Source of the DNA: Escherichia phage p000v | Sequence record: NC_055781.1 | DNA length: 64,000 nt | Direction: 5' to 3' (one strand) | Shown: one piece after another, positions 1 through 64,000 of the stretch | Position numbering within the stretch: the stretch's first letter is position 1 | Layout: every line of letters starts with the position of its first letter | Program-made: the position numbers and the translations under genes | The notes under the pieces: model-generated | Told to the model about the DNA's origin: nothing | Databases searched by the model: none | What the model saw: the letters and a program-made list of their open reading frames with translations, nothing else

Positions 1-885
1 CCATATACGCCATAAACTATTTGCAGCATCAAAAACAAAAAACGCGTCAGAGTCATTTCTGCCTTCAGCAATATGAGTCCCTACTTCACCAATAGACGTT
101 GTATCATCAAATGTTTTAACAAATGTATGATACAGTGGGTTTAATCTATCTAAATCAACTAGGCTGATTATATCACCGTTGTTAGCATTACGTGGAAGTG
201 TAATGTTGATTGGTGCTGCACTAGTAAAACGACGAACTATAAAATCATTTGCTTGTGCTTGATATGGTGACGCAGGTGTAACAGTGATTGATTCTTTACC
301 ATAATCGGTAATATACATCTGCCACAAACGATTACTAAACACAAACAATAGTTGTGAACGTGGGCGTGTCATTAAAACCGTACGAACTTGTTCACCTCTA
401 AAGTTTAAAATACTCTGCACAGACGCGTTAATCTGTACTTTAACTGTCCCGGTTCTTCCACCAATATCAGCCAAAACAACAGTATCACCATCAACTGGCG
501 CATTTGGCAACGTGAAAACCATATCATTGCCGGCACTAGTGTTAACCGAAATCGATTCACCTGAAGAAAGTTGATAATTCCCAGAAGCTACAGTTATCCA
601 TTGTGCATCAGTACGAACTGCACGCCATTGTAAAAGGTTAAATGCCCCGGAAGGAGTCACGATATCATTTATTGCTTGATATAAACGGTTGTCATAAAGA
701 ACAACAAATCCTTTGTTATATCCACGCGTAGAATCATATACTTGAACGGTGTTTTCTTGTACCAGGAAGTCAACGTTTACGCCATCAGTACCTACTGTAC
801 GGTCGGCTAATGCTACGTTAACAATCTTGTCGCCACCGGCGTCCAGACCGTCTTCGGCTCTGAACTTACGTTTGATGTCGGCCAT
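1..885 (-). CDS. 34: Long tail fibre proximal subunit gp34, N-terminal ~295 codons only (gene runs off the window start)
   Basis: Reverse-strand translation from ATG (complement of 883..885) reads MADIKRKFRAEDGLDAGGDKIVNVALADRTVGTDGVNVDFLVQENT..., matching the T4 gp34 N-terminus as I recall it; sits next to rnh as in T4; late promoter upstream. Confidence 0.8.
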   Translation of the reverse strand, partial: MADIKRKFRAEDGLDAGGDKIVNVALADRTVGTDGVNVDFLVQENTVQVYDSTRGYNKGFVVLYDNRLYQAINDIVTPSGAFNLLQWRAVRTDAQWITVASGNYQLSSGESISVNTSAGNDMVFTLPNAPVDGDTVVLADIGGRTGTVKVQINASVQSILNFRGEQVRTVLMTRPRSQLLFVFSNRLWQMYITDYGKESITVTPASPYQAQANDFIVRRFTSAAPINITLPRNANNGDIISLVDLDRLNPLYHTFVKTFDDTTSIGEVGTHIAEGRNDSDAFFVFDAANSLWRIW

Positions 886-915
886 TCGTTTTTCCTTTAT
901 TGTTTCAATAATACT

Positions 916-923
916 TATTTATA
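916..923 (-). promoter_or_regulatory. T4-type late promoter (TATAAATA on - strand) for gene 34
   Basis: + strand TATTTATA at 916..923 = TATAAATA on - strand, ~30 nt upstream of gp34 start codon. Confidence 0.55.
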
Positions 924-926
924 CCA

Positions 927-956
927 GTTTACGCTTTCAAATGAGTGTGTTACTAT
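927..956 (+). promoter_or_regulatory. T4-type early promoter upstream of rnh
   Basis: GTTTAC (927..932), 17-bp spacer counted from TTTACG, then TGTGT-TACTAT (-10 at 951..956); same cassette recurs upstream of other early ORFs. Confidence 0.6.
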
Positions 957-988
957 AGTCAAGTTGACTAACTGAACAAGAGGTTCAT

Positions 989-1906
989 ATGGATTTAGAA
1001 ATGATGTTGGATGAAGATTACAAAGAAGGTATTGCACTTGCCGACTTTAGTAACATTGCATTGGCCGCCGCATTAAACAACTTTGAAGATGGCGATAAAA
1101 TTACTGTTCCAATGGTTCGACATGTAATCTTGAATTCAATTCGTAAAAACGTAGTGATGTTCCGTAAGCAAGGCTATACAAAATTTGTATTGTGTATGGA
1201 TAATGCTACTTCAGGTTATTGGCGACGTGACTTTGCTTACTATTACAAGAAAAATCGCAAAACCGATCGTGAAGCTTCAAAGTGGGATTGGGAAGGATAT
1301 TTTACTGCACTCCATCAAGTTGTTGATGAGATTAAGAAATACATGCCATACGTTGTAATGGATATTGACAAGTATGAAGCGGATGACCATATCGGTGTAT
1401 TAACTAAATATTTGTCATTAGCTGGTCATAAGGTATGTATTGTTGCATCAGATGGTGACTTTACACAATTACACAAATATCCTAACGTTAAACAGTGGTC
1501 GCCACCACAGAAAAAATGGGTTAAAATTAAGAATGGTTCTGCTGAAATTGATTGCATGACTAAAATTCTTAAAGGCGACCGTAAGGATGGTGTTGCATCT
1601 GTTCGAGTTCGTGGTGACTTCTGGTTTACTCGAGTTGAAGGTGAACGAACTCCAAGCATGAAAACATCAATTATTGAAGCAATTGCTAACGACCGTTCTC
1701 AAGCTGAAGTATTATTAAGTGCAGAAGAATATAAACGGTATCAAGAAAATTTGGTTCTCATTGATTTTGATTATATCCCTGATAATATTGCTTCAACCAT
1801 TATAGAGTATTATAACTCGTATAAACAACAACCTAAAGGCAAGATTTATTCATACTTTGTAAAATCTGGTCTTTCTAAATTAACAAGTGTAATTAATGAA
1901 TTCTGA
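989..1906 (+). CDS. rnh: RNase H (5'-3' exonuclease / flap endonuclease)
   Basis: 305 aa, same length as T4 RNase H; starts MDLEMMLDEDYKEGIALADFSNIALAAALN; position between gene 34 and dsbA as in T4. Confidence 0.9.
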   Translation: MDLEMMLDEDYKEGIALADFSNIALAAALNNFEDGDKITVPMVRHVILNSIRKNVVMFRKQGYTKFVLCMDNATSGYWRRDFAYYYKKNRKTDREASKWDWEGYFTALHQVVDEIKKYMPYVVMDIDKYEADDHIGVLTKYLSLAGHKVCIVASDGDFTQLHKYPNVKQWSPPQKKWVKIKNGSAEIDCMTKILKGDRKDGVASVRVRGDFWFTRVEGERTPSMKTSIIEAIANDRSQAEVLLSAEEYKRYQENLVLIDFDYIPDNIASTIIEYYNSYKQQPKGKIYSYFVKSGLSKLTSVINEF

Positions 1907-1913
1907 GGTAAAC

Positions 1914-2183
1914 ATGGCTAAGAAAGAAGCAGTTGAATTTAATCAAGATGTGCATGGTGAAGAACTGGCTAAACTAGTCAAGGAAGCTTCCGATAACAAA
2001 CTTAAAATTTCTGGTTATAATGAACTGATTAAAGACATTCGTACTCGTGCTAAAGAAGAGCTTGGTGTCGATGGAAAAATGTTTAATCGTTTGTTAGCTC
2101 TTTATCATAAAGATGCTCGTGACCAATTTGAAGCTGAAAACGAAGAGGTAGTCGAGCTTTATGACACAGTTTTCACTAAGTGA
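1914..2183 (+). CDS. dsbA: dsDNA-binding protein DsbA (late transcription enhancer)
   Basis: 89 aa from ATG 1914 preceded by GAGGT RBS; small charged protein between rnh and gene 33 as in T4; the track ORF 1896..2183 has a 6-codon upstream extension. Confidence 0.65.
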   Translation: MAKKEAVEFNQDVHGEELAKLVKEASDNKLKISGYNELIKDIRTRAKEELGVDGKMFNRLLALYHKDARDQFEAENEEVVELYDTVFTK

Positions 2184-2499
2184 TATTAAACCGGTTGATG
2201 AGGCCGGTTTATCTGAACAAGAATTAGCAGTAAAACACGATAAAGATGATATCGCTAAATTGCTTGACCGCCAAGAAAACGGATTCATTATCGAATCTAT
2301 GGTTGAACAATTTGGTATGTCTTATTTAGAAGCAACAACTGCTTTCTTGGAAGAAAATTCTATTCCAGAAACACAATTTGCTAAATTTATTCCTACAGGA
2401 ATTGTTGAAAAAATTACAAGTGAAGCAATTGACGAAAACATGCTTCGCCCATCAGTTGCTCGTGGTGAAAAAACTAATACGTTAGATTTCTTATTATGA
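2161..2499 (+). CDS. 33: Late transcription accessory factor gp33
   Basis: 112 aa; MTQFSLSDIKPVDEAGLSEQEL...KTNTLDFLL closely matches T4 gp33 as recalled; overlaps dsbA end as in T4. Confidence 0.8.
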   Translation: MTQFSLSDIKPVDEAGLSEQELAVKHDKDDIAKLLDRQENGFIIESMVEQFGMSYLEATTAFLEENSIPETQFAKFIPTGIVEKITSEAIDENMLRPSVARGEKTNTLDFLL

Positions 2500-3149
2500 T
2501 TAAAATACGCATGCCTCCTGATGGAGAACGTTATATTAACGGAAAATCGGTATACAAACTATACTTGATGTGCAAACAACATTTTAATGGTCGGTATGAC
2601 GTAATCAAATATAACTGGTGCATGCGTGTTTCGGATAATGCGTATCAAAAACGCCGAGATAAATATTTCTTTGAGAAACTAGCAGAGAAATATAAGTTAA
2701 AGGAACTCACCTTGATATTCATCAGTAACTTAGTTGCTAACCAAGATGCATGGATTGGTGAGATATCAGACGCTGATGCATTAGTTTTCTATAGGGAATA
2801 TATTGGACGTCTCAAACAAGCCAAGGAGACGTTTGCTGAAGATGTACGTAACATCTACTATTTCAGTAAGAAAGTGGAAGTTAGTGCGCTTCAAGAGATA
2901 TTTGATTATAATAATAAAGTTCAGTCGAGCTACATATTTAAATTGCTACAAAGCAATATAATTTCGTTTGAAACCTTCTTGTTGTTGGATTCATTCTTGA
3001 ATATTATAGATAAGCATGACGAACTTACTGACAATTTAGTCTGGCAAAATTATTCTACCAAATTAAAGGCATATCGAAAAATACTTCAAATCGATGGAAA
3101 TGCTGCTAAGAAATTGTTCATAGAAACAATCAAATCATGTAAGTATTAA
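2496..3149 (+). CDS. 59: Helicase loader gp59
   Basis: 217 aa; MIKIRMPPDGERYINGKSVYKLYLM...; length and sequence match T4 gp59; directly upstream of gene 32. Confidence 0.85.
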   Translation: MIKIRMPPDGERYINGKSVYKLYLMCKQHFNGRYDVIKYNWCMRVSDNAYQKRRDKYFFEKLAEKYKLKELTLIFISNLVANQDAWIGEISDADALVFYREYIGRLKQAKETFAEDVRNIYYFSKKVEVSALQEIFDYNNKVQSSYIFKLLQSNIISFETFLLLDSFLNIIDKHDELTDNLVWQNYSTKLKAYRKILQIDGNAAKKLFIETIKSCKY

Positions 3150-3173
3150 GCTTTATTTCTTGTGTGTTAAAAT
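3149..3173 (+). promoter_or_regulatory. Candidate MotA-dependent middle promoter for gene 32
   Basis: aGCTTTA (MotA box with one mismatch) at 3149..3155, 12-bp spacer, TAAAAT at 3168..3173. Confidence 0.3.
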
Positions 3174-3178
3174 TACTT

Positions 3179-3186
3179 TATAAATA
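3179..3186 (+). promoter_or_regulatory. T4-type late promoter TATAAATA upstream of gene 32
   Basis: Exact TATAAATA at 3179..3186, ~80 nt upstream of gp32 ATG. Confidence 0.45.
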
Positions 3187-3196
3187 AATCATACCA

Positions 3197-3265
3197 GCTA
3201 CGAGGTATAAGTGTCGTAGCAACCAACTGTAAATAAATTAAATAATCTAAATAAAGGTAAATATA
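3197..3265 (+). promoter_or_regulatory. Gene 32 autoregulatory translational operator (hairpin plus AU-rich unstructured tract)
   Basis: 7-bp stem GCTACGA (3197..3203) / TCGTAGC (3214..3220) followed by repetitive UAAAUA/UUAAAU tract up to the ATG; this layout matches the known gp32 mRNA operator of T4. Confidence 0.45.
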
Positions 3266-4168
3266 ATGTTTAAACGTAAATCTACTGCTGACCTCGCTGC
3301 TCAAATGGCTAAACTGAACGGTAACAAAGGTTTCTCTTCAGAAGATAAAGGCGAATGGAAGCTGAAGCTAGATGCATCAGGTAATGGTCAAGCGGTAATT
3401 CGTTTCTTGCCAGCAAAAACTGATGACGCACTACCATTTGCAATTCTTGTTAACCACGGTTTCAAGAAAAATGGTAAATGGTATATTGAAAATTGCTCTT
3501 CTACACATGGTGATTACGACTCTTGTCCTGTATGTCAGTACATTAGTAAAAATGACCTGTACAATACCAACAAAACTGAATATTCTCAACTGAAACGTAA
3601 AACTTCTTATTGGGCTAATATTCTGGTTGTTAAAGACCCTCAAGCTCCAGATAACGAAGGTAAAGTATTTAAATATCGTTTCGGTAAAAAGATTTGGGAC
3701 AAAATCAATGCAATGATTGCTGTTGATACCGAAATGGGTGAAACTCCAGTTGATGTTACTTGTCCGTTTGAAGGTGCTAACTTCGTTCTGAAAGCTAAGC
3801 AGGTTTCCGGTTTTAGCAACTATGACGAATCTAAATTCTTGGGTCAATCTGAAATTCCTCGTATTAATGACGAAGCATTCCAGAAAGAACTGTATGACCA
3901 GATGGTAGACCTTACTACTTTGACGGCTAAAGACCAGTTCAAATCTTTTGAAAAATTAAATGAATCTTTCGCTAAGGTTCTTGGTACTGCCGCTCTTGGT
4001 GGTGCAGCAGCCGCAGCAGCTTCTGTTGCAGATAAAGTTGCTTCTGACCTTGACGATTTTGATAAAGACATGGAAGCCTTTAGTTCTGCAAAAACTGAAG
4101 ATGACTTCATGAGCTCTACCTCATCCTCTGATGATGGCGACCTCGATGACCTGTTAGCTGGTCTATAA
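3266..4168 (+). CDS. 32: Single-stranded DNA-binding protein gp32
   Basis: 300 aa; [51 protein letters not shown]...; zinc site [15 protein letters not shown]; acidic C-terminal tail; strong match to T4 gp32. Confidence 0.95.
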
Positions 4169-4174
4169 TAAATC

Positions 4175-4196
4175 GGGAGACTTCGGTCTCCCTTTT
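4175..4196 (+). terminator. Intrinsic terminator after gene 32 (UUCG tetraloop hairpin + U-run)
   Basis: GGGAGAC-TTCG-GTCTCCC followed by TTTT. Confidence 0.7.
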
Positions 4197-4223
4197 GAGT
4201 ATCTGTAAATTGCCGAAAAAGTT

Positions 4224-4252
4224 GTTTACTTCTTCCCTGGATGTGTTAGTAT
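4224..4252 (+). promoter_or_regulatory. T4-type early promoter
   Basis: GTTTAC at 4224..4229, TGTGT-TAGTAT -10 at 4247..4252, then conserved leader CAACAACACGAGGAAA before the ATG at 4282. Confidence 0.55.
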
Positions 4253-4281
4253 AGACCTATCAACAACACGAGGAAATCAAA

Positions 4282-4674
4282 ATGGAAATCGGAAAATCTT
4301 ATATCATCAACCCTTTATTTAAAGACGACTTTGTTCAAGAAGCACCACACAATAACGCCAAGATGTTAAAATTGATTGAACTCCACGGGCCTAGTTTTGT
4401 TGTAAACGGAATGGAACCTGATTATGATAGCGATACGTCAAACGTAGTAAGTGTAACTATGGAAGATGGTACTGTATGTTCTGCCGGTGGTGAAATTGAA
4501 ACTTATTTTGAGATTTATCCTGACGAGTTCAAATACTTTACTGAGGTAGATTTAGTAAAGCCTCAACATACTAACGAAGGTATAACTTTAGGTGTAACAA
4601 AAATCCATTGTATCGTAGATGAAACCAACGTCGACGAAATCATCAAACTTTTGCAAAAAACTTTTAAAAAGTAG
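4282..4674 (+). CDS. Hypothetical early protein (frd.x-position ORF)
   Basis: 130-aa ORF with RBS and its own early promoter between gene 32 and frd; no motif recognised. Confidence 0.5.
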   Translation: MEIGKSYIINPLFKDDFVQEAPHNNAKMLKLIELHGPSFVVNGMEPDYDSDTSNVVSVTMEDGTVCSAGGEIETYFEIYPDEFKYFTEVDLVKPQHTNEGITLGVTKIHCIVDETNVDEIIKLLQKTFKK

Positions 4675-4735
4675 TGTATAATCAGATAGGGTTATGTTAT
4701 AGTAGCCCTATCAAATAAAAGTGAAGGAGAATAAA

Positions 4736-6431
<1,696 letters not shown>

Positions 6432-6432
6432 A

Positions 6433-6687
6433 ATGATTTTACGTTTTATTAATTCGTATGGCACCACAATTTTTGAAATGAAAAATCCAAGTGAACTGGA
6501 TATCCCTTCACCGAATAGTGAAATCACAGTTAAAGGTGAACGATTCATTTGTTATTCACATGAACGAATTTATGAATATCGTGAATTTTGTGGTGGTTAC
6601 GGTATGGAAAAAGAACCATTGGTTTATTTCGATATCACGGTCTTGACTCCTAAAGAATATAAAGAAATTATTGCTGAGAATAATTAA
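6433..6687 (+). CDS. Hypothetical small protein (nrdA.x-position ORF)
   Basis: 84 aa from ATG 6433 immediately after td stop; track ORF 6370..6687 extends upstream into td. Confidence 0.4.
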   Translation: MILRFINSYGTTIFEMKNPSELDIPSPNSEITVKGERFICYSHERIYEYREFCGGYGMEKEPLVYFDITVLTPKEYKEIIAENN

Positions 6688-6711
6688 CGCTTCAGTTTAA
6701 AAGTGTATAAT
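6688..6711 (+). promoter_or_regulatory. Candidate MotA-dependent middle promoter for nrdA
   Basis: cGCTTCA (MotA box, one mismatch) 6688..6694, 11-bp spacer, TG-extended TATAAT at 6706..6711. Confidence 0.35.
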
Positions 6712-6774
6712 AAATTAACGGGATAAATACTATCCCGTTTGGAGTAATGTCTATCAACCTATACTGAGGAATAT

Positions 6775-9030
6775 ATGCAAGTAACTAAGAGCAGTGGTGT
6801 ATCCCAAAATTTTGATGCACAGAAAATTATTCAAGTCTTAACTTGGCAGTGTGAAGGAACACAAATCGACCCATATGAATTGTACGAAGAAATTAAGACC
6901 CATCTTGTTGACGGGATGAGCACCAAAGATATTCAGAAGATTTGTATTAAAGTTGCAGCTAACTCGATTTCTGTCGAAGAACCTGATTATCAATATGTTG
7001 CCGCTAAAGGATTAATGTTTGCGCTTCGTAAAGATGTATATGGACAGTTTGAACCTCCTGCTTTTATCGACCATATCTCGTATTGTGTTAATGAAGGCAA
7101 ATACGATCCTGAGTTGTTGTCTAGATATTCTGCAGAAGAAATCATTTATCTTGATTCTCGGATTAAACATGAGCGAGATTTTGATCTGACTTATGCTGGT
7201 GCTATGCAGCTTAAAGAAAAATACCTGGTTAAAGATAAAACAACTGGGAAGATTTATGAAACTCCACAGTTTGCTATCATGGCTATCGGTATGGCCTTAC
7301 ATCAAGACGAAACTCATGACCGTTTGAAACATATTATTCGTTTTTATGATGCCGTTTCTACTCATCAAGTTTCATTGCCTACTCCAATTATGGCAGGTGC
7401 TCGTACTCCAACTCGCCAGTTCTCTAGTTGTGTAGTTATTGAAGCCGGTGATTCGTTAAAATCTATTAACAAAACTTCAGCATCAATTATCGAATATATT
7501 TCTAAACGAGCTGGCATTGGTATTAACGTTGGTATGCTTCGTGCAGAAGGTTCTAAGATCGGTATGGGTGAAGTTAGACATACGGGTGTTATTCCATTCT
7601 GGAAACATTTCCAAACTGCAGTAAAATCTTGTTCTCAAGGTGGTATTCGTGGTGGTGCTGCTACAGCGTATTATCCGATGTGGCACTTAGAAGTAGAGAA
7701 CCTATTAGTTCTGAAAAATAACAAAGGCGTGGATGAAAACCGTATTCGACATATGGACTACGGAATTCAGATTAATGACCTCATGATGGAACGCCTTGGT
7801 AAAAATGATTATATTACTTTATTTAGCCCTCACGAAATGTCAGGCGAACTATACTACTCGTTCTTTGAAGATCAAGATAAATTCCGTGAGCTTTATGAGA
7901 AAGCTGAAAAAGACCCAACAATCAGAAAGAAAAGAATCAAAGCACTAGAACTCTTTGAATTGTTCATGACTGAACGCTCTGGTACTGCTCGAATTTATCC
8001 ACAATTCGTTGATAACACGAACAACTACACTCCATTTATTCGTGAAAAAGCTCCAATTCGACAGAGTAACTTATGTTGTGAAATCGCTATTCCAACTAAT
8101 GATGTGAATGGTCCTGATGCTGAAATTGGTTTATGTACGTTATCTGCTTTTGTATTAGATAAATTTGATTGGCAAGACCAAGATAAAATTAATGAACTGG
8201 CCGAAGTACAAGTACGTGCACTTGATAACTTGTTAGACTATCAAGATTATCCGGTTCCAGAAGCTTTAAAAGCTAAAAAGCGTCGAAACCTCGGTGTTGG
8301 TGTGACGAACTATGCCGCATGGTTAGCTTCTAACTTTGCTTCATATGAAGACGCTAACGATTTGACTCATGAATTGTTTGAGAGATTGCAATATGGCCTT
8401 ATCAAAGCTTCAATCAAACTCGCCAAAGAAAAAGGACCTTGTGAGTATTATTCAGACACTAAATGGTCTAGAGGCGAATTACCTATCGACTGGTACAATA
8501 AAAAGATTGACCAAATCGCAGCCCCGAACTACGTCTGTGACTGGGAAGAACTTCGAGCTGAACTCAAAGAACATGGAATTCGTAACAGCACACTTAGTGC
8601 TCTCATGCCATGCGAATCAAGCAGTCAAGTCTCAAATAGCACAAACGGTATAGAGCCACCTCGTGGACCTGTAAGTATTAAAGAATCTAAAGAAGGCAAC
8701 TTCCGACAGGTTGTTCCTAATATTGAACACAACATGGGTCTTTATGACTATGCGTGGAAACTCGCTAAGAAAGGTAATAAGCCTTATCTGACACAAGTTG
8801 TTATCATGTTAAAATGGGTATGCCAATCTGCTTCTGCTAATACTTACTATGACCCTGCAGTATTTGAGAAAGGTAAAGTGCCAATGTCGGTAATGCTTGA
8901 CGATCTGCTTTACTTCTGGTACTTTGGCGGAAAAAACCTCTACTATCATAACACTCGTGATGGGTCAGGTACAGATGACTACGAATTAGAAACACCTAAA
9001 GCTGAAGATTGTTCTGCTTGTAAGCTTTAA
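6775..9030 (+). CDS. nrdA: Aerobic ribonucleoside-diphosphate reductase large subunit
   Basis: 751 aa; class Ia RNR alpha sequence with conserved catalytic-site cysteines (NLCCEIA) and C-terminal CxxC tail; T4 position. Confidence 0.95.
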   Translation: MQVTKSSGVSQNFDAQKIIQVLTWQCEGTQIDPYELYEEIKTHLVDGMSTKDIQKICIKVAANSISVEEPDYQYVAAKGLMFALRKDVYGQFEPPAFIDHISYCVNEGKYDPELLSRYSAEEIIYLDSRIKHERDFDLTYAGAMQLKEKYLVKDKTTGKIYETPQFAIMAIGMALHQDETHDRLKHIIRFYDAVSTHQVSLPTPIMAGARTPTRQFSSCVVIEAGDSLKSINKTSASIIEYISKRAGIGINVGMLRAEGSKIGMGEVRHTGVIPFWKHFQTAVKSCSQGGIRGGAATAYYPMWHLEVENLLVLKNNKGVDENRIRHMDYGIQINDLMMERLGKNDYITLFSPHEMSGELYYSFFEDQDKFRELYEKAEKDPTIRKKRIKALELFELFMTERSGTARIYPQFVDNTNNYTPFIREKAPIRQSNLCCEIAIPTNDVNGPDAEIGLCTLSAFVLDKFDWQDQDKINELAEVQVRALDNLLDYQDYPVPEALKAKKRRNLGVGVTNYAAWLASNFASYEDANDLTHELFERLQYGLIKASIKLAKEKGPCEYYSDTKWSRGELPIDWYNKKIDQIAAPNYVCDWEELRAELKEHGIRNSTLSALMPCESSSQVSNSTNGIEPPRGPVSIKESKEGNFRQVVPNIEHNMGLYDYAWKLAKKGNKPYLTQVVIMLKWVCQSASANTYYDPAVFEKGKVPMSVMLDDLLYFWYFGGKNLYYHNTRDGSGTDDYELETPKAEDCSACKL

Positions 9031-9071
9031 GACTTTTGATTATAATTTACTCATGGATGAGTTATAACTAA

Positions 9072-10262
9072 GTGAGAAATATAATGAGTACAGTTTTTAA
9101 TACACAACAAGTCGATGTTTTGAACGAACCGATGTTCTTTGGTTCTGGTCTTGGTCTTGCACGTTATGATATTCAGCGTCATAAAGTTTTCGAAGAACTT
9201 ATTGAAAAGCAATTGTCGTTTTTCTGGCGCCCAGAAGAGGTAAACTTGATGTTGGACTCTGCGCAGTTCAATAAGCTTCCTCAGTTCCAACAGGACATCT
9301 TTACAAACAATCTTAAGTATCAATCATTATTAGATTCTATCCAAGGCAGGGCCCCATCTGCGGTACTTATGGCACTGATTTCTGACCCTTCATTAGATAC
9401 ATGGGTTGCAACATGGACATTCAGTGAAACTATTCACTCTCGTTCATATACTCATATTATGCGAAATCTTTATACCGATCCATCCAAGGTATTTGATGAG
9501 ATTGTATTAGACGAAGCAATCATGAAACGAGCTGAATCAATAGGTAAATATTACGATGATGTTCTGGTTAAAACTCGTTATTGGGAAAACGCTAAAGCTG
9601 ATATCGAATACCAAAAAGAAATTAATGCAGACGAAGACGTTATTGAAGATGCTATTGGGCATGAGACATATTGGAAGCGTGAGCTAATGAAATCTCTTTA
9701 TCTTTGCCTTCATGTAATTAACGCCTTGGAAGCTATTCGTTTTTATGTATCTTTCGCATGTACCTTTAACTTCCATAAAAACATGGAAATTATGGAAGGT
9801 AATGCAAAGATTATGAAGTTCATTGCCCGTGACGAACAACTCCACCTCAAGGGTACTCAATATATTATTCGTCAACTTCAATCTGGTACTGACGGTGATG
9901 AGTGGGTTCAAATTGCTAAAGAATGTGAACAAGAAGCAGTTGACATTTTTATGGAAGTAAATAGTCAAGAGAAGGAATGGGCTGCACACCTCTTTAAAGA
10001 TGGTACATGTCCAGGTATCAATACGCAGAGTATGTGTGCTTTTGTTGATTACTTGACTGTGTCTCGTATGAAACAGTGTGGTTTGCCATGCCCAATCACT
10101 GATGCTCCGTCCAAGCATCCGTATCCTTGGATTCGTGAATATCTGAACTCTGATTTAGTTCAAGCAGCTCCTCAGGAAGTTGAAATCAGTTCTTATCTTG
10201 TCGCACAAATTGATAATGATGTAGACCAAAATGTAATCAATTCATACAAAAAATATTTCTAA
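9072..10262 (+). CDS. nrdB: Aerobic ribonucleoside-diphosphate reductase small subunit (uninterrupted, no intron)
   Basis: 396 aa; di-iron/tyrosyl radical R2 family sequence; continuous reading frame. Confidence 0.95.
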   Translation: MRNIMSTVFNTQQVDVLNEPMFFGSGLGLARYDIQRHKVFEELIEKQLSFFWRPEEVNLMLDSAQFNKLPQFQQDIFTNNLKYQSLLDSIQGRAPSAVLMALISDPSLDTWVATWTFSETIHSRSYTHIMRNLYTDPSKVFDEIVLDEAIMKRAESIGKYYDDVLVKTRYWENAKADIEYQKEINADEDVIEDAIGHETYWKRELMKSLYLCLHVINALEAIRFYVSFACTFNFHKNMEIMEGNAKIMKFIARDEQLHLKGTQYIIRQLQSGTDGDEWVQIAKECEQEAVDIFMEVNSQEKEWAAHLFKDGTCPGINTQSMCAFVDYLTVSRMKQCGLPCPITDAPSKHPYPWIREYLNSDLVQAAPQEVEISSYLVAQIDNDVDQNVINSYKKYF

Positions 10263-10266
10263 GGAC

Positions 10267-10288
10267 GGGACTTCGGTCCCACTTTATT
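10267..10288 (+). terminator. Hairpin / weak terminator after nrdB
   Basis: GGGAC-TTCG-GTCCC followed by T-rich ACTTTATT; abuts denA start. Confidence 0.4.
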
Positions 10289-10699
10289 ATGAAAGATATT
10301 GCCGCCGAATATTCCTTTATTAAATATATAGAATTGGAGCTATTAGAAGATGCAACAATTAAAACAGTTGATGTCCCTAATAAGAAAAATGTCATATACG
10401 CTATTGCTATAGATGACGAACTTGTGTATATTGGTAAAACCAAGAATTTAAAGAAACGCATTAACTATTATCGAACAGCCATAAATCGAAAAGACCAGAC
10501 TTCAGATTCAAGAAAATCACTTATGATTTTGGATGCCTTAATGCAAGGCAAAAAGGTTGAATTCTGGGCCCGCCAATGTTTTGACCTTTCAGTCACCAAC
10601 GAACTTGGTTCAATGACCATCGCAACAATGGACCTTGAAGAACCACTTTTTATCAAAAAGTTCAACCCGCCTTGGAATATCCAACATAAGAAAAAGTAG
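10289..10699 (+). CDS. denA: Endonuclease II (GIY-YIG nuclease that nicks cytosine-containing host DNA)
   Basis: 136 aa, same length as T4 EndoII; GIY-YIG-type motif VYIGKTKNLKKRINYY; ends ...FNPPWNIQHKKK as T4 protein. Confidence 0.85.
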   Translation: MKDIAAEYSFIKYIELELLEDATIKTVDVPNKKNVIYAIAIDDELVYIGKTKNLKKRINYYRTAINRKDQTSDSRKSLMILDALMQGKKVEFWARQCFDLSVTNELGSMTIATMDLEEPLFIKKFNPPWNIQHKKK

Positions 10700-10728
10700 T
10701 TTACATACCACAAGGATTGTGGTACAAT
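10699..10728 (+). promoter_or_regulatory. T4-type early promoter upstream of rnlA
   Basis: GTTTAC 10699..10704 (overlaps denA stop), 17-bp spacer, TACAAT 10723..10728. Confidence 0.55.
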
Positions 10729-10746
10729 TTTAAAAAAACTAACTGA

Positions 10747-11880
<1,134 letters not shown>

Positions 11881-11882
11881 TG

Positions 11883-11912
11883 GTTTACAAACACCAAGGA
11901 TGGTGTTACTAT
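11883..11912 (+). promoter_or_regulatory. T4-type early promoter upstream of alc
   Basis: GTTTAC 11883..11888, 17-bp spacer, TACTAT 11907..11912, leader CAACAACACGAGGAGAAAA. Confidence 0.6.
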
Positions 11913-11942
11913 GGCTTTTATCAACAACACGAGGAGAAAATT

Positions 11943-12443
11943 ATGAATATGCAATTGATTACTAACGATATGGTTGTGGCAGCATTTGGTGATTCTACAG
12001 ATGGAATCCGAGTCTTTAAGAAAGGACGTCCAGTTGGTTATCTTACTGACCTTCGTGTTACACTGGCCAAAAATCTTAAAAAGAAAGTAAAACAAAAAGA
12101 GTATTCCACCCGATACGCTGAAGAGAAACGCGAAGCGATGCCAGAAGCAGTTAATGCCATGGTAGAATTTCTTCAAAACAATTTGACTAAATATGACGCT
12201 AATGTGTTCATTAATATTAGTCAACCAAACGTACATATCGCAGGTATAAAATTCTACATCATTTGCGACCCTCTTACCGACAAATTCAACCGTCTCGGAA
12301 TTTCAAGTCCATATCATACAGCAGAAGAGTTGTGTGTATTGTTTGAATCGTACAAAATCCAGTGTGATGGTTTGAAAACCGTTCTTATCAATGGATTATC
12401 CCGAGATGAAATCATTGAGATTATTAAAACATGCTTAAAGTAA
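11943..12443 (+). CDS. alc: Alc (unfolds host nucleoid / blocks transcription of cytosine DNA)
   Basis: 166 aa from ATG 11943 (MNMQLITNDMVVAAFGDS...), matching T4 Alc length; the track ORF 11880..12443 is a read-through of the promoter cassette. Confidence 0.7.
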   Translation: MNMQLITNDMVVAAFGDSTDGIRVFKKGRPVGYLTDLRVTLAKNLKKKVKQKEYSTRYAEEKREAMPEAVNAMVEFLQNNLTKYDANVFINISQPNVHIAGIKFYIICDPLTDKFNRLGISSPYHTAEELCVLFESYKIQCDGLKTVLINGLSRDEIIEIIKTCLK

Positions 12444-12787
12444 ATGCATCATATATTGTAGTGGCAGCTTTTGCGGTTGTTGCTACTGTAACAATAGCAT
12501 TTCTGAACCATAAAGTCGATTCGCTGAATACCGAATTGGCTACAGTAAAAGAGACTGCTAAAAACAATGCTAAAGTATTAGACGACTTCAAGATTCAATA
12601 TCAGTCTATAGAAGAAATGACATATAAGAATCGTGTTTTAGTTGACCAACTTAAGGCCGAAAATGAAAAGCTCCGTAAGGATTCGAAGAAGAAGAACGTG
12701 GTGGCAAGTAAACCAGGATTGGTCGAAAAACAAATCAACAAGTCCTTCGATTCCTTTGCAGAAGACCTCAGGAAGCTCTCAGAATGA
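12431..12787 (+). CDS. i-spanin-like protein (pseT.3 position): N-terminal transmembrane helix plus periplasmic coiled coil
   Basis: 118 aa; hydrophobic segment SYIVVAAFAVVATVTIAFL then heptad-rich charged domain; followed by overlapping lipoprotein ORF. Confidence 0.55.
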   Translation: MLKVNASYIVVAAFAVVATVTIAFLNHKVDSLNTELATVKETAKNNAKVLDDFKIQYQSIEEMTYKNRVLVDQLKAENEKLRKDSKKKNVVASKPGLVEKQINKSFDSFAEDLRKLSE

Positions 12788-13074
12788 TTAAATTAACCGC
12801 AGTTGTATTATCTATTGGTATTTTGGCTGGATGTGCCCAGGATGTGCCCTTAAGCCCTAAAGAAACTTTACATCCGCCATGGCCTGAATCTATTGTTGAA
12901 TATAATCAGAAATGGCAAGTAAAGGTTATTGATGGTAATCCATGGGTTGGAATGCCATTTGAAGACTCTCAAGAATTTCGTATCTGGTTAAACGACGTAA
13001 AAAGATATGTACATGACCAGAAGACTATGTTATGTTATTATCGTAGTGGTTTAAAAGAGGAAAAATGTCAATGA
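12784..13074 (+). CDS. o-spanin-like outer-membrane lipoprotein (pseT.2 position)
   Basis: 96 aa; lipobox signal MIKLTAVVLSIGILAGC-AQ; proline-rich; overlaps i-spanin stop (ATGA). Confidence 0.55.
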   Translation: MIKLTAVVLSIGILAGCAQDVPLSPKETLHPPWPESIVEYNQKWQVKVIDGNPWVGMPFEDSQEFRIWLNDVKRYVHDQKTMLCYYRSGLKEEKCQ

Positions 13075-13289
13075 CTAAAGAACAGCATGAATACATTAAA
13101 GGGCTTATCTATGAATCTGAAATGGCGGCTATGATTTATGGGCGCCAGATTCAACGATTAGAATCTTTGCCTCCAACTAACGACCGCTTGTTAGTTCAGT
13201 CTCGTGCTAATCTGAAAAATGAATATCAGAATAAGTGGGCAGTAGCGACTAAAGCTCTTCACGAGTATATTGAATCTTTAGTAAAATAG
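13065..13289 (+). CDS. Hypothetical small protein
   Basis: 74-aa ORF overlapping the o-spanin 3' end; no motif recognised. Confidence 0.4.
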   Translation: MSMTKEQHEYIKGLIYESEMAAMIYGRQIQRLESLPPTNDRLLVQSRANLKNEYQNKWAVATKALHEYIESLVK

Positions 13290-13318
13290 TTTACAAACTC
13301 TCAGGAGCAGAGTATAAT
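13289..13318 (+). promoter_or_regulatory. T4-type early promoter
   Basis: GTTTAC 13289..13294, 17-bp spacer, TATAAT 13313..13318. Confidence 0.6.
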
Positions 13319-13346
13319 GCTCCTATGGATAATTGAGGAAATCTAA

Positions 13347-13645
13347 ATGAAAACATTACTAGAGAATTACATCAAACGGTCTGATGAGTATATTGATATC
13401 TGTCGTGGAATGTCACTTGGCAATTATGACAAAGATGCAGCAAAGGCACTAGATGAAGCAGGTAAAGCTCTTCGTAAAGCTGCTAAAGAAAAAGGGTTGG
13501 ATTTGCAACAACTCAAAAGTCATATGATTAAATTTATTTCTTCAAACGTTAGAAGTACGTCAATTAATAAAAACGTTGCTGAAATTAATAAAGACCGGCG
13601 CGAGCATAACATTCGTATTCTTGAAATTTTCTTAGGAATAAAATA

Positions 13646-13646
<1 letters not shown>
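13347..13646 (+). CDS. Hypothetical early protein
   Basis: 99-aa ORF with RBS GAGGAAA and own early promoter; lysine-rich, helical. Confidence 0.45.
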
Positions 13647-14732
<1,086 letters not shown>

Positions 14733-14733
<1 letters not shown>

Positions 14734-14924
14734 TGAAACGATTATATGAAGTGATTGAGGCCATCGAACAGCATAAAGAATACTTGTTTGTAGCCTGGCC
14801 TTTAGTAAATGGACAGTTCGGTATTGATGTGCTGGACTATGAGCATGAAGAACGTTTGGACGGTGGTATATTTGATAACGTCGACCAGGCAATTGAATGG
14901 TTAAATGAAAACTATGTACGATAA
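14733..14924 (+). CDS. Hypothetical small acidic protein
   Basis: 63-aa ORF starting at the pseT stop (TAATG overlap). Confidence 0.4.
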
Positions 14925-15129
14925 ACATCATGAAATCGAAGATGAAGCATACAAAATGCTTCGTAAACTAGTGGGACTTAATATGAGTCCTACATTAATC
15001 AACAAACTCGCAGGAATTCGTAATGATCTGAATACTCGTTACAAAGGCGAATATCATGTAGAGTTTGTTCCTGTAGGTGAACCAACCGAGCGATTTGTTG
15101 TTCGAGTTAAAGTAAATACTGTGCACTGA
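14905..15129 (+). CDS. Hypothetical small basic protein
   Basis: 74-aa ORF overlapping preceding ORF by 20 nt. Confidence 0.4.
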   Translation: MKTMYDKHHEIEDEAYKMLRKLVGLNMSPTLINKLAGIRNDLNTRYKGEYHVEFVPVGEPTERFVVRVKVNTVH

Positions 15130-15136
15130 GGTAATT

Positions 15137-15412
15137 ATGTTCCCTAAATATTCTGAAATTGTAAAGGTAGTTTTTAGCCAGATTATTGCAAATCATTTCT
15201 TTGATAAGCTGGATACTGCTACTGAGCTTAAGGTCCACTCTGAACTACTCTACGTTTTGAATACGCTAGTGCCTGACCAAGTGGATTCTGTGTCTGTTAC
15301 ATTGTTGCCCAGCTCTGCTCATGTGATTGTTGTGTTTGGACTTGACGCTGATCTAGTAATTCAGTGTGAAGTTGATTTCGATTCACAAGAAATTAAATGT
15401 TTTGCAATTTAA
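15137..15412 (+). CDS. Hypothetical small protein
   Basis: 91-aa ORF; acidic. Confidence 0.4.
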   Translation: MFPKYSEIVKVVFSQIIANHFFDKLDTATELKVHSELLYVLNTLVPDQVDSVSVTLLPSSAHVIVVFGLDADLVIQCEVDFDSQEIKCFAI

Positions 15413-15442
15413 GTTTACAACATGGTGGAGTTGTGATACTAT
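15413..15442 (+). promoter_or_regulatory. T4-type early promoter
   Basis: GTTTAC 15413..15418, 17-bp spacer, TGTGA-TACTAT 15437..15442, leader CAACAAATGAGGAAA. Confidence 0.6.
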
Positions 15443-15470
15443 AACTCTACCAACAAATGAGGAAATCGAA

Positions 15471-15707
15471 ATGCTAAGTGAAACCCCAATTACAGTACAC
15501 GAATTTCAGATTAAAGTAAAAGAATTTGCTCAAGCACTCATCAATAAAGTGTCTGAACGTTTCCAGGATGCAACATTACGAGTTATTCAAGAATCTCCAC
15601 GTTCTTTTCTCATAATCGTTAATCCTAAAGATGGTGACCAGATTACTAGCCTTAAATTAGGCAGTGACGGTTTAGTTGAAGCAACTCGCGTATACGGAAC
15701 ACTATAA
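15471..15707 (+). CDS. Hypothetical small early protein
   Basis: 78 aa from ATG 15471 downstream of the early promoter (track ORF 15366..15707 reads through the promoter). Confidence 0.4.
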   Translation: MLSETPITVHEFQIKVKEFAQALINKVSERFQDATLRVIQESPRSFLIIVNPKDGDQITSLKLGSDGLVEATRVYGTL

Positions 15708-15827
15708 TGAGAGCTATCTCATTACTATCGAGAATGGTCATAAATCTGAGCACTACCAACTTAGCCTGTCTAATCCGGTTAAAGGTATTGTTGAATCAGA
15801 ATCTGTTTATATCTCCTAAGGATTGTT

Positions 15828-16820
15828 ATGTTACCTGTCGTCGGAAAACTTATTTCTCCAAAAGAACTAGCTGAGATTATTCCTTTGTCGGAAGCTTACG
15901 CATCACAAGTGGCTTCTCATCGCGAACAAGTTAATTCGATTATGAACGGTGAAGACCCACGCAAACTTATTGTTGTAGGTCCTTGTTCAATTCATGACCC
16001 TATTGCTGCTGTTGAATACGGCAAACGTCTGGCTGAACTTCAAACTCGTCTTCCTAATGTTCTGTTAGTGATGCGCGTTTATTTTGAAAAGCCTCGAACT
16101 ACCGTAGGTTGGAAAGGTCTTGTAAATGATCCATATCTTGACGGAAGTTTTGATATGAACCACGGTCTTATAGTTGCACGAACATTGTGTCGTAAACTTC
16201 TACGTATGGGACTTCCATTAGCAACTGAAGTATTAGACCCATTCACTATTAAGTATCTTTCTGGTATTTTCTCATGGGTTGCTATTGGCGCACGTACGAC
16301 TGAAAGTCAGACACATCGTGAAATTGCTTCAGGTCTACCGATGTGCGTAGGCTTCAAGAACGCAACCAATGGTTCTATTAAAGTAGCTACAGACGCGATG
16401 TATAGTGCCGCCTGGCCTCATCGGTATATGGGTATGGACGTCGATGGTACTGTAGGCATTGTTGAAGCTGAAGGTAATCAGAATACGCATATCGTATTGC
16501 GTGGCGGGACCAACGGCCCGAACTATCATTCTTCTGATATTCAAGAAGCTTCTAACAAAGCAAGGGCAGTAGGTCTGAATCATTATGTAATGGTTGACTG
16601 TAGCCATGCAAACGCTGATGGGCATTATAGCAATCAAATTGGTATTGGTAAAAATTTAGCAGCTAATGATTTGGTCAAAGGAATTATGATAGAATCGTTC
16701 CTACATGAAGGAAATCAAAAAATTTCTGATAATATGTCCTATGGCGTTTCCGTTACCGATGCGTGCATCAGTTGGGAACAAACTAAAGAGCTGTTAACTT
16801 ATATTAATAAGGTTCAATAA
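15828..16820 (+). CDS. 3-deoxy-D-arabino-heptulosonate-7-phosphate (DAHP) synthase, class I alpha (AroG/AroF/AroH-like)
   Basis: 330 aa; hallmark motifs LIVVGPCSIHD, VMRVYFEKPRTTVGWKGLVNDP, IGARTTESQTHRE, GFKN, RGG..PNY, VDCSHAN align with E. coli AroG/AroH as recalled; N-terminus ~15-25 residues shorter than the E. coli enzymes. Confidence 0.85.
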   Translation: MLPVVGKLISPKELAEIIPLSEAYASQVASHREQVNSIMNGEDPRKLIVVGPCSIHDPIAAVEYGKRLAELQTRLPNVLLVMRVYFEKPRTTVGWKGLVNDPYLDGSFDMNHGLIVARTLCRKLLRMGLPLATEVLDPFTIKYLSGIFSWVAIGARTTESQTHREIASGLPMCVGFKNATNGSIKVATDAMYSAAWPHRYMGMDVDGTVGIVEAEGNQNTHIVLRGGTNGPNYHSSDIQEASNKARAVGLNHYVMVDCSHANADGHYSNQIGIGKNLAANDLVKGIMIESFLHEGNQKISDNMSYGVSVTDACISWEQTKELLTYINKVQ

Positions 16821-17401
16821 TGAAAGCTAGCACATACCTTCAGATTGCATATCTGATTTCTCAAGAATCAAAATGTTGTTCATGGAAAGTTGGTGCCGTC
16901 ATTGAAAAAGATGGACGCATTATTTCTACAGGTTATAATGGCTCTCCTTCAGGTGGTGTTAACTGTTGTGAACATGCATCCGAAAACGGTTGGTTGAAGA
17001 ATAAACCAATCCCAGTCATCGTTGCTGGGCATAAAGAAGGCACTACAGCATTTGGACGGGTGGATAATTTTGTTTTGGCTAAAGAACATCGGGCTGCTCA
17101 TAGTGCATGGTCCGCTAATAACGAAATCCATGCAGAATTGAATGCAATTTTGTTTGCCGCTCGTAAAGGTAATTCTATTGAAGGTGCTACGTTATATACG
17201 ACGCTTTCTCCATGTCCTGATTGTACTAAAGCTATTACGCAGTCAGGTATTAAAAAGGTCGTATACGCAGAATTATACGACCGATCTCCTGAAAATTGGG
17301 CAGATATTCTAAAACAAGCTGGTATTGAAGTAATTCAGTACTCTCGTAATAATCTTCGTTCTCTGAATTGGGAACAAATCCTAAACTTTTGTGGTGAATA
17401 A
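16820..17401 (+). CDS. cd: dCMP deaminase
   Basis: 193 aa; MKASTYLQIAYLISQESKCCSWKVGAVIEKDGRIISTGYNG...; zinc motifs HAELNA and PCPDC; matches T4 Cd. Confidence 0.9.
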   Translation: MKASTYLQIAYLISQESKCCSWKVGAVIEKDGRIISTGYNGSPSGGVNCCEHASENGWLKNKPIPVIVAGHKEGTTAFGRVDNFVLAKEHRAAHSAWSANNEIHAELNAILFAARKGNSIEGATLYTTLSPCPDCTKAITQSGIKKVVYAELYDRSPENWADILKQAGIEVIQYSRNNLRSLNWEQILNFCGE

Positions 17402-17402
17402 T

Positions 17403-17699
17403 ATGATTTTAACTGAACAAGAAACTATGGTTCTTCGTGAACGTATTAAAACTATTCTGTCTGTAGGCGTTCATTGTGTTGTATTTGAAAAGGCTAACGG
17501 TGATGTACGCACTATGTTTGCTTCGCGCGATGAACTTGAAGTCAAATATGAAAATAACAATCCAGCAACAGAAGTTCGTTATGAACCTCGTGAATCAGTT
17601 CGAGCATTCGATACCAAGTTAGGTCAGTGGCGTTCTTTCCGCCTTGATAAAGTAATTTCGGTTGATGGTACTCCGGTCGAACGTTTGCTTCTTATGTAA
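17403..17699 (+). CDS. Hypothetical protein (31.x-position ORF)
   Basis: 98 aa from ATG 17403, two nt after cd stop; no motif recognised. Confidence 0.45.
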   Translation: MILTEQETMVLRERIKTILSVGVHCVVFEKANGDVRTMFASRDELEVKYENNNPATEVRYEPRESVRAFDTKLGQWRSFRLDKVISVDGTPVERLLLM

Positions 17700-17726
17700 T
17701 ATGCTTTACGAATAGTATGGTATTAT
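17698..17726 (+). promoter_or_regulatory. MotA-dependent middle promoter for gene 31
   Basis: aatATGCTTTA MotA box (TGCTTTA 17702..17708), 12-bp spacer, TATTAT 17721..17726. Confidence 0.5.
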
Positions 17727-17756
17727 TAATCTATCGTCAAACAACAAGGAAATAAG

Positions 17757-18089
17757 ATGTCTGAAGTACAACTCCCAATTCGTGCTGTTGGTGAATATGT
17801 CATTCTGGTTTCTGAACCCGCTCAAGCAGGTGATGAAGAAGTTACCGAATCAGGACTTGTGATTGGTAAACGTGTTCAAGGTGAAGTTCCTGAACTATGT
17901 GTAGTTCATTCTGTAGGTCCTGATGTTCCTGAAGGTTTTGTTGAAGTCGGTGATTTGACTCCACTACCAGTTGGACAAATTCGAAATGTTCCACATCCAT
18001 TTGTGGCTTTGGGACTTAAACAACCTAAAGAAATTAAACAGAAATTCGTAACATGCCACTATAAAGCTATTCCGTGTCTTTATAAGTGA
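17757..18089 (+). CDS. 31: Co-chaperonin gp31 (GroES analogue for capsid protein folding)
   Basis: 110 aa; [34 protein letters not shown]...[10 protein letters not shown] matches T4 gp31 closely. Confidence 0.9.
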
Positions 18090-18213
18090 TATAAATAACT
18101 ATATGAAGAGAACACTCTTCTAAGCGGTAGCCTACAACTGAGAGACTTGTCGAAAGAAGGTGAAATTCAGACGAACGTGGCTACTAAATATTATCTCGAA
18201 TTGAGAATTTAAA

Positions 18214-18462
18214 ATGATTAAACAATTACAACACGCTCTTGAACTGCAACGCAACGCATGGAATAACGGTCACGAAAACTACGGCGCGTCAATTGATGTT
18301 GAAGCCGAAGCACTGGAAATCCTGCGTTATTTCAAACACCTGAATCCTGCTCAGGCTACTCTGGCTTCTGAACTGGAAGCTAAAGATGAATTGAAATATG
18401 CTAAGCCTCTGGCTTCTGCAGCACGCAAAGCAGTTCGTCATTTTGTTATTACTTTGAAATAA
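18214..18462 (+). CDS. rIII: Lysis inhibition accessory protein rIII
   Basis: 82 aa, T4 rIII length; located immediately downstream of gene 31 as in T4. Confidence 0.6.
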   Translation: MIKQLQHALELQRNAWNNGHENYGASIDVEAEALEILRYFKHLNPAQATLASELEAKDELKYAKPLASAARKAVRHFVITLK

Positions 18463-18627
18463 TTGCTATCATGCGTCAGCAAAAGGTTAGCTGTGTAAGT
18501 CATGGTAGGTATGATGACGGGTTTATGGTTATCCCGGTCGTTAAATATCCAAAAACCTATGTTCCCCTTGAGGGCTTGCGCAGGCAATGTCAATAAGTCC
18601 TGCATTTTCATTTAAAGAGAATTTATA

Positions 18628-18807
18628 ATGGCAAAACAAGCTAAAGCAAAGAAAGCAGTTGAAAAGAAAGTTGATGGTACCTCTAAACGCTCTGGATACA
18701 AGCGTGGGTCGAACTCTCGTATTAATCAAACAGTTGAGAAGATCATGCGCAGAGCACGTGCAGTTCTTCGAGATGATGCTTCTCGTTTTGGAAAGGTTGT
18801 TGCATAA
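18628..18807 (+). CDS. Hypothetical small lysine/arginine-rich protein (59 aa), not in the supplied ORF track
   Basis: ATG 18628 preceded by AAAGAGA RBS; MAKQAKAKKAVEKKVDGTSKRSGYKRGSNSRINQTVEKIMRRARAVLRDDASRFGKVVA; followed directly by a strong terminator. Confidence 0.4.
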   Translation: MAKQAKAKKAVEKKVDGTSKRSGYKRGSNSRINQTVEKIMRRARAVLRDDASRFGKVVA

Positions 18808-18812
18808 TTTTA

Positions 18813-18834
18813 GGGAGACTTCGGTCTCCCTTTT
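18813..18834 (+). terminator. Intrinsic terminator (same hairpin as after gene 32)
   Basis: GGGAGAC-TTCG-GTCTCCC followed by TTTT. Confidence 0.7.
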
Positions 18835-18866
18835 GTGCGTTTAGGGCAGAAAAAGTTTAAAAAGAT

Positions 18867-18895
18867 GTTTACTCTCCTGTAGGATGTGTTACTAT
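18867..18895 (+). promoter_or_regulatory. T4-type early promoter
   Basis: GTTTAC 18867..18872, TGTGT-TACTAT 18890..18895, then TAGACTTGTACCA...CTGGAGAATAAAATG leader. Confidence 0.6.
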
Positions 18896-18937
18896 AGACT
18901 TGTACCACCTAATCAATAAAACAAACTGGAGAATAAA

Positions 18938-19306
18938 ATGAAAATCAATCTGAACTCATACATCAAATGTAAAGACCACGACGGTTATAAAGCTATCGAA
19001 ATTAAAGAATTCCAGTGGATGTTATACAAAGAGCAATTTGAGATCGTAAGTTGTATGACCCCTGAAGGTCCTTCAAATGATTTCTCTTGGAAAATTGTGT
19101 TAGCAAACTTTTTCACAGGTGACACATACGAATTAAAAACTATTATTACCGGTAAAATTCGTTCAGAAACATATGTTGACGAAGAAACTGGTTACTCTGA
19201 AGATGTTACATGGTATCAAAATGGACGCATTACAGCAGATAACCTGATCGAAAAAATGAAAGCCAAAGGTGTTTTAAATTTAGACAATTGGATTAAAGTT
19301 GCATAA
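18938..19306 (+). CDS. Hypothetical early protein (30.x cluster)
   Basis: 122-aa ORF with own early promoter and RBS GGAGAA. Confidence 0.5.
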   Translation: MKINLNSYIKCKDHDGYKAIEIKEFQWMLYKEQFEIVSCMTPEGPSNDFSWKIVLANFFTGDTYELKTIITGKIRSETYVDEETGYSEDVTWYQNGRITADNLIEKMKAKGVLNLDNWIKVA

Positions 19307-19310
19307 AACA

Positions 19311-19340
19311 GTTTACTTTGGTACAGGTTATGTTATTATA
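19311..19340 (+). promoter_or_regulatory. T4-type early promoter (near-duplicate of the 18867 cassette)
   Basis: GTTTAC 19311..19316, 17-bp spacer, TATTAT 19335..19340, then TAGACCTGTACCA...CTGGAGAATAAAATG leader. Confidence 0.55.
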
Positions 19341-19380
19341 GACCTGTACCAACAAACAACTTAAACATCTGGAGAATAAA

Positions 19381-19746
19381 ATGAACTACATCAACTTCGA
19401 ACGTAAATATGTTTCTAACGGTATCGCTGGTTCTTCTGAAGTTATTTGCTTATGGAAACACAAAAACGGTACAGTTTGTGAAATCGAACAGTGCATGACT
19501 CCTAATTACGTTTATATGCGCTTTGAAAATGGTATCACGGTTTCAATCACGTTGGAAGGTTCCAACTTCAAAATTGCATTAGATGACGATTTCCGTCAAC
19601 GTGATTTAGGTACTCATCCTTGCTGGAACGGTGTTAATCGTAAGCTTCTGGTTAAAACTTGGATTCGTCACATCCTGAGCAACCGAGCTAAACCTGAACA
19701 CCTGGAAGCAATCTTTGATGTAGTTCTGAACGAATTCGATATCTAA
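19381..19746 (+). CDS. Hypothetical early protein (30.x cluster)
   Basis: 121-aa ORF; contains several Cys/His (C..C, HPCW) but no confident motif. Confidence 0.5.
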   Translation: MNYINFERKYVSNGIAGSSEVICLWKHKNGTVCEIEQCMTPNYVYMRFENGITVSITLEGSNFKIALDDDFRQRDLGTHPCWNGVNRKLLVKTWIRHILSNRAKPEHLEAIFDVVLNEFDI

Positions 19747-19756
19747 TCTTAAAAAT

Positions 19757-19775
19757 GGAGGCCGAAGCCTCCTTT
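19757..19775 (+). terminator. Hairpin / weak terminator
   Basis: GGAGGC-CGAA-GCCTCC followed by TTT. Confidence 0.45.
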
Positions 19776-19787
19776 GAGGAAAATATT

Positions 19788-20075
19788 ATGTTTATGACCA
19801 CTTATTTCGATACTCGTAAAAATTTCTGTGAAGTTGTTTTCTCTAAAGCAGGTAAAGATGTTCCTGCCGACAAACAGCCCACTCGTGAATCCATTAAGGC
19901 TTATGCTGATGTGGTTTGTCCAGTAGAATTCCGTACAGTCAATGGTCGTGACACCCTAGCAATCACTAAGCTCAACCATGATATTAACATCGGCTCTAGC
20001 GCCGCACGTGAAGTCAATACCTCTGACATCTATGGCGGTAATGTTAAATCACACGGATTTCAGATGAGGTTCTAA
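19788..20075 (+). CDS. Hypothetical protein (30.x cluster)
   Basis: 95 aa from ATG 19788 (MFMTTYFDTRKNF...); the track ORF 19755..20075 starts inside the upstream hairpin. Confidence 0.45.
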   Translation: MFMTTYFDTRKNFCEVVFSKAGKDVPADKQPTRESIKAYADVVCPVEFRTVNGRDTLAITKLNHDINIGSSAAREVNTSDIYGGNVKSHGFQMRF

Positions 20076-20269
20076 TGCAACTATTCTTATCACAAACTGT
20101 CCAGTTAAAAGGTATAGGTATCCCCGGAATGATTTCAAAGGTTTTACCTGCTTTTAAAATTAACGGTAATGTAATTAAAGAAGCCTATGCAGTCCTGTGG
20201 GTTGATGGAACTGAAGACGTCCGCATGAGCCAAGAACTGTCTGTAATCAAATGTTTAAAGCGAGGATAA
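20075..20269 (+). CDS. Hypothetical small protein
   Basis: 64-aa ORF, start overlaps preceding stop. Confidence 0.4.
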   Translation: MQLFLSQTVQLKGIGIPGMISKVLPAFKINGNVIKEAYAVLWVDGTEDVRMSQELSVIKCLKRG

Positions 20270-20270
20270 T

Positions 20271-20489
20271 ATGTTTAAGAAACTGATGCAGAAATTGTTT
20301 GGTACGGAAATGATCGAAGTTACTTATCGTGTAACAGACGTTTTTCCATATTATACAGAAAACCGTTTAGAACCATACGTTACGTCAATTAAAATGCCTA
20401 AAAATGACGGAAATTTATCTATCGAAGACCGTATACCTGGATACGGTCATTGGGCTGATGTTGAAATTATAAGTGTTAAAGATGTCTGA
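20271..20489 (+). CDS. Hypothetical small protein
   Basis: 72-aa ORF. Confidence 0.4.
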   Translation: MFKKLMQKLFGTEMIEVTYRVTDVFPYYTENRLEPYVTSIKMPKNDGNLSIEDRIPGYGHWADVEIISVKDV

Positions 20490-20940
20490 ATTAGAAATAA
20501 GAAGTAATTTCAAGTGGCCGTCATGTGCATTAAGTAACTTTGCTCAATGGCCTTTTGTTATGGATGGTATTCAATTCGGAGGTCTTGAAGGATTTCTCCA
20601 AGGGTGTAAGGTGAAAAATGTTGAACAACAAAGACGTATATTTGGGTTGTCTGGATTGGCTGCACAGCAAGCTGGAAGGTCTTATGCAAGAGCTCAGGAC
20701 CGTGGGACTCTCTTCTGGTTAGGAGTTCCGTTTTCAAGATACTCTGAAGCGTGGAAAGAATTATACACAAATGCATATTTTGAAGCCGCGATCCAAAATA
20801 AGGGGTTTCGTGATGCCTTACAAGCCTCTAAAGGAAAAATTTTGAAGCACAGCATGGCTAGCCACCTAACAAAAGATGATACAATACTAACCGAAACTGA
20901 ATTTGTTGATGTGTTAAACCTATTAAGAGACTCTTTATGA
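20482..20940 (+). CDS. NADAR / YbiA-like (DUF1768) domain protein, candidate ADP-ribose or N-glycoside processing enzyme
   Basis: 152 aa from ATG 20482 (overlaps upstream stop ATGTCTGA); segment LSNFAQWPFVMDGIQFGGLEGFLQGCKV...RRIFGLSGLAAQQAGRS resembles the SNFA-WP--DG...E--FQ--K...AA--GR core of E. coli YbiA as I recall it. Confidence 0.5.
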   Translation: MSELEIRSNFKWPSCALSNFAQWPFVMDGIQFGGLEGFLQGCKVKNVEQQRRIFGLSGLAAQQAGRSYARAQDRGTLFWLGVPFSRYSEAWKELYTNAYFEAAIQNKGFRDALQASKGKILKHSMASHLTKDDTILTETEFVDVLNLLRDSL

Positions 20941-21737
20941 AGCCTACTATTTTGACTGATATTGATGGTGTATGTTTAAGCTGGCAATCTGGACTTCCTT
21001 ATTTTGCCCAAAAATATAATCTTCCATTAGAACATATTTTAAAAATGATTCAGGACGAAAAATTTATTTCTCCTGGTAAACTGTTCAATACCGATGATAA
21101 CCTTGGTAAACAATTAATAGAAAAATATAATCGCTCTGATTTTATTCGTTACTTAGCGCCTTATTCGGATGCTCTTCGAGTTATCAATAAACTAAAAGAA
21201 GACTATAATTTTGTAGCCGTGACGGCGCTAGGCGATTCAATTGATGCTCGATTGAATAGACAATTTAATTTGAATGCTTTGTTCCCAGGCGCTTTCTCTG
21301 AAGTAATGATGTGTGGTCATGATTCTTCAAAAGAACAATTATTCGAACTAGCCAAAACAAAGTATAACGTGATTTGTTACGTTGACGATTTAGCTCATCA
21401 CTGTGACCATGCGGCAGAAATTCTTAATGTACCGATTTATTGGTTGGCTCGTGGTGAACGTGATGATATTCCTCGCACTGCACAACGTGTACACACGTGG
21501 GATGATATTGAATCTCGATTGGTTCCACCTGAGCATAATTCAGATTCAGATCGTGAAGACCTTTTAAAACGATTGGCGGATTTGCTTAAAGAATCTGGTG
21601 CAACAAGTCCAGGTGCATGGCCTAATCAAATTGGCGCTCCGTCGAATCCGTATACTTGGCGAACTCCAGGACCAACCGATATGCAGCCATGGTGGACGAT
21701 TCAAAACTTTCCTTTAGATTCGTCCAAATGGACTTAG
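20937..21737 (+). CDS. HAD-superfamily phosphatase-like protein (possible nucleotidase) with Pro/Trp-rich C-terminal tail
   Basis: 266 aa; HAD motif I ILTDIDGV near N-terminus, later YVDD motif; C-terminal 60 residues low-complexity (GATSPGAWPNQIGAPSNPYTWRTPGP). Confidence 0.5.
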   Translation: MKPTILTDIDGVCLSWQSGLPYFAQKYNLPLEHILKMIQDEKFISPGKLFNTDDNLGKQLIEKYNRSDFIRYLAPYSDALRVINKLKEDYNFVAVTALGDSIDARLNRQFNLNALFPGAFSEVMMCGHDSSKEQLFELAKTKYNVICYVDDLAHHCDHAAEILNVPIYWLARGERDDIPRTAQRVHTWDDIESRLVPPEHNSDSDREDLLKRLADLLKESGATSPGAWPNQIGAPSNPYTWRTPGPTDMQPWWTIQNFPLDSSKWT

Positions 21738-21761
21738 TCTATAAATTGTTAAGGGTTAATT

Positions 21762-22031
21762 ATGTTTGTAGTTCATGATATTACAGATGGCAAAAACACA
21801 ACGCGTGACTACGGTCACGTTAATATGTTCTTTCGAGATTGGCCATTGTTTCGTTCAGTAAAAGACGCAGAAATATTTAAAGAGTGTGTTGAACAAGGGT
21901 TCATCTACATTTCAGAATATTATGTTGAAGGACTCGGTAAATGGATTACCACTTATCAGAAAACGCTGAAATCGCTTCTAGATGAAGTGGCTTATAATAG
22001 AACCGTAACCAAAATCGAGGATATCAAATGA
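21762..22031 (+). CDS. Hypothetical protein (30.1 position)
   Basis: 89-aa ORF immediately upstream of ligase with ATGA overlap. Confidence 0.4.
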   Translation: MFVVHDITDGKNTTRDYGHVNMFFRDWPLFRSVKDAEIFKECVEQGFIYISEYYVEGLGKWITTYQKTLKSLLDEVAYNRTVTKIEDIK

Positions 22032-23521
22032 TTTTAGATATTTTAAACCAAATAGCTGCGATCGGTTCTACTAAAACAAAACAGGAAATCCTTAAGAAAA
22101 ATAAGGACAACAAATTACTTGAACGTGTATATCGTTTAACGTATGCACGTGGCATTCAGTATTATATTAAGAAATGGCCAGGACCAGGTGAAAGGTCTCA
22201 AACGTATGGTCTTCTTGAATTAGATGACATGTTGGATTTTATTGAGTTCACATTGGCCACTCGTAAACTCACTGGTAATGCAGCAATTAAAGAGCTCATG
22301 GGTTATATCGCTGACGGTAAACCTGATGATGTTGAAGTACTACGCCGTGTAATGATGCGCGACCTTGAAGTAGGTGCTTCAGTGTCTATCGCGAATAAGG
22401 TATGGCCTGGACTTATTCAATTGCAACCGCAGATGTTAGCATCTGCATATGACGAGAAATTGATTACTAAAAATATTAAATGGCCTGCATTTGCTCAATT
22501 AAAAGCAGATGGTGCTCGTTGTTTCGCTGAAGTTCGTGATGACGGTGTTCAATTCTTTTCTCGTGCTGGTAATGAATACCATGGTCTTACCCTATTAGCA
22601 GATGAACTAATGGAAATGACTAAAGAAGCCCGTGAAAGACACCCTAATGGGGTTTTAATCGACGGTGAATTGGTTTATCATTCATTTGATATTAAAAAGG
22701 CTGTGAGCTCAGGAAATGACCTGTCGTTCTTATTTGGCGATAATGAAGAATCCGAAGAAGTACAAGTTGCAGACCGTAGCACTTCAAATGGTTTAGCAAA
22801 TAAATCTCTTCAAGGGACTATTTCTCCTAAAGAAGCGGAAGGTATGGTTCTTCAAGCCTGGGACTATGTTCCTTTAGATGAAGTCTATTCTGACGGCAAA
22901 ATTAAAGGTCAGAAATACGATGTTCGTTTTGCTGCTCTTGAAAATATGGCTGAAGGCTTTAAACGAATTGAACCTATCGAAAACCAGATAGTTCGTAATC
23001 TTGACGAAGCTAAAGTGGTTTATAAAAAATATGTTGACCAAGGTCTTGAAGGTATTATCCTTAAAAACCGTGATTCATATTGGGAAAACAAACGCTCTAA
23101 GAACCTAATTAAATTTAAAGAAGTTATTGATATCTCTTTAGAAGTTGTAGGATACTACGAACACTCTAAAGACCCTAACAAATTAGGTGGTGTCGAACTC
23201 GTATCACGTTGTCGTCGTATTACAACCGATTGTGGTTCAGGGTTTAAAGATACAACTCATAAAACAGTTGACGGTGTAAAGGTTCTTATTCCTTTAGATG
23301 AGCGTCATGATTTAGACCGTGAACGATTAATGGCTGAAGCTCGTGAAGGTAAATTGATTGGACGTATTGCTGATTGCGAATGTAATGGTTGGGTTCATTC
23401 TAAAGGCCGTGAAGGTACTGTAGGTATTTTCCTTCCAATTATTAAAGGGTTCCGTTTTGATAAAACAGAAGCGGATTCATTTGAAGACGTATTTGGACCG
23501 TGGTCCCAGACAGGTTTATAA
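22028..23521 (+). CDS. 30: ATP-dependent DNA ligase gp30
   Basis: 497 aa; MILDILNQIAAIGSTKTKQEILKKNKDN...; adenylylation motif LKADGARCF; matches T4 DNA ligase. Confidence 0.95.
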   Translation: MILDILNQIAAIGSTKTKQEILKKNKDNKLLERVYRLTYARGIQYYIKKWPGPGERSQTYGLLELDDMLDFIEFTLATRKLTGNAAIKELMGYIADGKPDDVEVLRRVMMRDLEVGASVSIANKVWPGLIQLQPQMLASAYDEKLITKNIKWPAFAQLKADGARCFAEVRDDGVQFFSRAGNEYHGLTLLADELMEMTKEARERHPNGVLIDGELVYHSFDIKKAVSSGNDLSFLFGDNEESEEVQVADRSTSNGLANKSLQGTISPKEAEGMVLQAWDYVPLDEVYSDGKIKGQKYDVRFAALENMAEGFKRIEPIENQIVRNLDEAKVVYKKYVDQGLEGIILKNRDSYWENKRSKNLIKFKEVIDISLEVVGYYEHSKDPNKLGGVELVSRCRRITTDCGSGFKDTTHKTVDGVKVLIPLDERHDLDRERLMAEAREGKLIGRIADCECNGWVHSKGREGTVGIFLPIIKGFRFDKTEADSFEDVFGPWSQTGL

Positions 23522-23709
23522 TGAAAGCTTATTTAGAAACAGTTATTGTAGCTAAGAAGGATGGTGGAGATGTTTCCACCTCTTGCTCTCAGATTATATT
23601 AGATTTTCCTAATAACGATTCCTATCATATTTTTATGGATAATTTTGATAAGTACGAAAAAGGCCCTAATTTTGAAGTTTATCGTACTTTGCTTCCGATT
23701 GTGGATTAA
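23521..23709 (+). CDS. Hypothetical small protein
   Basis: 62 aa from ATG 23521 overlapping ligase stop (TAATG). Confidence 0.35.
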   Translation: MKAYLETVIVAKKDGGDVSTSCSQIILDFPNNDSYHIFMDNFDKYEKGPNFEVYRTLLPIVD

Positions 23710-23728
23710 GAGCCTTCGGGCTCTTTTT
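23709..23728 (+). terminator. Intrinsic terminator
   Basis: AGAGCC-TTCG-GGCTCT followed by TTTTT. Confidence 0.6.
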
Positions 23729-23764
23729 GGCATAAATATAAATTATTACTAAAAGGAAAACACT

Positions 23765-25852
23765 ATGTCTGAACAATTAAATGAAGTGTTTGAATCTGAA
23801 GGCAGTCTTCCTGTCGTCAATTTGAACCCTAAAGCTAAAGTTCCACAAGTTTGGAAAATTGGTGATATCGATACAAACATCGTAGTCCGTTTATTCTCTT
23901 ACCTTTCCGAAGGCGATGCTGTAAAACAAGTTAAACTTGGTGACAAATACGCTCATGTTGTTATTATGAGTCTATCTGAAAAGGGTAATCTCGCTGAATT
24001 GAAAAATGGCCTTGGTCCTGCTCCTATTGATGCAATCAACACCATTTTCAATACAGTGTATGAACAGGTTAAAGCTCTTCGTATGGATGCAGTTTTGTTC
24101 CGATTCCCTACCAAGAAATTGAAAGGACGTGGACAACAACTTCAAACTCTTCTTGCTCGTTTAGTTTCTACTAAAACTGGTGGTCGTTTTAAAGTATTGT
24201 CTGCAATGTATCAATTCACAGGTAAACACACCTATGTGATGATGGTTCGTAAAAATGCCAACATTGAAGATATTAAAGGCATCCCTAACATTAACACAGA
24301 GTTGTACACGAAAGTAGATTCTGATGTTGGCGAAGTTTATGTGAGTAAAAAGACTGGCGAAAAAGTCACCAAAGAAACGGCTATAGCTGGTTCTATTGCT
24401 GCTGTAGAAGAAAAACGTAAAGATAAGCCTGTTATTGCTCGTACTAAAATTTCTCGTCGTGCTATTGCAGCAAGTCAATCTTTAGAAGCTGACCGCCAAG
24501 AAGGTGAGTTATTCCAGAAATACGAAAATTCTGCTAAAGAAGTTAGTGGTCCAGCTACAGCTGAATTACTTCCTGAAGCATATGAAATCGTACTAGCCCA
24601 AGCATCGTCCACAGCAAAAGGCACTTTAGTTGCTGATATCGAAAATAAGATTTATAATCGTATTGATGAATCCTTTAGATTTGCTGATGAAGTTTCTTAT
24701 GGTAGTGTTATTAAGCCGACTTTAGAAAAGTTTGCTAAGAAAATTAAAACTGAAAAAACAACATCTGTTAAAGCATTAGCCGCTTTTGTTGAAGCTGCAA
24801 ACGAAATTGCAGACTCTATTAGAGACGAATGGTTTGAAGATTTTAGACGTGATAATTTCCAACTGCCTGACGATGTTTTAGCTGAAGTATCTGAAAGAAC
24901 TTGGAAACAACGTAAATCAGCGTTCTTGTCTAATGTGATGTATACTTATGCACGAGAATCGGCTAGAGGCACCTTTAATATAACAATGAATCGGGACCCT
25001 AAACAATACTCTGTTGCTGAAAAACGAGCTATTCGTGAATATGCCTCTTCTGCGTATACCGATATCAATAATATGTTGTTAGGTCGTTATAAACCAGATT
25101 TTTACGATGTTGCAGATGAAGATGAAGTTAAACGCGCTATTGATGGTCTTGATTCGGCGTTTTTAAATGGAGACCGTTTACCTGAAGGACTAACGTTGTA
25201 TAGAGCCCAGTCTATCAGAATGCCTATTTATGAAGCAATGGTTAAAAATAAGGTATTCTACTTCAGAAACTATGTTTCCACTTCACTAGCTCCTATTATT
25301 TTCGGCGGGTTTAAAGAGAACGTTGCCCTTGGACTTGCTCCTGAAGAAGTTCGCAAAGAGCTTAACATTGACAATAATGACGAAGGTGTTACTATTTCTC
25401 CTAGTCAAGTAAGAACAGCTATGCATGCGCCAGAACAAATCCGTGTTAACGTTGGATGGGCTATTGATGGCGCCCATAAAGTTAACGTGATTTATCCGGG
25501 ACAGTTGAGTAATCACCCTAATGAGCAAGAAATTATTTTGCCTAGAGGCATTCTCTTGCAGATAAATAAAATTACAGATGCGTCATCTGACACTGGTGCA
25601 GGTTTAGAATCCAACCTTAAATTTATTCAAGCTGAAGTCATGTCCTCAGACCAGTTGGACGAAGCTGTCATTTACGATGGTGATGTTCTCATGGAAACAG
25701 GCGAGGTGGTTGCTATGACGGGTGAAATCGAATCAGATGAGCCGGTATCGTTCTCCTCATTTGTAGAAAAAACTAGTGCTCCTAAAGGATTGAAACTGTT
25801 AGCATCTTTAATGGATTTGGAATCGGTTCCGTTTAAATTTGTTCAAGGATAG
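23765..25852 (+). CDS. alt: Alt ADP-ribosyltransferase (head-packaged, modifies host RNA polymerase alpha)
   Basis: 695 aa; N-terminus MSEQLNEVFESEGSLPVVNL; C-terminal ART core with R-S-E type motifs (YRAQS, FRNYVSTS, QEIILPRG); T4 position downstream of gene 30. Confidence 0.85.
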   Translation: MSEQLNEVFESEGSLPVVNLNPKAKVPQVWKIGDIDTNIVVRLFSYLSEGDAVKQVKLGDKYAHVVIMSLSEKGNLAELKNGLGPAPIDAINTIFNTVYEQVKALRMDAVLFRFPTKKLKGRGQQLQTLLARLVSTKTGGRFKVLSAMYQFTGKHTYVMMVRKNANIEDIKGIPNINTELYTKVDSDVGEVYVSKKTGEKVTKETAIAGSIAAVEEKRKDKPVIARTKISRRAIAASQSLEADRQEGELFQKYENSAKEVSGPATAELLPEAYEIVLAQASSTAKGTLVADIENKIYNRIDESFRFADEVSYGSVIKPTLEKFAKKIKTEKTTSVKALAAFVEAANEIADSIRDEWFEDFRRDNFQLPDDVLAEVSERTWKQRKSAFLSNVMYTYARESARGTFNITMNRDPKQYSVAEKRAIREYASSAYTDINNMLLGRYKPDFYDVADEDEVKRAIDGLDSAFLNGDRLPEGLTLYRAQSIRMPIYEAMVKNKVFYFRNYVSTSLAPIIFGGFKENVALGLAPEEVRKELNIDNNDEGVTISPSQVRTAMHAPEQIRVNVGWAIDGAHKVNVIYPGQLSNHPNEQEIILPRGILLQINKITDASSDTGAGLESNLKFIQAEVMSSDQLDEAVIYDGDVLMETGEVVAMTGEIESDEPVSFSSFVEKTSAPKGLKLLASLMDLESVPFKFVQG

Positions 25853-25881
25853 TTTACAAGCACATGGATGTGTGATACTAT
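25852..25881 (+). promoter_or_regulatory. T4-type early promoter
   Basis: GTTTAC 25852..25857 (overlaps alt stop), 17-bp spacer, TGTGA-TACTAT 25876..25881, leader CAACAACATGAGGAAAA. Confidence 0.6.
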
Positions 25882-25910
25882 TATCCTATCAACAACATGA
25901 GGAAAACGTT

Positions 25911-26204
25911 ATGAAATCTATGCTTCGCTTTAATGGTCAAGAACTAGTAGTTGAAGATGCTATCCCAGCGGATGATGTTTTTAACGAAGCTGTGATTGAC
26001 GAATTGAATCGAGTATTCCCAGGTGCATTCCATATTGCTATGGAACCTCTTAAAAACTTTCGTGACCCTGAGCACACTGATCAAATTTTTATCGGTGTAC
26101 TGACAGGTCATTTAGAAACAGAGGTACCAATGGTCGTATTAGTTAAATACTCTAAAGATGATACTCCGTTCCGAGCACCAGCATTCCTTTCATTCCGTAA
26201 ATAA
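25911..26204 (+). CDS. Hypothetical early protein (alt-adjacent)
   Basis: 97 aa from ATG 25911; track ORF 25839..26204 reads through the promoter. Confidence 0.45.
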   Translation: MKSMLRFNGQELVVEDAIPADDVFNEAVIDELNRVFPGAFHIAMEPLKNFRDPEHTDQIFIGVLTGHLETEVPMVVLVKYSKDDTPFRAPAFLSFRK

Positions 26205-26213
26205 ACCCCTAAA

Positions 26214-26236
26214 GGGAGACGTTGTCTCCCTTTTTT
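26214..26236. terminator. Terminator hairpin between convergent early ORF and gene 54
   Basis: GGGAGAC-GTTG-TCTCCC followed by TTTTTT on + strand; preceded by A-run so potentially bidirectional. Confidence 0.6.
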
Positions 26237-26237
26237 C

Positions 26238-27200
26238 TTATAGACCTAAAACTCTTGATGCAGAATTCACCACACCTGTCAATGTGTTTATATTAGACAC
26301 ACCTCCAGCAGTCCCACCTAATCTAGAAAGTCTTGATACTGCACTTCCTAGCCCAGAATCATTCTGATTATTCCCAAACATTCCTGAAACGCTACTAATA
26401 AGTCCTGATTCCAGCCATTCTAAAGCAGCCTGTCTATTTACAGCACCTGATTGCATAACGCGATAAGCAAATGTTACGTCAAAAACTGTTATCTGATTAT
26501 CACCATCATACGTTAACTCAGGAGAAGAGACACTAACAGGAATACATCCAGTGAACATGACGGCGGTATGTGGTAAACCATTTCGTGCATGTAAATTAAC
26601 CTGAATATCTGCTTCGACGTCTTGTGGTAAAGCGCGAAGACCTGTTACAGGGTCTTGGACCGAGTTTACCCAGTCTTGCATTGCTCTAAAGTTAGATGCT
26701 TCGGAATCCATTCTAAAGCTTATTACTAACGGGTCCATTTCACGGCCGGTAATTCTGATGTTCGGGGAGTTATAGTTGAAATCTGTTTCATACGATAATC
26801 GATTCTCAGGCATTTTTACAGAATAAATCATTAAACCTGTATTATTATATGCCATATTGAAGAAGTCTATCAGATAAGATCCTACCGTGAACTCACCTAA
26901 CAAGCTTTGTACCGTACGTTGGCTCATTGCTCCAATCAGATATTTACTTATACCTGATTTTCGAATTAATTTCTGTGTTCCTGCTGTAATCAGGGTTGTT
27001 ACGCCCTGATTGATATCACCTTGAGACAATCCTAACCAATCAGAATCCAACCCTAAGTTATTATAAGCAAAACTACCAATTGACGAAATTAGTGAAGATG
27101 ATTTGGTCGATGGCGTAGTAGCAAATACACAACTAAACATATTGTTTCGTTGGAAATCTGCATTTATAGCTTGGTTATTAAATTCTTCTAAAGAGTACAT
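26238..27200 (-). CDS. 54: Baseplate tail tube initiator gp54
   Basis: 320 aa (T4 gp54 length); first gene of the conserved 54-48-29-28-27-51 baseplate hub block. Confidence 0.8.
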   Translation of the reverse strand: MYSLEEFNNQAINADFQRNNMFSCVFATTPSTKSSSLISSIGSFAYNNLGLDSDWLGLSQGDINQGVTTLITAGTQKLIRKSGISKYLIGAMSQRTVQSLLGEFTVGSYLIDFFNMAYNNTGLMIYSVKMPENRLSYETDFNYNSPNIRITGREMDPLVISFRMDSEASNFRAMQDWVNSVQDPVTGLRALPQDVEADIQVNLHARNGLPHTAVMFTGCIPVSVSSPELTYDGDNQITVFDVTFAYRVMQSGAVNRQAALEWLESGLISSVSGMFGNNQNDSGLGSAVSRLSRLGGTAGGVSNINTLTGVVNSASRVLGL

Positions 27201-28309
27201 TAGAAAGTCCCCGCATAAAGTGAAGAACGGTTTAATGTAATAATTTCTCGCATTGTTATCTCTAACGTAAATGTTGACGGTAAGTTAGGAGCAACAGCGA
27301 GACCATTAAATTGTCCATTTGGAGTTTTATCAAAACGTACGCTTTGAATTTGGCATGGACCAAATACGTCAGTTAATCCATCAAATTTAGACGTATACCC
27401 AAAGTTTTTAACCATCCAAATTGTAGGGTTGCTTACAACTAATACATTTGTTAATGACGCAGTAATCTTTTCAAACAATGTCTTATTTTTTACTGCATCA
27501 TCTGGCGTCATAGGCTCAATAAACGTTGAACGGTACCATTCGTCTAAATAACTTTTAATCTCTTGGGCGTACTGTGATTTACCGGTCTCACCATATGAGA
27601 AATAGTTAAAATACTGGTAAATGTTTATAATAGCCATAAGGTCTTCAGTCGAACGTGGAGTTAAATCCCATGTAAAGACTTTAGTACGGTTCTCAGCACC
27701 GCCATACATACTACGAGAAGTCGTATAAATCTGTTCGTTATTATCAGCCATAAGCCCTTGAGTAATAGAATCTAATGCACCAAAGACTGCAGTAGAAGCA
27801 ATGTTACTTAAAACACCCGTAGCAGTACCTCCACCTTTAGTAATAAGGCTATCACCGATATCATTAAAACGATGCGAAGTTGTATCAACGTCAGATTTGG
27901 AACGTGGCAAAAGTATATTAGCAACAGGAGTTTTATTTATAGTAGGCTTATTAGCTCCGGCAGGAAGCAATCCATTTGAGAATTTAGTCACTGCATCTTT
28001 CACGTTATCAGTTAAATCTGATATGATACCATTAGATGAAGTCCCGGCGTATGCCGGACGTAAATTCCTGAGGGATCCTGAATCGCGTGCAGACATATTG
28101 TACGCGGTAAATAATAATCCATTCTTATAAAGGTCTGTTACCTGGAAGTCTCCTGTGGAGTCATTTCCGGCTGCTCTTCCTGTAGGAAATTGAGCAACAT
28201 AAGTTTTAGTAGTTGTTTCGGTTTTAGTGCTTTGCCCAGCACTTTCTGAGACTGGGATTGCTTTATTTAAATCCTTTGCATCTACTACTATTTCTTTTAC
28301 ACTAATCAT
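27200..28309 (-). CDS. 48: Baseplate tail tube cap gp48
   Basis: 369 aa; T4 order and size. Confidence 0.8.
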   Translation of the reverse strand: MISVKEIVVDAKDLNKAIPVSESAGQSTKTETTTKTYVAQFPTGRAAGNDSTGDFQVTDLYKNGLLFTAYNMSARDSGSLRNLRPAYAGTSSNGIISDLTDNVKDAVTKFSNGLLPAGANKPTINKTPVANILLPRSKSDVDTTSHRFNDIGDSLITKGGGTATGVLSNIASTAVFGALDSITQGLMADNNEQIYTTSRSMYGGAENRTKVFTWDLTPRSTEDLMAIINIYQYFNYFSYGETGKSQYAQEIKSYLDEWYRSTFIEPMTPDDAVKNKTLFEKITASLTNVLVVSNPTIWMVKNFGYTSKFDGLTDVFGPCQIQSVRFDKTPNGQFNGLAVAPNLPSTFTLEITMREIITLNRSSLYAGTF

Positions 28310-28317
28310 AATAATCC

Positions 28318-30090
28318 TTAATTAACACCGGTGGCATGGAAAATTCCAGGAGCCGTTGTACTTGTTACAGGGGTCATATTCTGGACTACGGTATTCTTTT
28401 TGACGACATTATTTGTGTTACTAATCGCCGCTACCGGTTGCTGTTGTTTAGATTCAGAAGCACGTCCTTTCTCTATTGACTGAACTTGTTTTGCTTCCGG
28501 AGATTTAGACGAAGATTCAGGCTTAACTGTTGTCTGAGCCTTTTTGGCTTCAGCCATTTTATTATTTAGCTTTTCAAATCTAGCATCTAATTCCTTTTTA
28601 ATAACAGGAGTTTTATTAAGTTCAGGGTCTTTAATAAGTTTACTTAAATCAGCATAAGACTTCTCGACGTTTTTAGCATTTTCCGGATTAGTCATATCGA
28701 TTTTATCGATATAATCCTCAAATCTAACTAGCGCCGCACGAGTTTCATTAGCTTTTATATACGCCTCTTTACGCTCCTCTTCAGGTAACTCTTTTAATTT
28801 TGCTGATTCCGCAGCGCGCTCATCACTTGTACTAAACTCTTCTTTATTGTCATTACCACGAACCCAGTTAGTAACGAATGTTTTGCCGCGTTGTAACATA
28901 TCAAGACCTTTAGAAACGGTTCCTAATTCCCCATCGTCACGTTTCATTTGATATTTAGCGACTTTCTCTTGGTCTTCTTTCTTTAATTTGTTCCCAGTAG
29001 TTTCTTGGAATCCTTCTAAAGCACGTCCTTCTATTTCGTCTGCGGTATCACCAAAACCTATAGCACGCAATATAGACGCGGAGAGTTTAGCCATTCCTAA
29101 TTGAATTAGTTCACCTAAGTTCATTAATGCTGTTCCTACACCTTTGACAATAGCAACGGTTAAACCACCCCAGTCTCCGGCTTCCCACAATTGTTTTATC
29201 GAGTCAATAGAAGTGAATATATCGCTTAAGAATTTACCCCACTCTTTAGCTTCATCGGAGAATTTAGTAAAGTTTTCATCAAATAAATCCCAGGCAGAAG
29301 TGAACTTGTCAGTCCAATATTTGAAATGGACTATCAATAAATCAATACCGATAACAATACCAAGAATAAGCGCGGCCATTTTTGCTGCTTCAATAGCGGC
29401 CGTTATAGTGTATTTGAAAAGCATTCCAGCAATTCTGTCTGAAATTGATATTGATTTATTAAACCCGGTTTGAACTGTTTTGGTGAGCATTGCAATTTTA
29501 TCGCTCAATTTAAAGCTAATTCCACCTTTAGAATCGGAAGTAGAATTAGCACTTTCTTGAACCGGCGCTGGGAAGAAATCTTCGTCTGGCTTGTTATCAA
29601 TCTTTTCAGGTGTAGGGAATGCTTTAAACAACTCATCAGAAGTTTCGTTCTCAACCACTTTAACAGGTATTGCGTTCTCAATTACTTCAAGAGAGGTGCC
29701 TCCTGTATTTTGAATAGTGGTAGATGTTTGTAATTTTTGCTCTAATAATGTAGCTAATCTGTCTAACTTAGAGCTTATTGCACTAGAAACTTCATTTATA
29801 CTTTTAGTGACTTCAGTTTGTTTTTCAATAACTTCTGCGATAAGCTCTGTGCCTTCAGCAGTATTATCTGTAGAATTCTTTAAGTCTCCAATTGATTCAA
29901 TAATTCCATTGCCTTTATCTTCTACACTTTGCGATGTGAGTTCAGACGCGGCTTGGACATCGTCTAGTTTTGATGAAATATCATTCAATGCTTCTAATGA
30001 ATCGGTAGCTGCTGTTGCAGCTACTTTTTGTGGTTTATTATCGGCAATGACCTTATTTCTACGCATGGATTTCATTTCTTCAGGTTTCAT
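28318..30090 (-). CDS. 29: Tail length tape-measure / baseplate hub protein gp29
   Basis: 590 aa, same as T4 gp29; extended helical charged sequence. Confidence 0.8.
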   Translation of the reverse strand: MKPEEMKSMRRNKVIADNKPQKVAATAATDSLEALNDISSKLDDVQAASELTSQSVEDKGNGIIESIGDLKNSTDNTAEGTELIAEVIEKQTEVTKSINEVSSAISSKLDRLATLLEQKLQTSTTIQNTGGTSLEVIENAIPVKVVENETSDELFKAFPTPEKIDNKPDEDFFPAPVQESANSTSDSKGGISFKLSDKIAMLTKTVQTGFNKSISISDRIAGMLFKYTITAAIEAAKMAALILGIVIGIDLLIVHFKYWTDKFTSAWDLFDENFTKFSDEAKEWGKFLSDIFTSIDSIKQLWEAGDWGGLTVAIVKGVGTALMNLGELIQLGMAKLSASILRAIGFGDTADEIEGRALEGFQETTGNKLKKEDQEKVAKYQMKRDDGELGTVSKGLDMLQRGKTFVTNWVRGNDNKEEFSTSDERAAESAKLKELPEEERKEAYIKANETRAALVRFEDYIDKIDMTNPENAKNVEKSYADLSKLIKDPELNKTPVIKKELDARFEKLNNKMAEAKKAQTTVKPESSSKSPEAKQVQSIEKGRASESKQQQPVAAISNTNNVVKKNTVVQNMTPVTSTTAPGIFHATGVN

Positions 30091-30620
30091 TCAAGCAATC
30101 CAATAATTTCTGCTATACCCTTAATAGGGCCATTAGGGCCTGGAATAGCAATGGTTGTCGAAAGGTCTTCTGCCCATTTGATTACAAAAGCAGGCATCTC
30201 AAGGAAAGAAATTTCTTTCTCTTCGTCATTAACTTTTATTAAGCAATTTGATAGCATTTCACTGATTGTAGCGAATTGTTCAAATTTGCCTGGGGGTCTA
30301 AAATAAAAAGTATTACCTTGAAATTGGAATTCTGTTCGTTGGCATACATAGACGTCATCTAGTTTATAAGTGAATCCATCTTTTTCAACTTCAGACTTAA
30401 GTTTGTTATTAAATTCCAATATGTGTAGACATGCAAAATCAAAATCTGCCGGACTCATATTTTTACAAATAGAATCAGCTAAGATTTTCATGTTTTCATC
30501 AGGGCCTTTAACGTCCTTTAAAAGATTATAATGTTTGAGCCCTAATTTGGGAATCATTACCTTTTTATTAGACTGTGGTAGAATTATTTTCTTTAGAGGT
30601 AGAATCAGATTTAAGTTCAT
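30087..30620 (-). CDS. 28: Baseplate hub distal subunit gp28
   Basis: 177 aa, T4 gp28 length; 5' end overlaps gp27 3' end by ~50 nt. Confidence 0.7.
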
Positions 30621-31740
30621 TTTTAACCTTAACTGGGTTAACAGGTTCTAACACCATTGAGTTGGTAAACATGTACAGATGAGTTTGTGAGTTGTTATTT
30701 GATAACTCATGAATAACTTCATCTACGTAAAATTCGGATTTGAATTGGTTCTTTTGATCAACAAATATAATTTTAGTAGCAGGCGTTATGTTAAAATTAC
30801 CTGTAGTAGTGCATTTAGCATATCCGTCGTATTGAGCCATTGTCTGAAGACGACTTGCTTCTTCAAATCCATTACGATAGGTCATTTCGGAATATCCACC
30901 GGATCTTGACACAAGAATAGCATTATCACCATCACCTGTAACAATAACCGGAATAGATGTATCTAAAAATGAATGGGCGAATATTGTGGCGTTTTTAATA
31001 GGGTCTCTTGTAAATTGGTTGGCTTTAGTCATCCAGGTAAAATCCCATACTAATGGATACTCAAGCTCTTGAATATACTGACCTACGGTATTTGGCTCAC
31101 CTACAATCATCTTAATGCCTTCCTGACCAATAAGAGTATCATAGTCAATCATGTTTACGCCTAAAATATCTTGCCATACGAATACGAACTTATCACTCGC
31201 TGTAGCAAGTCCTAATTCTCTGACATATGCCAAATAATCATCAAATGTGCTTGTCCAAGGAATATCAGGAACATAAGCATTAATAGTGTTTATTGGCGGA
31301 GTAATTAACGTACGGTCTTTGTATATGACACCTAGCATTTCACGTATAGATTCGCCTGCGTCTGGGAAGAATGGTCGCCCAAATTTAAGGTTCTCTATAG
31401 AATGTATTGTTCCAAGCTCAATTGCAATAATATTGTCACCTTTTGAGTCCACAGACACAGAATAATGTCTACATCCGTAAATTCGAGTTCTAACTTGGAG
31501 AGGTGTGTTTGAATTTGAAACAGAGATTTGGACTATCTGTCTACCATCCATTTTAGTGTGGATGTTTTTAGTGTCATAAAATTGAAGAATCCCTTCATTT
31601 CTTCCGTATAGTGAATCTCGCATGGTTAAAGTTGTTATTGTTGCTGCGAGTTCAACGTATCTATTTTCTTGCCAAGCCGAATAATCTTGGTATAATTTAA
31701 CGCTTAAGTTAGGATATCCTGGACGTTGGAATACTGTCAT
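30568..31740 (-). CDS. 27: Baseplate hub subunit gp27
   Basis: 390 aa; T4 order and size. Confidence 0.8.
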
Positions 31741-32489
31741 TTTTTATGGTCCTTTTCTACTAATGTTAAAGCAATACCACGTTCAACAGGAATCATTTGC
31801 ATAATAGAATCCAATGTGTATTGACTCTTTACTAGTGAATGGTTTATCTGATAGAATGTAAAAATCTCATCAGGGTTAACTAACAATTTAAAAACCTCTA
31901 AGATATCAGTATATGTTTTAACATGGCGTTCACAACAACCTAATCTAAGGGTCAAATTAATAGGGTTCATAGAAGCAATAACCTTCTCGAGAGAGTCAAT
32001 GTCTATTGCTTCTATTACTTGGATTTGGTTCTCTTCAGTCAAATCATTCCATGGGTACCATTCATCATTATAATATATTTCTTTTATGTTTTCACTTATC
32101 ATTAATGCTTTATTGTCATAAAACTTTTCAGGGAAAGAAAAACGTATTTTTATACCAGCAACATCAAGTTCAGGTTCGACTAGTTCTTTTTGATATATCT
32201 CAAATGGTGCAGTTTTTTCTTTAGAGCATTTAGGGCAAGTGAAAATAACGGGAACTTTTGTTTTGCCTATAGATCCTGCAAAAACTTGCAGGAATATAAA
32301 TGGTTGCCATGTTTTAGGGTACTCGCCAAAATAATCATCAATCAGATCGGCAATTATTTCTTTTTGTTCTTGCGGCGAACGATGTTCGATATCATTTCTA
32401 ACTAGTAAAAAGTCTCTATAATCCGCCACAGTGAACGGCTTAAAACGATGAACACCATCCGGTAATTTACAACGAATTATATTAGCCAT
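31737..32489 (-). CDS. 51: Baseplate hub assembly catalyst gp51
   Basis: 250 aa; T4 order and size. Confidence 0.7.
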
Positions 32490-32506
32490 AATTACTCCTT
32501 TTCTAT

Positions 32507-32518
32507 TATTTATAAATA
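32507..32518. promoter_or_regulatory. Palindromic divergent late promoter pair (TATTTATAAATA)
   Basis: TATTTATA (32507..32514, = TATAAATA on - strand for gene 51) overlapping TATAAATA (32511..32518, + strand for gene 26). Confidence 0.5.
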
Positions 32519-32536
32519 CACAATAAAGGAGTTAAC

Positions 32537-33163
32537 ATGTACAAATATACGTTTACCGTACGTTTAGGCGATAAAGAAGTGAATTGTAGGGCCTTTACTT
32601 TAAAAGAATATTTAGGGCTCATAGGTGCTCGGGCTACTGGTACTATTGAATCAGCAGTGAACAATATTATCACTAATTGCTCTAATGCTAAAAACTTGAC
32701 TAAACAAGAAGCCGAGTTATTGTTGGTAAATCTGTGGGCACATTCATTAGGTGAAGTGAATCAAGAACACACCTGGAATTGTTCCTGTGGGCATTCATTT
32801 CAAGTCTATATGAATTTATTGCACACTCAATTAGATGAACAGGCCGATCCCTGGTATTCGTTCAGCGGTATTAAAATTAAGTTCCGTCAACCTAAATTAT
32901 TTGATGATAAAAATATCGCATTAATGATTGCTTCATGTATTGAGGCTGTTTTTGTCAATGGAGAGTCCATCCCTGTTGAAGATTTAACTGAAGCAGAAAT
33001 AAACGACCTTTATGGCCTTATAACGGAAGATGACATGATCAATATTAAAAATCTTTTAGTATCACCATCAATTTATCTAGCAACCCCTATTAAATGTCCC
33101 AAATGTGGGGCGTCACACGTTCACACAATACGAGGCCTCAAAGAATTCTTTGAGTTACTATAA
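32537..33163 (+). CDS. 26: Baseplate hub subunit gp26
   Basis: 208 aa, T4 gp26 length; divergent from gene 51 as in T4. Confidence 0.75.
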   Translation: MYKYTFTVRLGDKEVNCRAFTLKEYLGLIGARATGTIESAVNNIITNCSNAKNLTKQEAELLLVNLWAHSLGEVNQEHTWNCSCGHSFQVYMNLLHTQLDEQADPWYSFSGIKIKFRQPKLFDDKNIALMIASCIEAVFVNGESIPVEDLTEAEINDLYGLITEDDMINIKNLLVSPSIYLATPIKCPKCGASHVHTIRGLKEFFELL

Positions 33164-33561
33164 TGTCTAATATCAATAAACTTTATTCAGATATCGACCC
33201 AGAAATGCGTATGGATTGGAATAAGGACGTTGCTCGTTCTGTAGGACTTCGTTCTATTAAAAATAGTCTTCTTGGCATAGTGACAACTAGAAAAGGCTCA
33301 CGCCCCTTCGACCCTGAATTTGGATGCGATTTGGTTGATGAACTTTTCGAGAACATGACACCACTTACAGCCGATACTATTGAGCGTAATATCCAGGCAG
33401 CTGTTCGTAACTATGAGCCACGCATCGACAAACTTTCTGTAAGTGTAACGCCAGTATATGATGACTATACAGTTATAGTAGAGATTAGATTTTCAGTCGT
33501 AGACAACCCTGATGATATCGAACAAATCAAACTTCAGTTAGCATCAAGCAATAGAGTGTAA
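33163..33561 (+). CDS. 25: Baseplate wedge subunit gp25 (gpW/gp25 lysozyme-like family)
   Basis: 132 aa, T4 gp25 length; MSNINKLYSDIDPEMRMDWNKDVARSVGLRSIKNSLLGIV... Confidence 0.85.
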   Translation: MSNINKLYSDIDPEMRMDWNKDVARSVGLRSIKNSLLGIVTTRKGSRPFDPEFGCDLVDELFENMTPLTADTIERNIQAAVRNYEPRIDKLSVSVTPVYDDYTVIVEIRFSVVDNPDDIEQIKLQLASSNRV

Positions 33562-33586
33562 TGCTTCAAGGCAACCTATGTATAAT
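33559..33586 (+). promoter_or_regulatory. MotA-dependent middle promoter for uvsY
   Basis: taaTGCTTCA MotA box (33559..33568), exact 12-bp spacer, TATAAT (33581..33586). Confidence 0.6.
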
Positions 33587-33641
33587 GGTTTTAGGTCCTT
33601 CCGATACAGCCGGGAGATTATTAGTTAAAAGAGAGAACATT

Positions 33642-34055
33642 ATGAAGCTGGAAGATTTACAGGAAGAGTTAGACGCAGACTTAGCTATTGATATGACAAA
33701 GTTGCAATATGAGACGGCGAATAATGTTAAGTTATACAGCAAATGGCTACGTAAGCACTCATTTATTCGTAAAGAAATGTTGCGTATAGAGACTCAGAAG
33801 AAAACTGCTCTAAAAGCAAGATTAGACTACTACTCGGGACGAGGTGATGGTGATGAATTCAGTATGGACCGATACGAAAAATCTGAAATGAAAACTGTCC
33901 TGGCCGCAGATAAAGATGTGCTTAAAATAGAGACTACTTTACAATACTGGGGAATTTTACTTGAGTTCTGTAGTGGTGCACTTGACGCAGTTAAGTCTCG
34001 TAGTTTTGCACTTAAACATATCCAGGATATGCGAGAATTTGAAGCGGGGCAATAA
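33642..34055 (+). CDS. uvsY: Recombination mediator UvsY
   Basis: 137 aa from ATG 33642 (MKLEDLQEELDADLAIDMTKLQYETANNVKLYSKWL...), matching T4 UvsY length and sequence; track ORF 33561..34055 is an upstream read-through. Confidence 0.9.
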   Translation: MKLEDLQEELDADLAIDMTKLQYETANNVKLYSKWLRKHSFIRKEMLRIETQKKTALKARLDYYSGRGDGDEFSMDRYEKSEMKTVLAADKDVLKIETTLQYWGILLEFCSGALDAVKSRSFALKHIQDMREFEAGQ

Positions 34056-34279
34056 TGCGTTATTCAATTGAAGATGCCTTTAATAATGATGAAGAATTTG
34101 AAACAGAAATTAAATTCTTAATGGAAAAGTATCGTCTACGACGTCAGGATATTCGTATCCTGGCAGACCACCCTTGTGGTGAAGACGTCCTTTATATTAA
34201 AGGGAAGTTTGCTGGGTATATCGACGAGTATTTTTATACAAAAGATATGGGTATCGATATGTGCATGCGAGTGGTATAA
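34055..34279 (+). CDS. Hypothetical protein (uvsY.-1 position)
   Basis: 74-aa ORF overlapping uvsY stop (TAATG). Confidence 0.45.
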   Translation: MRYSIEDAFNNDEEFETEIKFLMEKYRLRRQDIRILADHPCGEDVLYIKGKFAGYIDEYFYTKDMGIDMCMRVV

Positions 34280-34311
34280 ATAGATATGTAATTTCAACTT
34301 AGGAGGCAATC

Positions 34312-34479
34312 ATGTCAGATAAGATTTGTGTTGTCTGTAAAACTCCAATCGATTCTGCATTGGTTGTTGAAACAGACAAAGGTCCAGCACATCCTGGTCC
34401 TTGTTATAATTATGTCCAACAATTGCCGGTTTCAGAAAGTTCAGAAGAGCAATTGAACGAAACCCAACTTTTACTATAG
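34312..34479 (+). CDS. Hypothetical small Cys-rich protein, possible zinc ribbon (uvsY.-2 position), not in the supplied ORF track
   Basis: 55 aa from ATG 34312 preceded by AGGAGG RBS; MSDKICVVCKTPIDS...HPGPCYNY; the track instead lists an antisense ORF 34310..34516. Confidence 0.35.
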   Translation: MSDKICVVCKTPIDSALVVETDKGPAHPGPCYNYVQQLPVSESSEEQLNETQLLL

Positions 34480-34505
34480 TGTTACCTTTTTTGCCTATGG
34501 TTTTT

Positions 34506-34534
34506 GGCCCTTCCAAAAAGGTCGGGCCTTTTTT
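34506..34534. terminator. Bidirectional terminator-like hairpin between convergent + strand small ORFs and uvsW.1
   Basis: TTTTT-GGCCC...GGGCC-TTTTTT, imperfect stem flanked by T-runs on both sides. Confidence 0.4.
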
Positions 34535-34536
34535 AA

Positions 34537-34770
34537 TTAGAAGTCTTCTTCCTCATCCTCATCATCGTCGCCTTCAAGTTCGGCACGCTTACCTGCTAAG
34601 GCATCCCTGACAGAAATATCATCTGTATCTTTTAATTCCGTTTCTTTTATACGTTTCTTATAATAAGCTTCCAATTCTTCAAGCCCTTCTAAGGTATGAC
34701 AACTAGCAATTTTACCCATGAATTCGTCAATAGATGCTTCGTATAAAAATTGTTTAAATTCAAGTACCAT
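34537..34770 (-). CDS. uvsW.1: Small acidic protein UvsW.1
   Basis: 77 aa with poly-acidic C-terminus ([12 protein letters not shown]); immediately downstream of uvsW as in T4. Confidence 0.6.
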   Translation of the reverse strand: MVLEFKQFLYEASIDEFMGKIASCHTLEGLEELEAYYKKRIKETELKDTDDISVRDALAGKRAELEGDDDEDEEEDF

Positions 34771-34795
34771 TTTTATCTCCTAAGGGCCGAAGCCC

Positions 34796-36310
34796 TTATA
34801 AATTAATTGTTTTCATTACATAGTTAAATTTCTCATCAGCGTAACGCTGGATACGATCAATACCGTGTTTTAACAAGTAATTAAGATGAGTATACTTCTT
34901 TTTAGTATTTAATGATTTAGGTTTTACACCTGCGTCATCGATGAGATCCCAAACTGTAGCAACGGCTTTAGAACCATGCTTACGAAGCACACGACCTACT
35001 GTTTGAAGTACGATAATTTTTGATTTAACACCATGGGCAAAAATAACATGATGAAGATTCTTGACTGAAATACCGGTAGAGAATACTCCATATGATGCGA
35101 CAATAATAATGCCTTTACCATTTTCTGCCATGACTTTAAGCGCGTTACGTGTTTCAGTATCAACTTCACCTGATACGTAATAAACTTTTTCGTATCCAAG
35201 CTCTTTAATAGCTTCAAATATTTCTTTACCATGTGTAACATGTTTAAACATTACAAAGGCGTTCTCGTCTTTCTTAGCCAATTTGACCGAAAGTTGAGCA
35301 ATCCACTTTGTACGACGTTTTAGTCCGGTAATAATTTTAACTTCTTCTTGGTATGTTTTACCTTTTAATTTAACGGTGAATTCGTCCGGATAACGAAGGA
35401 AAATACTATTAATCTTAAGCTCAGTTACTTGACCGTCTTCCATTAATTTAGACGTGCTAACAGGACGGAAGATTTCGCCGAACATACCTACGTACTGCAT
35501 TACATTGGCTTTTCCGTCTCTTAATGAGCCGGATAAACCGAATTTAAACATACAATTATTTAATCCTGAGATGATTGAAGAAATACTTTTGCCTGTTGCT
35601 AAGTGGCATTCATCGTTCATCATCATACCGAACTGAGAGAACCATTCTTTAGGCTGCTTAACTACCGTTTGCCATGTGCCAACAATAATTGGAGCGTCGT
35701 TTTTAGATTTGTCCGCTTTATCGGCACCACCGCCAATTTTCTTAATCATCGAATGACTAAACAAGCGATAATCAACAAAATCATTAGCCATCTGGGTTGT
35801 CAATGCTGTTGTAGGGACGATAATGAGAATTTTACCTTCATAGTTCTCTAGATAATATCGAGCTAAAAGTGCTTGGATGAGTGATTTACCTGCTGATGTC
35901 GGAAGGTTTAAAATTCGACGACGATTAACTAGACCTTCATATACTGCATCTTTTTGATACCAATGTGGTTCGATTTTGGCGTTGCCTGAATAAATTTCTT
36001 GTTTAGAAAGCCATGCGTCAAAATCTTCCCTGGTAAGGTCTTCAGTCTCAAAGATTTTAGGGTCAATCCATACAGAATAACTCATATTGTTACAGAACTT
36101 TTTTATTTGTCCTACAAGTCCATATGGTAACAAACGATTGTAATCTAAAAGTCGAATTCTACCATCCCATTGCCCATAGCGATATTTTGGGTTAAATTTA
36201 TACCCGTCGGCTTCAAAGCTAAAAAAGTCACGAAGTTCGTAAAACGTACTTTCGTCGCATTCAATGCGCACGTGACTAAAATCATAAAAATGTACTTTAA
36301 TGTCAGTCAT
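34796..36310 (-). CDS. uvsW: UvsW RNA-DNA / DNA-DNA helicase
   Basis: 504 aa; Walker A PTSAGKS and DExH box MMMNDECH; matches T4 UvsW size. Confidence 0.9.
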   Translation of the reverse strand: MTDIKVHFYDFSHVRIECDESTFYELRDFFSFEADGYKFNPKYRYGQWDGRIRLLDYNRLLPYGLVGQIKKFCNNMSYSVWIDPKIFETEDLTREDFDAWLSKQEIYSGNAKIEPHWYQKDAVYEGLVNRRRILNLPTSAGKSLIQALLARYYLENYEGKILIIVPTTALTTQMANDFVDYRLFSHSMIKKIGGGADKADKSKNDAPIIVGTWQTVVKQPKEWFSQFGMMMNDECHLATGKSISSIISGLNNCMFKFGLSGSLRDGKANVMQYVGMFGEIFRPVSTSKLMEDGQVTELKINSIFLRYPDEFTVKLKGKTYQEEVKIITGLKRRTKWIAQLSVKLAKKDENAFVMFKHVTHGKEIFEAIKELGYEKVYYVSGEVDTETRNALKVMAENGKGIIIVASYGVFSTGISVKNLHHVIFAHGVKSKIIVLQTVGRVLRKHGSKAVATVWDLIDDAGVKPKSLNTKKKYTHLNYLLKHGIDRIQRYADEKFNYVMKTINL

Positions 36311-36339
36311 GTCAAATTACCATGTAATAAATATAGTTA

Positions 36340-36347
36340 TATTTATA
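36340..36347 (-). promoter_or_regulatory. T4-type late promoter for uvsW
   Basis: + strand TATTTATA = - strand TATAAATA, 30 nt upstream of uvsW start. Confidence 0.45.
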
Positions 36348-36360
36348 ATGAGGAAATACC

Positions 36361-37029
36361 ATGATCGATAAAGACTATATTGAAGAGTTACGTGCTCTTT
36401 CTGATAAAAAGGAAGCCAAAGCTAAACTGTTTGAATATGCGGAACAATTTGGCATTAGTGTTAAGAAAACAAAATCATTCGATAATATTGTTATTGATAT
36501 CGAAGAAGCTCTTAACGCACTGGCTGATGAACCGTTACCTGAAACTGATGGATTATCTATCACCGATTTAATTACTGCCGCAGATGATGTGGACGGTGTT
36601 AATTTCACCAACGAAGAAGTTAAAGAAGAAGCTATTCTGTTGTTTGATTCTCCAACAGACCAAGTTGAAGTATTAGAAGTTGTCGAACAAGAAAAAGAAT
36701 TCGACCATGATAAATTCGAAGAAGCAATTACTCAGGTTGTTGAATCTGAAAAAGAGCCTGAGTCAGAGGTAAATAAAGAAGTAAAATTTGTTCTGCCTGA
36801 AAATTTTAGTCCTACACTCATTAAATTAGGCAAAGGCCCAGGGTATGTTACTGTTCCTTGGTGGATTTATCAATGGATAGCCGAAACCCCAGATTGGAAA
36901 TCTCGCCCAACTAGTTTTGTGCACGCTTCTGCCCACCAAACATTATTTAGCTTAATTTATTATATTAATCGCGATGGATCAGTTCTAATTCGTGAAACTC
37001 GTAATTCTTCTTTTGTAACATTAAAATAA
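36361..37029 (+). CDS. inh: Inhibitor of prohead protease Inh (hoc.1 position)
   Basis: 222 aa, very acidic; position between uvsW and hoc as in T4. Confidence 0.55.
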   Translation: MIDKDYIEELRALSDKKEAKAKLFEYAEQFGISVKKTKSFDNIVIDIEEALNALADEPLPETDGLSITDLITAADDVDGVNFTNEEVKEEAILLFDSPTDQVEVLEVVEQEKEFDHDKFEEAITQVVESEKEPESEVNKEVKFVLPENFSPTLIKLGKGPGYVTVPWWIYQWIAETPDWKSRPTSFVHASAHQTLFSLIYYINRDGSVLIRETRNSSFVTLK

Positions 37030-37038
37030 GGATAACTT

Positions 37039-38169
37039 ATGGCTTTTACAGTTGATATAACTCCTAAAACACCTACTGGAGTTATAGATGAGACTAAGCA
37101 GTTTACTGCTACTCCCAGTGGTGAAACTGGAGGTGGAACTATTACCTATGCATGGAGTGTAGACGATGCTCCTCAAGTAGGATCGGCAGAAACTTTTGAT
37201 TACGTGTTAAAAGGACCCGCTGGAACAAAAACAATTAAAGTTGTTGCAACAAATACTATTCCTGATACTGATGCCGAAACGGCAGAAATTACTACGACTA
37301 TCACGGTTAAAAATAAAACTCAGTCAACTACTTTGGCAGTAACTCCCGATAGTCCTTCAGCTGGAGTAATTGGAACCCCAGTTCAATTTACTGCTGCCTT
37401 AGCTTCTCAACCGGCTGGAGCGTCTGCTACGTATCAGTGGTATGTAGATGATTCACAGGTTGGTGGAGAAACTAACTCTACATTTAGCTATACTCCAACT
37501 ACAAGTGGAGTAAAAAGAATTAAATGTGTAGCTCAAGTAACTGCGACAGATTATGATGCAAAGGAAGTTACTTCGAATGAAGTATCATTAACGGTTAATA
37601 AGAAGACAATGAATCCACAGGTTACATTGACTCCTCCTTCTATTAACGTTCAACAAGATGCTTCGGCTACATTTACTGCTAATGTGACTGATGCTCCGGA
37701 AGAAGCGCAAATTGCGTATTCATGGAAGAAAGATTCTTCTCCTGTAGAAGGGTCAACTAATGTATATACCGTTGATACTTCATCTGTTGGAAGTCAAACT
37801 ATTGAAGTGACTGCCATCGTTACTGCAGATGACTATGATAGCAAAACTATTACAGCAGAAGGTCAAGTTCAAGTGACTGATAAAGTTGCTCCGGAACCAG
37901 AAGGTGAATTACCTTATGTTCATCCTCTTCCACATCGTACTTCAGCTTACATCTGGTGCGGTTGGTGGGTTATGGATGAAATCCAAAAAATGACTGAAGA
38001 AGGTAAAGATTGGAAAACTGAAGATCCAGATAGTAAATACTACCTGCATCGTTACACTCTTCAGAAGATGATGAAAGACTATCCGGAAGTTGATGTTCAA
38101 GAATCACGTAATGGATACATCATCCATAAAACTGCTTTGGAAACTGGTATCATCTATACATATCCATAA
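37039..38169 (+). CDS. hoc: Highly immunogenic outer capsid protein Hoc
   Basis: 376 aa (T4 Hoc length); repeated Ig-like segments (ATYQWYVDDSQVGGETNSTFSYTP, IAYSWKKDSSPVEGSTNVYTV). Confidence 0.85.
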   Translation: MAFTVDITPKTPTGVIDETKQFTATPSGETGGGTITYAWSVDDAPQVGSAETFDYVLKGPAGTKTIKVVATNTIPDTDAETAEITTTITVKNKTQSTTLAVTPDSPSAGVIGTPVQFTAALASQPAGASATYQWYVDDSQVGGETNSTFSYTPTTSGVKRIKCVAQVTATDYDAKEVTSNEVSLTVNKKTMNPQVTLTPPSINVQQDASATFTANVTDAPEEAQIAYSWKKDSSPVEGSTNVYTVDTSSVGSQTIEVTAIVTADDYDSKTITAEGQVQVTDKVAPEPEGELPYVHPLPHRTSAYIWCGWWVMDEIQKMTEEGKDWKTEDPDSKYYLHRYTLQKMMKDYPEVDVQESRNGYIIHKTALETGIIYTYP

Positions 38170-38174
38170 TCGTA

Positions 38175-38195
38175 AGGGGCTTCGGCCCCTTTCTT
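38175..38195 (+). terminator. Intrinsic terminator after hoc
   Basis: AGGGGC-TTCG-GCCCCT followed by T-rich run. Confidence 0.6.
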
Positions 38196-38264
38196 CGTTT
38201 TTAAAGCATACAAAACACAACTTGAGATTGATGTATATAATGGCACAAACCAAATAATACGGGA

Positions 38265-38465
38265 TTGATTATGAGAGCTGAAGTTGAAGTTTATACATTA
38301 CATGAGGCGGGATTTTCATTCGTAGAAATTGCTCAAAAAATTGGTTTACAACCTAAAGAAGTTGGATTACTATGGACTAAAGCCGAGACAGCTCGGTCAA
38401 AGTTTAAAGCAAAAGAAAAAGTTGTATACCGTAAACGTTTGATTAACAAAAAGGTGAAGAAATGA
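38265..38465 (+). CDS. Hypothetical small protein with predicted helix-turn-helix
   Basis: 66 aa; FSFVEIAQKIGLQPKEVGLLW resembles a sigma-region-4/LuxR-type HTH; basic C-terminus. Confidence 0.4.
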   Translation: MIMRAEVEVYTLHEAGFSFVEIAQKIGLQPKEVGLLWTKAETARSKFKAKEKVVYRKRLINKKVKK

Positions 38466-38713
38466 GTTTTGCACAGGAATTAAGAGAAAGGGCTCTGGCC
38501 ACTAAAGCCAATTTGTTGAGTGATTTTATTACTAACTTCTCTGTGATGGCAGAGAAAGCCGCTGACAAAGGCCAGACACAATTCACGTACTATCCATCAA
38601 AGAATGATTTAACTATCACCGAGCAAGTCGGTCAATGGCTTCGTGATAACGGCTTTCAGTACAAAATTAATCACGACCAACGTGATGGTCATTGGATAGA
38701 AATCAAGTTCTAA
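38462..38713 (+). CDS. Hypothetical protein (24.3 position)
   Basis: 83-aa ORF overlapping preceding stop. Confidence 0.4.
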   Translation: MSFAQELRERALATKANLLSDFITNFSVMAEKAADKGQTQFTYYPSKNDLTITEQVGQWLRDNGFQYKINHDQRDGHWIEIKF

Positions 38714-38832
38714 TATGCTTTACATTTTTTGATGGTATAATGAATCTAGGTTCTATCCATTCAAATTAAACATCTGGTCAGAGACAGAGTCTCTGCTAAT
38801 TATTTTGATATTATTATTTATAATGGTGATTT

Positions 38833-39840
38833 ATGTTTAAGAAATACAGCAGTCTTGAAAACCACTACAACTCTAAGTTTATTGAAAAACTCTACACTAA
38901 TGGTTTGACTACTGGTGTTTGGGTAGCACGTGAGAAAATCCATGGGACTAACTTCTCGTTAATAATTGAACGTGACAACGTCACATGCGCCAAGCGCACA
39001 GGCCCTATTCTTCCAGCAGAAGATTTTTATGGTTATGAAATCGTACTCAAGAAGTATGATAAGGCTATTAAAGGTGTTCAAGAAGTCATGGGCAGTATTT
39101 CAACTTCAGTGCCAGTGACATATCAAATCTTTGGTGAATTCGCTGGTGGTGGAATTCAGAAAGGTGTTGACTACGGTGAAAAAGATTTCTATGTATTCGA
39201 TATCATCATAAACACGGAAAGCGGTGATACTTATTACATGAGTGATTACGAAATGCAAGATTTCTGTAATGAATTCGGTTTTAAAATGGCACCAATGCTT
39301 GGTCGTGGAACATTTGATTCTCTTATCATGATTCCAAATGACCTTGATTCCGTCTTAGCCGCTTATAACGCTACGGCATCGGAAGACCTTGTCGAAGCAA
39401 ATAATTGTGTATTTGATGCTAATGTTATTGGTGATAATACGGCAGAAGGATATGTTCTGAAGCCTTGTTTCCCTAAATGGCTGCCAAACGGTACTCGTGT
39501 AGCTATTAAGTGCAAGAACTCTAAATTCAGTGAAAAGAAAAAGTCTGATAAGCCTATTAAAACTCAGGTTCCATTAACTGAAATTGACAAAAACTTGCTT
39601 GATGTTCTAGCTTGTTATGTTACATTAAATCGTGTTAACAATGTGATTTCTAAGATTGGGACTGTAACGCCAAAAGATTTTGGCAAAGTGATGGGATTGA
39701 CTGTTCAAGATATTCTGGAAGAAACTTCTCGTGAAGGTATTGTATTAACATCATCTGATAATCCAAATCTTGTTAAGAAAGAATTAGTCCGAATGGTGCA
39801 AGATGTTCTGCGTCCTGCATGGATTGAATTAGTATCATAA
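38833..39840 (+). CDS. rnlB: RNA ligase 2
   Basis: 335 aa; [21 protein letters not shown]...; adenylylation motif EKIHGTN; matches T4 Rnl2. Confidence 0.9.
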
Positions 39841-39841
39841 C

Positions 39842-39872
39842 AAAAAAAAAAGGGACCTTACGGTCCCTTTTT
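39842..39872. terminator. Bidirectional intrinsic terminator between convergent rnlB and gene 24
   Basis: A9-GGGACC-TTAC-GGTCCC-T5: perfect hairpin flanked by A-run and T-run. Confidence 0.7.
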
Positions 39873-39875
39873 AGT

Positions 39876-41159
39876 TTATTCATCTATAATAATTTTAGGC
39901 AATTTAACACCGAGTAAAACAGACAAGTCTGAACGTCCTGCCATTTTATCCATGTCCCCGCCATCAATTACTCTCGCTTCTTTTTCATCTTTTGCTACTG
40001 TGTAAGGATTTGCTGATAAAGCATATCTAACCAATAAACCTATAGACGGTTGTAAGCTTTCCGGATCAACTACAACTTTAAATGCACCGACATGTTCCGG
40101 GTCGTCTAAATCCATTCCTTCAGTGTATGGAGCATAAAAGATGGACCCTACAATCTCTTTTTCGCCGATATTTTCTACAACACCCACAATAACATAATCT
40201 AACGGACTGTTGGTATCGCAGTAAAGAGGTAATCCATTTGCCAAGAATCCATAAGCATTTTGTGAAAGATACTTGTCATCTTCTGGCTTATGTTTTAACC
40301 AACCAGAAGCAGCAAGAATAGCAGCTGCACGAGCTGAAGCTACGCAAAACGTTGCAGTATAAGTTGACTCTTTTTGGATATGCGAAACCATTTCACACAC
40401 CATTCGATATAACGAACGACCTGCTTCCGGAGCGGATGCATAGCTCAAGTCAATAAATCCGGTGTCAGTAATTCCAGTAACTTTATAACGTTTCGATACA
40501 GTAATTAAAGACTGAAGAATATCTTTATTAATTTCATCAGCCATTTCAGTAGCAAGCAAATCTTCTAAGAAGTTAGGGGCATCAAATCCATTCGCTTCCA
40601 AATCTTGCGCTAATTCAACCGTGAGGCCGGTTTTAAGTTTACGAGATTTGACTGAAGTTTGCCATTTATTAATCTGGAATCTTGCATCAGAAATTTCGCT
40701 ACCAGAGCTTTCAAATTTGCTTGTTACCGCTGCATCTGAAAATAACCGTACCTTTAAATGAACGACCGCAATCTGAAGAGCTAATTCTAGATCACTTTCC
40801 TGAATATCTGCAAACGGTGTATCTTCTAACACTTTATAGACTATATTATTATATTTGAAAAAATCACCTTTATTTAGTGTGGCTTTTGATTCTTCTGTGA
40901 GCTCGGTAATTTTTTCTCGGTCTACATATCCAGCTTCACCTGCATAAGTAGCACCAGTTTTAAATGTTAATTCGTTGTCTGGGTTAAGATATTTAATACC
41001 ATAAAAAGCAGCAACAGGTTGATTAGTTCTTTGTGTTGCCACAATGTCAGAATATATTAATTTAGTCGTAGCGCGAGTCAAAGCAACGAGATTTGGGCGA
41101 CCGATTGAGTTGCTAGTAGACGTTGTAGATTCACGCAATAATTTTTGGATTTTACTCAT
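39876..41159 (-). CDS. 24: Capsid vertex protein gp24
   Basis: 427 aa (T4 gp24 length); paralogous to gp23 fold; T4 order. Confidence 0.9.
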   Translation of the reverse strand: MSKIQKLLRESTTSTSNSIGRPNLVALTRATTKLIYSDIVATQRTNQPVAAFYGIKYLNPDNELTFKTGATYAGEAGYVDREKITELTEESKATLNKGDFFKYNNIVYKVLEDTPFADIQESDLELALQIAVVHLKVRLFSDAAVTSKFESSGSEISDARFQINKWQTSVKSRKLKTGLTVELAQDLEANGFDAPNFLEDLLATEMADEINKDILQSLITVSKRYKVTGITDTGFIDLSYASAPEAGRSLYRMVCEMVSHIQKESTYTATFCVASARAAAILAASGWLKHKPEDDKYLSQNAYGFLANGLPLYCDTNSPLDYVIVGVVENIGEKEIVGSIFYAPYTEGMDLDDPEHVGAFKVVVDPESLQPSIGLLVRYALSANPYTVAKDEKEARVIDGGDMDKMAGRSDLSVLLGVKLPKIIIDE

Positions 41160-41185
41160 TGCATTTTTCCTTATGTGATATAGAT

Positions 41186-41193
41186 TATTTATA
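41186..41193 (-). promoter_or_regulatory. T4-type late promoter for gene 24
   Basis: + strand TATTTATA = - strand TATAAATA, 27 nt upstream of gp24 start. Confidence 0.55.
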
Positions 41194-41199
41194 AAGATT

Positions 41200-41229
41200 G
41201 TTTACAACGTATTTGGTATGTGATACTAT
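41200..41229 (+). promoter_or_regulatory. T4-type early promoter, back-to-back with the gene 24 late promoter
   Basis: GTTTAC 41200..41205, 17-bp spacer, TGTGA-TACTAT 41224..41229, leader CAACTACAGAGGAGTAAACAAAATG. Confidence 0.6.
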
Positions 41230-41259
41230 AGACTTATCAACTACAGAGGAGTAAACAAA

Positions 41260-41529
41260 ATGACTAAAGCACGTTTCTTAAGAGATACTTTAAAAGTTCT
41301 AGAAGCTGAAGAAGTTAAGTTAGTAGAAAAATATGGTGCAAAAGTTAACGGTAATGCCTTCAACAAAGTATGGATGAAAGTTGATTCTGAAGCTCGAGCT
41401 AAAGGTTATTGGGCCACTGATAAACTTGCATCATTCAAAAACAAAGACGGTTCTCCGGCATATGTCCAAGAAGGTATGCCTAATTGGCAAAATATTTTGA
41501 AAACTTACATCGAAATTGCACAGAAATAA
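41260..41529 (+). CDS. Hypothetical early protein inserted antisense between capsid genes 23 and 24
   Basis: 89-aa ORF with early promoter, RBS GAGGAG and downstream hairpin; no motif recognised. Confidence 0.5.
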   Translation: MTKARFLRDTLKVLEAEEVKLVEKYGAKVNGNAFNKVWMKVDSEARAKGYWATDKLASFKNKDGSPAYVQEGMPNWQNILKTYIEIAQK

Positions 41530-41533
41530 AACC

Positions 41534-41558
41534 AAAAAATGGGAGACCGAAGTCTCCC
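41534..41558 (-). terminator. Intrinsic terminator of gene 23 (hairpin shared with the + strand ORF)
   Basis: GGGAGAC-CGAA-GTCTCCC; on - strand followed by U-run (+ strand AAAAAA at 41534..41539). Confidence 0.6.
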
Positions 41559-41582
41559 AAAATAAGATTTAATCAATTAAGA

Positions 41583-43151
41583 TTAGATGCCTTTTACATA
41601 TACACGGCGGAAGTAAGCGTTCTTACCAAGGCTGTTCAGGATAGACGGCATACCGGACTGGATGCGAGCACCTGGAGCCTGCAGGGAACTTTCAGCAAAC
41701 GGGTTAACACCGATACCGTAACGAGTTTTAAAGCCCATTACCGGCTGGAAGTTCTTAGGATCGGAACCACGCAGTGGGGTAAGTGCAACGTAAGGAGCAT
41801 AGTAAATACCTGCATCCATTTCGTTAGCGCCTTTGTAACCAACGGTGAAGTAATCCTGTTTAGCATACTGGTCGATGTATACGCGGTATTTACCACCAAG
41901 TACACCGGCAAATACAGACTTAGTAGTGTCGGTATTAAAACCAGAAGCCAGACCCTGTGCAGCGTAAGAAATACCAGTATCAACTGAAGCCAGTACGTTA
42001 ACTACGTTACGGGAAGCGATAATGAAGTTACCTTCACCACGGCCGGTTTGACGAGCAATTTCAACTGCTTCTTTATCAATCTGGAACAATAGAGATTTAA
42101 AGCTTTCACCGGCCCAACGAGCACCACGGATATCAATCGGGTCCTGGAAGTCAAATACACCAGCTTTAGAACCCGGAGTCAGGGTCATACCAGATTTACC
42201 AACCTGTGCTGAGTAGTTAATCCAATCAACAACTTCACGGTTGATTTCTAGCATAATTTCTGTAGCCAGAATACCGCTCAGTTCAGCATCAGCATCCATA
42301 CCGTGTACTGCACGGAGGTCTTGTGCTAATTCGATAGAGTAAGCAGCTTTCAGCTGGCGAGATTTAGCTTCGATAACTTGTTTATCGATACGGAAGCCCA
42401 TTTCATTCCATGGGTTATCGGTAGAACCGTTGAAACCTTCCTGGAGTTCAGCGATAGAAGTAGCCATACCTTCAGCGATTTCTACCAGTGCACCAGCTTC
42501 CATTTGTTTCTTAACTTCTGCATCTAATTTAGCAGCATCAGTTGCACCGGCATCGATTGTTACTTGAACAGAAGCTTGCAGATATACAGTACCAGTTTCC
42601 TGGAAGAAGTGAGTATAGATATCACCTACTGTGGTTTGTGTGCTAGCAGCCAGAGCTGGGAATTTCTTAGCAGCACCCTGACCAGAGAACATTGCATCCG
42701 GAGCATACATCGGATGGAAAGCTTCTTTAGCGCCAGCAGCGATAGGGTCTTTACCATATACTGCACGGAGAGCAAATACCTGACCGGTCGGGCTGTTCAT
42801 AGGCTGAACACCACAAATATCAAAAGCGATCAGATTAGGAATAGCACGACGAACCATACCCATAACTGCAGGCCCAATTTGGGTTACTGCACCAGAGGTT
42901 TGACCTGCTGCGATGTTCTGAGCATTATAACCATGGTCACCACCAATTTCAGCTTCGGTCAAGAAAGAACCAAATGCCTGAGCGATTTTCTCGTCTTTAT
43001 ATTCAGGGGATACTTCGAAATCTTTTTCCTGGTTTTCGAAGATTTTAGCGATAATAGCCTGCTTGCTATTAGCGATTTCCGGCAGGCCTTCACCTTCCAG
43101 CAGTTCTTTCCATTTGTCTACGAGCTGAGCTTTAGTTTTGATAGTAGTCAT
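41583..43151 (-). CDS. 23: Major capsid protein gp23
   Basis: 522 aa; MTTIKTKAQLVDKWKELLEGEGLPEIANSKQAIIAKIFENQEKDFEVSPEYKDEKIAQAFGSFLTEAEIGGDHGYNA... matches T4 gp23 including the propeptide region. Confidence 0.95.
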   Translation of the reverse strand: MTTIKTKAQLVDKWKELLEGEGLPEIANSKQAIIAKIFENQEKDFEVSPEYKDEKIAQAFGSFLTEAEIGGDHGYNAQNIAAGQTSGAVTQIGPAVMGMVRRAIPNLIAFDICGVQPMNSPTGQVFALRAVYGKDPIAAGAKEAFHPMYAPDAMFSGQGAAKKFPALAASTQTTVGDIYTHFFQETGTVYLQASVQVTIDAGATDAAKLDAEVKKQMEAGALVEIAEGMATSIAELQEGFNGSTDNPWNEMGFRIDKQVIEAKSRQLKAAYSIELAQDLRAVHGMDADAELSGILATEIMLEINREVVDWINYSAQVGKSGMTLTPGSKAGVFDFQDPIDIRGARWAGESFKSLLFQIDKEAVEIARQTGRGEGNFIIASRNVVNVLASVDTGISYAAQGLASGFNTDTTKSVFAGVLGGKYRVYIDQYAKQDYFTVGYKGANEMDAGIYYAPYVALTPLRGSDPKNFQPVMGFKTRYGIGVNPFAESSLQAPGARIQSGMPSILNSLGKNAYFRRVYVKGI

Positions 43152-43168
43152 TTGTGTTAACCTTTAAA

Positions 43169-43981
43169 TTAGAAACGAGATGCGACTTTCGCATATAAAC
43201 TTACATTAGAATTCTGTTCTACCTGAGTTGTGGTAGTGTCAACTGCTTCGGCAACAAAATTAAGACCGGCAGCGTCATTGTCAACTGTATTTATACTTTC
43301 GGTAATAGCGGCTTCTTCTTTAGTAGAACCTTTAACCATTTCTACAATAGCAGTTAACTTAGTACCAAATGCGTCAGAATAATCCATACCTTCAACCAGG
43401 CCAATAACTTTTTCTTTCTGAGATTCAGTCAGGTCTTTTACGCTTTCATTAATAGCGGTTTCACGCTGAACGTAATTGATATATGCATCACGTTTGGTAA
43501 CTTCTTCGAACAAACGAGCGGTTTCTTCTTTATGTTCGGCCAGCTCTTCTTCCATTTCTGCTACAACATCTACAGATTCTTCTGGAACAACAACGTTATG
43601 TTCAACAAACAGTTCTTTCAGACCACCAAGCATGGATTCAAACAAATCAGCTTTAATGCCTTTATCAACTGCGATTTGGTTTTCTGCGAGCCATTCTTTT
43701 GCAAGATGGTCCATGAATTTAGAAGCTTGTTCAGCCAATTTTTTATCAGCTTTCTCTTCAGCATCTTCTTTAGCCTTTTCAACTTCTTCTTCGGCTTTTT
43801 CGGCGATAGCTTTGATATGAGATTCAGCTAGTTTGACTGCTTCCTGCTTAACGGTGGCTTCGAATACAGTGCTGAAATTAGCTTTAACGTCCGGAGACAG
43901 TTCTACTGATTCGAAAACACTATTAAGAGCAACTGAAGTCTCGATATTCTGAGCTTCTTTCAAAAGTTGTTCTTTGATCAT
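43169..43981 (-). CDS. 22: Prohead core scaffold protein gp22
   Basis: 270 aa; highly charged helical (E/K-rich) sequence; T4 order. Confidence 0.85.
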   Translation of the reverse strand: MIKEQLLKEAQNIETSVALNSVFESVELSPDVKANFSTVFEATVKQEAVKLAESHIKAIAEKAEEEVEKAKEDAEEKADKKLAEQASKFMDHLAKEWLAENQIAVDKGIKADLFESMLGGLKELFVEHNVVVPEESVDVVAEMEEELAEHKEETARLFEEVTKRDAYINYVQRETAINESVKDLTESQKEKVIGLVEGMDYSDAFGTKLTAIVEMVKGSTKEEAAITESINTVDNDAAGLNFVAEAVDTTTTQVEQNSNVSLYAKVASRF

Positions 43982-44011
43982 TTTAGTGTCCTGTGGTTTA
44001 GATTACATTAT

Positions 44012-44019
44012 TATTTATA
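44012..44019 (-). promoter_or_regulatory. T4-type late promoter for gene 22
   Basis: + strand TATTTATA = - strand TATAAATA, 31 nt upstream of gp22 start. Confidence 0.5.
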
Positions 44020-44656
44020 ATGCTTTTAAACTCTCTGCGAGAGCTTTAAATGCTTCATCAGCACTGTTTTTGGTGATTTCCACCGAATTTTCTGATTCTG
44101 ATATTTGTTTAGGAGTAACCCAAGCATCTGGAGCAGAAGGTCCCCATACGGCATCTACGCCGACGGTTAATTTAAATCCTTCGTTCACGATACGGTACCC
44201 TTTATTGGTGTCGGTTAAAGAACCAAGACCACGAGAGGAAACACCTGGAATCCAACCAGCTCGTATATTAGCAGCTAATTTATCGCCGGGACCATGGTCG
44301 CCTTCAATAATTCTAGCGCGTCCATATACATCGTTTCCTTTCCACCACATATCTTCAATAATGATAGCGGCTTGCATAGGGTCAACATTTGCGCGAGGTG
44401 GATGGTTTAATTCTCCAAGGGCTTGTTTGGTTGCGACTTGTTCTTTAATATAGTCACTTACTGCTTTTTCCAAAACGCGTTTAGGATATAAACGTTTATT
44501 TCGGTTAACAACCTCTGCCTGAAGAAAAATACCTTCTATATAAAGCCCTGGTTTTAAGCCAGAATCTTTTCCATCATGAGATTCCAACATTGGAACGCCA
44601 TCAATAATCTCACCGGGTTGACCCCAAGTTTCAATAAGTAACTCGGGTTTATTCAT
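44015..44656 (-). CDS. 21: Prohead core protease gp21
   Basis: 213 aa; T4 size and order. Confidence 0.9.
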   Translation of the reverse strand: MNKPELLIETWGQPGEIIDGVPMLESHDGKDSGLKPGLYIEGIFLQAEVVNRNKRLYPKRVLEKAVSDYIKEQVATKQALGELNHPPRANVDPMQAAIIIEDMWWKGNDVYGRARIIEGDHGPGDKLAANIRAGWIPGVSSRGLGSLTDTNKGYRIVNEGFKLTVGVDAVWGPSAPDAWVTPKQISESENSVEITKNSADEAFKALAESLKAL

Positions 44657-45081
44657 TAGCTTAATCCTAATGCTTTACGACGTTTAAGAGCTTTTTTACG
44701 CTTACGCATGCCTTTAACTTGGCCTGAAGGGTTAGCTTTTTTAGCTTTAACGACCTTACGAGCGATTTGTCTACGTTTTGCTTTAGAAAGACCGGTTGTT
44801 TGGAACGCGTTACGTTCACGAGTTTTACGGTCTTTAGTGCGGGTGACTTCACCACGAGAAGAAACATGTTTAACGATAAACTCATTTAACTGTTCTTCAT
44901 TAATAATGGAAGCCATTGCAACAGCTAAATCCGTTTCAGTTTCAAGCATGTTCTCGATAATAGTATTTATATCGTCAATATCGAGAGCAGAAGACAATGC
45001 ATCGATTCGGCCCTGTGCTTCAGGAATAAGTGCTTCGACATTTTCGAGTACCAATTCATAAGATTCAGGGATAAGATACAT
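44656..45081 (-). CDS. 68: Prohead core protein gp68
   Basis: 141 aa; basic C-terminus; T4 size and order. Confidence 0.7.
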
Positions 45082-45317
45082 TATTCATCGTCCTCATCAT
45101 CTTCGTCTTCGTCGTCATCGCCTTCATCAGCGTCGTCTTCTGAAGCTTTAGCTTTCTTTTCTTCTTCAGGTTCTTCGCCTTCAATCAAAAATTGAGAAGC
45201 GATTTCTGCTTTGCGTGCTTCAATCAAACGAACCGTTTTTTCTGCCATTGCACTTTCAAAAAACTTTCGAGTAGCAACGAGGTCGTTTGATTTAATAGCT
45301 TGAATTAAATCGTCCAT
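45081..45317 (-). CDS. 67: Prohead core protein gp67
   Basis: 78 aa with poly-acidic C-terminal tail ([18 protein letters not shown]); T4 order. Confidence 0.7.
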
Positions 45318-46888
45318 TAAAAATCCTCTTGTTCTTGGTCGGGGTCTTGGAAACGAGCCTCTTTCGACTCTTCTTCAATTTGCTTAGCCTCTTGTTCAAT
45401 TTCCTCGTCAGACATCTGAAGAATATCTTTCATAGCTGTTCTGTGAGAAATATATTTACCAATAAATGGTTCGGCCATCTGAAGCATATTAATGCGACGC
45501 TCCAGAATCTCAGCATCCTTTAATTCCGAGAAATAACTATCCCGATGAAATTTTATCTTAATATTATTTATTTCATCATTCCACTCATCTTCTGTAATAA
45601 TTCCTTTAAGAATTAAATTAGTTTTAAGCGGGTCTAGGAATATCTCTTCAAATTTATGTTGCAGCTCACGAATAAATTTACCAAATGACAATTCATCTCG
45701 TGTAATAGAAGTACCAGCATCAAACTGTATACCACCTTGGTCGCTTGGAATACGGGTAATAGGAATACGTAAAGCCATATAAAGCGCATTACGGAACCAA
45801 CGTACATCTTCCATATTTCCAGTATTATCTGCACCCGGTAATGTATCAACTTCTGTTACTGCTTTACCATCACGTCGTTGTAACCAATAATCTTCGGTCA
45901 TCGACATAATATGCTGCTGGTTTTTAATCTTGCCTGTAGTGGCATCATATGCAATACGGTTTTTCATCGTATTCATAACATGTTGCATATGTTCTGCTGC
46001 TTTTCTTGAAGGCATATTACCTGTATCAACGTACCATACACGACGATCGGGAGCACGAGTAATACGATAAATTACAACAGCATCTTCAAGAAGTTTTAAT
46101 TGGTTTGCCGGCTTAATAGCCCGATGCAAATAACCAATGATATTTTTACCACAACAATCAACTAAACCAGAATGGGCATAAACAATCGCGGCTTTAGGGA
46201 TTTTTATTTTTGTGCCAGCTTCATATATGCGACCATCACAAGCATAAGATTCGTGTGATGTGTCATAAATGAAATATTCCTTATAACCCTTGACTATTTT
46301 AACACCAGCTTCAGTGGTTGTAATAACTTCACGGACATATTGAACTTGACGTGGGTCTAAACGACGAAGCTCTTTAATACCTTCTTTAGGGCGTTTAGGG
46401 TCAATAATTTTATGGAAGAAAATTCGAGAATCTACGTACCAACGTCTAAAATGGTCTGAACCTTTACGTTGGAAAGATAAATGATTTAACACTTCGTTAA
46501 ATTCATCCAATATCATTGATTTGATATTTGGACTAAATTTTGTGTTGTCTAAATTTATAGAAACGACTTCTGTATCATCTTCATATACGATAGCATCGGA
46601 AACTATTTCAGAGACTGCATTATCCACTTCATAGTTCGTCATCAAATTTCGATACGTATCGATTAATTCACGCGTTGATTTGAGCCCTGGTTCTTGGCTA
46701 CCGAACATTCTCTGAAACATAGCATTATATGTTTGCTGTGCTTCATTTTCAGATACTTCGTATTCTTTAGCGCCGTCGTCTAATTTTGGTGTGGTGATCG
46801 ATTCTAAATTTTCTTTTTCTTGGTCTTTGTAATCACGTTCGTCCATTTTTGCCCATGGAGCAAACAAACTTAAGATATTAAATTTCAT
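45317..46888 (-). CDS. 20: Portal vertex protein gp20
   Basis: 523 aa; T4 size and order. Confidence 0.9.
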
Positions 46889-46916
46889 TGTATTCTCCGA
46901 ATGGGAATTATAGTTA

Positions 46917-46924
46917 TATTTATA
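46917..46924 (-). promoter_or_regulatory. T4-type late promoter for gene 20
   Basis: + strand TATTTATA = - strand TATAAATA, 29 nt upstream of gp20 start. Confidence 0.55.
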
Positions 46925-46972
46925 TGGACTTCTCCGTCATCACGGGAAGCTGGGGATTTCTCCCCAACCAGA

Positions 46973-47464
46973 TTATTCCCACCAATCAAGAGCAAGAGTT
47001 ACTTCGAACGTTTCAATCTCGTTATTGCTGTCCCAGTCAAGAGATACTTCGCCAACGTTAGTAGGCCACAAGCCGACAATTTCAACTTCTTTAGTGACCG
47101 TTTTAGCATCACGAGCAAATTGACGAACGATAGCAGTCTTTTTATATTCAGCAGGTTTACCACCAGTAATTTCATTACCTTGTCCTGCTGCAATACCTTG
47201 CCAATCAACAAATTTCTGACGAATGCTATGAGCATCATCGTTCATTACTGTAATAGTCCAATCATCAAATGTACGATCACCGGCCACGTTAATTTTACGG
47301 TTCATATAAGAAACAGGAACCTTTTCAACGATTGCAGCAGGAAGAGCCGTAGCACGACACTGGAAGCTAAAGTTTTGCCCAAGATAAGAGATTTCTACTT
47401 CGAACAGGTTAGGGCGAGCGAAATCACCAGATTCGAAGGCACGAGTTACGTCATCTACAAACAT
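46973..47464 (-). CDS. 19: Tail tube protein gp19
   Basis: 163 aa; T4 size and order. Confidence 0.9.
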   Translation of the reverse strand: MFVDDVTRAFESGDFARPNLFEVEISYLGQNFSFQCRATALPAAIVEKVPVSYMNRKINVAGDRTFDDWTITVMNDDAHSIRQKFVDWQGIAAGQGNEITGGKPAEYKKTAIVRQFARDAKTVTKEVEIVGLWPTNVGEVSLDWDSNNEIETFEVTLALDWWE

Positions 47465-47536
47465 ATTAGCCTCTGTAGTAATATGGGCTTAGGATTAACC
47501 GGACGCCCATAGAATTAATTTTTAAACGATATAGTA

Positions 47537-47563
47537 TATTTATATGGGCTACCGAAATAGCCC
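47537..47563 (-). promoter_or_regulatory. Hairpin (gene 18 terminator-like) followed by late promoter for gene 19
   Basis: GGGCTA-CCGAAA-TAGCCC hairpin at 47546..47563 just after gp18 stop; - strand TATAAATA at 47537..47544. Confidence 0.4.
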
Positions 47564-47576
47564 ATCAGGCGTCTTA

Positions 47577-49559
47577 TTAACCACCTACAGCACCAATCAG
47601 TTCGTCGAAATCGGCACCAGTTGCTGTTGCTACAAAGTTCAACGTAATATAATTTATCGAGCGGGCAGGTTGTAAGTAGAAAGTAGCTACAAATTCATTA
47701 CGGTCGATAACTGCTGGGGTGTTATTGGTAGTATCACAAACAACTTTAAAGTTATATACACCACCGAGAGCTTTAATACCCTGTAGATATTGAGAAGTCT
47801 CTGTACGGAAAGAAGAACGGGTAAATGCGTTGTTCAATTCAAACAGGCGATATTTAGATGCTGAACCAATGTTCGTTTTAACCATATTGAACAAACGACG
47901 AACGTTAATACGGTCAAATGGCGAAGGAACGGAAGTGGCAGTTTTATCACCATACAGAACATATCCATCACCACCGGTACCAGTAACAGGGTTAATAGCT
48001 TCCTGATACAAACGATCACGTTGTGGTTGACGAGTTTCAATTGCAAGCTTAATAACGTTAAGAATTTGTCCACGGTTATAACCGGCTGGAGACATCCAAG
48101 GCTGAGAAATATTGTCTGTGCGAGCACAAAGACCAGCGATATCAGCAGCTAATGGAACCCAACGATTCACGTCATTATATTTGTCATATTGATATTTATA
48201 GTTACCGTCAATAGCAGCATAAGTAGAACTTACATTAAAGTTATTATCAGTGTAAGTTCCTGACGCAGTACGCCAATCAACCAGATTATCAACTGCACGA
48301 TTAACAGGAATACCAACTATAGTTGAACGCGGTGGTGAGCAAAGAACCAAGCAATCTTGACGAGAATCACCAATTGCTACAACATGTTTCTGAACCGTGG
48401 AAGCAACTTCTAAAGATTCACCTGCACAAGAACCGGCAATAAACAACTGCGCATTAACAGATTCGCGGTCGGCAAACAAATCCCAAGCTTCCATTAAATC
48501 ACCAGCGTCAACCGTTTCATTAGATGATAAGCCACCACCCAGTTTGATTACGCCAGAGAAACCTTTTGGCCAACCTTGTGCCGTAGCGAAAATATAATTG
48601 CTTGCGCCTTTAGCAAAGAAATCATCAATGAAGATATTGCTACCATAAATATCTCGTTCACCGCGTTTAGTAGAAAGAACTACGCTCTGGACTACAGCAT
48701 CGTTACGACGAACGATAATTGCATATTGGTCATCAGTTTGTGGGCCATATCCAAAGATTGCTTTAGCAGTAGATGCACGAGTACCGCCATCAGGATAAAT
48801 TTTTAACTGAGCTGAAGCACCTTTGTCATAGTCTGCTTTAGATACGATTTCAATTTCGAGCTGGTCGCCAAGTTCACCAGGATAAAGAGCAACTACGCCT
48901 GGGACACCATATTTTTTAATAGATTCTTGGAAAGTTAGAGAAGTAATAGCTTCTTCTGAAGTTTCAACTTCAGTCAACAGAATACCTGAATCGGTTACGA
49001 TAGAACCAATTGTAATAACGCCAGAGAGTCCAGAAGAAGAACTGGCAACTTCGGCGGTCCAGTTAGAACCCAATGCCGGATATTCATTAATTTCTTTTGC
49101 ACGAGCAATAATTTTACCGGTCGGGATATAAATGTTAAGAATTTTACCATCGACATCAACTGAAGTGACATAACCATCTGCTTCAACAGTTTCGGTCAAA
49201 TACTTAACGATAATTTTATCACCAACTGCATAGTTACTACCAGCAGCAGAGATTGTGAATTCAATATTGCCTGCTACAGGAGATGAGTTCTTAGCAGTAT
49301 CACGATCAACTGCGCGTACAACACGAAGGTCATTACCGTATTGAAGGAAGTTCATAGCAGACATGAAATAATCTGCTGTATCCGTATTAGGAGTACCAAA
49401 CATATCAACTAATGCAACTTCATCAGTGATTTGTTTAATCTGGAATGCAGGTCCCCATTGGAATTTTCCAGCCAGGGCAGCAGTACCAGTGGAGTTATTA
49501 ACTACAGTACTCTGTACGGTAGTTTCTTTGAGCTCAACGCCCGGAGAGAGAAGTGCCAT
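47577..49559 (-). CDS. 18: Tail sheath protein gp18
   Basis: 660 aa; T4 size and order. Confidence 0.9.
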   Translation of the reverse strand: MALLSPGVELKETTVQSTVVNNSTGTAALAGKFQWGPAFQIKQITDEVALVDMFGTPNTDTADYFMSAMNFLQYGNDLRVVRAVDRDTAKNSSPVAGNIEFTISAAGSNYAVGDKIIVKYLTETVEADGYVTSVDVDGKILNIYIPTGKIIARAKEINEYPALGSNWTAEVASSSSGLSGVITIGSIVTDSGILLTEVETSEEAITSLTFQESIKKYGVPGVVALYPGELGDQLEIEIVSKADYDKGASAQLKIYPDGGTRASTAKAIFGYGPQTDDQYAIIVRRNDAVVQSVVLSTKRGERDIYGSNIFIDDFFAKGASNYIFATAQGWPKGFSGVIKLGGGLSSNETVDAGDLMEAWDLFADRESVNAQLFIAGSCAGESLEVASTVQKHVVAIGDSRQDCLVLCSPPRSTIVGIPVNRAVDNLVDWRTASGTYTDNNFNVSSTYAAIDGNYKYQYDKYNDVNRWVPLAADIAGLCARTDNISQPWMSPAGYNRGQILNVIKLAIETRQPQRDRLYQEAINPVTGTGGDGYVLYGDKTATSVPSPFDRINVRRLFNMVKTNIGSASKYRLFELNNAFTRSSFRTETSQYLQGIKALGGVYNFKVVCDTTNNTPAVIDRNEFVATFYLQPARSINYITLNFVATATGADFDELIGAVGG

Positions 49560-49586
49560 TTTAATTCCTCTTAATTTGCTTTATTT

Positions 49587-51912
<2,326 letters not shown>

Positions 51913-52737
51913 TTATTGTTTTCTAGGACCAGGAGGGGTTGGTGGAGTCGGGATTGGAATATCATGAGTATAAGTTTGTTCAACTTCACCATTCCAATCT
52001 TGTGCTTCAACGTCTCTCGGTTTAATTTCTGTATCAACTGATTCAAAAACACTGGCGGCTGTTTGAAGGTCTCGTTCATTAGCATGAAAATCAAGATAAG
52101 TCGTTTTAATAAGGCCTTCAGCTGCGCCTACCGGAGGATACATCCATCCATTTACTTCAAATGTTAATGACCACTCTAAACGTCGACGGGATAAATTATC
52201 ACCGTCTATTTGTTCATCCATTGCTGCTGCCATCCATACGACTTTAATATCCCTTTCAAATGGAATATCCTGCCCATACTGCTCAATCATAGTCGTATTA
52301 AAATGCGGCTGAAAATATGGAATAATTTGCTCAACAATTTGGAACATATCATCTTCATAACGAGTAAAGATGCTCAGTTCAAAAATCATTTTAATTGGTG
52401 ATGGGTTGTATTGGTCTACAATATCCTTAGTCGATTTACTCAAAAGAGAGTTATTCAATATATTCGTTTTAAACGTTGGGTTATAAACGAAATCTACCAT
52501 TTGGAGATTTATACGTGGTAGAATAGTTTCGACTTTAGCCACATCTTCTTGTGAGTTTATAGAGGTCCATTTATTAAGTTTCATCATAAAGTGCTCTTTA
52601 GATGCATACGTAATAGGAACTCTAATTAATTTATTGCCTGTAGACAATTGACGGTTAACTTGGATATTTGAAAACAAATCGCCCATCATTGTGATATATC
52701 GCCTGAACGACGAGTTGTAAAAATAGCCAAACATCAT
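51913..52737 (-). CDS. 15: Tail sheath stabiliser / tail completion protein gp15
   Basis: 274 aa; MMFGYFYNSSFRRYITMMGDLFSNIQ... matches T4 gp15. Confidence 0.8.
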   Translation of the reverse strand: MMFGYFYNSSFRRYITMMGDLFSNIQVNRQLSTGNKLIRVPITYASKEHFMMKLNKWTSINSQEDVAKVETILPRINLQMVDFVYNPTFKTNILNNSLLSKSTKDIVDQYNPSPIKMIFELSIFTRYEDDMFQIVEQIIPYFQPHFNTTMIEQYGQDIPFERDIKVVWMAAAMDEQIDGDNLSRRRLEWSLTFEVNGWMYPPVGAAEGLIKTTYLDFHANERDLQTAASVFESVDTEIKPRDVEAQDWNGEVEQTYTHDIPIPTPPTPPGPRKQ

Positions 52738-52786
52738 TTCTCCTAACCGGCCTTTCGACCGGTGTTTGCTTTATCTTATCTATTTA

Positions 52787-53551
52787 TTAATTCATAAACC
52801 CATCGTCAAACGGTGAATTTTGTCTACCACGGTTGTTAACTACTACGTACGGTTCAATGTATTCACTTGCCTCTGAATTGATTTGCTCAACTTCAGAATA
52901 TTCATCGATATTAATGTCATGGATACCGTCAAGATTTCTAACAGGGTTAAGTTCCAAGTCACTAAATTCAGGTATATTGATACCTTCATTTTTCTGAAGC
53001 ACCGGATTGATTTCTTCGCCAGAGTAAATAAACTTGCCTGCAGTAATTTTACGAATCGCATTTTTACCTACTTGATAGAATGGGTCATATGGTTCAACCC
53101 AGTTAATCTCAAACAAACTGTTGTCCATTGGGAAGTATATTAAATCACCTTCCTTAGGCTCCTGATTGTTGACCTGGTGTTTGAAAAGACCTGGGTTAAT
53201 AGATAATGTAACTTCGTCTTGAACTTGCATTCCGAAGTTGCTGAAGAACGATTTCGCTCCTTCATAACCTTCAAAAGAGTTCAGATATGCAGCAAATTTC
53301 CATGCTTTAGTAAATTTATTTTTAAGGTCCTCACCAAAGATAAGGTCCACAGCAACATATTCACGTGGAACATAAAAACATTCAATGCCGCGCATCTGTA
53401 TGCTTTCTGCCACTAGAACATCGGCTAATGTCTGACCATTCTCATAATTATTAAAATTGACAAATGGATTGAGGATTTCGGTCTCATTTGTCTGAGAATA
53501 CCCACCACGATTTTCTAGTTTGGCGAAAAGATTTTTATCATAAGTTGCCAT
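52787..53551 (-). CDS. 14: Neck protein gp14
   Basis: 254 aa; T4 size and order. Confidence 0.8.
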
Positions 53552-53552
53552 A

Positions 53553-54479
53553 TTAACCTACCAAAATACCTGCAGGAGGGTCCAGTAAATATAACTCTTC
53601 TCGTAAAGCTTCTTTCTCTAAACGAGCCTCTTCAATTAATCGAACACCGTCAACAGTGACACCACCAGGTAACATCATACCTTGATGTTTAGCAAGAATT
53701 TGTCCATTAAGCTCTTTAGCTAATGCAGTTGCGTAATCTTTAACCCAGCGGTTGTTATATGCGCCTTGTTTGGTTGCAGGATCTTCACCGACTCGTCGTC
53801 CGACCAAATTATGGTCTGGGTTGTCATAACGTTCAGAAATAGACCATGAATCACGAGGACCGACCTGACCATACCCTACTGTATTTCCTACCATCTTATG
53901 GGTCTCGATATAAGAGCGAACATACGATTCAACGATAATGACATCTTTCTGTCTAAAGTTACCCATTACTTTTAATTGCTCGTTTGCAGAGTTAAACCAA
54001 AAATCTGGAAGAGGAGCAATCATATCTTGAAGCATACCCATATAAGATACTAATTGAGAATAATACCCGAGGTCGGCGCCAAAAGCGTTCGGGCCGTAGA
54101 ATTTACCACAATTACTACCCATACCACCTGAAACGCCAGCCATTCCTAAAAGGAAATCAGTGAACCATGGATAAGTTGCATTACCATCCATTGAAGTAAT
54201 AGAGCCAACGTTTGTTCTTATAATTCTTGTTACAGCAAATACATTAGAACCACGCATATCAAATACGCCATGACGGTATTTTTCTTCGTCATCAACAAAA
54301 AATACATGGAAACCTTTATTCAACCCGTCAAAATGGTATTCGCCGTAAAGTTCTAACGCTCGTGAAATACAATCGTAAATTTGGTCTGTAGTTAATTCAA
54401 CATTTACAATAGGAGCGCCTAAACGACGTAATATTACATCCTTTAATTCTTTAGGGTTTTGTGCATTATAACCTGACAT
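53553..54479 (-). CDS. 13: Neck protein gp13
   Basis: 308 aa; T4 size and order. Confidence 0.8.
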
Positions 54480-54511
54480 ATAAATCCTTTAGGGCCCGAA
54501 GGCCCTTTTCA

Positions 54512-55960
54512 TTAAGCTGTAGGAAGTTCAACCCAGGCACCATCTTTGCGAACATAGAATTTACCATCTGAAGGAGCATCTTCAATATATCCAGCTTCCT
54601 TAAGAGTTTGGATTTCAGCTTCTGCAGCGGCCAAATCAGTTTCAAGAGTAGCAATTCTAGAAGTTAAACTATTAATTGTCGTATCATGACTTTTAACTGT
54701 AGGCAATATACCACGTTCTTCAACGGTCGAACCATTTGGGTTGGTGCCATTTATAAGAGTATTTAATGTGTTTACAGAACCCTTAATTCCTGTGGAATTA
54801 GTCCCAACATCAGTTTGAATATTCTGAATGTCATTACTCATCCCACTGATAGTTCCTTCAAGCTCTCGAGTACGATAAAGCAAAGAGCCGTCTGGTTCTG
54901 GTTTACCGCCTGAAGCGTCAACACCAACTACGTTATTTAACCACGACACATTAAAACGCAGTCCTGATGAAGAATCAGAGCCGACAACGGTGTTCAATGC
55001 TCCGATAGCATCAGTATTGAGTTTAATACGACCTTGGATTGTAGTAGGCAAATCATCAGCGCCAATGGCAGTTTCTACTGTGGTCAAACGAGGTTTAATA
55101 CCGCCTGATTGATTGAGCTCAAGATTAATGTCGTTTATTGCTGAACTATTCGCATTAGTTGTAGTAATAATAGAAGTCGTATTAGGATACCCAATAGACT
55201 GTTTAATGCCATCCAAGTCAGCATTTTGACGCGACAAAGTTAAATCAATACCGGAAAGACGACTAAACACTGGAGTAGTGAAAGAAGTACGAGGTCCCAT
55301 TTCTTCGCGCAAGTGTTCAACTTCAATAGTTAAAGAGCCGACGTCAGAATCAGCAAATTTAGTTTCTAAATCTGTTAAACGAACACCATGGTCGACAATT
55401 ACAGAGCTATTGGTCATAATACGGCGTTTCATACCGGTGCTATCATTTCCTGGAGTAGGAACCCCATTAATATCTTGACCAGTATATTGTCCTAATTCGT
55501 TTTTAATCCAAAGTAGGTCATTACGAACCGTTCTATAAACTGAATCTGTTTCCTGATTATAAACACCAATATCAGCAGTATTCGCATCAATATGTTCATT
55601 CAAATCATTCAATTCACTAGCATGGGTTTGAACTGTGACTTTAATGACATCGATATCTTGGGTGTTCTGGCCTATCTGTGCAAGAGCATCAACATCCCCA
55701 GAAACATCTAAAATACCTTGAATAACTTTAATATCTTCATTGGCCGTATTCAAAGAAGATGCTATAGTTTTAATATTAACATCTAACGCTTCTACGTTAC
55801 GTTGAACTTCAACAATAGGACGGTTCATTACACCTTCAGAACCGTATTTTGTGTCAGCACCTGTTATTTCTTCATCGTTTTTAATCCATTCAATACGACT
55901 CTGACCCGCGTCTGGCGGGCCGTCAACATATGGTAAATCTACCAGAGTTATATCAGCCAT
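54512..55960 (-). CDS. wac: Fibritin (whiskers) with C-terminal foldon
   Basis: 482 aa; long coiled-coil segments; C-terminus GYIEDAPSDGKFYVRKDGAWVELPTA corresponds to the T4 foldon trimerisation domain. Confidence 0.85.
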   Translation of the reverse strand: MADITLVDLPYVDGPPDAGQSRIEWIKNDEEITGADTKYGSEGVMNRPIVEVQRNVEALDVNIKTIASSLNTANEDIKVIQGILDVSGDVDALAQIGQNTQDIDVIKVTVQTHASELNDLNEHIDANTADIGVYNQETDSVYRTVRNDLLWIKNELGQYTGQDINGVPTPGNDSTGMKRRIMTNSSVIVDHGVRLTDLETKFADSDVGSLTIEVEHLREEMGPRTSFTTPVFSRLSGIDLTLSRQNADLDGIKQSIGYPNTTSIITTTNANSSAINDINLELNQSGGIKPRLTTVETAIGADDLPTTIQGRIKLNTDAIGALNTVVGSDSSSGLRFNVSWLNNVVGVDASGGKPEPDGSLLYRTRELEGTISGMSNDIQNIQTDVGTNSTGIKGSVNTLNTLINGTNPNGSTVEERGILPTVKSHDTTINSLTSRIATLETDLAAAEAEIQTLKEAGYIEDAPSDGKFYVRKDGAWVELPTA

Positions 55961-57543
55961 TATTTTACCTTAATGATATAGTTTAAAGAAATATTCCATG
56001 GGCGAGTTTCATTTCCAATTAATTCTGGACGATTCATGGTATATCTAGAGTTACGTTGAGACGCTGGATCAATTTCATATCCATCGTTAGTAAAATATGA
56101 ACGGTTATCCCAGTCAAGTCCTTTACGAGTACCAACAAAGTTTGAACGACGAGTATTACCAAATGCACCGGAATCATCATGTTCGCCAAAACCACCAGCA
56201 TGCTTATGATATGACATCTGTTGTTTTTGCACTTCACCGACATATCCACCAGTACAACCTACCGCCAGACGAGGCTTACCAAATTGGTCATTACCATTAA
56301 CATTAGGGTTAGTTAAATGGTTACCACGACCTGAGCCGCGAACAAATAATCCACGCATATCAGGCAAGCCTGGGTTAGAAGAACTACCACCATATCGTGT
56401 CCCAATTCTGGAAGCATATACCGGACATTCTGAAGCAGAAACGGTCCCGCCGTGACAGAAGCGCCAGTCCGAACTCGGTAAACTATCTGCTGCCCACATT
56501 GTAATAGCACCGACTGGAAGAATTCGGTCTAATTCATTTTGAGTCACAATACGATTGCCTTGAATATAACCACCGGTCATATTGACATTACCAGTTATAT
56601 TAGCACCACCAGAACCAACCGTCAACGTATTATTAATGCGAAGCGTGCCATTAATAGTTTGTCCGCCTCGTTGGTGGATAACATCAGCATTCCAAGCAAG
56701 GGCAGAAGAACCATCACCACCTGATTGACTACCTGCTTGTGTAGTTAAACGAACAACTCCACGTAAAGAAGTTGTAGCGCCGCGACCATTTAATGTTGCG
56801 CCGGTCACTACAACTGAAGAGTTGTTACTATTTACTTCAGTCTGTGTCCCTAGTTTAACGACGCCTTTATTAGTTTCTGATGCTACTGAATTCATAAAGG
56901 TATAAGGTGAAATTGCATAGCCTTCACGCAGGGTGCCTTGTTGTGCTTGTGCAACTGTAGCTAAACGAACAACACCGGTAATAGATTCGGTGGCGTCACT
57001 ATTATTTGGAGCAATTTGTGAAATAAGTTTAATTGCTAATTGTTGCGTTTTTAACGGAGTCATTGCCGTTGTATCGTCAGAACCAGCTAATGCCGCAGCA
57101 GAAGTTGAAATTTTAATTACACCATTTGTTGCTTCTGTTGACACTTTTGTCTGAAATACATTGTCTATTTTTTGATTCAATTTAAGCGGAGTAATTGATG
57201 CATCGTCAATTACTCCGGCTACTGCTTCATCTTCAGTAGCATAACGAGTTAAACCATATTGAGTTTCTGTCGCATTAGGATATTGTAGTCGAGCATTAAG
57301 TGTGGCTGGAGTAACAGCTTTACTATTATCTAATCCATCAATAACTTCTTGAGGAGTAGCTATTTGAATAATTCCTGGTGTAGTAGTTGTTGCTTCTGGT
57401 ACACCATTAACACCTGAAGGAGAAATAGCAGCTAATGCGGCTTGGACATTAGTGACTGTATCTGGAAAATTCGACCCAGTAGGGTCGAATTCAACGTAAA
57501 CGGATTCGTTTGAAACGTGTTGGTATGTATTGTTATTACTCAT
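55960..57543 (-). CDS. 12: Short tail fibre gp12
   Basis: 527 aa, same as T4 gp12; Gly/Thr/Asn-rich beta-helical repeats. Confidence 0.85.
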
Positions 57544-58217
57544 GAGGCTCTCACAAAGTGGTAGAAAACGGTAGGAGTATCATGGTTATCAAGAGTAACC
57601 GTTTGGGCACCCAATAAATTCCATGTTCCGTATCCGGATTTTGCTTCAGACAAAATTTCTTGCGAAATTGTTACACCAAACGAAGCATATGTTGGCAACA
57701 CATGACGTTGGTTATCTAAATATGTCACCTGAAGTTTATTACCTTCGGACGGATGGTCTTTATAAGAAGAAATAGCGATTTGATTAGCAATGGCTTCTTG
57801 TAAAGCTATACGAACTTGTGCAGTTAATTCGTTATCAGTCATACCAACTGTTGCTTTAACAGCAAGTCCAAATACGTTAATAACGACCGGCGTTCCAGGG
57901 GCCAAAGTATCGTCGAGAACATCACCAGAAAAAGTCCAATAATCAACTTGTGCTGTACCTTCAGGCGATATGCCTGAAGTGTTTGTGACAACAGTACCAA
58001 TATCAGCTCGTGCCATATTATGGACATCATTTATTGCAGATTCTACGTTATCATCATAAAAACCGCGAGCTAACTGAGAAATAGTCACGGAACCTACAGC
58101 TTGGTTGTTTAAAACATCAATTTGAGCTGGATTTTTTCTGTAATTCAAAAAATCAGCATGGCGGGAAATAACTCCCGCCTTTGTATTAAGTACAGTCATT
58201 ATGCAATCCTTACCCAA
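57540..58217 (-). CDS. 11: Baseplate wedge / short tail fibre attachment protein gp11
   Basis: 225 aa; T4 order. Confidence 0.8.
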
Positions 58218-60004
58218 CGGTATACAGTTATAGATGGCTGAATATTAGTTATAGAACGCGCTGGAACATGAGATCCGTTAGTCTTTGCATGGTCTTCACG
58301 ATATTTAGTGTAAATAGGACCTTCTGCATCCGGGTCATATTGGCAACCGCCTATAATTACTGTACCATTATCATCAGAAATAAGAACCTTTTCATCGGTT
58401 TGTGTAGCTGGTAAATCAGCATTTTCTAATGTGATAGTTGTTACGCCAACAGTACCACCTGCGGTATGAGTAGGGTTACCATTGACGTCAAGGTCATTAT
58501 TATTTAATGCAAAATTAGGATCGGATGCGTCGTCATTCCAACCTGCTAATACTTTGCCTTGTCCCCAAATTTTCCACGAACCAAAACCTAAATAAGTGGC
58601 CGGATTATTAGGGTTAACCGCATTTTCGTAAATAGTCCCGACAGGATAAATTGTATCAAATATTGCTGAGATAGTCGAGAATTCACGTTCATACTTAGGA
58701 ACAGGTTCTACGTTAGGCCATCCAATTTTATCGAAATCAGTTAACGCAACGTCGCCAGTAATTTCAATGTTAGACCCTTGAGAAACATATTTCTCATCAG
58801 CGACATCAAGGATTTCTTCCATTTCAAGAAGAGTTCCTAAATCGTTATTAAACCATGTGATGGTAATAATGTCCTGGTCTTCAAATTGACGGTCAAACAG
58901 AATTGCGCTAGGGATATTATCAGTATATTCAATCGCATAATCTGTATATGATTGAGTCCATGTCCCACCGAGATTAGCGCATGACTCTTCAGAATCAGCA
59001 TCCACACCTTCACAACGGAAAATAGGAGTTCCAACAGTACCAGCTAATTCTTGGAGAATACCGTTGAAGCGAACTTCTAATGAATTCGGGTTAGGTGGTT
59101 CTGTAGGATTAATACCAAATGCTGTAAATGGAATAGACCGGAACGTACTCAAATCAGTGACGTAAATACTTCCGTCAATAGACTTTTTAGCAGTCAATTT
59201 ACTATCTAAAATGCGAACTTGGCGACGTGTATATGAACTACGCCACTGAGAAACACCGTCTAGGAATGTCTCAATTTGTACAGTGTCCCCAACATTACAC
59301 GGTTGACGTAATCTAATATTAAATCCATCAAGTGCAACCAGTTCACCAGGATTAGCGCCTGGAGAACCAAAATCACTATTATCACTGAATACATCACCAT
59401 AATACAATTCGTTGCCACGATGTTTTACGCGAATATTGTTAACGTTATAAGAGGTTCCATTAAAAACATCCATGAAATCGGTCTGACCTTGGGTTTCAAC
59501 CAGATATTCTCTACGAGCAACATTACTAATGTCAGAGCTAACTATTTTGTCGATTTGTTTGTTCTTGATGTATTCCCAACGTCCAGGAGCACAATAAACT
59601 AATTCTAAATCAGAGAACTGGACGTTAATTTCTACCGGAGATGAAGAACCTTTAATCGTGTCCCCGTTTGCCGGAATTAAAGTAACAGGGTTGATGTTCC
59701 AAGTTGCAAATACGTCACGAGCACGAATAACTTTATTATAGTCTGCAATTGTCCCTTTAGGAAGATTTACCGAAACTCGCCCAGAAGTAGTATTAATTGC
59801 ATAAGATTTACCCCAAGCAGCCTTAAGATTAAGACCATCAGCCGCATCATAGGTCTTCCATGCACCAGCGGCATAAGGAACTTCACCGTCACCTAATTCA
59901 TAATAGATTTCGTCAAAGTTCTCATTTATCTTTTCACCACCTCGACGAAGGTAATCGCCTTGTCCGTCATCAACGACGTTACCAATTTTAATATTTTGTT
60001 TCAT
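58199..60004 (-). CDS. 10: Baseplate wedge subunit gp10
   Basis: 601 aa; T4 size and order. Confidence 0.8.
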
Positions 60005-60876
60005 TATTGAGCGACCCCAATTTTCTGAGTTGAGATAATTTTAACTGCTGAACGTAATCCAATAATATCGGATGTAATCGTCATAGTAGCAAAGTTGTTA
60101 ATAATACTAAAGCTAATATTAGCAATCTCGTCGGTTTCATCTACATTACCAACTCGCATTACTGCAAATTCGGTAGAAAGAACTTCTGAGTTAATTGTAT
60201 CTATTAGAATATTTATTTCGCATGTTTTTATTTTTCTACCGTCGGCGGATTGGCATGTAACAAGCAATTTAGCCATGTTATAATCCGTGCGATAAAACAG
60301 AGGAATAGAAACTGTGTTTCCTGTAAGACTCCAAGTCCCATCTACAGGAGATTCTTTCTGTCCAAACATGCTATCAGTAGAATAATTCCATACTGAAGTC
60401 GGCCCATTAATTTCAACACAACGAAGAACAACATGGGTATAAGGTGTGGAAATAACAAGATTATTAAGAACACCTTTAATCGAACCATCGGTTACTTGGA
60501 TACTTAAAGGATTGTTAACAGAAATAGACCCATTAGAGTTTATGAATTCTACAGAGTCACCTAATTCAGGACGGTCAATAATAACAATCACACCACCATC
60601 AGAAGCATCAATATCATGCATGGTGCCTGGTTTAATAGGAGTTTGATAATCGGCCGCCTTTCCTTTTTGATAATAACCTGTGGCATGAATAGTTTGACCT
60701 GTAGGTCCGGTTCCATCTGCTACGGCCATTTTACGTTGATCGCCAAATGCATTGTAAATAGCGTTGATATCGTCATTTATTTTATTACCACCGTCGAATA
60801 AGATATCACCTGTTGAGGCATTACCAATTTCGCCGGTATCGATTAATTGTTTAGGAGTTTGCTTAAAAAATGCCAT
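60004..60876 (-). CDS. 9: Baseplate wedge / long tail fibre socket protein gp9
   Basis: 290 aa; T4 size and order. Confidence 0.8.
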   Translation of the reverse strand: MAFFKQTPKQLIDTGEIGNASTGDILFDGGNKINDDINAIYNAFGDQRKMAVADGTGPTGQTIHATGYYQKGKAADYQTPIKPGTMHDIDASDGGVIVIIDRPELGDSVEFINSNGSISVNNPLSIQVTDGSIKGVLNNLVISTPYTHVVLRCVEINGPTSVWNYSTDSMFGQKESPVDGTWSLTGNTVSIPLFYRTDYNMAKLLVTCQSADGRKIKTCEINILIDTINSEVLSTEFAVMRVGNVDETDEIANISFSIINNFATMTITSDIIGLRSAVKIISTQKIGVAQ

Positions 60877-60908
60877 AATTCTGCCTTTTGTTGTCCGATA
60901 TTATATTC

Positions 60909-60945
60909 TATTTATAGATACAAAAATGGGAGCCCGAAGGCTCCC
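60909..60945 (-). promoter_or_regulatory. Gene 8 terminator hairpin followed by late promoter for gene 9
   Basis: GGGAGCC-CGAA-GGCTCCC at 60928..60945 (U-run follows on - strand); - strand TATAAATA at 60909..60916, 33 nt upstream of gp9 start. Confidence 0.5.
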
Positions 60946-60948
60946 TAA

Positions 60949-61953
60949 TTAAAACATAAACAAAATGTTAATTTCTTCTGTTTGGTCCATTGCCATAATA
61001 ACAGGTGGTCGGTTTTCCATATAAATCATTTCACCGGAATGACGTTGCAGGTCTCTAGGGTCGTAATAATCCTTTTCTGCTTTAACATTAGGGTCATTTG
61101 GATTTTTCTTAGCTTCTAATGGGTTTGTGATAATTGATATCTGTCTAAAACCCTTGTTACCAGGCAAAGCTGCCTCAGGGAAATAAACAGAATCAAAATA
61201 TGCTTTAAACCGCATCGTATTGGCTTTAACACGGTAAATCAAGCCGTAGTCATCTTGTTGCCAAGTTAAGTTATTTTCATATCCCCAACGCGTAGGGTCT
61301 TCTTTAATTTCTTCCGGCCATGGAACTACAAGATATTCGTTAGTGCAACGGTTAATTGACACATCGGCAGGAATCTCATAAAGATATTCCCAAATATATC
61401 CATCACCGGTTTCGATAACCCCATTAGCATCGCCTCTGCCTTCAGGAGGAGACATAGAACGAACAGACGGGGTCCATTTACCACCTAATTTAAGACATTC
61501 ATCTTTATTATCTAAAGATTCTATTGAACAGAGCCCTACGTCAGGGACGTCTAAACAACGGTAAATTAACCAACCAGCTCCAACTTCTGTCGCGTTGTAC
61601 GGAGCAGTATTACACGCGACTATATCGTTAATTCTAAACGTGTAAGGGTCTGGATATCGCACATCTCCCCAATCACGCCTAGGAATAACAGAATCTAACA
61701 TTGAAGGTAAAACTTTAACGGTACCCATCATATGGGTCCACATATCAGTAACACCAAGAACAGAATCTGTAGGATAAGGTGGGGCGAAGCCCACCTCATT
61801 TTCATTTGACGCCCAAGGCTCTGAACGTCCAAACGTAATATAAATGGAGTTCTTATCATCTCCATCCCCAACTGAATTATAAAAATTCAGCATTTTCTCT
61901 GTTCTAAATTTTGATGTAACTATTGCACGATAGATAACACTTGAATCATTCAT
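60949..61953 (-). CDS. 8: Baseplate wedge subunit gp8
   Basis: 334 aa, same as T4 gp8. Confidence 0.8.
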   Translation of the reverse strand: MNDSSVIYRAIVTSKFRTEKMLNFYNSVGDGDDKNSIYITFGRSEPWASNENEVGFAPPYPTDSVLGVTDMWTHMMGTVKVLPSMLDSVIPRRDWGDVRYPDPYTFRINDIVACNTAPYNATEVGAGWLIYRCLDVPDVGLCSIESLDNKDECLKLGGKWTPSVRSMSPPEGRGDANGVIETGDGYIWEYLYEIPADVSINRCTNEYLVVPWPEEIKEDPTRWGYENNLTWQQDDYGLIYRVKANTMRFKAYFDSVYFPEAALPGNKGFRQISIITNPLEAKKNPNDPNVKAEKDYYDPRDLQRHSGEMIYMENRPPVIMAMDQTEEINILFMF

Positions 61954-64000
61954 CTAATTTAACCTGTGGTGGATTCACGGGGTCTCTTGGATTTCCTACA
62001 TTATCGATTAACCGTTGTTCAACCAAATCTCTAAATCTAGAGAATGTTGTTCCGGACGCATCAAATAATGGGCTCATCAGTTTACGTCGTTCCGATGGAA
62101 GTTGACCTTGAAATATGGAGTTATTGTTTTCAGCGTTATAATCTTCAGGCAATGGATAATCTTGACCCGCCATAGGGCCTATTTCATATATCGCTTTACC
62201 TGTAATAGGGTCAAACTCAACATTTCCTTGTGGGTCTAATTTAGCCACTCGGTCTGCATATTTAGTCGGTAATCCAGAATCCCACTTATAGTTTTTGTAT
62301 TTATTAATAATGGTTTCAACATGTTTAAGTGTTAATCCGGTGTTAATAAACATTGTGAGAAGGGTGATTGCGATAAATCCAAATCCAACCGGATGAACAA
62401 AACGTAATACGTCTGATTTCCAACGAGATGATGGAAGTTTAGATTTAATCTTCATTACGTAGTATGCTCTACCACGATTTATGTAATCGATGTTGTTCTG
62501 AGAAAGCTCTTTACCTTTAATACCACGAACAATTTCACCTTCAAAGCCAGGGAGTCTTTCAGCTTTAACTTCCTGTCCTTGGATTAAACGACCTAAGAGG
62601 TTGTGAATTGTTACGGTCCATTGTAATTTACCTTTAGAGTAACTTCTCTCGATATACGTCACATTACAACGTCCTGTCGCGGTGTATATGGTTTGTCCGA
62701 CCAAATCTTCTGACAACGAATCAGATTCAATGATGATATCATATTCGGTCCCAGAACTAGATTCAATTTCAATTTCAACATCTTCGTTATAAAGCACTTT
62801 AAACAAGAATTTATATGATGCTTCAGTTCCTTTAGTTGAATAGAAGTCATAACTTCTTGATTCAAAGAAACGAGACACTAAATCGCGTTTTTCGGCGTTT
62901 AAGTAAATGTTTCTTTTATAAATCTCAGACCATAAGTATTCCCACGCATGTTCTTCGCGTGGATATTGATTTTTAATAAGATTTAAAAGATTGTTATAAT
63001 GGGTCCCATAGCCGTCAGAAAGATACTGAATATAAGCCTCACAGAACGCTTCGAAGTTTGTATTATCTAAAAGATAAGACTCTGGCATCATTGTAGTGAG
63101 CAACGGACGTAAATCCGGGTCTGCAATACCGTTCTCTTCCACAGGAGTCCATGTGGTATCTTTTTCTTGGTTTTGTAATGATGCTGTTAAGAATATATTA
63201 GTAGGCTTCCAAATTATAGAAACATTATCTCTAACACGATAACTAAAATCATAATAAGAAATAATCTCACCTGATGATTTATAGAAAATCATGCCGGATG
63301 CATATTTTTTAAATCCGGTGAAATCTACGTTAGGCATCACTATTGTACAGTCACCGTCCTTCCAATATTCATGAACTTCACGGTCTGAAGAACTAAGTGG
63401 ATGATTCTCAATAACCTTAGTGTAAAGTAAATCAGAATAAATTACAACGGCCTTGTCTGAGTTATTAATCCAACAACGAGTACCAGACTTTCTAGAATAA
63501 CTAAAGAATGGCTCAGCGTAGTATTCCATTGGTTGAGGAGTGAACGATTCCCATTGAGAGTCTTCAGTTGAAATAAATGCCATCATATGATAATGTTTAT
63601 CAGCCAGCCATTCACGAGGATACTCATATTTGACAGCACCGATTAAACCGTACTTGACTTGTGTTTTTTGGTCATCAACAATATCTGATTCTAGAAATTT
63701 AAAATTACTAGATGAAATAGATAACTCAACACCATCAGTAGACATACTGGTGTACCCTGGTTCAATACGACGGCGTTCTTCTTCAGTATTACCAAACACA
63801 CGTTTAAATGTGCCAGCATCATGGTCTAGAACGTAAACACCCTTATCGGCAGAATCAACAATAGGAGTGGTCCTCGGGTCGTCATTAAGATTAACAACTT
63901 CGCCGATAATCAGTGCAAATATTTTACCACCGACAGAATCCATTTTATAGCAAACTGCCTTAGGGTTGCCTGTGATGTTAAATGTTTCTTGTTCAAACAA
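61946..64000 (-). CDS. 7: Baseplate wedge initiator gp7, C-terminal ~684 codons (gene start lies beyond the window end)
   Basis: Open frame runs to window edge; overlaps gp8 start; T4 order (7 upstream of 8) and large size. Confidence 0.75.
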   Translation of the reverse strand: MFEQETFNITGNPKAVCYKMDSVGGKIFALIIGEVVNLNDDPRTTPIVDSADKGVYVLDHDAGTFKRVFGNTEEERRRIEPGYTSMSTDGVELSISSSNFKFLESDIVDDQKTQVKYGLIGAVKYEYPREWLADKHYHMMAFISTEDSQWESFTPQPMEYYAEPFFSYSRKSGTRCWINNSDKAVVIYSDLLYTKVIENHPLSSSDREVHEYWKDGDCTIVMPNVDFTGFKKYASGMIFYKSSGEIISYYDFSYRVRDNVSIIWKPTNIFLTASLQNQEKDTTWTPVEENGIADPDLRPLLTTMMPESYLLDNTNFEAFCEAYIQYLSDGYGTHYNNLLNLIKNQYPREEHAWEYLWSEIYKRNIYLNAEKRDLVSRFFESRSYDFYSTKGTEASYKFLFKVLYNEDVEIEIESSSGTEYDIIIESDSLSEDLVGQTIYTATGRCNVTYIERSYSKGKLQWTVTIHNLLGRLIQGQEVKAERLPGFEGEIVRGIKGKELSQNNIDYINRGRAYYVMKIKSKLPSSRWKSDVLRFVHPVGFGFIAITLLTMFINTGLTLKHVETIINKYKNYKWDSGLPTKYADRVAKLDPQGNVEFDPITGKAIYEIGPMAGQDYPLPEDYNAENNNSIFQGQLPSERRKLMSPLFDASGTTFSRFRDLVEQRLIDNVGNPRDPVNPPQVKLDE

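Follow-up and report, generated by a model that had tools for sequence, protein, structure and literature searches.

The closest known counterparts of the gene pair analyzed here are PseT.3 and PseT.2 of phage T4 (UniProt SPAN1_BPT4 and P39503) and their orthologues in phage RB69 (AAP76133 and AAP76132). Kongari et al. (2018; PMC6139136) reported that a lambda RzamRz1am lysogen recovers lysis when supplied with T4 pseT.3 and pseT.2 (their Fig. 8b). Among two-component spanins they distinguish a "separated" class, whose prototype is the T4 pair and in which even genes with an 8-bp overlap are counted. According to the same work, T4 PseT.3 is formed by two helices with a very short linker, coiled-coil propensity being found only in helix alpha1, and it is devoid of periplasmic cysteines, whereas C87 and C98 of PseT.2 are both essential for lysis and conserved in the family.

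The Rz/Rz1 pair of phage lambda can be functionally replaced by the T4 homologues of our pair (PMC6139136). It has in common with our locus a type II inner-membrane protein with helical periplasmic domains and an outer-membrane lipoprotein. The gene arrangement is different, as Rz1 is embedded in the +1 frame of Rz and the two genes described here lie side by side. Moreover, the o-spanin of the T4 family is predicted to be structured (beta-alpha-beta), in contrast to the proline-rich and unstructured one of lambda, and disulfides are formed only in the o-spanin (PMC6139136). A third point of reference is gp11 of phage T1, a unimolecular spanin with an outer-membrane lipoprotein signal that acts in the same final step of lysis. 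However, gp11 is a single chain with a C-terminal transmembrane domain (TMD), whereas in our case the anchor is on a separate protein and the lipoprotein has no second hydrophobic segment.

The window, i.e. the whole 64-kb stretch of DNA that was analyzed, contains two plus-strand open reading frames (ORFs) starting with ATG, which encode proteins of 118 and 96 aa, hereafter PseT.3 and PseT.2. We are almost certain that these proteins belong to the T4 PseT.3/PseT.2 family and make up the two-component spanin of this RB69-like E. coli phage, which would disrupt the outer membrane of the host at the end of lysis. The features of the pair are the following, with the evidence for each in brackets:

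12431–12787, + strand: i-spanin gene, orthologue of pseT.3 (ORF, PHROG 739, identity with T4 PseT.3, synteny with RB69)
12449–12505, + strand: codons of the predicted transmembrane segment, aa 7–25, SYIVVAAFAVVATVTIAFL (best 19-aa Kyte-Doolittle stretch, 2.36)
12509–12628, + strand: heptad-periodic, coiled-coil-like part of the predicted first periplasmic helix, aa 27–66 (a/d periodicity, weak Pfam coiled-coil matches)
12713–12784, + strand: conserved C-terminal helix from the PGLVEKQIN motif, aa 95–118 (alignment of nine phages)
12784–12787, + strand: ATGA start/stop overlap between pseT.3 and pseT.2 (sequence; same 4-nt overlap in T4)
12784–13074, + strand: o-spanin gene, orthologue of pseT.2, for a putative 96-aa prolipoprotein that would give a mature outer-membrane lipoprotein of 80 aa (ORF, PHROG 812, identity with T4 PseT.2)
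12823–12834, + strand: lipobox LAGC, aa 14–17, with the Cys17 codon at 12832–12834 (regular-expression match; Cys17 invariant in nine phages)
13033–13068, + strand: o-spanin cysteines C84 (13033–13035) and C95 (13066–13068), equivalent to T4 C87 and C98 (alignment to T4)

Both proteins match over their full length PHROG families annotated as "Rz-like spanin", PseT.3 family 739 (E = 1.4e-33) and PseT.2 family 812 (E = 4.7e-43). In BLASTP comparisons with the T4 proteins, PseT.3 is 49% identical to its counterpart (E = 1e-33) and PseT.2 69% (E = 3e-51), and with RB69 the identities rise to 90% and 99%, respectively. PseT.2 is, besides, 100% identical to a protein-coding stretch of phage vB_EcoM_SQ17. 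The original prediction had placed ORFs with two-component spanin architecture at these positions and likened them to T4 pseT.3/pseT.2; the family matches and the T4 homology, together with the same gene order and the same 4-nt junction, bear out both proposals. The genes are adjacent and on the same strand, the i-spanin gene comes first and the overlap is of only 4 nt, so that the pair belongs to the "separated" class. They had also been described as overlapping, which is literally true of the ATGA tetranucleotide but does not fit the architecture class, of which T4 is precisely the prototype. The ATGA junction allows translational coupling of pseT.3 and pseT.2. On the opposite strand no ORF exceeds 55 aa, and relatives have none annotated there.

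The resemblance to T4 extends from the arrangement alc-pseT.3-pseT.2-pseT.1, remote from e and t, to the design of the proteins, which measure 118 and 96 aa here and 117 and 99 aa in T4. In both phages a predicted N-terminal TMD is followed by two periplasmic helices in the i-spanin, which lacks Cys, and the o-spanin has its lipobox at the same position and two C-terminal Cys, C84 and C95 aligning with C87 and C98 of T4. The differences are a lipobox LAGC instead of the LVGC of T4, a deletion of three residues in the linker/first-strand region of the o-spanin, a diverged TMD sequence in the i-spanin, and two extra small ORFs between pseT.1 and pseT, which are also found in RB69. As regards lambda, neither protein matches the Pfam Rz or Rz1 families at E ≤ 0.01, and the pair is, to judge from these sequence comparisons, a functional analogue of Rz/Rz1 and not a member of that family.

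The most hydrophobic 19-aa stretch of PseT.3 is the one formed by residues 7–25, with a mean Kyte-Doolittle value of 2.36, and outside it 30% of the residues are charged; the whole protein contains no Cys. Between residues 27 and 66 the heptad a/d positions are hydrophobic in 82% of the cases, versus 21% for the other positions. Thus, the membrane anchor and the coiled-coil domain that had been proposed for the first ORF are both recognizable. An AlphaFold2 model computed from the single sequence (mean pLDDT 83) predicts one helix at residues 6–87 and another at residues 96–117, separated by an eight-residue linker, in agreement with the two-helix description published for T4 PseT.3 (PMC6139136). 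The charged residues flanking the TMD are K3 before it and H27/K28 after it. This positive-inside bias is weak, so the topology rests on homology; taken with the other sequence features, an N-in/C-out orientation would be expected. In the nine-phage alignment the C-terminal helix is the best-conserved part of the i-spanin, with L97 and E99 invariant and the motif PGLVEKQIN..F nearly so, and by analogy with the C-terminal interaction of lambda Rz and Rz1 (PMC6139136) it is likely to be the contact site for the o-spanin. Searches of Pfam, NCBIfam and PDB sequences with the i-spanin gave only sub-threshold matches of coiled-coil type and chance-level PDB hits.

PseT.2 begins with MIKLTAVVLSIGILAGC, in which a basic residue and a hydrophobic core are followed by the lipobox. 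LAGC at residues 14–17 agrees with the pattern [LVI][ASTVI][GAS]C, and this consensus fit, with a Cys17 that is invariant in all nine of the diverged homologues aligned, confirms the second ORF as the lipobox protein it was said to be. The residue at position +2 is Ala and not Asp, and PseT.2 therefore lacks the Asp signal for inner-membrane retention. From the sequence features and the homology, Cys17 would be the acylated first residue of the mature protein. Two further Cys, C84 and C95, are present. A second hydrophobic segment is missing, for the best hydropathy stretch is the signal peptide itself and the C-terminus is polar (…YYRSGLKEEKCQ). The single-sequence AlphaFold2 model of PseT.2 has a pLDDT of 53 and is unreliable, and the geometry of Cys84 and Cys95 is not readable from it. 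With the o-spanin as query, searches of Pfam, NCBIfam and PDB sequences retrieved no family and no structure, the PDB hits being at chance level.

Homologues of the two genes are widespread. By tblastn the o-spanin was found in 1168 phage records and the i-spanin in 945, with identities down to 28%, in phages of Escherichia, Klebsiella, Shigella, Enterobacter, Aeromonas, Yersinia, Salmonella, Citrobacter and Serratia and in one Vibrio phage; the hosts of the close relatives are Gram-negative enterobacteria. The nine aligned phages, 24–99% identical, cover Tevenvirinae, Krischvirus, Pseudotevenvirus and Emmerichvirinae. Eight of them have both C-terminal Cys in the o-spanin. In comparison with RB69, the dN/dS values of the two spanin genes are 0.15 and 0.08, and both are under purifying selection. 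Moreover, in every relative compared the membrane-protein gene lies directly 5' of the lipoprotein gene. This adjacency and the conserved C-terminal motif of the i-spanin speak indirectly for a putative complex between the periplasmic domains of the two subunits. In Aeromonas and Vibrio phages the pair adjoins tail-fibre genes and not rnlA/pseT, with its order kept. As the pair stays intact where the neighbours differ, the two genes move as a unit that is independent of pseT.1 and alc.

Several individual relatives are worth describing. In Vibrio phage vB_VmeM-32 (L007:1127-1809) the o-spanin is without both C-terminal Cys and the i-spanin has two C-terminal Cys, and in Aeromonas phage Asswx_1 (L005:1127-1800) there are Cys pairs in both subunits; from these sequences, disulfide-forming residues appear able to move between the spanin partners. 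The PseT.2 homologue of the Krischvirus Escherichia phage E26 (L004:1309-1761) is annotated with 150 aa and a lipobox LSSC, and an N-terminal extension of about 50 residues, with a second hydrophobic stretch, precedes the lipobox; either the start was mis-called or the o-spanin is of an unusual, extended type. A further observation concerns the mosaic nature of the alleles. For the i-spanin, the closest alleles, with 98.3% identity, occur in phages such as vB_EcoM_WFL6982, in which the o-spanin reaches only 88.5%; dS versus RB69 is 0.36 for the i-spanin and 0.056 for the o-spanin. Nine of the 12 differences between PseT.3 and its RB69 orthologue fall within residues 6–27, around the TMD. The comparison of positions 12431–12520 with 12784–13074 suggests that the 5' end of pseT.3 is a patch introduced by recombination.

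The surroundings of the pair are those of an RB69-like genome. Bases 11800–13400 share 95.6–96.6% identity with many Mosigvirus (RB69-like) phages that infect E. coli and Shigella, the local identity with RB69 being 95.6%. Collinearity with RB69 (about 150.2 to 100.5 kb, reverse orientation) extends over positions 1–50292 of the window. The syntenic genes in RB69 are frd, td, nrdA, nrdB, denA, rnlA, alc, pseT.3, pseT.2, pseT.1, two small ORFs, pseT and cd; family scans of the window ORFs recovered RNA ligase 1, Alc, polynucleotide kinase/phosphatase and dCMP deaminase, in agreement with the RB69 order. As for the remaining lysis genes, tblastn with T4 query sequences gave no match to endolysin e or holin t in the window, and neither is present in the collinear segment of RB69. 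The lysis-inhibition accessory gene rIII is located at 18214–18462, about 5.1 kb downstream of pseT.2. The statement that the pair lies far from the other lysis genes is thus right for e and t, which are absent from the window, but does not apply to rIII.

Some other particularities of this genome were noticed. The longest ORF for alc (11880–12443, + strand, 187 aa) starts in an overlap with the rnlA stop; Alc family homology begins at residue 22 and the RB69 start is annotated at the equivalent of 11949, therefore the true start of alc is probably at 11943 or 11949. At its other end, alc overlaps pseT.3 by 13 nt. The two small ORFs at 13347–13646 and 13646–13837 (PHROG 2364 and 8683, of unknown function) correspond to ORF231c and ORF230c of RB69 and have no counterparts between pseT.1 and pseT in T4. 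A class I DAHP synthase of 330 aa (Pfam PF00793, E = 5.2e-75) is encoded at 15828–16820 (+ strand), between a cd.2-like ORF and the dCMP deaminase gene, in a region that constitutes an insertion of about 1.1 kb relative to RB69, with flanks about 94–96% identical to RB69. In 118 phage records this DNA recurs with an identity of at least 99%, under the annotation AroG or phospho-2-dehydro-3-deoxyheptonate aldolase; it looks like a known auxiliary metabolic gene and may have spread recently. Finally, most of hoc (37167–37894) has no megablast match to RB69, and the 30.7–30.9 region (18466–20266) is only 85% identical to it, with a gap of about 190 nt. Both are hypervariable patches of local extent, the rest of the backbone being 94–97% identical to RB69.

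With regard to transcription, the plus strand is free of the late-promoter motif TATAAATA between 3179, shortly ahead of gene 32, and 18090, shortly ahead of rIII. No such motif lies within 9 kb upstream of the pair, which is unusual for lysis genes and is the same arrangement as in T4. The early operon of the original prediction rests on the synteny of the block frd-td-nrdA-nrdB-denA-rnlA-alc and on this lack of a late-promoter motif, which suggest early expression of the pair. A candidate for the corresponding promoter, the only sigma-70-like site directly ahead of the block, is:

10700–10728, + strand: candidate early promoter of sigma-70 type, ahead of rnlA (hexamers matching at 10 of 12 positions, TG extension; consensus only)

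This site could possibly drive rnlA-alc-pseT.3-pseT.2-pseT.1. The total of sigma-70 sites found by scanning the region equals the expectation from shuffled sequence, hence promoter assignments of this kind are weak. The best sigma-70-like match in the scan is elsewhere, TTTACA-17-TATAAT with 11 of 12 positions, on the plus strand in the 57-nt gap after pseT.1 (within 13290–13837). A pattern resembling a MotA box of middle promoters, TGCTTAAAG…TATATT, was also seen at 12432–12457 (+ strand), beginning at the second base of the pseT.3 start codon. It was discarded as a promoter for the pair, given that the transcript would miss the pseT.3 start and include pseT.2, and it is probably a chance occurrence.

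Other interpretations were weighed as well. The lipoprotein, with or without the membrane protein, might serve in superinfection exclusion or receptor masking in the manner of T5 Llp or the Cor-type lipoproteins, so that early expression would protect the infected cell instead of lysing it. A small lipoprotein made by a lytic phage, encoded among pre-replicative genes and with no plus-strand late-promoter motif in the 9 kb upstream, would suit such a role. Against this, the pair is directly homologous to a T4 pair with demonstrated spanin activity (PMC6139136), the two Cys that the T4 spanin requires are conserved, the lipoprotein gene is always linked to a partner with TMD and coiled coil, and no exclusion family in Pfam, PHROG or NCBIfam matches the sequences. 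We consider exclusion very improbable for these reasons taken together. The strong matches to spanin families and to the T4 spanins also weigh against a toxin-antitoxin or a defence/anti-defence module of small membrane proteins, which two small, translationally coupled ORFs, one of them membrane-anchored, could bring to mind. PADLOC returned no family at E ≤ 0.01 for the two proteins or for PseT.1, and there is no toxin-antitoxin family among the Pfam and NCBIfam results; we give this interpretation practically no credence. The caution in the original prediction that the ORFs should not be mistaken for defence or toxin-antitoxin components was consequently well placed.

One could also think that one or both ORFs are chance frames and the lipobox a chance match, since ORFs of 96 and 118 aa are short and an AT-rich genome yields many of them. 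Homologues in about 950–1170 phage records, dN/dS values well below 1 and the invariance of Cys17 make this scarcely conceivable. A somewhat different proposal would accept the spanin and, given a pre-replicative block with no late-promoter motif in the 9 kb upstream, have its complex assembled early and serve in a second role before lysis, such as a membrane tether or envelope stabilizer in the long lysis-inhibited state. A related one would make pseT.1, the next gene downstream and translationally coupled, the source of a cytoplasmic spanin modulator. An obligatory third component is at odds with the Aeromonas and Vibrio phages, in which the pair is present without pseT.1, and in our opinion these proposals are very unlikely.

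For the two-component spanin, which is our preferred reading, a mechanism can be proposed on the basis of the homology with T4 and the lambda Rz/Rz1 model summarized in PMC6139136. PseT.3 would insert in the inner membrane via its N-terminal helix, leaving the helical domain in the periplasm, and PseT.2 would be lipidated at Cys17 and sorted to the outer membrane. The C-terminal parts of both proteins would then bind each other, giving complexes that reach across the periplasm through the peptidoglycan mesh. Near the C-terminus of PseT.2, its two Cys may form disulfides between o-spanin subunits, which would stabilize the complex and be needed for its activity. An intact wall would hold the complexes inert and permit their accumulation from early infection. 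Being inactive as long as the wall is intact, they should accumulate harmlessly at that stage, which fits the position of the genes. When holin T has let endolysin E out and the wall has been broken down, the complexes would be free to diffuse, cluster and change conformation, and the resulting fusion of inner and outer membranes would release the progeny.

Spanin pairs of this kind are already known, and in several close relatives the genes are annotated as i-spanin/o-spanin or Rz/Rz1. Many GenBank entries of relatives still label one or both as "hypothetical protein", and models for these genes are lacking in Pfam as well as in NCBIfam. As a consequence, small membrane ORFs in an early block can be mistaken for defence, exclusion or toxin genes. 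Therefore, we think that the value of the assignment lies in correct annotation and not in new biology: with the spanin, the lysis gene set of this phage, formed by holin, endolysin, spanin and antiholins, is complete.

Follow-up and report, generated by a model that had tools for sequence, protein, structure and literature searches.

An ORF at 15828–16820 in the 64,000 nt stretch of Escherichia phage p000v analysed here (record NC_055781.1; hereafter, the window) encodes a type I-alpha DAHP synthase, as had been observed in an earlier note on this DNA, and its residues indicate that the enzyme probably runs without the host's usual feedback brake. The account favoured here, which as a whole we hold to be somewhat probable, is of a catalytically competent, early and feedback-insensitive DAHP synthase that would sustain aromatic supply. 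DAHP synthase sets carbon entry to the shikimate pathway, and its feedback-resistant forms are a staple of industrial strain engineering. The presence of the gene in phages was already known, an identical protein being annotated in GenBank phage records; what is new is the synteny and single clade of the phage copies, the remodelled pocket and the acquisition scar.

The coding sequence and the catalytic residues of its product are as follows.

15828–16820, + strand: DAHP synthase CDS, 330 aa plus TAA stop, ATG start
C53, H260, E289 and D311 (phage numbering): metal ligands, from alignment
88–91 (phage numbering): KPRT motif, with PEP ligands R83, K88, R156, K177 and R225

The ORF matches Pfam PF00793 (E=5.2e-75, 252 bits against a cut-off of 25.5), the NCBIfam aroFGH equivalog TIGR00034 (427.7 bits, cut-off 173.2) and NF009395 (455, cut-off 343), and residues 1–330 align with positions 8–337 of a 341-position full-length profile (605.9 bits, E=3e-182). 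The best PDB match is E. coli AroF (6agm, E=5e-105). PF00793, TIGR00034 and the 6agm match support the class I-alpha call, and all four signature motifs quoted for it were found in the protein (EKPRTTVGWKGL at 87–98, AIGARTTESQ at 152–161, VGFKN at 174–178 and DCSHAN at 257–262). The profile search and AroG/AroF/AroH alignment that had been proposed as a check gave a significant PF00793 match and retained catalytic residues: in AroG numbering, the metal ligands Cys61, His268, Glu302 and Asp326 and the PEP/E4P residues R92, K97, P98, R99, T100, G163, A164, R165, K186 and R234 are invariant in 29/29 sequences of the phage clade described below. An AF2 model (pLDDT 91.4) places the regulatory hairpin beta6a/beta6b at strands 198–203 and 209–214, and its predicted (beta/alpha)8 barrel superposes on solved N. 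meningitidis and E. coli DAHP synthases (Foldseek TM 0.95, rmsd 1.5–1.6 Å).

The phage enzyme is 51%, 48% and 44% identical to E. coli AroF (6AGM), AroG and AroH, respectively, and has the same fold and all of their metal, PEP and E4P ligands; like AroF, it has Gly at the Tyr/Phe selectivity position. It differs from the three in internal deletions of 5 and 2–3 residues and in a shorter C-terminus. The N-terminus, described earlier as 15–25 residues shorter than in the host enzymes, is in fact 7–9 residues shorter than in AroH/AroG/AroF, and the internal and C-terminal losses make up the remainder of a total deficit of 18–26 residues. Assignment to a single isozyme (AroF, AroG or AroH) fails, with scores of 386 for the AroH model (cut-off 463) and 363 for the AroG model (cut-off 568). 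Membership of the KdsA family (KDO8P synthase) is not indicated, the NCBIfam scan at E≤0.001 returning DAHP synthase families only and the KPRT motif being present.

The gene has pseT and cd as its flanking landmarks and is missing in T4, where the T4 record shows only cd.5, cd.4, cd.3, cd.2 and cd.1 in this interval; the earlier description was right on both points. The surrounding features are:

13834–14733, + strand: pseT, polynucleotide kinase/phosphatase, the upstream landmark
15414–15442, + strand: early-promoter-like site, (G)TTTACA-17-TACTAT with TG before the -10 hexamer, found by consensus match
15471–15707, + strand: cd.2 homologue (DUF7320), the upstream neighbour
15817–15822, + strand: Shine-Dalgarno TAAGGA, 5 nt before the DAHP synthase ATG, read from the sequence
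16820–17401, + strand: cd, dCMP deaminase, the downstream neighbour, its ATG overlapping the DAHP synthase TAA stop

An in-frame TGA at 15792–15794, upstream of the ATG, rules out a longer N-terminus. From the overlap of stop and start codons, the gene appears to be translationally coupled to cd. It had also been placed next to frd, td and nrdAB; these share its strand, but frd and td are about 9–10 kb upstream and nrdA/nrdB about 6–9 kb upstream, and so are not adjacent.

The suggestion that the gene has no promoter of its own fits the 120-nt leader, which contains no sigma-70-like, MotA-box or late-promoter match. A late or middle promoter of its own was rejected, since TATAAATA (late promoter) is absent within 1 kb upstream of the gene and the TGCTT core of the MotA box does not occur in the leader. 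TATAAT at 15703–15708 was likewise rejected as a -10 element, as it belongs to a duplicated cd translation-start region. The nearest candidate promoter is the site at 15414–15442, between cd.3 and cd.2, which was found by consensus matching in a region where such sites are no commoner than in shuffled sequence; the T4 early promoter Pe133295 (T4 record) occupies the equivalent cd.3/cd.2 intergenic position. This site is a candidate promoter for a cd.2-DAHPS-cd transcript, and no terminator-like site was found on the + strand within 12500–18500. Host-type regulation does not seem to have been carried over with the gene: the TyrR-box pattern matches the window no more often than chance predicts, and nowhere near the gene, and no Rfam match was found in 12500–18500 at E≤1.

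The phage of the window belongs to Mosigvirus (the RB69 group). A gene 95–100% identical is found in about 138 phage records, amounting to ~138 of the ~140 Mosigvirus-level records, and 211/211 phage records have the ORF at full length. The annotated DAHP synthases of Mosigvirus and other T4-like phages are identical or at least 98% identical proteins, encoded between cd.2 and cd, with no gene-level difference from the window's copy. YP_009100756.1 of Shigella phage Shf125875 and aroF YP_009592745.1 of E. coli O157 typing phage 3 represent the same gene, and PHROG 5045 contains these phage DAHP synthases. Overall, the phage of the window is ~95–96% identical to its best record, and the DAHP synthase gene is 99.7% identical. 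DAHP synthase is named among the auxiliary metabolic genes of unknown role in papers on Mosigvirus (bioRxiv 10.1101/2020.01.19.911818), phiC120 (PMC8022965) and Kanagawavirus KLB31 (PMC11845039). The novelty implied in the earlier note therefore falls away, homologues being widely annotated in GenBank phages and mentioned in papers; the literature searched held passing mentions only, and no functional study (enzyme assay, expression, knockout) of any phage DAHP synthase.

Five T4-like genera share this location of the DAHP synthase gene, with pseT on one side and cd on the other. In neighbour-joining trees, the phage enzymes form one clade apart from cellular sequences (200/200 bootstraps), ~50–55% identical to their closest cellular homologues, and so the phylogeny that had been proposed to separate host from phage copies groups the gene with phages. 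The dN/dS values against the four other genera are 0.14–0.22, reflecting purifying selection, and synonymous sites are saturated across the genera of the clade. Matches from 'Acinetobacter phage MD-2021a' (45–48% identical) were rejected as phage copies because the contigs are bacterial, with clpA, cobS, bioH and fadH as neighbours.

The inhibitor pocket is a regulatory feature of the subfamily that catalysis does not require, and it is here that the phage enzymes depart from their cellular relatives. The canonical aromatic inhibitor pocket (P150, Q151, D155, S180, F209 and N-terminal cap residues 6–7, in AroG numbering) is not retained in the phage enzyme, where the replacements are P150I, Q151K, D155G, S180P, F209Y and T223A.

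I141, K142, G146, P171, Y200 and A214 (phage numbering): remodelled pocket residues, from alignment

Among 98 cellular homologues, 111 positions are at least 95% conserved, and only five of these (Q151K, D155G, S180P, F209Y and T223A) have switched and become fixed in the phage clade (n=29). Four of the five (Q151K, D155G, S180P and F209Y) fall within a 14-residue inhibitor-site list (Fisher p=5.7e-5), a list taken from the literature, positions 150, 151, 180 and 209 having been inspected before the enrichment test; they amount to 4/8 of the conserved inhibitor-pocket positions. P150 is Ile in 28/29 phage-clade sequences, and the other replacement residues are close to universal (K and G in 28/29 each; P, Y and A in 29/29 each). 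D6 and D7 of the N-terminal cap are missing in all 29, and 48–52 residues precede the metal Cys in phages compared with 58–95 in cellular enzymes.

In AroG, P150L gives full feedback resistance and S180F and F209A/S are also resistant, and the inhibitor main chain is contacted by the Q151 and S180 side chains (PMC9529685, PMC5879953). Phage changes share positions 150, 180 and 209 with engineered feedback-resistant alleles (aroG P150L, S180F, F209S/A and D146N; aroF P148L). They differ from these in being natural, in combining several changes with an N-terminal truncation, in their replacement residues and in their conservation across genera, and the equivalents of D146 (aroG D146N) and of AroF P148 (aroF P148L) are unaltered. 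The earlier idea that the phage enzyme could be deregulated thus gains support, mostly for a reason other than the one offered, namely the clade-specific replacement of inhibitor contacts; the N-terminal deficit to which it appealed is only 7–9 residues.

Parallel changes are seen in a second phage lineage, unrelated to the first. Aeromonas phage HJ05 encodes a type I-alpha DAHP synthase (WEV89307.1, annotated as 'hypothetical protein') in which P150, Q151, S180 and F209 are likewise all replaced. HJ05 and three metagenomic relatives have P150A, Q151H/S, S180P and F209V, with all catalytic residues kept, while 106–111 of 118 cellular relatives retain P, Q, S and F at these positions. The HJ05 enzyme is only 38% identical to the one described here, has a longer N-terminus, is encoded in a 79-kb non-T4-like genome and forms a separate clade, grouped with the T4-like clade in only 7/100 bootstraps.

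In the favoured account, the phage enzyme would condense PEP and erythrose-4-phosphate to DAHP, and would be made early in infection from the cd.2-DAHPS-cd message. The allosteric pocket, which binds Tyr, Phe or Trp in AroF, AroG and AroH, is remodelled and lacks the N-terminal cap contributed by the neighbouring subunit, so the aromatic amino acids that switch off the host isozymes most likely do not inhibit the phage enzyme. Since host transcription is blocked after infection, the host could not respond by derepressing aroF/G/H. The phage enzyme may thus keep carbon entering the shikimate pathway, the host's other six enzymes finishing the route, and could provide Tyr, Phe, Trp and further products of chorismate to a phage proteome rich in Tyr and Phe; in 50 long ORFs of the window, Phe makes up 4.16% of residues and Tyr 4.14%. 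T4 and RB69 thrive without the gene, and any benefit must therefore be conditional. Cyanophage carbon-metabolism genes are likewise single-enzyme or short-pathway auxiliary metabolic genes of T4-like phages through which a phage supplies the flux-controlling step. The same logic, with the phage carrying that step and the host doing the remainder, holds for NAD+ salvage in KVP40, as cited in PMC11845039; the pathway here differs from both. If the enzyme is naturally deregulated, it would allow a clean test of the idea that lytic coliphages reprogramme the supply of amino acids or chorismate as well as that of nucleotides, and its multiple substitutions would make it a ready feedback-resistant scaffold.

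An ordinary Tyr-sensitive AroF-like isozyme, adding dosage in place of host enzyme that is not remade after shut-off, with its regulation unchanged, is an unlikely alternative. It agrees with the Tyr-sensitive AroF being the closest solved relative, with the Tyr-type Gly at the S211 position and with the beta6a/beta6b hairpin of the model. The phage pocket also keeps D146, the Pro at the AroF P148 position and L179, all sites of known feedback-resistant mutations, and some inhibitor binding may survive, because F209Y is conservative and the Lys at 151 could bind a carboxylate. Set against this are the replacement of 4/8 conserved pocket positions together with P150I, at sites where single substitutions in AroG abolish inhibition, the loss of the cap residues throughout the clade and the parallel changes in HJ05.

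The pocket may instead have been re-specified, not disabled, with control up or down by another small molecule or a protein partner during infection, a reading to which we give a low probability. The replacement residues are nearly invariant across genera with saturated synonymous sites, and within phages the pocket positions are more often at least 95% conserved than the remaining positions (11/14 compared with 121/317, p=0.003), a pattern more in keeping with a ligand-binding or interface role that has been kept than with plain loss. However, the pocket lies at the tight-dimer interface, and so structural constraint alone could account for its conservation; a candidate ligand is lacking, and in the HJ05 lineage three of the four positions have been changed to other residues.

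A third reading, a rationale put forward in the earlier note, takes the main purpose to be chorismate for pABA and folate, feeding the cycle of phage DHFR, thymidylate synthase and dCMP hydroxymethylase. This is the weaker of the metabolic readings, and we regard it as quite improbable. The gene has its strand and early region in common with frd, td, nrdAB and cd, and, with a deregulated DAHP synthase, chorismate would stay in supply even in the presence of abundant aromatic amino acids. Against this, folate is recycled as a cofactor and little new synthesis is needed; frd and td are ~9–10 kb off, and the stretch is variable among T4-like phages and holds unrelated small ORFs. The annotated region contains no phage pab or fol biosynthetic gene, and the same nucleotide pathway operates in T4 and RB69, neither of which has the gene. 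A connection with the arabinosyl-hmC modification of Mosigvirus DNA was dropped, because RB69 has this modification (PMC6024577) and lacks the DAHP synthase gene.

That the gene is a passenger of no benefit, or has changed substrate (e.g., to arabinose-5-phosphate, as in KDO8P synthase), is very improbable: its absence from T4 and RB69 and arrival as a cassette by illegitimate recombination would suit such a reading, but it is under purifying selection, intact in every record and conserved in position in five genera, its KPRT motif is invariant, as is every E4P/PEP ligand, and the NCBIfam scan at E≤0.001 yielded only DAHP synthase families.

The junctions of the DAHP synthase gene with cd.2 and cd carry an acquisition scar.

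15702–15716, + strand: left direct-repeat copy, CTATAATGAGAGCTA, holding the stop codon of cd.2 and a 'ghost' start codon for cd
15717–15819, + strand: cassette leader, remnant of another cd.2-type gene (3' end), by similarity to CIP9 cd.2
16815–16829, + strand: right direct-repeat copy, CAATAATGAAAGCTA, in which the stop codon of the DAHP synthase overlaps the true start of cd

The two copies match at 13/15 positions, an imperfect direct repeat in which the start of cd is duplicated. RB69, without the DAHP synthase gene, represents the empty site, and its single cd.2/cd junction aligns with the left junction upstream and with the right junction downstream. In a pairwise comparison (E=1e-7), the leader shows 51% identity to the last 37 aa of the cd.2 homologue in Kanagawavirus CIP9, an ORF which the complete cd.2 of the window matches over its full length; this relic is missing in RB69 and is probably non-functional. 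Recent capture from the host was rejected, since 0/5,426 complete E. coli genomes hold at least 80% of the cassette; the best match, at 31% coverage and 65.6% identity, is to host aroG. It is also contradicted by a wholly phage-like GC3 (0.29, compared with 0.51 for host aroF) and by the ~50–55% identity of the best cellular protein. The favoured account places the DAHP synthase gene in an old T4-like phage lineage, and the Mosigvirus copy probably came as a cassette from another T4-like phage. A more speculative reading, of low probability, sees in phage DAHP synthases a distinct type I-alpha regulatory class, with a pocket that was rewritten, not simply broken, and then kept under strong purifying selection, the enzyme being either locked on or answering a different infection-relevant effector, arising independently in at least two phage lineages and spread recently through Mosigvirus as a cassette.

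Two short ORFs at the left junction were rejected as genes and are by-products of it: a 55-aa ORF (15707–15874) owes its presence to the ghost cd start, and a 47-aa ORF (15676–15819) contains the reading frame of the cd.2 relic.

The DAHP synthase gene of the window (15828–16820, + strand) encodes 330 aa and lies between cd.2 and cd, its TAA stop overlapping the ATG of cd (16820–17401). An in-frame TGA is present upstream, at 15792–15794, and since no start codon occurs between it and the ATG, the short N-terminus is genuine. The features around the gene are:

15414–15442: candidate promoter between cd.3 and cd.2, nearest to the gene; consensus match (G)TTTACA-17-TACTAT, TG before the -10 hexamer
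15702–15716: left copy of the direct repeat bracketing the cassette (DAHP synthase and its leader), CTATAATGAGAGCTA; imperfect, 13/15 match to the right copy
15717–15819: leader, a relic 3′ end of a second cd.2-type gene; 51% identity to the C-terminus of the CIP9 cd.2 homologue (E=1e-7)
15817–15822 (+): Shine-Dalgarno sequence TAAGGA of the DAHP synthase, rated good
16815–16829: right copy of the direct repeat, CAATAATGAAAGCTA; imperfect, 13/15 match to the left copy

The earlier note had recognised a DAHP synthase from four motifs and proposed a Pfam search; all four motifs are present, and profile and structure matches agree. The protein is matched in three profile libraries, including Pfam (DAHP_synth_1, E=5.2e-75) and NCBIfam (aroFGH equivalog TIGR00034, 427.7 bits against a cut-off of 173). 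The nearest solved structure by sequence is that of the Tyr-sensitive AroF of E. coli (6agm, E=5e-105), and identities to E. coli AroF, AroG and AroH are 51%, 48% and 44%. An AlphaFold2 model built with 59 homologues as input (pLDDT 91.4) superimposes on the N. meningitidis and E. coli enzymes with a TM score of 0.95 and an rmsd of 1.5–1.6 Å. The catalytic residues, the loss of which would speak against function, are invariant in all 29 phage sequences aligned, both those binding metal (C61, H268, E302 and D326, AroG numbering, used throughout) and those binding PEP/E4P (R92, K97, P98, R99, T100, G163, A164, R165, K186 and R234). The protein is very probably a catalytically active DAHP synthase.

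The feedback site is a different matter, as shown by the residues listed below.

Feedback-site residues in the phage clade (n=29) and in cellular homologues (n=98)
D6/D7 (N-terminal cap): absent in 29/29 phage; present in cellular homologues
P150: Ile in 28/29 phage; Pro in 91/98 cellular
Q151: Lys in 28/29 phage; Gln in 98/98 cellular
S180: Pro in 29/29 phage; Ser in 97/98 cellular
F209: Tyr in 29/29 phage; Phe in 97/98 cellular

Among the 111 positions that are at least 95% identical in the 98 cellular homologues, the phage clade has a different, fixed residue at only five (Q151K, D155G, S180P, F209Y and T223A). Four of these are among 14 positions listed for the inhibitor site or for feedback resistance (Fisher p=5.7e-5; several pocket positions were viewed before this test, while the list itself is literature-derived, from PMC9529685), and the fifth, T223A, lies in the regulatory hairpin at a distance of two residues from V221. 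In AroG, P150L confers full feedback resistance, and S180F and F209A/S are also feedback-resistant; Q151 and S180 (AroF Q152 and S181) use their side chains to contact the main chain of the inhibitor, and D155 forms a stabilising salt bridge (PMC9529685, PMC5879953).

Phage enzymes have 48–52 residues ahead of the metal-binding Cys, compared with 58–95 in cellular enzymes. The N-terminal segment forms a cap over the pocket of the adjacent subunit, as seen in the AroG-Phe structure and from the AroF mutants N8K and delta-Ile11. An N-terminus 15–25 residues shorter than in the host enzymes had been reported in the earlier note as a possible cause of deregulation. By alignment the truncation is 7–9 residues, so that deregulation finds its support in the pocket substitutions plus this smaller truncation. 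Within the phage clade, 11 of the 14 pocket positions are at least 95% conserved, against 121/317 elsewhere (p=0.003), and the replacement residues are themselves almost invariant across genera. This pattern argues that the feedback site was rewritten and has since been preserved instead of decaying, which would fit an enzyme locked in its active state or a constraint at the dimer interface. Rewriting followed by retention across genera also leaves room for a new effector acting at the pocket.

A type I-alpha DAHP synthase, annotated as 'hypothetical protein', is also encoded by Aeromonas phage HJ05 (OQ594355.1, 4899–6062), which has a 79 kb genome that is not T4-like; the enzyme is 38% identical to that of the window. 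HJ05 and three metagenomic relatives (proteins P0121–P0123) retain all catalytic residues and carry P150A, Q151H/S (Q151H in HJ05), S180P and F209V, at positions where 108, 106, 110 and 111 of 118 cellular relatives keep P, Q, S and F, respectively. The HJ05 and T4-like clades were each recovered in 100/100 bootstraps and were grouped together in only 7/100; on this tree, the parallel pocket changes look like convergence. About 6–8 of the 118 cellular type I-alpha enzymes (P0124–P0240) lack the canonical pocket (Q146, A150, A151, G180, H209), and may represent an unrecognised, differently regulated subfamily.

Database searches returned a tight phage and metagenomic group at 55–98% identity, followed by a cellular plateau at 50–55% that spans several phyla and includes enterobacterial AroF (52%). 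A neighbour-joining tree of 127 sequences recovered the 29 of phage type as monophyletic in 200/200 bootstraps, the window gene grouping with other phage copies and not with host enzymes. Kimura distances were 0.71 for the nearest cellular sequence, 0.78 for AroF, 0.89 for AroG and 1.00 for AroH. Long residence in phages is also indicated by the GC3 (0.29 compared with 0.51 in host aroF), by dN/dS values of 0.14–0.22 against four other genera, with synonymous sites saturated, and by the absence of the phage gene from the complete E. coli genomes searched. The gene belongs to an old phage lineage under purifying selection and was not captured recently from the host.

Genes on one strand run in the order frd, td, nrdA, nrdB, denA, rnlA, alc, pseT.3, pseT.2, pseT.1, two ORFs, pseT, cd.4, ORF227, cd.3, cd.2, DAHP synthase, cd, 31.1, 31 and rIII. 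The gene is missing from T4, as the earlier note had stated (the T4 locus reads cd.2, cd.1, cd), and in RB69 cd.2 abuts cd. Five genera (Mosigvirus, Kanagawavirus, Marfavirus, Winklervirus and Bragavirus) have a DAHP synthase gene in the interval from pseT to cd. A homologue of T4 cd.1 (30% identity, E=2e-10) separates the gene from cd in Serratia phage X20, which places the slot between cd.2 and cd.1.

Compared with RB69, the window carries about 1.1 kb extra (about 15717–16816), and the single cd.2/cd junction of RB69 matches the left junction of the window upstream and the right junction downstream. The bracketing repeat duplicates the cd start codon. The complete cd.2 of the window matches the CIP9 cd.2-homologue ORF over its full length. 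The simplest reading is that a cd.2 fragment plus DAHP synthase would have been imported from a different T4-like phage, one that has the gene after cd.2, joining on the left at microhomology in the cd start and on the right by homologous recombination. The junction is neutral as to whether the empty site of RB69 is ancestral or arose when recombination between the repeats removed the cassette. Two small ORFs, 15676–15819 (47 aa) and 15707–15874 (55 aa), overlap the left junction, where some GenBank records annotate a small hypothetical protein; they are probably not genes, being explained by the cd.2 relic and the duplicated start codon.

The cassette is 99.6–100% identical among three cassette-bearing Mosigviruses, in which pseT (92.6–96.8%), cd (92.1–94.8%) and rnlA (90.9–97.5%) are more divergent. 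Across the database, the gene is at least 99% identical in 100 phage records and 95–99% in 38 more, while pseT is 90–95% identical in 134. Within 10700–18470, the longest near-identical stretch is 15717–16820, and flanking long genes differ by 3–9%. This suggests that the cassette spread or swept recently through Mosigvirus, although the region is mosaic and some short genes are equally conserved. The window cd.3 (15137–15412) shows only about 71% identity to that of Shf125875, O157 typing phage 3 and RB69; here these three share 99.6% identity among themselves. The neighbours of cd.3 are 95–100% identical, so the window carries a replaced allele that forms a sharp mosaic patch.

The 120-nt leader contains no sigma-70-like site, MotA-box core or late promoter, in agreement with the earlier proposal that the gene has no promoter of its own, and no terminator-like site was found on the + strand of 12500–18500. 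The candidate promoter between cd.3 and cd.2 occupies the position of the early promoter Pe133295 in the T4 record. On consensus matching, early co-transcription with cd.2 and cd is therefore plausible. The best sigma-70/T4-early-like match of the region (13290–13318, TTTACA-17-TATAAT, 11/12) is immediately upstream of the ORF231 homologue, which precedes pseT. In the window, 18 copies of the T4 late-promoter core TATAAATA were counted (6.75 expected; no shuffle reached 18). Most are on the - strand from 27 to 61 kb, which fits a block of late genes in that part. In RB69, cd (6743–7252) is annotated as 169 aa (510 nt), compared with 193 aa (582 nt) in the window and T4, and a 76-nt unannotated gap precedes 31.1; its 3′ end may be truncated or mis-called.

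The account somewhat favoured is that the enzyme would be expressed early and be active, escape inhibition by Tyr, Phe and Trp, and so benefit the phage: once host transcription has been shut off, it would maintain the flow of carbon into the shikimate pathway, which the host's downstream enzymes would complete. Tyr (4.14%) and Phe (4.16%) are abundant in the phage proteins that the window encodes, which fits a role in amino acid supply. Provision of chorismate-derived cofactors, including the folate suggested in the earlier note, is possible but rated lower, because cells recycle folate, the gene is not accompanied by pab or fol genes, and the nucleotide pathway is the same in T4 and RB69, which do without the DAHP synthase.

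The window belongs to Mosigvirus (RB69-group Tevenvirinae), the best GenBank records being about 95–96% identical over 25 kb. Annotated products 100% identical to the DAHP synthase exist, for example 'aroF' of E. coli O157 typing phage 3, and more distant copies (58–77% identity) are carried by phages of Enterobacter, Edwardsiella, Klebsiella, Serratia, Erwinia, Providencia and Proteus. That the gene exists is thus already known. Three papers mention it in passing: it was suggested to be an auxiliary metabolic gene, of unknown function, in Mosigvirus (bioRxiv 10.1101/2020.01.19.911818), and was listed as a domain match in phiC120 (PMC8022965) and as an amino-acid-related auxiliary gene in a Kanagawavirus (PMC11845039); the literature searched contained no enzymology, expression data or genetics of any phage DAHP synthase. 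It is ordinary in kind, being an auxiliary metabolic gene that is well annotated in T4-like enterobacterial phages. Added here are a specific, testable claim of a rewritten feedback pocket, the parallel changes seen in a second lineage of phages, and a clear scar left by the acquisition. The DAHP synthases of 'Acinetobacter phage MD-2021a' (CAKLQH020000056.1 and CAKLQH020000043.1) are not phage copies, as clpA, cobS, bioH and fadH lie alongside; these contigs, with two aroF genes, appear to be a bacterial chromosome mislabelled as phage.

Follow-up and report, generated by a model that had tools for sequence, protein, structure and literature searches.

The stretch of DNA that was analysed, here called the window, comprises 64,000 nucleotides of Escherichia phage p000v (NC_055781.1), an RB69-like Mosigvirus that is colinear with T4. 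The locus of interest extends from gene 30.9 to just beyond gene 30.7 and includes the following predicted features:

18628–18807, + strand: gene 30.9 (59 aa), the 5' flank of the focal cassette; 95% amino acid identity to T4 gp30.9, phrog_1427
18812–18831, + strand: hairpin of intrinsic-terminator type, AGGGAGAC-UUCG-GUCUCCCU, then UUUU; stem-loop of the 30.8 cassette
18848–18866, + strand: A-rich, UP-element-like region AGAAAAAGTTTAAAAAGAT, recognised from the cassette consensus
18867–18895, + strand: 30.8 early promoter; -35 GTTTAC at 18867–18872, TGn plus -10 TGTTACTAT at 18887–18895
18896–18937, + strand: 30.8 leader, beginning AGACTTGTACCA; SD GGAG at 18928–18931; contains block GGAGAATAAAATGAAAA, the left crossover zone
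18938–19306, + strand: gene 30.8 (122 aa, allele A), the exchanged module; PF06019, E = 1.7e-44
19311–19339, + strand: 30.7 early promoter; -35 GTTTAC at 19311–19316, -10 TATTAT at 19334–19339; block GTTTACTTTGGTACAGG, the right crossover zone
19318–19352, + strand: hairpin enclosing the 30.7 -10; arms TTGGTACAGGT (19318–19328) and ACCTGTACCAA (19342–19352)
19381–19746, + strand: gene 30.7 (121 aa); SD GGAG at 19371–19374; PF06919, E = 1.4e-51
19757–19772: palindromic hairpin of GNRA/UNCG type, GGAGGC-CGAA-GCCTCC, after 30.7

Gene 30.8 matched PF06019 (Phage_30_8) with 151.1 bits against a gathering cut-off of 25, and gene 30.7 matched PF06919 (Phage_T4_Gp30_7) with 173.7 bits against a cut-off of 27, both over the full profile length. 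The layout in T4 is identical (i.e., terminator, promoter, 30.8, promoter, 30.7), with the orthologous promoters at 130310 and 129918 respectively; the 30.8 promoter is also an annotated feature in OL960580. Gene 30.9 was 94.8% identical to T4 at the DNA level and gp30.7 was 93% identical to its T4 counterpart in amino acid sequence (91–98% among coliphage T-evens). For gp30.8, identity to T4 was 38%, and the protein had a confident predicted fold for which there is no solved relative. An Rfam scan of the focal locus identified no family, the sole matches being far under gathering scores, and the fold of the conserved spacer between rIII and 30.9 was not unusual (z = 0.13). As a minor point of annotation, the start codon of pseT is GTG, and a suspected 5' truncation of that gene is not real.

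Both promoters belong to a repeated unit. Ten starts had been listed in an earlier note on this DNA (927, 4224, 10699, 11883, 13289, 15413, 18867, 19311, 25852 and 41200), and all of these displayed GTTTAC, a spacer of 17 or 18 nt and TA..AT; the uniform 17-bp spacer that was described applied at 4224, 18867 and 19311, while the remaining listed sites had 18 nt. A strict search of the window for GTTTAC-N16-18-TANNAT produced 11 matches on the + strand and none on the - strand, compared with approximately 1.2 in shuffled sequences (both strands summed). SD and ATG followed 16–32 nt 3' of the -10 in 10 of the 11, the exception being 38344, and were absent at that distance from relaxed matches containing one mismatch. 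When an unbiased repeat finder was applied to positions 1–45000, the cassettes constituted the largest direct-repeat families (D1, D2, D5, D10 and D16). A generic sigma-70 scan was uninformative (59 sites against 59.9 expected). Beyond the focal locus, the cassettes and associated hairpins were as follows:

927–956, + strand: predicted rnh early promoter; no stem-loop; T4 orthologue at 150763
4175–4252, + strand: composite cassette; putative terminator GGGAGAC-TTCG-GTCTCCC (4175–4192) after gene 32, plus predicted promoter (4224–4252) leading to a frd.2 homologue
10699–10728, + strand: predicted rnlA early promoter; 8-bp hairpin within the spacer
11883–11912, + strand: predicted alc early promoter; 7-bp hairpin within the spacer
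13289–13318, + strand: predicted early promoter of ORF 13347 (phrog_2364); stem AGGAGC/GCTCCT over the -10
15413–15442, + strand: predicted cd.2 early promoter; 10-bp hairpin over the -10
25852–25881, + strand: predicted early promoter of alt.-3 (DUF5498); stem encloses the promoter
26211–26233, + strand: putative terminator hairpin after alt.-3; stem GGGAGAC/GTCTCCC, loop GTT
38344–38373, + strand: motif match inside ORF 24.3; no SD-ATG, no stem-loop
41200–41229, + strand: predicted early promoter of ORF 41260 (phrog_6003); no stem-loop
41540–41559: hairpin between ORF 41260 and gene 23; stem GGGAGAC/GTCTCCC, loop CGAA (UUCG on the - strand)

Promoter function is doubtful for the match at 38344, since it is intragenic and has no SD-ATG. 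The classic papers on the T4 early promoter consensus are reportedly those of Liebig and Rueger in 1989 and Wilkens and Rueger in 1996; a literature search for T4 transcription start-site or 5'-end maps found nothing relevant. In the window, the cassette consensus reads aAaa immediately 5' of GTTTAC, forming an A-rich, UP-like region, and AAAAAGT lies 5' of the -35 at 4224, 10699 and 18867. Together with a TGn extended -10, TA..AT, sigma-70 spacing and a position on the early-transcribed strand, these elements identify the units, on sequence grounds, as T4-type sigma-70 early promoters, each comprising an A-rich UP region, GTTTAC, TGn, a -10, an unstructured leader and a strong SD. Their activity, and that of the terminators, is attributed to them from this match and from orthology to T4. 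No substantial difference from the early promoters (Pe) of T4 was evident; these also have GTTTAC at -36 to -31, an A-rich UP, a TGn extended -10, TA..AT, a strong SD, extra consensus in the initial transcribed region and a location, at every site, on the early-transcribed strand. The spacer from GTTTAC is 17 or 18 nt here, and individual leaders, that of 30.8 among them, diverge from their counterparts in T4. Strict-motif promoters were found in T4 at orthologous junctions (150763, 146875, 133331, 130310 and 129918), and six of the window sites are positional orthologues of strict-motif promoters in T4; the one at 133331, orthologous to the cd.2 promoter, is annotated as Pe133295 in the T4 record. 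GenBank OL960580 has T4-type early promoters and terminators annotated at exactly these sites. In RB69, 57 early promoters were predicted, with GTTTAC at -36 to -31 and A-rich sequence at -40 to -44 (Nolan et al. 2006, PMC1524935); the latter region is A-rich in T4-type early promoters generally (PMC1524935; PMC2988021), and T4 'uber' promoters combine UP, -35, TGn and -10 with additional consensus regions (PMC2988021).

The ORFs framed by the cassettes had been proposed to be recent acquisitions, and this was contradicted by their distribution. Pfam has a curated family, named for the T4 gene, for each of 30.8 and 30.7, and in T4, RB69 and all of the T-even relatives examined both genes are found in the same place with the same regulatory arrangement. 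Five of the seven ORFs flagged as acquisitions have syntenic orthologues in T4 (frd.2, cd.2, 30.8, 30.7 and alt.-3), and the remaining pair, 13347 and 41260, belong to PHROG families. In all four close relatives ORF 41260 is annotated and ORF 13347 aligned at approximately 95% nucleotide identity; in T4 the slot of 41260 is occupied by segD. Nor did 30.8 display the suggested presence/absence polymorphism, since variation concerned the allele, not presence versus absence. In lambdoid phage morons, too, one small gene comes with a promoter and a terminator of its own; however, the sequences flanking a moron are not conserved repeats, and insertion is not attributed to them (PMC2839356), whereas the gene here shares the orientation of its neighbours and is ancestral within this group.

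At least four divergent alleles of gene 30.8 were identified, with 38–98% amino acid identity to the window and a distribution discordant with genus, and they reassort against nearly invariant flanks. There were 189 records of type A, 24 of the RB69 type and 444 of the T4 type. In all, approximately 870 T-even records matched the locus. Comparison of the window with NHEP11 gave 95–100% identity up to ATGAA and from the stop codon onwards, and 50–80% (mostly 50–75%) within 30.8. RB69 has the same other allele as NHEP11, and divergence was again confined to the ORF, from ATG to stop. In ESh18, a Tequatrovirus, both crossovers mapped to 17-nt blocks inside cassettes, namely GGAGAATAAAATGAAAA at left and GTTTACTTTGGTACAGG at right. 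The short-homology exchange at cassettes suggested in the earlier note is directly visible at the focal locus, in the NHEP11 and RB69 boundaries and in the ESh18 crossovers, and these comparisons reveal modular exchange of 30.8 between lineages. Sharp allele boundaries are equally expected where old alleles are maintained and their flanks are homogenised by ordinary recombination. Taken as a whole, the units are very probably ordinary early promoters with hairpins of an RB69-like phage, framing 30.8, the alleles of which have been swapped through crossovers inside the cassettes.

Judging by their resemblance to characterised T4 early promoters, such cassettes would be bound by host sigma-70 RNA polymerase at the A-rich UP, GTTTAC -35, TGn extended -10 and TA..AT; transcription would start approximately 7 nt 3' of the -10, giving a short unstructured leader on which the first gene's start codon follows a strong SD (GAGG or GGAG). 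The stem-loop paired with a promoter is either an upstream C(UUCG)G terminator hairpin (18812–18831; 4175–4192) or a hairpin in the spacer or enclosing the -10 (19318–19352). Because a hairpin of the second kind is predicted to form only in RNA read through from upstream, it might attenuate or end the upstream transcript, or protect its 3' end, while the promoter restarts transcription. The cassettes are conserved islands of 30–140 bp between fast-evolving small genes, and short homology suffices for T4-type recombination; for these reasons they serve as crossover points, which may be preferred sites or simply the nearest homology. Around gene 30.8 the entire ORF has been exchanged between lineages: sequence comparison between phages places one breakpoint, on the left, in the SD-ATG block and the other, on the right, in the -35/spacer block belonging to the following promoter.

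Units of this kind have been described as promoter-early stem-loop cassettes (PeSLs), consisting of an AT-rich region, sigma-70-like -35 and -10 elements, a stem-loop in one of five positions and a 3' SD plus ATG (Arbiol et al. 2010, PMC2839356), with the motif TTTACW-N17-TAYWAT for the T4/PST pair (Comeau et al. 2014, PMC4122927); terminator and promoter assays on PeSLs have been reported (PMC2839356; PMC4122927). The units in the window fit the published definition, as had been claimed: the stem-loop, where there is one, is in a described position, and in 10 of 11 cases (38344 being intragenic) SD and ATG are at the 3' end and the location is intergenic. The resemblance comprises the AT-rich region, the sigma-70-type promoter, the stem-loop (upstream, in the spacer or over the -10, with G-T pairs) and the SD-ATG; it extends to a position between small early genes, to crossovers between the -10 and ATG and in the promoter, and to half-cassette scars in relatives. 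There were also differences. The stems are UNCG-loop hairpins or promoter-specific repeats, whereas those of RB49 are polyG/polyC; what the focal cassettes enclose is a conserved gene in its various alleles, not lineage-specific ORFans; and enrichment of indels at cassettes was not found in this region. Across 43 kb in four close relatives, none of eight indels occurred at a cassette; these within-genus events comprised intron and homing-endonuclease insertions, the rIII–30.9 spacer, a swap of 30.6, a deletion at 30.4, an insertion at 36310 and an indel in hoc. Across genera, a comparison of 16 loci and 29 junctions showed no enrichment at cassette junctions (5 of 7, against 11–15 of 22 other gene junctions; Fisher p = 0.29–0.63).

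The possibility has to be weighed that the units are merely constrained promoters, neither mobile nor recombinogenic, that their likeness reflects selection for polymerase and ribosome binding, and that the 30.8 mosaic arose through ordinary recombination in the flanks of long-kept divergent alleles. We regard this as a real but lesser possibility. It would account for most of the conserved positions being known functional elements, i.e., UP, -35, TGn, -10 and SD (PMC2988021), for the synteny of most framed ORFs with T4, for within-genus indels avoiding the cassettes and for the lack of indel enrichment at cassette junctions; homology is also far more extensive in the highly conserved genes on either side, 30.9 and 30.7, than within the cassettes. 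Yet in ESh18 both crossovers lie in cassettes although these flanking genes were available. The likeness also exceeds the functional elements, as in the leaders AGACYTGTACCA and TATCAACAACA, and neighbouring cassettes are more alike within than across genomes (PSE-D1 and ZX14); leaders likewise co-vary within genomes among distant relatives. Different cassette types occupy one slot, that of cd.2 being filled by five, and L005 retains a half-cassette scar. Jiaodavirus, Kanagawavirus and Marfavirus, which are distant relatives, have extra ORFs at the same junctions. Moreover, mini-circles between PeSLs have been shown experimentally in RB49 and phi1 (PMC2839356). Insertions adjoining cassettes retain one cassette copy only, which speaks against mini-circle integration, as a single crossover should leave two. 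A scan of IMG/VR with a 16-nt exact pattern returned mostly chance matches in unrelated contigs and was set aside. The reading of the units as promoters within which 30.8 alleles have crossed over is retained; the earlier note's interpretation as shuffling PeSLs is partly supported.

The hairpin GGGAGAC-TTCG-GTCTCCC was present at 4175 and 18813, as originally noted, and the GGGAGAC/GTCTCCC stem occurred four times in total (4175, 18813, 26214 with loop GTT and 41541 with loop CGAA), where 0 were expected by chance. A terminator hairpin 5' of the cassette, supposed to be a feature of several copies, was confined to 4224 and 18867. At six other sites the stem-loop involved the promoter itself: it lay within the spacer of the cassettes at 10699 and 11883, spanned the -10 of those at 13289, 15413 and 19311, and surrounded the promoter at 25852. 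A search of all 11 promoters found no stem-loop at 927, 38344 and 41200. The hairpin at 18812–18831 had a free energy of -14.1 kcal/mol (z = -3.0), and its stem showed compensatory variants: GGACTCC/GGAGTCC in T4, GGGACTC/GAGTCCC in L006 and L014, and others in PSE-D1, Marfa and ZX14. A tetraloop was retained across the orthologues, being UUCG, or UACG in Marfa and CUAG in ZX14, and OL960580 has a terminator annotated at the corresponding position. Hairpins with a C(UUCG)G tetraloop were reportedly described from the intercistronic regions of T4 by Tuerk and colleagues in 1988; here too a GC-rich stem closed by C-UUCG-G directly follows a stop codon, precedes U residues and is preserved via compensatory changes, and there was no difference between the two.

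In read-through RNA the hairpin at 19318–19352 reached -19.5 kcal/mol (z = -2.9; none of 200 shuffles was as stable), while RNA initiated at the 30.7 promoter itself was unstructured. Its arms differ in sequence but keep their complementarity in PSE-D1/Roth51 and ZX14, giving three arm sequences in three lineages. The equivalent in OL960580 is annotated as a terminator overlapping the promoter, and a PeSL subclass with the stem-loop overlapping the -10 has been described (PMC2839356). No U-run was present 3' of this hairpin, so it is not a canonical intrinsic terminator. Cassette hairpins in general had stability z-scores from -2.9 to -4.65, and the leader of promoter-initiated RNA had 0 kcal/mol. 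Covariation at the cd.2 hairpin left 97% of cells paired, compared with 20–61% in slid controls, and 4 of 10 pairs had changed on both sides. The G-U pairs of the hairpins were consistent with the sense strand. It was also considered whether inverted repeats around the -10 act as DNA, either as an operator for a dimeric regulator or as a cruciform (affecting promoter melting, or marking a site for nuclease or recombination). The symmetry of the arms about the -10, and complementarity kept with differing sequences across lineages, would suit such a role, as would a mention in the T4 record that the cd.2 repeat loop was once reported in inverted orientation. It is nonetheless improbable. Several G-T pairs on the sense strand would be G-U in RNA and A-C mismatches on the opposite strand, a pattern more in keeping with an RNA helix than with a symmetric site for a protein; the arms differ in sequence from promoter to promoter, so there is no common operator; and repeats around the -10 occur in just 3 of the 11 promoters.

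The copies at 18867 and 19311 had been called near-duplicates, and they do have TATAGAC(T/C)TGTACCA and a 17-nt block, CTGGAGAATAAAATGAA, in common. However, their identity was 72% in the core and 75% in the 20 nt 3' of the -10, and other pairs were as alike (4224/25852, 80%; 10699/11883, 79%). A leader of CAACAACACGAGGAAA type, described for the unit as a whole, was found at 4224, 11883 and 25852, and partially at 15413 and 41200, but not at every site. The two tandem ORFs (122 and 121 aa) were confirmed to be unrelated (BLASTP E = 0.036 over 8 residues; hhalign probability 0.1%). That they are diverged paralogues from an old tandem duplication of promoter and gene, with the likeness of the cassettes inherited, is very improbable and was rejected on the hhalign result (one aligned column, with shallow profiles of 8 and 6 sequences), given also their separate Pfam and PHROG families and the dissimilar 30.8 and 30.7 leaders of T4, and despite their near-equal length, common SD-ATG block and a C-M-T-P motif at matching positions.

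The cassettes themselves add little new knowledge, since both the PeSL concept and the T4 and RB69 early promoters have been published and these sites are already annotated in public records. What the locus provides is a clean, base-resolved case of cassette-bounded allele exchange, with crossovers within 17-nt blocks, that could be used in an experimental test of cassettes as preferred recombination points. It also draws attention to gp30.8 as an early protein with unusually high polymorphism. The number and divergence of its alleles, their discordance with genus and a predicted fold lacking a solved relative raise the tentative suggestion that 30.8 is a hypervariable early gene, old alleles of which pass between T-even genera as a plug-in module by way of the flanking cassettes. 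If so, 30.8 would be a candidate specificity determinant in host takeover or counter-defence, and the pair of cassettes a natural portable exchange site. Immediately downstream, the hairpin at 19757–19772 coincides with the left edge of the 30.6 replacement in JM17 and F27.

The window was colinear in reverse with the segment of T4 lying between about 151.6 and 84 kb, at 65–95% nucleotide identity over the 64-kb comparison, and showed 94–96% identity to many Mosigvirus (RB69-like) coliphages; its + strand is the early-gene transcription strand of T4. All ten promoter sites listed in an earlier note on this sequence were present. The motif GTTTAC-N16-18-TANNAT had 11 matches on the + strand of the window and none on the - strand, against a shuffle expectation of about 1.2 for both strands combined; the 17-nt spacer claimed after GTTTAC applied at three sites only, the others having 18 nt. 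A Shine-Dalgarno sequence (SD) and ATG followed 16–32 nt past the -10 at 10 of 11 strict matches but were absent at that distance from one-mismatch matches; the eleventh strict match, 38344, lay within ORF 24.3. The ten complete units shared a consensus of an A-rich stretch, GTTTAC, a spacer often with GG, TGTG, TAcTAT and then ag.c.Tat, and a promoter-blind repeat finder returned the cassettes as the largest direct-repeat families in the first 45 kb. The stem GGGAGAC/GTCTCCC, reported at 4175 and 18813, was confirmed there and found again at 26214 and 41541, making four copies where chance predicts none. The genes driven by cassettes were rnh, a frd.2 homologue, rnlA, alc, ORF 13347, cd.2, 30.8, 30.7, alt.-3 and ORF 41260, and six of the cassettes in the window had an orthologously placed strict-motif promoter in T4.

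The focal locus (18813–19380) spanned the end of 30.9, gene 30.8 and the start of 30.7 (gene 19381–19746), arranged as follows on the strand presented:

ends 18807, 30.9 stop
18812–18835, hairpin AGGGAGAC-UUCG-GUCUCCCU plus UUUU
18848–18866, A-rich region
18867–18872, 30.8 promoter -35
18887–18895, 30.8 promoter TGn and -10
18896–18937, 30.8 leader
18928–18931, 30.8 SD, GGAG
18938–19306, gene 30.8
19311–19316, 30.7 promoter -35
19318–19328 and 19342–19352, arms TTGGTACAGGT and ACCTGTACCAA of an inverted repeat enclosing the 30.7 promoter
19334–19339, 30.7 promoter -10
19371–19374, 30.7 SD, GGAG
19381, gene 30.7 start

Both GGAG SDs match the motif that the RegB endoribonuclease of T4 targets, which would fit fast shut-off of both early messages. 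The two ORFs scored far over threshold against Pfam PF06019 (Phage GP30.8) and PF06919 (Phage Gp30.7) respectively, and BLASTP and profile comparison agreed with the earlier note that their proteins are unrelated. The cassettes at 18867 and 19311, described as near-duplicates, did have TATAGACYTGTACCA and a 17-nt SD-ATG block in common, but were only 72–75% identical, and several other pairs were equally close. T4 had an identical layout at the corresponding place. In OL960580, a GenBank entry for a T4 relative, the orthologous spots are already annotated: a terminator follows 30.9, a 'T4 early promoter' precedes 30.8, and a second one, overlapped by a predicted terminator, precedes 30.7.

Folding each unit, with a cross-pairing control, separated four stem-loop classes: an upstream UUCG terminator (4224, 18867), a hairpin within the spacer (10699, 11883), a hairpin over the -10 (13289, 15413, 19311) and a stem enclosing the promoter (25852); folding found no stem-loop at 927, 38344 or 41200. 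The strongest hairpins were those of 19311 and 15413 (z about -3, with no shuffle as stable), while RNA started at the 30.7 promoter was predicted to be fully open. As judged from aligned relatives, these structures are kept by compensation. For the cd.2 hairpin, 97% of cells were paired over three sequence types (slid controls, 20–61%), and 4 of 10 pairs were altered on both sides. The arms of the 30.7 hairpin were TTGGGTGGT/ACCACCCAA in Jiaodavirus-type phages, unlike E. coli T-evens, and CTGATTGAGTGT/ACACTCAATCAG in a Kanagawavirus, unlike either; the terminator after 30.9 varied in its stem between relatives and retained a four-base loop (UUCG, UACG or CUAG). An RNA-level role is favoured because G-U pairs fall on the sense strand. 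The stem-loop positions resemble those of the RB49 and phi1 PeSLs (promoter-early stem-loop cassettes), where all of them are known, including the -35/-10 interval, the -10 overlap and G-T pairs (PMC2839356). In T4, a 14-bp stretch (133300–133313; 13301–13314 of the locus compared), orthologous to window about 15433–15446, lies within the loop that separates the two arms of the inverted repeat at the cd.2 promoter, and the T4 record describes it as 'inverted complement of previously reported sequence; corrects the early promoter Pe133295'; either early sequencing or cloning was misled by the repeat, or inversion of the loop can occur.

All homologues found for gp30.8 were PF06019 proteins. Its predicted structure (pLDDT 94.6) was mostly beta strands with one C-terminal helix, and a structure search returned no significant solved relative. 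Identity to the window protein was 98% in three Mosigviruses, 57% in NHEP11, ST2 and RB69, 38% in T4, 88% in ESh18 (another Tequatrovirus), and 40% or 84–86% depending on the Dhaka/Gapriver-like genome; gp30.7 was 91–98% identical across coliphage T-evens. Across the phage collection surveyed, 189 records carried the window-type 30.8 allele, 24 the RB69 type and 444 the T4 type. Between the window and NHEP11, identity was 95–100% over the hairpin, promoter, leader and ATGAA, 50–80% (mostly 50–75%) within the 30.8 ORF, and 95–100% again from the stop codon and -35 on. ESh18 was T4-type until GGAGAATAAAATGAAAA, window-type over the 30.8 ORF until GTTTACTTTGGTACAGG, and then T4-type; therefore, both crossovers occurred in 17-nt shared blocks inside cassettes. 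Modular variation was present at 30.8, where it took the form of allele replacement. Sharp boundaries would also arise had old 30.8 alleles been maintained while their flanks were homogenised by ordinary recombination. The reading as PeSL-like early-promoter cassettes is backed at the focal locus by this base-resolved exchange and, on the sequences compared, is correct; such elements are already known from T4, PST, RB49 and phi1 and predicted in RB69 (PMC1524935, PMC2839356, PMC4122927). The comparisons establish promoter and terminator motifs, motif conservation, structural covariation and crossover positions at the level of sequence. Following the T4 literature, sigma-70 polymerase would recognise the cassettes through UP, -35, TGn and -10 contacts (PMC2988021), the stem-loops would terminate or attenuate transcription, as assayed for one RB49 PeSL (PMC2839356), and exchange would proceed through short-homology recombination.

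The proposal that the framed ORFs were recently acquired is, judged by orthology, wrong: five of the seven flagged ORFs had syntenic T4 orthologues and all seven belonged to curated Pfam or PHROG families. ORF 41260 was annotated in 4/4 close relatives, and ORF 13347 lay within a segment colinear at about 95% nucleotide identity in 4/4. The former (41260–41529, 89 aa, phrog_6003), driven by the 41200 cassette, sits between genes 24 and 23, where the T4 slot holds the homing endonuclease segD, and its 3' end is at a two-way hairpin with the GGGAGAC stem.

More distant genera had one or two additional ORFs between 30.8 and 30.7, and one genus had an additional ORF between 30.9 and 30.8; adjacent leaders were alike within one genome; the cd.2 slot showed five cassette types among the loci compared; and one relative's locus had a half-cassette fused upstream of the cd.2 promoter. 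These features point to plasticity at cassettes. Three further results limit a shuffling interpretation. ORFs inserted beside cassettes (cd.2 slot, 13347 slot, T4 frd.3) lay directly after the ATG of a single cassette, and are therefore not a simple product of mini-circle integration. Across 29 gene junctions in 16 loci, 5/7 cassette junctions were variable versus 11–15/22 others (p = 0.29–0.63). None of eight indels in 43 kb of four same-genus genomes was at a cassette; those in td, nrdA and nrdB were introns or homing-endonuclease insertions, and the others involved the rIII-30.9 spacer, a 30.6 replacement, a 30.4 deletion, an insertion at 36310 and a hoc indel.

In the cd.1 slot, a 330-aa ORF (15828–16820), annotated phospho-2-dehydro-3-deoxyheptonate aldolase (DAHP synthase) in relatives, was absent from T4 and every non-Mosigvirus locus examined. 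JM17 and F27 carried insertions of about 0.7–1.1 kb, absent from the window, at 6118–6123, 8111–8134, 9757–9760 and 36310–36317; ORFs of the td, nrdA and nrdB insertions, which are introns or inserted endonuclease genes, were annotated as homing endonucleases, and that of the 742-bp insertion at 36310, adjoining uvsW, hypothetical only. Both phages had 30.6 (19746–20075) swapped for a 704-bp segment with a 615-nt ORF, its edges exactly the 30.7 stop and 30.5 start, the left one at a hairpin (19757–19772) without a promoter; RPN187 lacked 30.4 (20229–20494). The rIII-30.9 spacer (18463–18627) contained non-coding sequence or tiny ORFs only, with no Rfam match or unusual fold, yet was about 94% identical to T4. 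There the window lacked 108–134 bp found in JM17, RPN187 and F27, including the -35 half of a promoter-like GTGTAC-N17-TACTAT site, of which a separate deletion in T4 takes out the -10 half.

Follow-up and report, generated by a model that had tools for sequence, protein, structure and literature searches.

The gene at positions 20482..20940 (+) of the window, the whole 64,000-nucleotide stretch of Escherichia phage p000v DNA (NC_055781.1) that was analysed, is very probably adfN (T4 gene 30.3), encoding an anti-DarT1 factor that erases ADP-ribose from guanine. Orthology, fold and functional residues come from the present analysis, while the activity is that published for the T4 protein. A sequence-only reading of this DNA had proposed a YbiA/NADAR-like protein that might serve as an anti-defence factor against DarTG-like systems. 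The domain was borne out by relatives, a family profile and a predicted structure, and the anti-defence role is supported by orthology to T4 AdfN with its published anti-DarTG1 activity. That reading was correct, yet the finding is not new, as the function was established in 2023-2025 on the near-identical T4 protein.

The published evidence is extensive. NADARs reverse the ADP-ribosylation of guanine by DarT1, and phage NADARs carry a His (Schuller et al., Mol Cell 2023, PMC11543638). By crossing phages, Johannesman et al. [quoted passage not shown] In the same study T4 and T2 became sensitive to DarTG1 by about four logs when adfN was deleted, ectopic AdfN rescued RB69, purified AdfN stripped ADP-ribose from DarT1-modified DNA and a two-hybrid assay gave no association between AdfN and DarT1 (PMC11825919). 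In an independent transposon screen of T4, insertions in adfN disappeared only when the host carried DarTG1, and tk.4 (AdfM) emerged as the anti-DarTG2 counterpart. Purified T4 gp30.3 hydrolyses guanine-ADP-ribose but not thymine-ADP-ribose (Toxins 2024, PMC11125620), and a 2026 paper reports that it does not remove cytosine-ADP-ribose. In cells its effect depends on context. Uninfected E. coli gains no protection from DarT1 (PMC11125620, PMC11825919), rescue of the non-T-even phages T5 and Bas25 is weak (PMC11825919), and the authors propose that a T-even factor is needed for full AdfN activity (PMC11825919). Specificity for hydroxymethylated DNA, put forward in the preprint, was dropped in PMC11825919, where adfN proved to protect T4-GT7, with its unmodified DNA, as well, and it is not adopted here.

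The window gene is an ORF of 152 aa plus stop on the + strand, running from ATG at 20482 to TGA at 20938-20940, and the coordinates of the sequence-only reading are right. The program-made ORF list opens it earlier, at GTG 20473 (155 aa). The start was taken as 20482 because this ATG corresponds to the one used by T4 gp30.3 (MSELEIR...). Upstream, its first 8 nt overlap the end of a 30.4-like ORF (72 aa, 20271..20489, +; phrog_2042), and downstream its stop shares ATGA with the start of a 30.2-like ORF (266 aa, 20937..21737, +; phrog_420, E = 9.6e-79). The 30.4/30.3/30.2 overlaps of T4 are arranged in the same way. From the ORF, its family match, its identity to T4 and its NADAR fold, the product is predicted to be a phage-type NADAR DNA ADP-ribosylglycohydrolase.

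Family membership is clear, and both the profile match and the pattern of codon changes lie far outside what chance would give. The product matches PF08010 ('Bacteriophage protein GP30.3') over model positions 1-138 of 138 with 231 bits (E = 4.5e-69; gathering threshold 36 bits), and it also matches phrog_652, a group of unknown function. Against T4 gp30.3 (NP_049816) 145 of 152 residues are identical (95%), over the full length and with no gaps. The coding sequences differ at 47 of 459 nucleotides (10%), and the changed codons comprise 33 synonymous and 7 non-synonymous cases, the pattern expected under purifying selection on the protein. The seven substitutions (R11K, P89E, V120I, I125M, G128H, A139T and I142V) are conservative to moderate, and none falls at the 17 positions that are invariant in a 69-member family alignment, although three lie near H123 or inside the C-terminal helix. 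Judged on sequence, the window gene and T4 gene 30.3 are orthologues, which share length, start and stop overlaps, genomic position, E36, K43, H123 and the C-terminal helix. One difference is that T4 30.3 carries an annotated internal out-of-frame ORF, 30.3', which the window gene does not preserve. In the corresponding frame (20618-20722, +, frame +2) the T4 ATG is kept and a TAG follows after 34 codons, compared with 75 aa in T4. That it is not conserved between such close relatives speaks against 30.3' as a genuine gene.

The neighbourhood is that of a T-even phage. Gene order is as in T4, with cd, 31.x, 31, rIII, 30.9 to 30.4, 30.3, 30.2, 30.1 (DUF3045), DNA ligase, alt.1 and alt. Many Escherichia Tequatrovirus genomes share 94-98% identity with the 2.4 kb around adfN, phage FL31 ranking first (97.7%). 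The gene is annotated as 'hypothetical protein' both in the GenBank entries of the most similar phages and in RefSeq for T4. DNA ligase (22028-23521) is nearby, as the sequence-only reading had it, but lies two genes downstream and not next to adfN. Alt (695 aa, 23765-25852; PF03496, E = 6.5e-28) is indeed downstream, beginning 2.8 kb past the end of adfN where 3 kb had been given. A scan for promoters and terminators around adfN found no excess over shuffled sequence (27 versus 24.7 and 6 versus 5.0 sites, respectively), so no transcription unit is claimed.

Some other features of the window were observed in passing. A small alt.1-like ORF (23500-23709, +) precedes alt, and its counterpart in the Tevenvirinae-level relative L012 carries PF24647 (Phage_blade). 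Directly after alt there is a 121-aa ORF (25839-26204, +), at the place where T4 has alt.-1 and alt.-2, remnants of an old partial duplication of alt, and this ORF is followed by a strong terminator-like hairpin at 26211-26233. Farther upstream, ORFs at 5571-6431, 6775-9030 and 9072-10262 (+) were compared with T4. Thymidylate synthase (286 aa) and an nrdB-like ORF (396 aa) are each one uninterrupted ORF, and the ORFs are sized such that SegG would not fit between 59 and 32, nor MobE between nrdA and nrdB. As judged by ORF sizes only, this phage seems to be without the group I introns of T4 td and nrdB (I-TevI, I-TevIII), segG and mobE.

The motif on which the sequence-only reading had based its NADAR assignment is present in the protein (SNFA at 18-21, WP at 23-24, DG at 28-29, E36, FLQ at 38-40, K43 and AAQQAGR at 60-66). 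A search with PF08719, which had been suggested as a check, gave no match for the adfN product itself even at E ≤ 1. A phmmer search of PDB with the single sequence gave no match either, nor did PADLOC and NCBIfam models. The relationship to NADAR is nevertheless real, and is visible only through relatives, profiles and structure. Among 85 homologues collected, two bear the JGI name 'YbiA (DUF1768)' and one has precomputed matches to both PF08010 and PF08719. Of the 69 homologues in the family alignment, 27 match PF08719 when scanned singly (best E = 1.5e-7). The family profile has E. coli YbiA (2b3w) as its top match in PDB (E = 0.009), and hhalign of that profile against YbiA gives 94% probability (E = 1.4e-7) over residues 15-122. 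In both HMMER and hhalign the motif is aligned to the YbiA stretch FSNFAAWPIKVDG...SEHYFQAQKF...AARMGR. Structure prediction, also suggested as a check, upheld the assignment. An AlphaFold2 model built with the family alignment as input (mean pLDDT 94.3, pTM 0.89) has the YbiA fold, a helical core flanked by small sheets, and the first three places in a Foldseek search of PDB go to YbiA, a Phytophthora NADAR with ADP-ribose (8bau) and a Geobacter lovleyi NADAR (8bat).

The residues by which NADARs bind ADP-ribose are retained. Glu36 (codon GAA, 20587..20589, +), the residue contacting the distal ribose of ADP-ribose, aligns with YbiA E48, and Lys43 (AAG, 20608..20610, +), which coordinates phosphate, aligns with YbiA K55. 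Both are invariant in the 69 aligned sequences and correspond to the ADP-ribose binders E43 and K50 of PnNADAR. In T4 AdfN, E36A and K43A bring a partial and not a complete loss of rescue (PMC11825919; the preprint had stated the effect more strongly), while K95 of the E. coli C7 NADAR, the equivalent of K43, is essential (PMC11543638). The residue in the last strand separates NADARs, being Glu in the YbiA subfamily, Asp in DarT1-associated proteins and His in phage proteins (PMC11125620, PMC11543638, PMC11825919, 2026 paper). The window protein has His123 (CAC, 20848..20850, +), the signature of phage-type (gp30.3) NADARs and invariant in 69 of 69 sequences. It was placed opposite YbiA E125 by extension, because the hhalign alignment ends at K122 and YbiA V124.

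The C-terminal α-helix (residues 138-152; 20893..20937, +) is intact according to the model, which predicts a helix at 138-151 with pLDDT above 90, and to the full-length alignment with T4, which has no frameshift. In RB69 a one-base insertion shifts the frame so that the helix is lost, which leaves a weakened or non-functional protein, and RB69 is sensitive to DarTG1; an engineered C-terminal truncation was also examined (Johannesman et al., PMC11825919). Given 95% identity to the T4 protein, the window allele would be expected to behave like T4 AdfN.

In the proposed mechanism, adfN would be expressed during infection from its place among the early genes that separate gene 31 from DNA ligase. 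Host DarT1, the toxin of DarTG1, would ADP-ribosylate guanine in phage DNA and so block replication, and AdfN would then hydrolyse the guanine-ADP-ribose bond, restoring DNA that can be replicated. Its target would be the modified DNA, with no binding of the toxin. As a minimal, core-only NADAR it would hold ADP-ribose through E36 and K43, with the phage-specific His123 probably sitting where other NADARs have a catalytic Glu or Asp. No observation made here speaks against this mechanism.

AdfN differs from DarG1, the NADAR antitoxin of DarTG1 (Geobacter lovleyi NADAR 8bat and E. coli C7 NADAR, of the BC4488 subfamily). DarG1 has an N-terminal extension, whereas AdfN is a bare core that starts about 15 residues before SNFA. 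The last strand has Asp in DarG1 and His in AdfN, and DarG1 adjoins darT1, whereas AdfN is flanked by 30.4- and 30.2-like genes without an ADP-ribosyltransferase domain. AdfN is thus not of the DarG1 type, and in uninfected cells T4 AdfN fails to stand in for DarG1 (PMC11125620, PMC11825919). Two other phage proteins, AdfA (T-even gp61.2) and AdfM (the macrodomain protein of T4 tk.4), share with AdfN the arms race against DarT-type DNA ADP-ribosylation. AdfA is without a recognisable enzymatic domain, and an evolved variant of it associates with DarT1 (Johannesman et al., bioRxiv 2024). AdfM, like AdfN, resembles an orphan antitoxin in being an eraser, but it uses a macrodomain and counters the thymine-targeting DarTG2 (T4 transposon screen), whereas AdfN counters the guanine-targeting DarT1. 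Neither the AdfA gene nor tk.4 is found in the corresponding part of the window. For tk.4 the reason is that the segment of the T4 map represented here runs from rnh to beyond alt.

The sequence-only reading had also offered the protein as an eraser that tunes phage-driven ADP-ribosylation. In that role it would reverse or tune the ADP-ribose that Alt (or ModA/ModB) attaches to RNA or to proteins of the host. NADARs are ADP-ribose-handling enzymes (PMC11125620, PMC11543638). The alt gene is only 2.8 kb away in the window, and this proximity also holds in Tevenvirinae-level relatives; L012, whose AdfN is 57% identical, keeps the whole 30.3-30.2-30.1-ligase-alt block. The more distant genes of the gp30.3 family in L003, L007, L014 and L016 (38-44% identical) stand in unrelated large-phage contexts with neither an ADP-ribosyltransferase domain nor a ligase recorded within 5-6 kb, so that a conserved functional pair of adfN with Alt or DNA ligase was rejected and the linkage of adfN to alt is ordinary T-even synteny. 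Alt of T4 modifies arginine in proteins. The reported NADAR substrates are base-linked ADP-ribose on nucleic acids, on guanine and in some subfamilies cytosine (PMC11125620, PMC11543638, 2026 paper), and the T4 enzyme accepts only guanine-ADP-ribose (PMC11125620, 2026 paper). Moreover adfN is dispensable on K-12 and essential only in the presence of DarTG1 (Johannesman et al., PMC11825919; T4 transposon screen), and Alt goes unmentioned in the AdfN paper (PMC11825919). A role in tuning Alt, ModA or ModB is extremely unlikely on this evidence. E. coli YbiA bears the annotation of an N-glycosidase and ranks among the two structures nearest to the AdfN model, and some relatives carry the YbiA label from JGI. 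Even so, it is scarcely credible that AdfN is a housekeeping N-glycosidase of the YbiA type, acting not on DNA but on small metabolites such as reactive intermediates of the riboflavin pathway. The Glu that defines YbiA in the last strand is His in AdfN and in every aligned family member, so AdfN is no member of the YbiA subfamily. Identity to YbiA (PF08719) is about 20%, and hhalign leaves the YbiA segment WGxG...G.N.LG, at the C-terminus, unaligned with AdfN. YbiA is chromosomal and linked to housekeeping or to the SOS operon (PMC11125620), and it also removes cytosine-ADP-ribose, which the T4 enzyme does not (2026 paper). In a published phylogeny the gp30.3 cluster lies nearest to DarT1-associated NADARs and not to YbiA (Johannesman et al., PMC11825919), and for the T4 orthologue de-ADP-ribosylation of DNA and a DarTG1-specific phenotype have been demonstrated (PMC11125620, PMC11825919).

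A further reading extends the role of AdfN as an anti-DarT1 eraser without replacing it. Because its target is the modified base and not the toxin, AdfN might also undo the work of other DNA or RNA ADP-ribosyltransferases that modify guanine and that the phage encounters. T4 AdfN removes guanine-ADP-ribose written by ScARP, a transferase unrelated to DarT1, as well as that written by DarT1 (PMC11125620; Johannesman et al., bioRxiv 2024; 2026 paper), and the authors of the AdfN work raise this possibility themselves (PMC11825919). The narrow context in which AdfN works in cells, with uninfected cells unrescued and T5 and Bas25 rescued weakly, stands against it, and such a broader role appears possible but rather unlikely.

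The T-even factor proposed for full AdfN activity directs attention to gp30.2, whose gene is translationally coupled to adfN. As such a partner it might stabilise AdfN, localise it or complete its reaction, a role that we consider very doubtful. Its N-terminus contains TDIDGV (DxDG), which resembles HAD motif I, but all its HAD-type matches are sub-threshold (PF13419, E = 0.019; TIGR01428, E = 0.089; 5'(3')-deoxyribonucleotidase in PDB, E = 0.77). Neither these searches nor the comparison of synteny gave the partner role positive support. A 30.3-30.2 pair beyond the T-evens was looked for and rejected, since among the relatives compared the pair holds only in L012 (gp30.2 63% identical). No similarity to gp30.2 was seen in the product of the gene that directly follows the gp30.3 homologue in L003 (254 aa), L007 (445 aa) or L016 (233 aa). 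The L003 and L016 products do not resemble each other either, and a Pfam scan of those from L003 and L007 gave no domain. Retention of the pair with T-even synteny and its absence in distant lineages fit a T-even-specific factor, but fit plain synteny equally. If the partner role were true, gp30.2 would be the T-even-encoded factor that gives AdfN its full activity in cells.

The gp30.3 family extends well beyond classical T4-like genomes, as L003 (308 kb) and L007 (82 kb) are large phage-like metagenomic contigs. Within ±6 kb of their approximately 38%-identical homologues there are genes for NUDIX, Thg1-like, AAA, GGDEF, SprT-like and PRPP-synthetase proteins, several of which are nucleotide- or NAD-related.

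For this phage the practical value is that a 'hypothetical protein' can be named adfN, and possession of an intact allele predicts that the phage would be resistant to DarTG1. The work on AdfN assigned a function to one of about 100 unassigned genes of T4, and with AdfN a lytic phage was for the first time shown to carry an orphan antitoxin-like enzyme that undoes the DNA modification made by a defence system.

What the first reader, a model, noticed from the sequence alone, without database searches (positions are those of the whole stretch)
20937..21737. HAD-family phosphatase with an unusual Pro/Trp-rich C-terminal tail, translationally coupled to the NADAR-like gene
A DxDG HAD motif sits at the N-terminus (ILTDIDGV) with a later YVDD motif, typical of 5'(3')-deoxyribonucleotidase-like enzymes. 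The last ~60 residues are low-complexity (GATSPGAWPNQIGAPSNPYTWRTPGPTDMQPWW) and unlike the catalytic domain. A nucleotidase inside a dNTP-synthesis operon is counter-intuitive, and the start overlaps the stop of the NADAR-like ORF, suggesting the two act together, for example processing ADP-ribose-derived or modified nucleotides.
Basis: partly seen in the sequence, partly recalled or inferred. Interest (0 to 1): 0.45.

Follow-up and report, generated by a model that had tools for sequence, protein, structure and literature searches.

The report
T4 gene 30.2 phosphatase homologue
This is the RB69-group copy of phage T4 gene 30.2, a dispensable, never-characterised phosphatase that looks most like nucleotide-dephosphorylating enzymes and carries a floppy Pro/Trp-rich tail, and it does not appear to work with the anti-defence gene it overlaps.

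Summary
The ORF is real: 20937-21737 (+), 266 aa. It is the ortholog of T4/RB69 gene 30.2 in an RB69-like phage.

**Fold and family.** All four HAD motifs are invariant or nearly so across about 100 homolog clusters (D8/D10, T96, K132, D150/D151). AlphaFold gives a confident HAD core with an alpha-helical C1 cap. The query itself passes no curated family threshold. Its distant relatives pass Pfam NT5C, and a broad family profile hits a putative 5'(3')-deoxyribonucleotidase structure best. A nucleotidase-like reading is therefore supported but indirect.

**Tail.** Residues 202-220 form a helix and 221-266 are disordered and Pro/Trp-rich. The tail is missing in about a third of homolog clusters and diverges fast, yet it keeps a shared short motif. 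Changes in it are mostly synonymous among close relatives.

**Link to the NADAR gene.** The ATGA overlap with the NADAR gene (adfN/30.3, a known anti-DarTG1 enzyme) is genuine, but 46% of same-strand neighbouring ORFs in this window overlap. 30.3 abuts 30.2 in only 18 of 75 related loci. Published T4 transposon sequencing shows 30.2 is dispensable, including under DarTG1. The more conserved neighbour is DNA ligase.

**Verdict.** An ordinary, uncharacterised phage HAD phosphatase with an unexplained tail.

The parts
20937..21737 (+). Whole ORF: ortholog of T4/RB69 gene 30.2 (266 aa)
   Evidence: RB69 annotates the syntenic gene as 30.2. PHROG 420, E 9.6e-79, unknown function.
20937..21521 (+). 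Residues 1-195: HAD Rossmann-like core plus cap, the catalytic domain
20958..20969 (+). HAD motif I, D8-I-D10-G11: Asp8 is the nucleophile and Asp10 the general acid/base
   Evidence: D8 and D10 are invariant and G11 is at least 90% conserved. The residue roles are inferred from established HAD chemistry.
20973..21200 (+). Residues 13-88: alpha-helical C1 cap inserted after strand 1, carrying the invariant W16, Y64, N65 and S67 and the nearly invariant F69
   Evidence: Secondary structure of the model shows helices 16-26, 32-40, 46-49, 54-65, 68-72 and 77-86. W16 and the 'SGL' aligned with F and 'SGL' of mouse cdN (weak E-values).
21222..21224 (+). HAD motif II, Thr96, at the end of strand 2
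   Evidence: At least 90% conserved. The strand spans residues 91-96.
21330..21332 (+). HAD motif III, Lys132
   Evidence: Invariant.
21384..21389 (+). HAD motif IV, Asp150-Asp151 (Mg2+ ligands), the DD of 'YVDD'
   Evidence: At least 90% conserved. They lie at the end of strand 145-150.
21540..21596 (+). Residues 202-220: amphipathic helix that links the core to the tail
   Evidence: Predicted helix 202-220, pLDDT about 91 for residues 211-220. The T4-type model shows the same helix at 205-220.
21597..21734 (+). Residues 221-266: disordered Pro/Trp/Thr-rich tail
   Evidence: pLDDT is 48-58. The T4-type tail is also disordered. The tail is 20 aa or shorter in 35 of 99 homolog clusters.
21648..21695 (+). 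Residues 238-253, PYTWRTPGPTDMQPWW: a semi-conserved short linear motif of the form P-x-x-W-[RKV]-x-P-x-x-[DP]-x-x-[RK]-P-[WYF][WYF]
   Evidence: Alignment of tail-bearing homologs from several genera.
21735..21737 (+). TAG stop specific to this window; it is TGG in RB69, NRG-P0074 and L003, and it removes the last 5 residues (WSINC)
20937..20940 (+). ATGA: the start of 30.2 overlaps the stop of 30.3. An AAGAG Shine-Dalgarno-like element lies at 20925-20929.
   Evidence: Read directly from the sequence. Overlaps are common in this window.
20482..20940 (+). Neighbour: adfN / gene 30.3 (NADAR, anti-DarTG1), full length here
   Evidence: Pfam PF08010 covers 1-138 of 138 positions, E 4.9e-69. The copy lacks RB69's frameshifting extra T. 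Function is from PMC11257639.
21762..22031 (+). Neighbour: gene 30.1 (DUF3045)
   Evidence: Pfam PF11243, E 1.4e-26.
22028..23521 (+). Neighbour: gene 30, ATP-dependent DNA ligase, the most conserved neighbour of 30.2
   Evidence: Pfam DNA_ligase_A_M. Ligase is downstream of 30.2 in 70 of 77 loci, and also in the distant loci L075 and L087.

Best explanation
The ORF encodes gp30.2, a phage-restricted, dispensable Mg2+-dependent phosphomonoesterase of the HAD superfamily.

**Structure (shown).** It has a Rossmann-like core with an alpha-helical C1 cap.

**Mechanism (inferred from HAD chemistry).**
- Asp8 attacks the substrate phosphate to form an aspartyl-phosphate intermediate.
- Asp10 protonates the leaving group and then activates water.
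- Thr96 and Lys132 hold the phosphate.
- Asp150/Asp151 hold the Mg2+.
- The cap closes over a small substrate.

**Substrate (inferred).** The nearest recognisable relatives are NT5C-type 5'(3')-deoxyribonucleotidases and other nucleotide phosphatases. Conserved cap aromatics (W16, Y64, F69) sit where those enzymes stack the base. The most likely substrates are therefore (deoxy)nucleoside monophosphates or a closely related small nucleotide. That would make it an accessory enzyme that trims or cleans the nucleotide pool during infection.

**Tail (inferred).** The C-terminal extension is a helix followed by an intrinsically disordered Pro/Trp-rich tail that carries a short conserved motif. It most likely docks the enzyme to a partner that has not been identified.

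**Overlap with adfN.** The 4-base overlap reflects genome compaction and co-transcription, not a shared pathway.
For: **Catalytic residues.** They are invariant or nearly invariant in 91-99 homologs, and D8, D10 and K132 stay invariant in a set reaching 20-30% identity.

**Nucleotidase-like assignment.**
- Foldseek's top PDB hits include deoxyribonucleotidase-like 3bwv, cdN and mdN.
- Among 71 distant family members, NT5C is the most frequent Pfam match (16 members).
- P0231 (35.6 bits) and P0180 (26.2 bits) exceed NT5C's 24.8-bit cut-off.
- A broad family profile hits 3bwv best (E 4e-5), then yeast SDT1/SSM1 and an XMP phosphatase.
- The closest named viral structural neighbours are mostly annotated as 5'-nucleotidases.

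**Distribution.** The gene is found in 1,443 phage records. Only 9 loci, mostly phage-sized contigs, turned up in 185,579 cellular genomes.

**Dispensability.** T4 30.2 tolerated insertions at 72 of 72 TA sites.

**Tail.**
- It is disordered in two independent models.
- It shares a motif across genera.
- Within the genus, tail changes are mostly synonymous: 6 synonymous and 0 non-synonymous against RB69.
Against: - The query itself fails every curated threshold: Pfam HAD_2 at 15.6 bits against 23.8, no NT5C hit, and an NCBIfam match at E 0.089.
- The family's own invariant R108 and N111 are not matched in 3bwv. This may point to a different substrate.
- No phenotype was seen in the parts of the T4 screen that were read.
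- T2 is restricted by a defence triggered by m6-dAMP, although T4-type phages generally carry 30.2. This argues against efficient general clearance of dNMPs.
- No biochemical data exist.
- The tail's partner is unknown, and AlphaFold gives no hint of one.
Confidence: 0.55

Rival explanations
1. One reading: gp30.2 and the NADAR protein (AdfN/gp30.3) form a two-enzyme unit, with the HAD phosphatase processing ADP-ribose-derived products released by AdfN.
For: The two genes share an ATGA start/stop overlap in this window and in 14 related loci. AdfN releases ADP-ribose from DNA (PMC11257639).
Against: - In T4 transposon sequencing under DarTG1, 30.3 is lost (log2FC -7.25, q 0) and 30.2 is neutral (log2FC -0.12, p 0.61).
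- AdfN alone is reported as necessary and sufficient.
- 30.3 is absent within 6 kb in 40 of 75 loci that carry 30.2, and this held when the search was repeated with a profile.
- RB69 keeps 30.2 although its 30.3 is frameshifted.
- Overlaps are generic in this genome.
Confidence: 0.04
2. A helper for DNA ligase: a DNA-end 3'-phosphatase, or another nick-healing activity, that prepares ends for the adjacent ATP-dependent ligase.
For: - Ligase lies downstream of 30.2 in 70 of 77 loci, within 400 nt in 62, and sometimes overlapping.
- The adjacency persists in distant loci L075 (about 25% identity) and L087 and in L088.
Against: - The model has a closed C1 cap typical of small-molecule HADs, whereas polynucleotide phosphatases of the PNKP type lack such a cap (established HAD classification).
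- The query has no HAD_PNKP match.
- The phage already encodes PseT/PNK at 13834-14733.
- The whole cd-31-rIII-30.x-30-alt block is collinear across these phages, so adjacency may be inherited order only.
- Ligase is essential in T4, but 30.2 is not.
Confidence: 0.08
3. A generic small-metabolite HAD phosphatase acting on non-nucleotide substrates such as sugar phosphates or phosphoglycolate, unconnected to nucleotides.
For: - The only direct Pfam hit is the generic HAD_2.
- One source names a homolog 'FMN phosphatase YigB'.
Against: - At sequence-profile level the specific matches are nucleotidases: NT5C is the most frequent Pfam match among distant family members (16 of 71), and 3bwv, SDT1 and an XMP phosphatase are the best PDB matches to a broad family profile.
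- Viral structural neighbours are mostly annotated as 5'-nucleotidases.
- The invariant aromatic cap residues fit base stacking.
Confidence: 0.2
4. A catalytically irrelevant scaffold: the HAD domain serves only as a folded carrier for the tail, which is the functional part.
For: The tail carries a conserved motif and its changes are mostly synonymous among close relatives. No enzymatic phenotype is known.
Against: Every catalytic residue is invariant or nearly so across very divergent homologs. About a third of homolog clusters, and most of the 1,064 wider relatives, have no tail at all.
Confidence: 0.03

Closest known systems
NT5C family 5'(3')-deoxyribonucleotidases (mammalian cdN/mdN; S. 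epidermidis 3bwv; Pfam PF06941)
   Same: - HAD core with a helical C1 cap.
- DxDGV motif I followed by an aromatic residue and 'SGL' (W16-Q-S-G-L here, F-E-S-G-L in mouse cdN).
- Motifs II to IV.
- Best profile-to-PDB match is 3bwv (E 4e-5).
- Distant members of the gp30.2 family pass the NT5C threshold.
   Different: - The query itself does not match PF06941.
- Identity to solved members is 13-18%.
- The family-specific invariant R108 and N111 are not shared with 3bwv.
- NT5C enzymes have no Pro/Trp-rich disordered tail.
- Activity is untested.
Phage T5 Dmp, deoxynucleoside-5'-monophosphatase (anti-Kongming factor)
   Same: It is a phage early protein with a DxDG(T/V) motif near the N-terminus. 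It is a proven dNMP phosphatase whose depletion of dAMP blocks a nucleotide-signalling defence (10.1101/2024.12.20.629578). It gives a precedent for what a phage nucleotidase can be for.
   Different: No detectable homology beyond motif I (hhalign probability 1.4%). Dmp has no Pfam match. T5 excretes host nucleosides, whereas T4-type phages recycle host dNMPs.
T4-type PseT polynucleotide kinase/3'-phosphatase (HAD_PNKP domain), encoded in the same window at 13834-14733
   Different: It acts on polynucleotide 3' ends and is fused to a kinase. gp30.2 has a C1 cap and no HAD_PNKP match.
Yeast SDT1/SSM1 pyrimidine nucleotidase and plant XMP phosphatase (HAD nucleotide phosphatases)
   Same: They are the second tier of sequence-profile matches to the broad family profile (E 2e-4 to 3e-3).
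   Different: The matches cover only the motif IV region (about 45 residues). The cap is not aligned.

Membership tests
HAD superfamily | Motif I, DxDx(T/V), at the end of strand 1 | tested here: met
   D8-I-D10-G-V. D8 and D10 are invariant in 91, 99 and 71-sequence alignments. Strand 4-7 precedes the motif.
HAD superfamily | Motif II (S/T), motif III (K) and motif IV (DD or equivalent) | tested here: met
   T96 is at least 90% conserved, K132 is invariant, and D150/D151 are at least 90% conserved. Each sits at the expected strand end.
HAD superfamily | Rossmann-like alpha/beta core fold | tested here: met
HAD superfamily | Mg2+-dependent phosphoryl transfer through an aspartyl-phosphate intermediate | not testable with these tools
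   Requires an enzyme assay with a D8N control.
NT5C / 5'(3')-deoxyribonucleotidase family (PF06941) | Score above the family's curated HMM threshold | tested here: not met
   The query has no NT5C match at E up to 1; only HAD_2 appears, at 15.6 bits. Relatives linked by the family profile do pass: P0231 at 35.6 bits and P0180 at 26.2 bits, against a 24.8-bit cut-off.
NT5C / 5'(3')-deoxyribonucleotidase family (PF06941) | Helical C1 cap between motifs I and II | tested here: met
   Helices span residues 16-86 between strand 1 and strand 2. TM-scores of 0.60-0.69 (normalised to target length) to 3bwv, cdN and mdN.
NT5C / 5'(3')-deoxyribonucleotidase family (PF06941) | Aromatic cap residues that stack on the nucleobase | tested here: inconclusive
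   The invariant W16 and Y64 and the nearly invariant F69 aligned with F, Y and F of mouse cdN, but the alignments have E 0.3-0.77. No ligand-bound model was made.
NT5C / 5'(3')-deoxyribonucleotidase family (PF06941) | dNMP 5'(3')-phosphatase activity | not testable with these tools
   Requires a substrate panel.
   30.3 is within 6 kb upstream in 35 of 75 loci and abuts 30.2 in 18. A repeat search with a profile added only one fragment.
   Published T4 transposon-sequencing table: 30.3 has log2FC -7.25 (q 0); 30.2 has log2FC -0.12 (p 0.61).
T5 Dmp family | Detectable sequence homology | tested here: not met
   hhalign probability is 1.4%, with only motif I aligned.
PNKP-type polynucleotide 3'-phosphatase | Match to the HAD_PNKP model and an open active site without a C1 cap | tested here: not met
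   The query has no HAD_PNKP hit, whereas the window's PseT scores 197.7 bits. The model has a C1 cap.

The most novel reading that the evidence does not exclude
gp30.2 is a nucleotide-pool 'sanitiser' or counter-defence enzyme, functionally analogous to T5 Dmp but of independent origin. Its Trp/Pro-rich motif-bearing tail would tether it to a phage or host complex, such as the ligase/replisome or the dNTP-synthesising enzymes. There it would remove specific (modified or signalling-precursor) deoxynucleoside monophosphates released by host DNA breakdown, before defence systems can sense or use them. Lineages without the tail would do the same untethered.
Probability: 0.12. Interest if true: 0.65.

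Novelty: new member of a known kind. Interest (0 to 1): 0.3.

Why it matters
Gene 30.2 is present in about 1,400 sequenced T4-type phages, including therapeutic candidates, yet almost every record calls it hypothetical. Placing it as an NT5C-like HAD phosphatase gives a concrete, cheap biochemical test.

Phage nucleotidases have recently been shown to defeat nucleotide-based immunity (T5 Dmp against Kongming). A defined substrate for gp30.2 could therefore reveal another layer of nucleotide-pool warfare.

Showing that it is genetically independent of adfN also prevents a plausible but wrong operon-based annotation from spreading.

The fast-evolving tail with a conserved short motif is a tractable handle for finding an interaction partner.

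Tried and rejected
- **Direct family assignment.** Pfam, NCBIfam, PHROGs and PADLOC gave only sub-threshold HAD_2, 'unknown function' or nothing.
- **Query and close-family profile against PDB sequences.** Only marginal cdN hits, E 0.3-0.77.
- **Homology to T5 Dmp.** Rejected.
- **Domain fusions as function hints.** Long relatives P0101, P0144, P0154, P0192, P0081 and P0065 have no informative extra Pfam domains. Only P0016 has one, a fusion to DUF3045/30.1.
- **Promoter and terminator scan.** Promoter-like sites did not exceed the shuffled expectation, 34 found against 30 expected.
- **Literature.** There were no hits for 'gp30.2' and nothing functional on gene 30.2. The T4-relatives review does not mention 30.2, including in its core and quasicore discussion.
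- **Second AlphaFold model, T4-type protein with a tail-focused alignment.** This tested whether the tail docks back on the core. It stays disordered, with pLDDT 34-49.
- **afdb50 fold library.** Unavailable.
- **Link to the KdsA-like ORF near cd, through a Kdo8P phosphatase (KdsC)-like role.** Considered and dropped. This was judged from prior knowledge, not tested: gp30.2 occurs in T4-type phages taken to lack that gene, and KdsC-type HADs are taken to be capless.
Full report
**Identity of the region.** The window is an RB69-like T4-type phage (Mosigvirus). The 1.7 kb around the finding is 98.2% identical to E. coli O157 typing phage 3 and 97.5% identical to RB69. RB69 annotates the syntenic genes as 30.4, 30.3, 30.2, 30.1 and 30, the DNA ligase. 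The ORF 20937-21737 (+), 266 aa, is therefore the ortholog of T4 gene 30.2. PHROGs places it in phrog_420, 'unknown function', at E 9.6e-79.

**Check of the observation.**
- ILTDIDGV at residues 5-12.
- YVDD at residues 148-151.
- The Pro/Trp-rich string at residues 221-253.
- An ATGA start/stop overlap with the upstream ORF at 20937-20940.

In alignments of 91-99 homologs, D8, D10 and K132 are invariant. G11, T96, D150 and D151 are at least 90% conserved. D8, D10 and K132 remain invariant when relatives down to 20-30% identity are added.

**Subfamily.** The query itself reaches no curated threshold:
- Pfam HAD_2 scores 15.6 bits against a 23.8-bit cut-off.
- There is no NT5C hit.
- NCBIfam gives only E 0.089.
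- PADLOC gives nothing.

A profile search of 1.84 billion representative proteins found 1,064 relatives at E up to 0.001, typically 190-215 aa long. Of 71 sampled distant members, the most frequent Pfam match is NT5C (16 members), followed by the generic Hydrolase and HAD_2 models. Two members exceed the NT5C gathering score over the full model length: P0231 at 35.6 bits and P0180 at 26.2 bits, against 24.8.

A profile of this broader set hits the putative 5'(3')-deoxyribonucleotidase 3bwv best in the PDB (E 4e-5). Next come yeast SDT1/SSM1 and an XMP phosphatase. Among predicted viral structures, the named neighbours are mostly '5' nucleotidase' proteins, including the phiW-14 nucleotidase.

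The weak direct alignments to mouse cdN place the invariant W16-Q-S-G-L against F-E-S-G-L, and Y64...F69 against Y...F of the cdN cap. That fits base-stacking residues, but the E-values of 0.3-0.77 do not prove it.

I conclude that gp30.2 is a divergent sister of NT5C-type nucleotidases. The family's own invariant R108 and N111 are not shared with 3bwv and leave room for a different substrate.

**The tail.**
- Residues 202-220 are a confident helix, and residues 221-266 are predicted disordered with pLDDT about 50.
- A second model, of the T4-type protein built on a tail-focused alignment, also leaves its tail disordered, with pLDDT 34-49. There is no sign that the tail folds back on the enzyme.
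- Among 99 homolog clusters, 59 have tails of 40 aa or more and 35 have 20 aa or fewer. Most of the 1,064 wider relatives have none, so the tail is a lineage-specific add-on.
- W and P are each about 2.6-fold enriched in tails relative to cores.
- Tails diverge far faster than cores. T4-type phages are about 87% identical over residues 1-198, and the tails are barely alignable.
- Tail-bearing genera nevertheless share an architecture: a helix, then P-x-x-W-[RKV]-x-P-x-x-[DP]-x-x-[RK]-P-[WYF][WYF], which is PYTWRTPGPTDMQPWW here.
- Many lineages add a terminal G-T-G-I-E-Y-L-x-x-Q-P-T motif. The RB69 group lacks it.
- Within the genus, tail substitutions are mostly synonymous: 6 synonymous and 0 non-synonymous against RB69, 3 and 1 against NRG-P0074, and 5 and 3 against L003.

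The tail is therefore translated and constrained. It behaves like a disordered region carrying short linear motifs. A docking function is an inference, and no partner was identified.

The window's copy ends at a TAG where three relatives have TGG, so it loses the last five residues, WSINC.

**Relation to the NADAR gene.** The upstream ORF (20482-20940) matches Pfam Phage_30_3 over its full length. It is adfN, a NADAR-fold DNA ADP-ribosylglycohydrolase shown to be necessary and sufficient for resistance to DarTG1 (PMC11257639). RB69's copy is frameshifted by an extra T. The window lacks that T, so its adfN is intact and overlaps 30.2.

The overlap is not evidence of partnership, for four reasons:
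- 32 of 70 same-strand adjacent ORF pairs in the window overlap, 8 of them in the ATGA form.
- In 75 related viral loci with enough upstream sequence, 30.3 is present within 6 kb in 35, abuts 30.2 in 18, and overlaps it by 4 nt in 14. A profile re-search added only one fragment.
- In the published T4 transposon-sequencing tables, 30.2 tolerated insertions at 72 of 72 sites.
- In the same tables under DarTG1, 30.2 is neutral (log2FC -0.12, p 0.61) while 30.3 is eliminated (log2FC -7.25, q 0).

The proposed joint function is not supported.

**Genomic context.** The window does carry frd, td, nrdA, nrdB, denA, rnlA, pseT and cd upstream on the same strand. However, 30.2 is separated from cd by gp31, rIII and seven small ORFs. 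It sits two genes before the DNA ligase.

Ligase is the most conserved neighbour:
- It is downstream of 30.2 in 70 of 77 loci, within 400 nt in 62, and sometimes overlapping.
- The adjacency also holds in distant loci L075 and L087 and in L088.

Because the whole cd-31-rIII-30.x-30-alt block is collinear in these phages, I treat this as inherited order rather than proof of a functional link. A nick-healing role remains a minor rival. The capped active site and the presence of PseT in the same genome weaken it.

**Distribution.** tblastn finds the catalytic domain in 1,443 phage records, nearly all labelled hypothetical and a few labelled 'haloacid dehalogenase-like hydrolase domain-containing protein'. 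A pattern-seeded scan of 185,579 cellular genomes returned 9 loci, mostly on phage-sized contigs. One has the 30.3-30.2-ligase arrangement. The family is essentially viral.

**What it may be for.** No paper in the searchable library assigns a function to 30.2.

There is a precedent. T5 Dmp is a dNMP phosphatase that blocks the Kongming defence by depleting dAMP. It shares only motif I with gp30.2.

T-even phages generate dNMPs, including m6-dAMP, from host DNA, and a defence senses that product. T2 is still restricted by that defence. This argues against gp30.2 clearing dNMPs wholesale.

My best reading, at confidence about 0.55, is an accessory nucleotide monophosphatase that trims or cleans part of the nucleotide pool. 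Lineages with the tail would place the enzyme near an unknown partner. That it is a catalytically competent HAD phosphatase is far more secure, at about 0.9.

**Verdict.** This is a new, uncharacterised member of a well-known enzyme kind. Its one odd feature, the tail, is unexplained but tractable. Interest is modest.

Noticed in passing
window 20482-20940: The adfN (30.3, NADAR) copy here is full length. It lacks the single extra T that frameshifts RB69's copy and makes RB69 sensitive to DarTG1, so this phage is predicted to resist DarTG1.
   Followed up: partly
window 21735-21752: 30.2 ends at a TAG where RB69, NRG-P0074 and L003 have TGG (Trp). The ancestral TAA stop lies 15 nt further on, so this copy lacks the last five residues (WSINC).
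   Followed up: yes
window 15828-16820: A 330-aa DAHP_synth_1 family (KdsA-like) ORF whose stop shares one base with the start of cd. It may relate to the unusual sugar modification of RB69-group DNA.
   Followed up: no
77 related viral loci (L003-L080); L075 7170-8288; L087 1254-2618; L088 4524-6119: 30.2 homologs are followed by an ATP-dependent DNA ligase in 70 of 77 loci. This includes distant relatives at about 25% identity, and it is much more consistent than the link to 30.3.
   Followed up: partly
protein P0016 (302 aa, metagenomic contig of 1,378 nt): The 30.2 catalytic domain is fused directly to a DUF3045 (gene 30.1) domain in place of the tail. This is either a natural fusion or a deletion or assembly artefact.
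   Followed up: partly
L089 3974-5263; L091 3320-5355: Two or three tandem copies of 30.2-like HAD genes lie on large contigs binned as Bdellovibrionales (723 kb) and Rickettsiales (174 kb) genomes.
   Followed up: no
L088 (Flagellimonas marina assembly, 178-kb contig): This contig carries 30.3, 30.2 (48% identity) and a T4-type ligase in T4 order. It is probably a T4-like phage genome sitting in a bacterial assembly.
   Followed up: partly
window 20271-20489 (gene 30.4); data from the T4 transposon-sequencing supplement: Under DarTG1, T4 30.4 insertions are also depleted (log2FC -1.79, q 0.014). The likely cause is a polar effect on the overlapping adfN rather than a function of its own.
   Followed up: no
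L076 10858-11895: A distant 30.2-like HAD lies about 4 kb from a 345-aa ORF whose sequence, by eye, looks like an NMN adenylyltransferase-Nudix fusion (NAD salvage).
   Followed up: no
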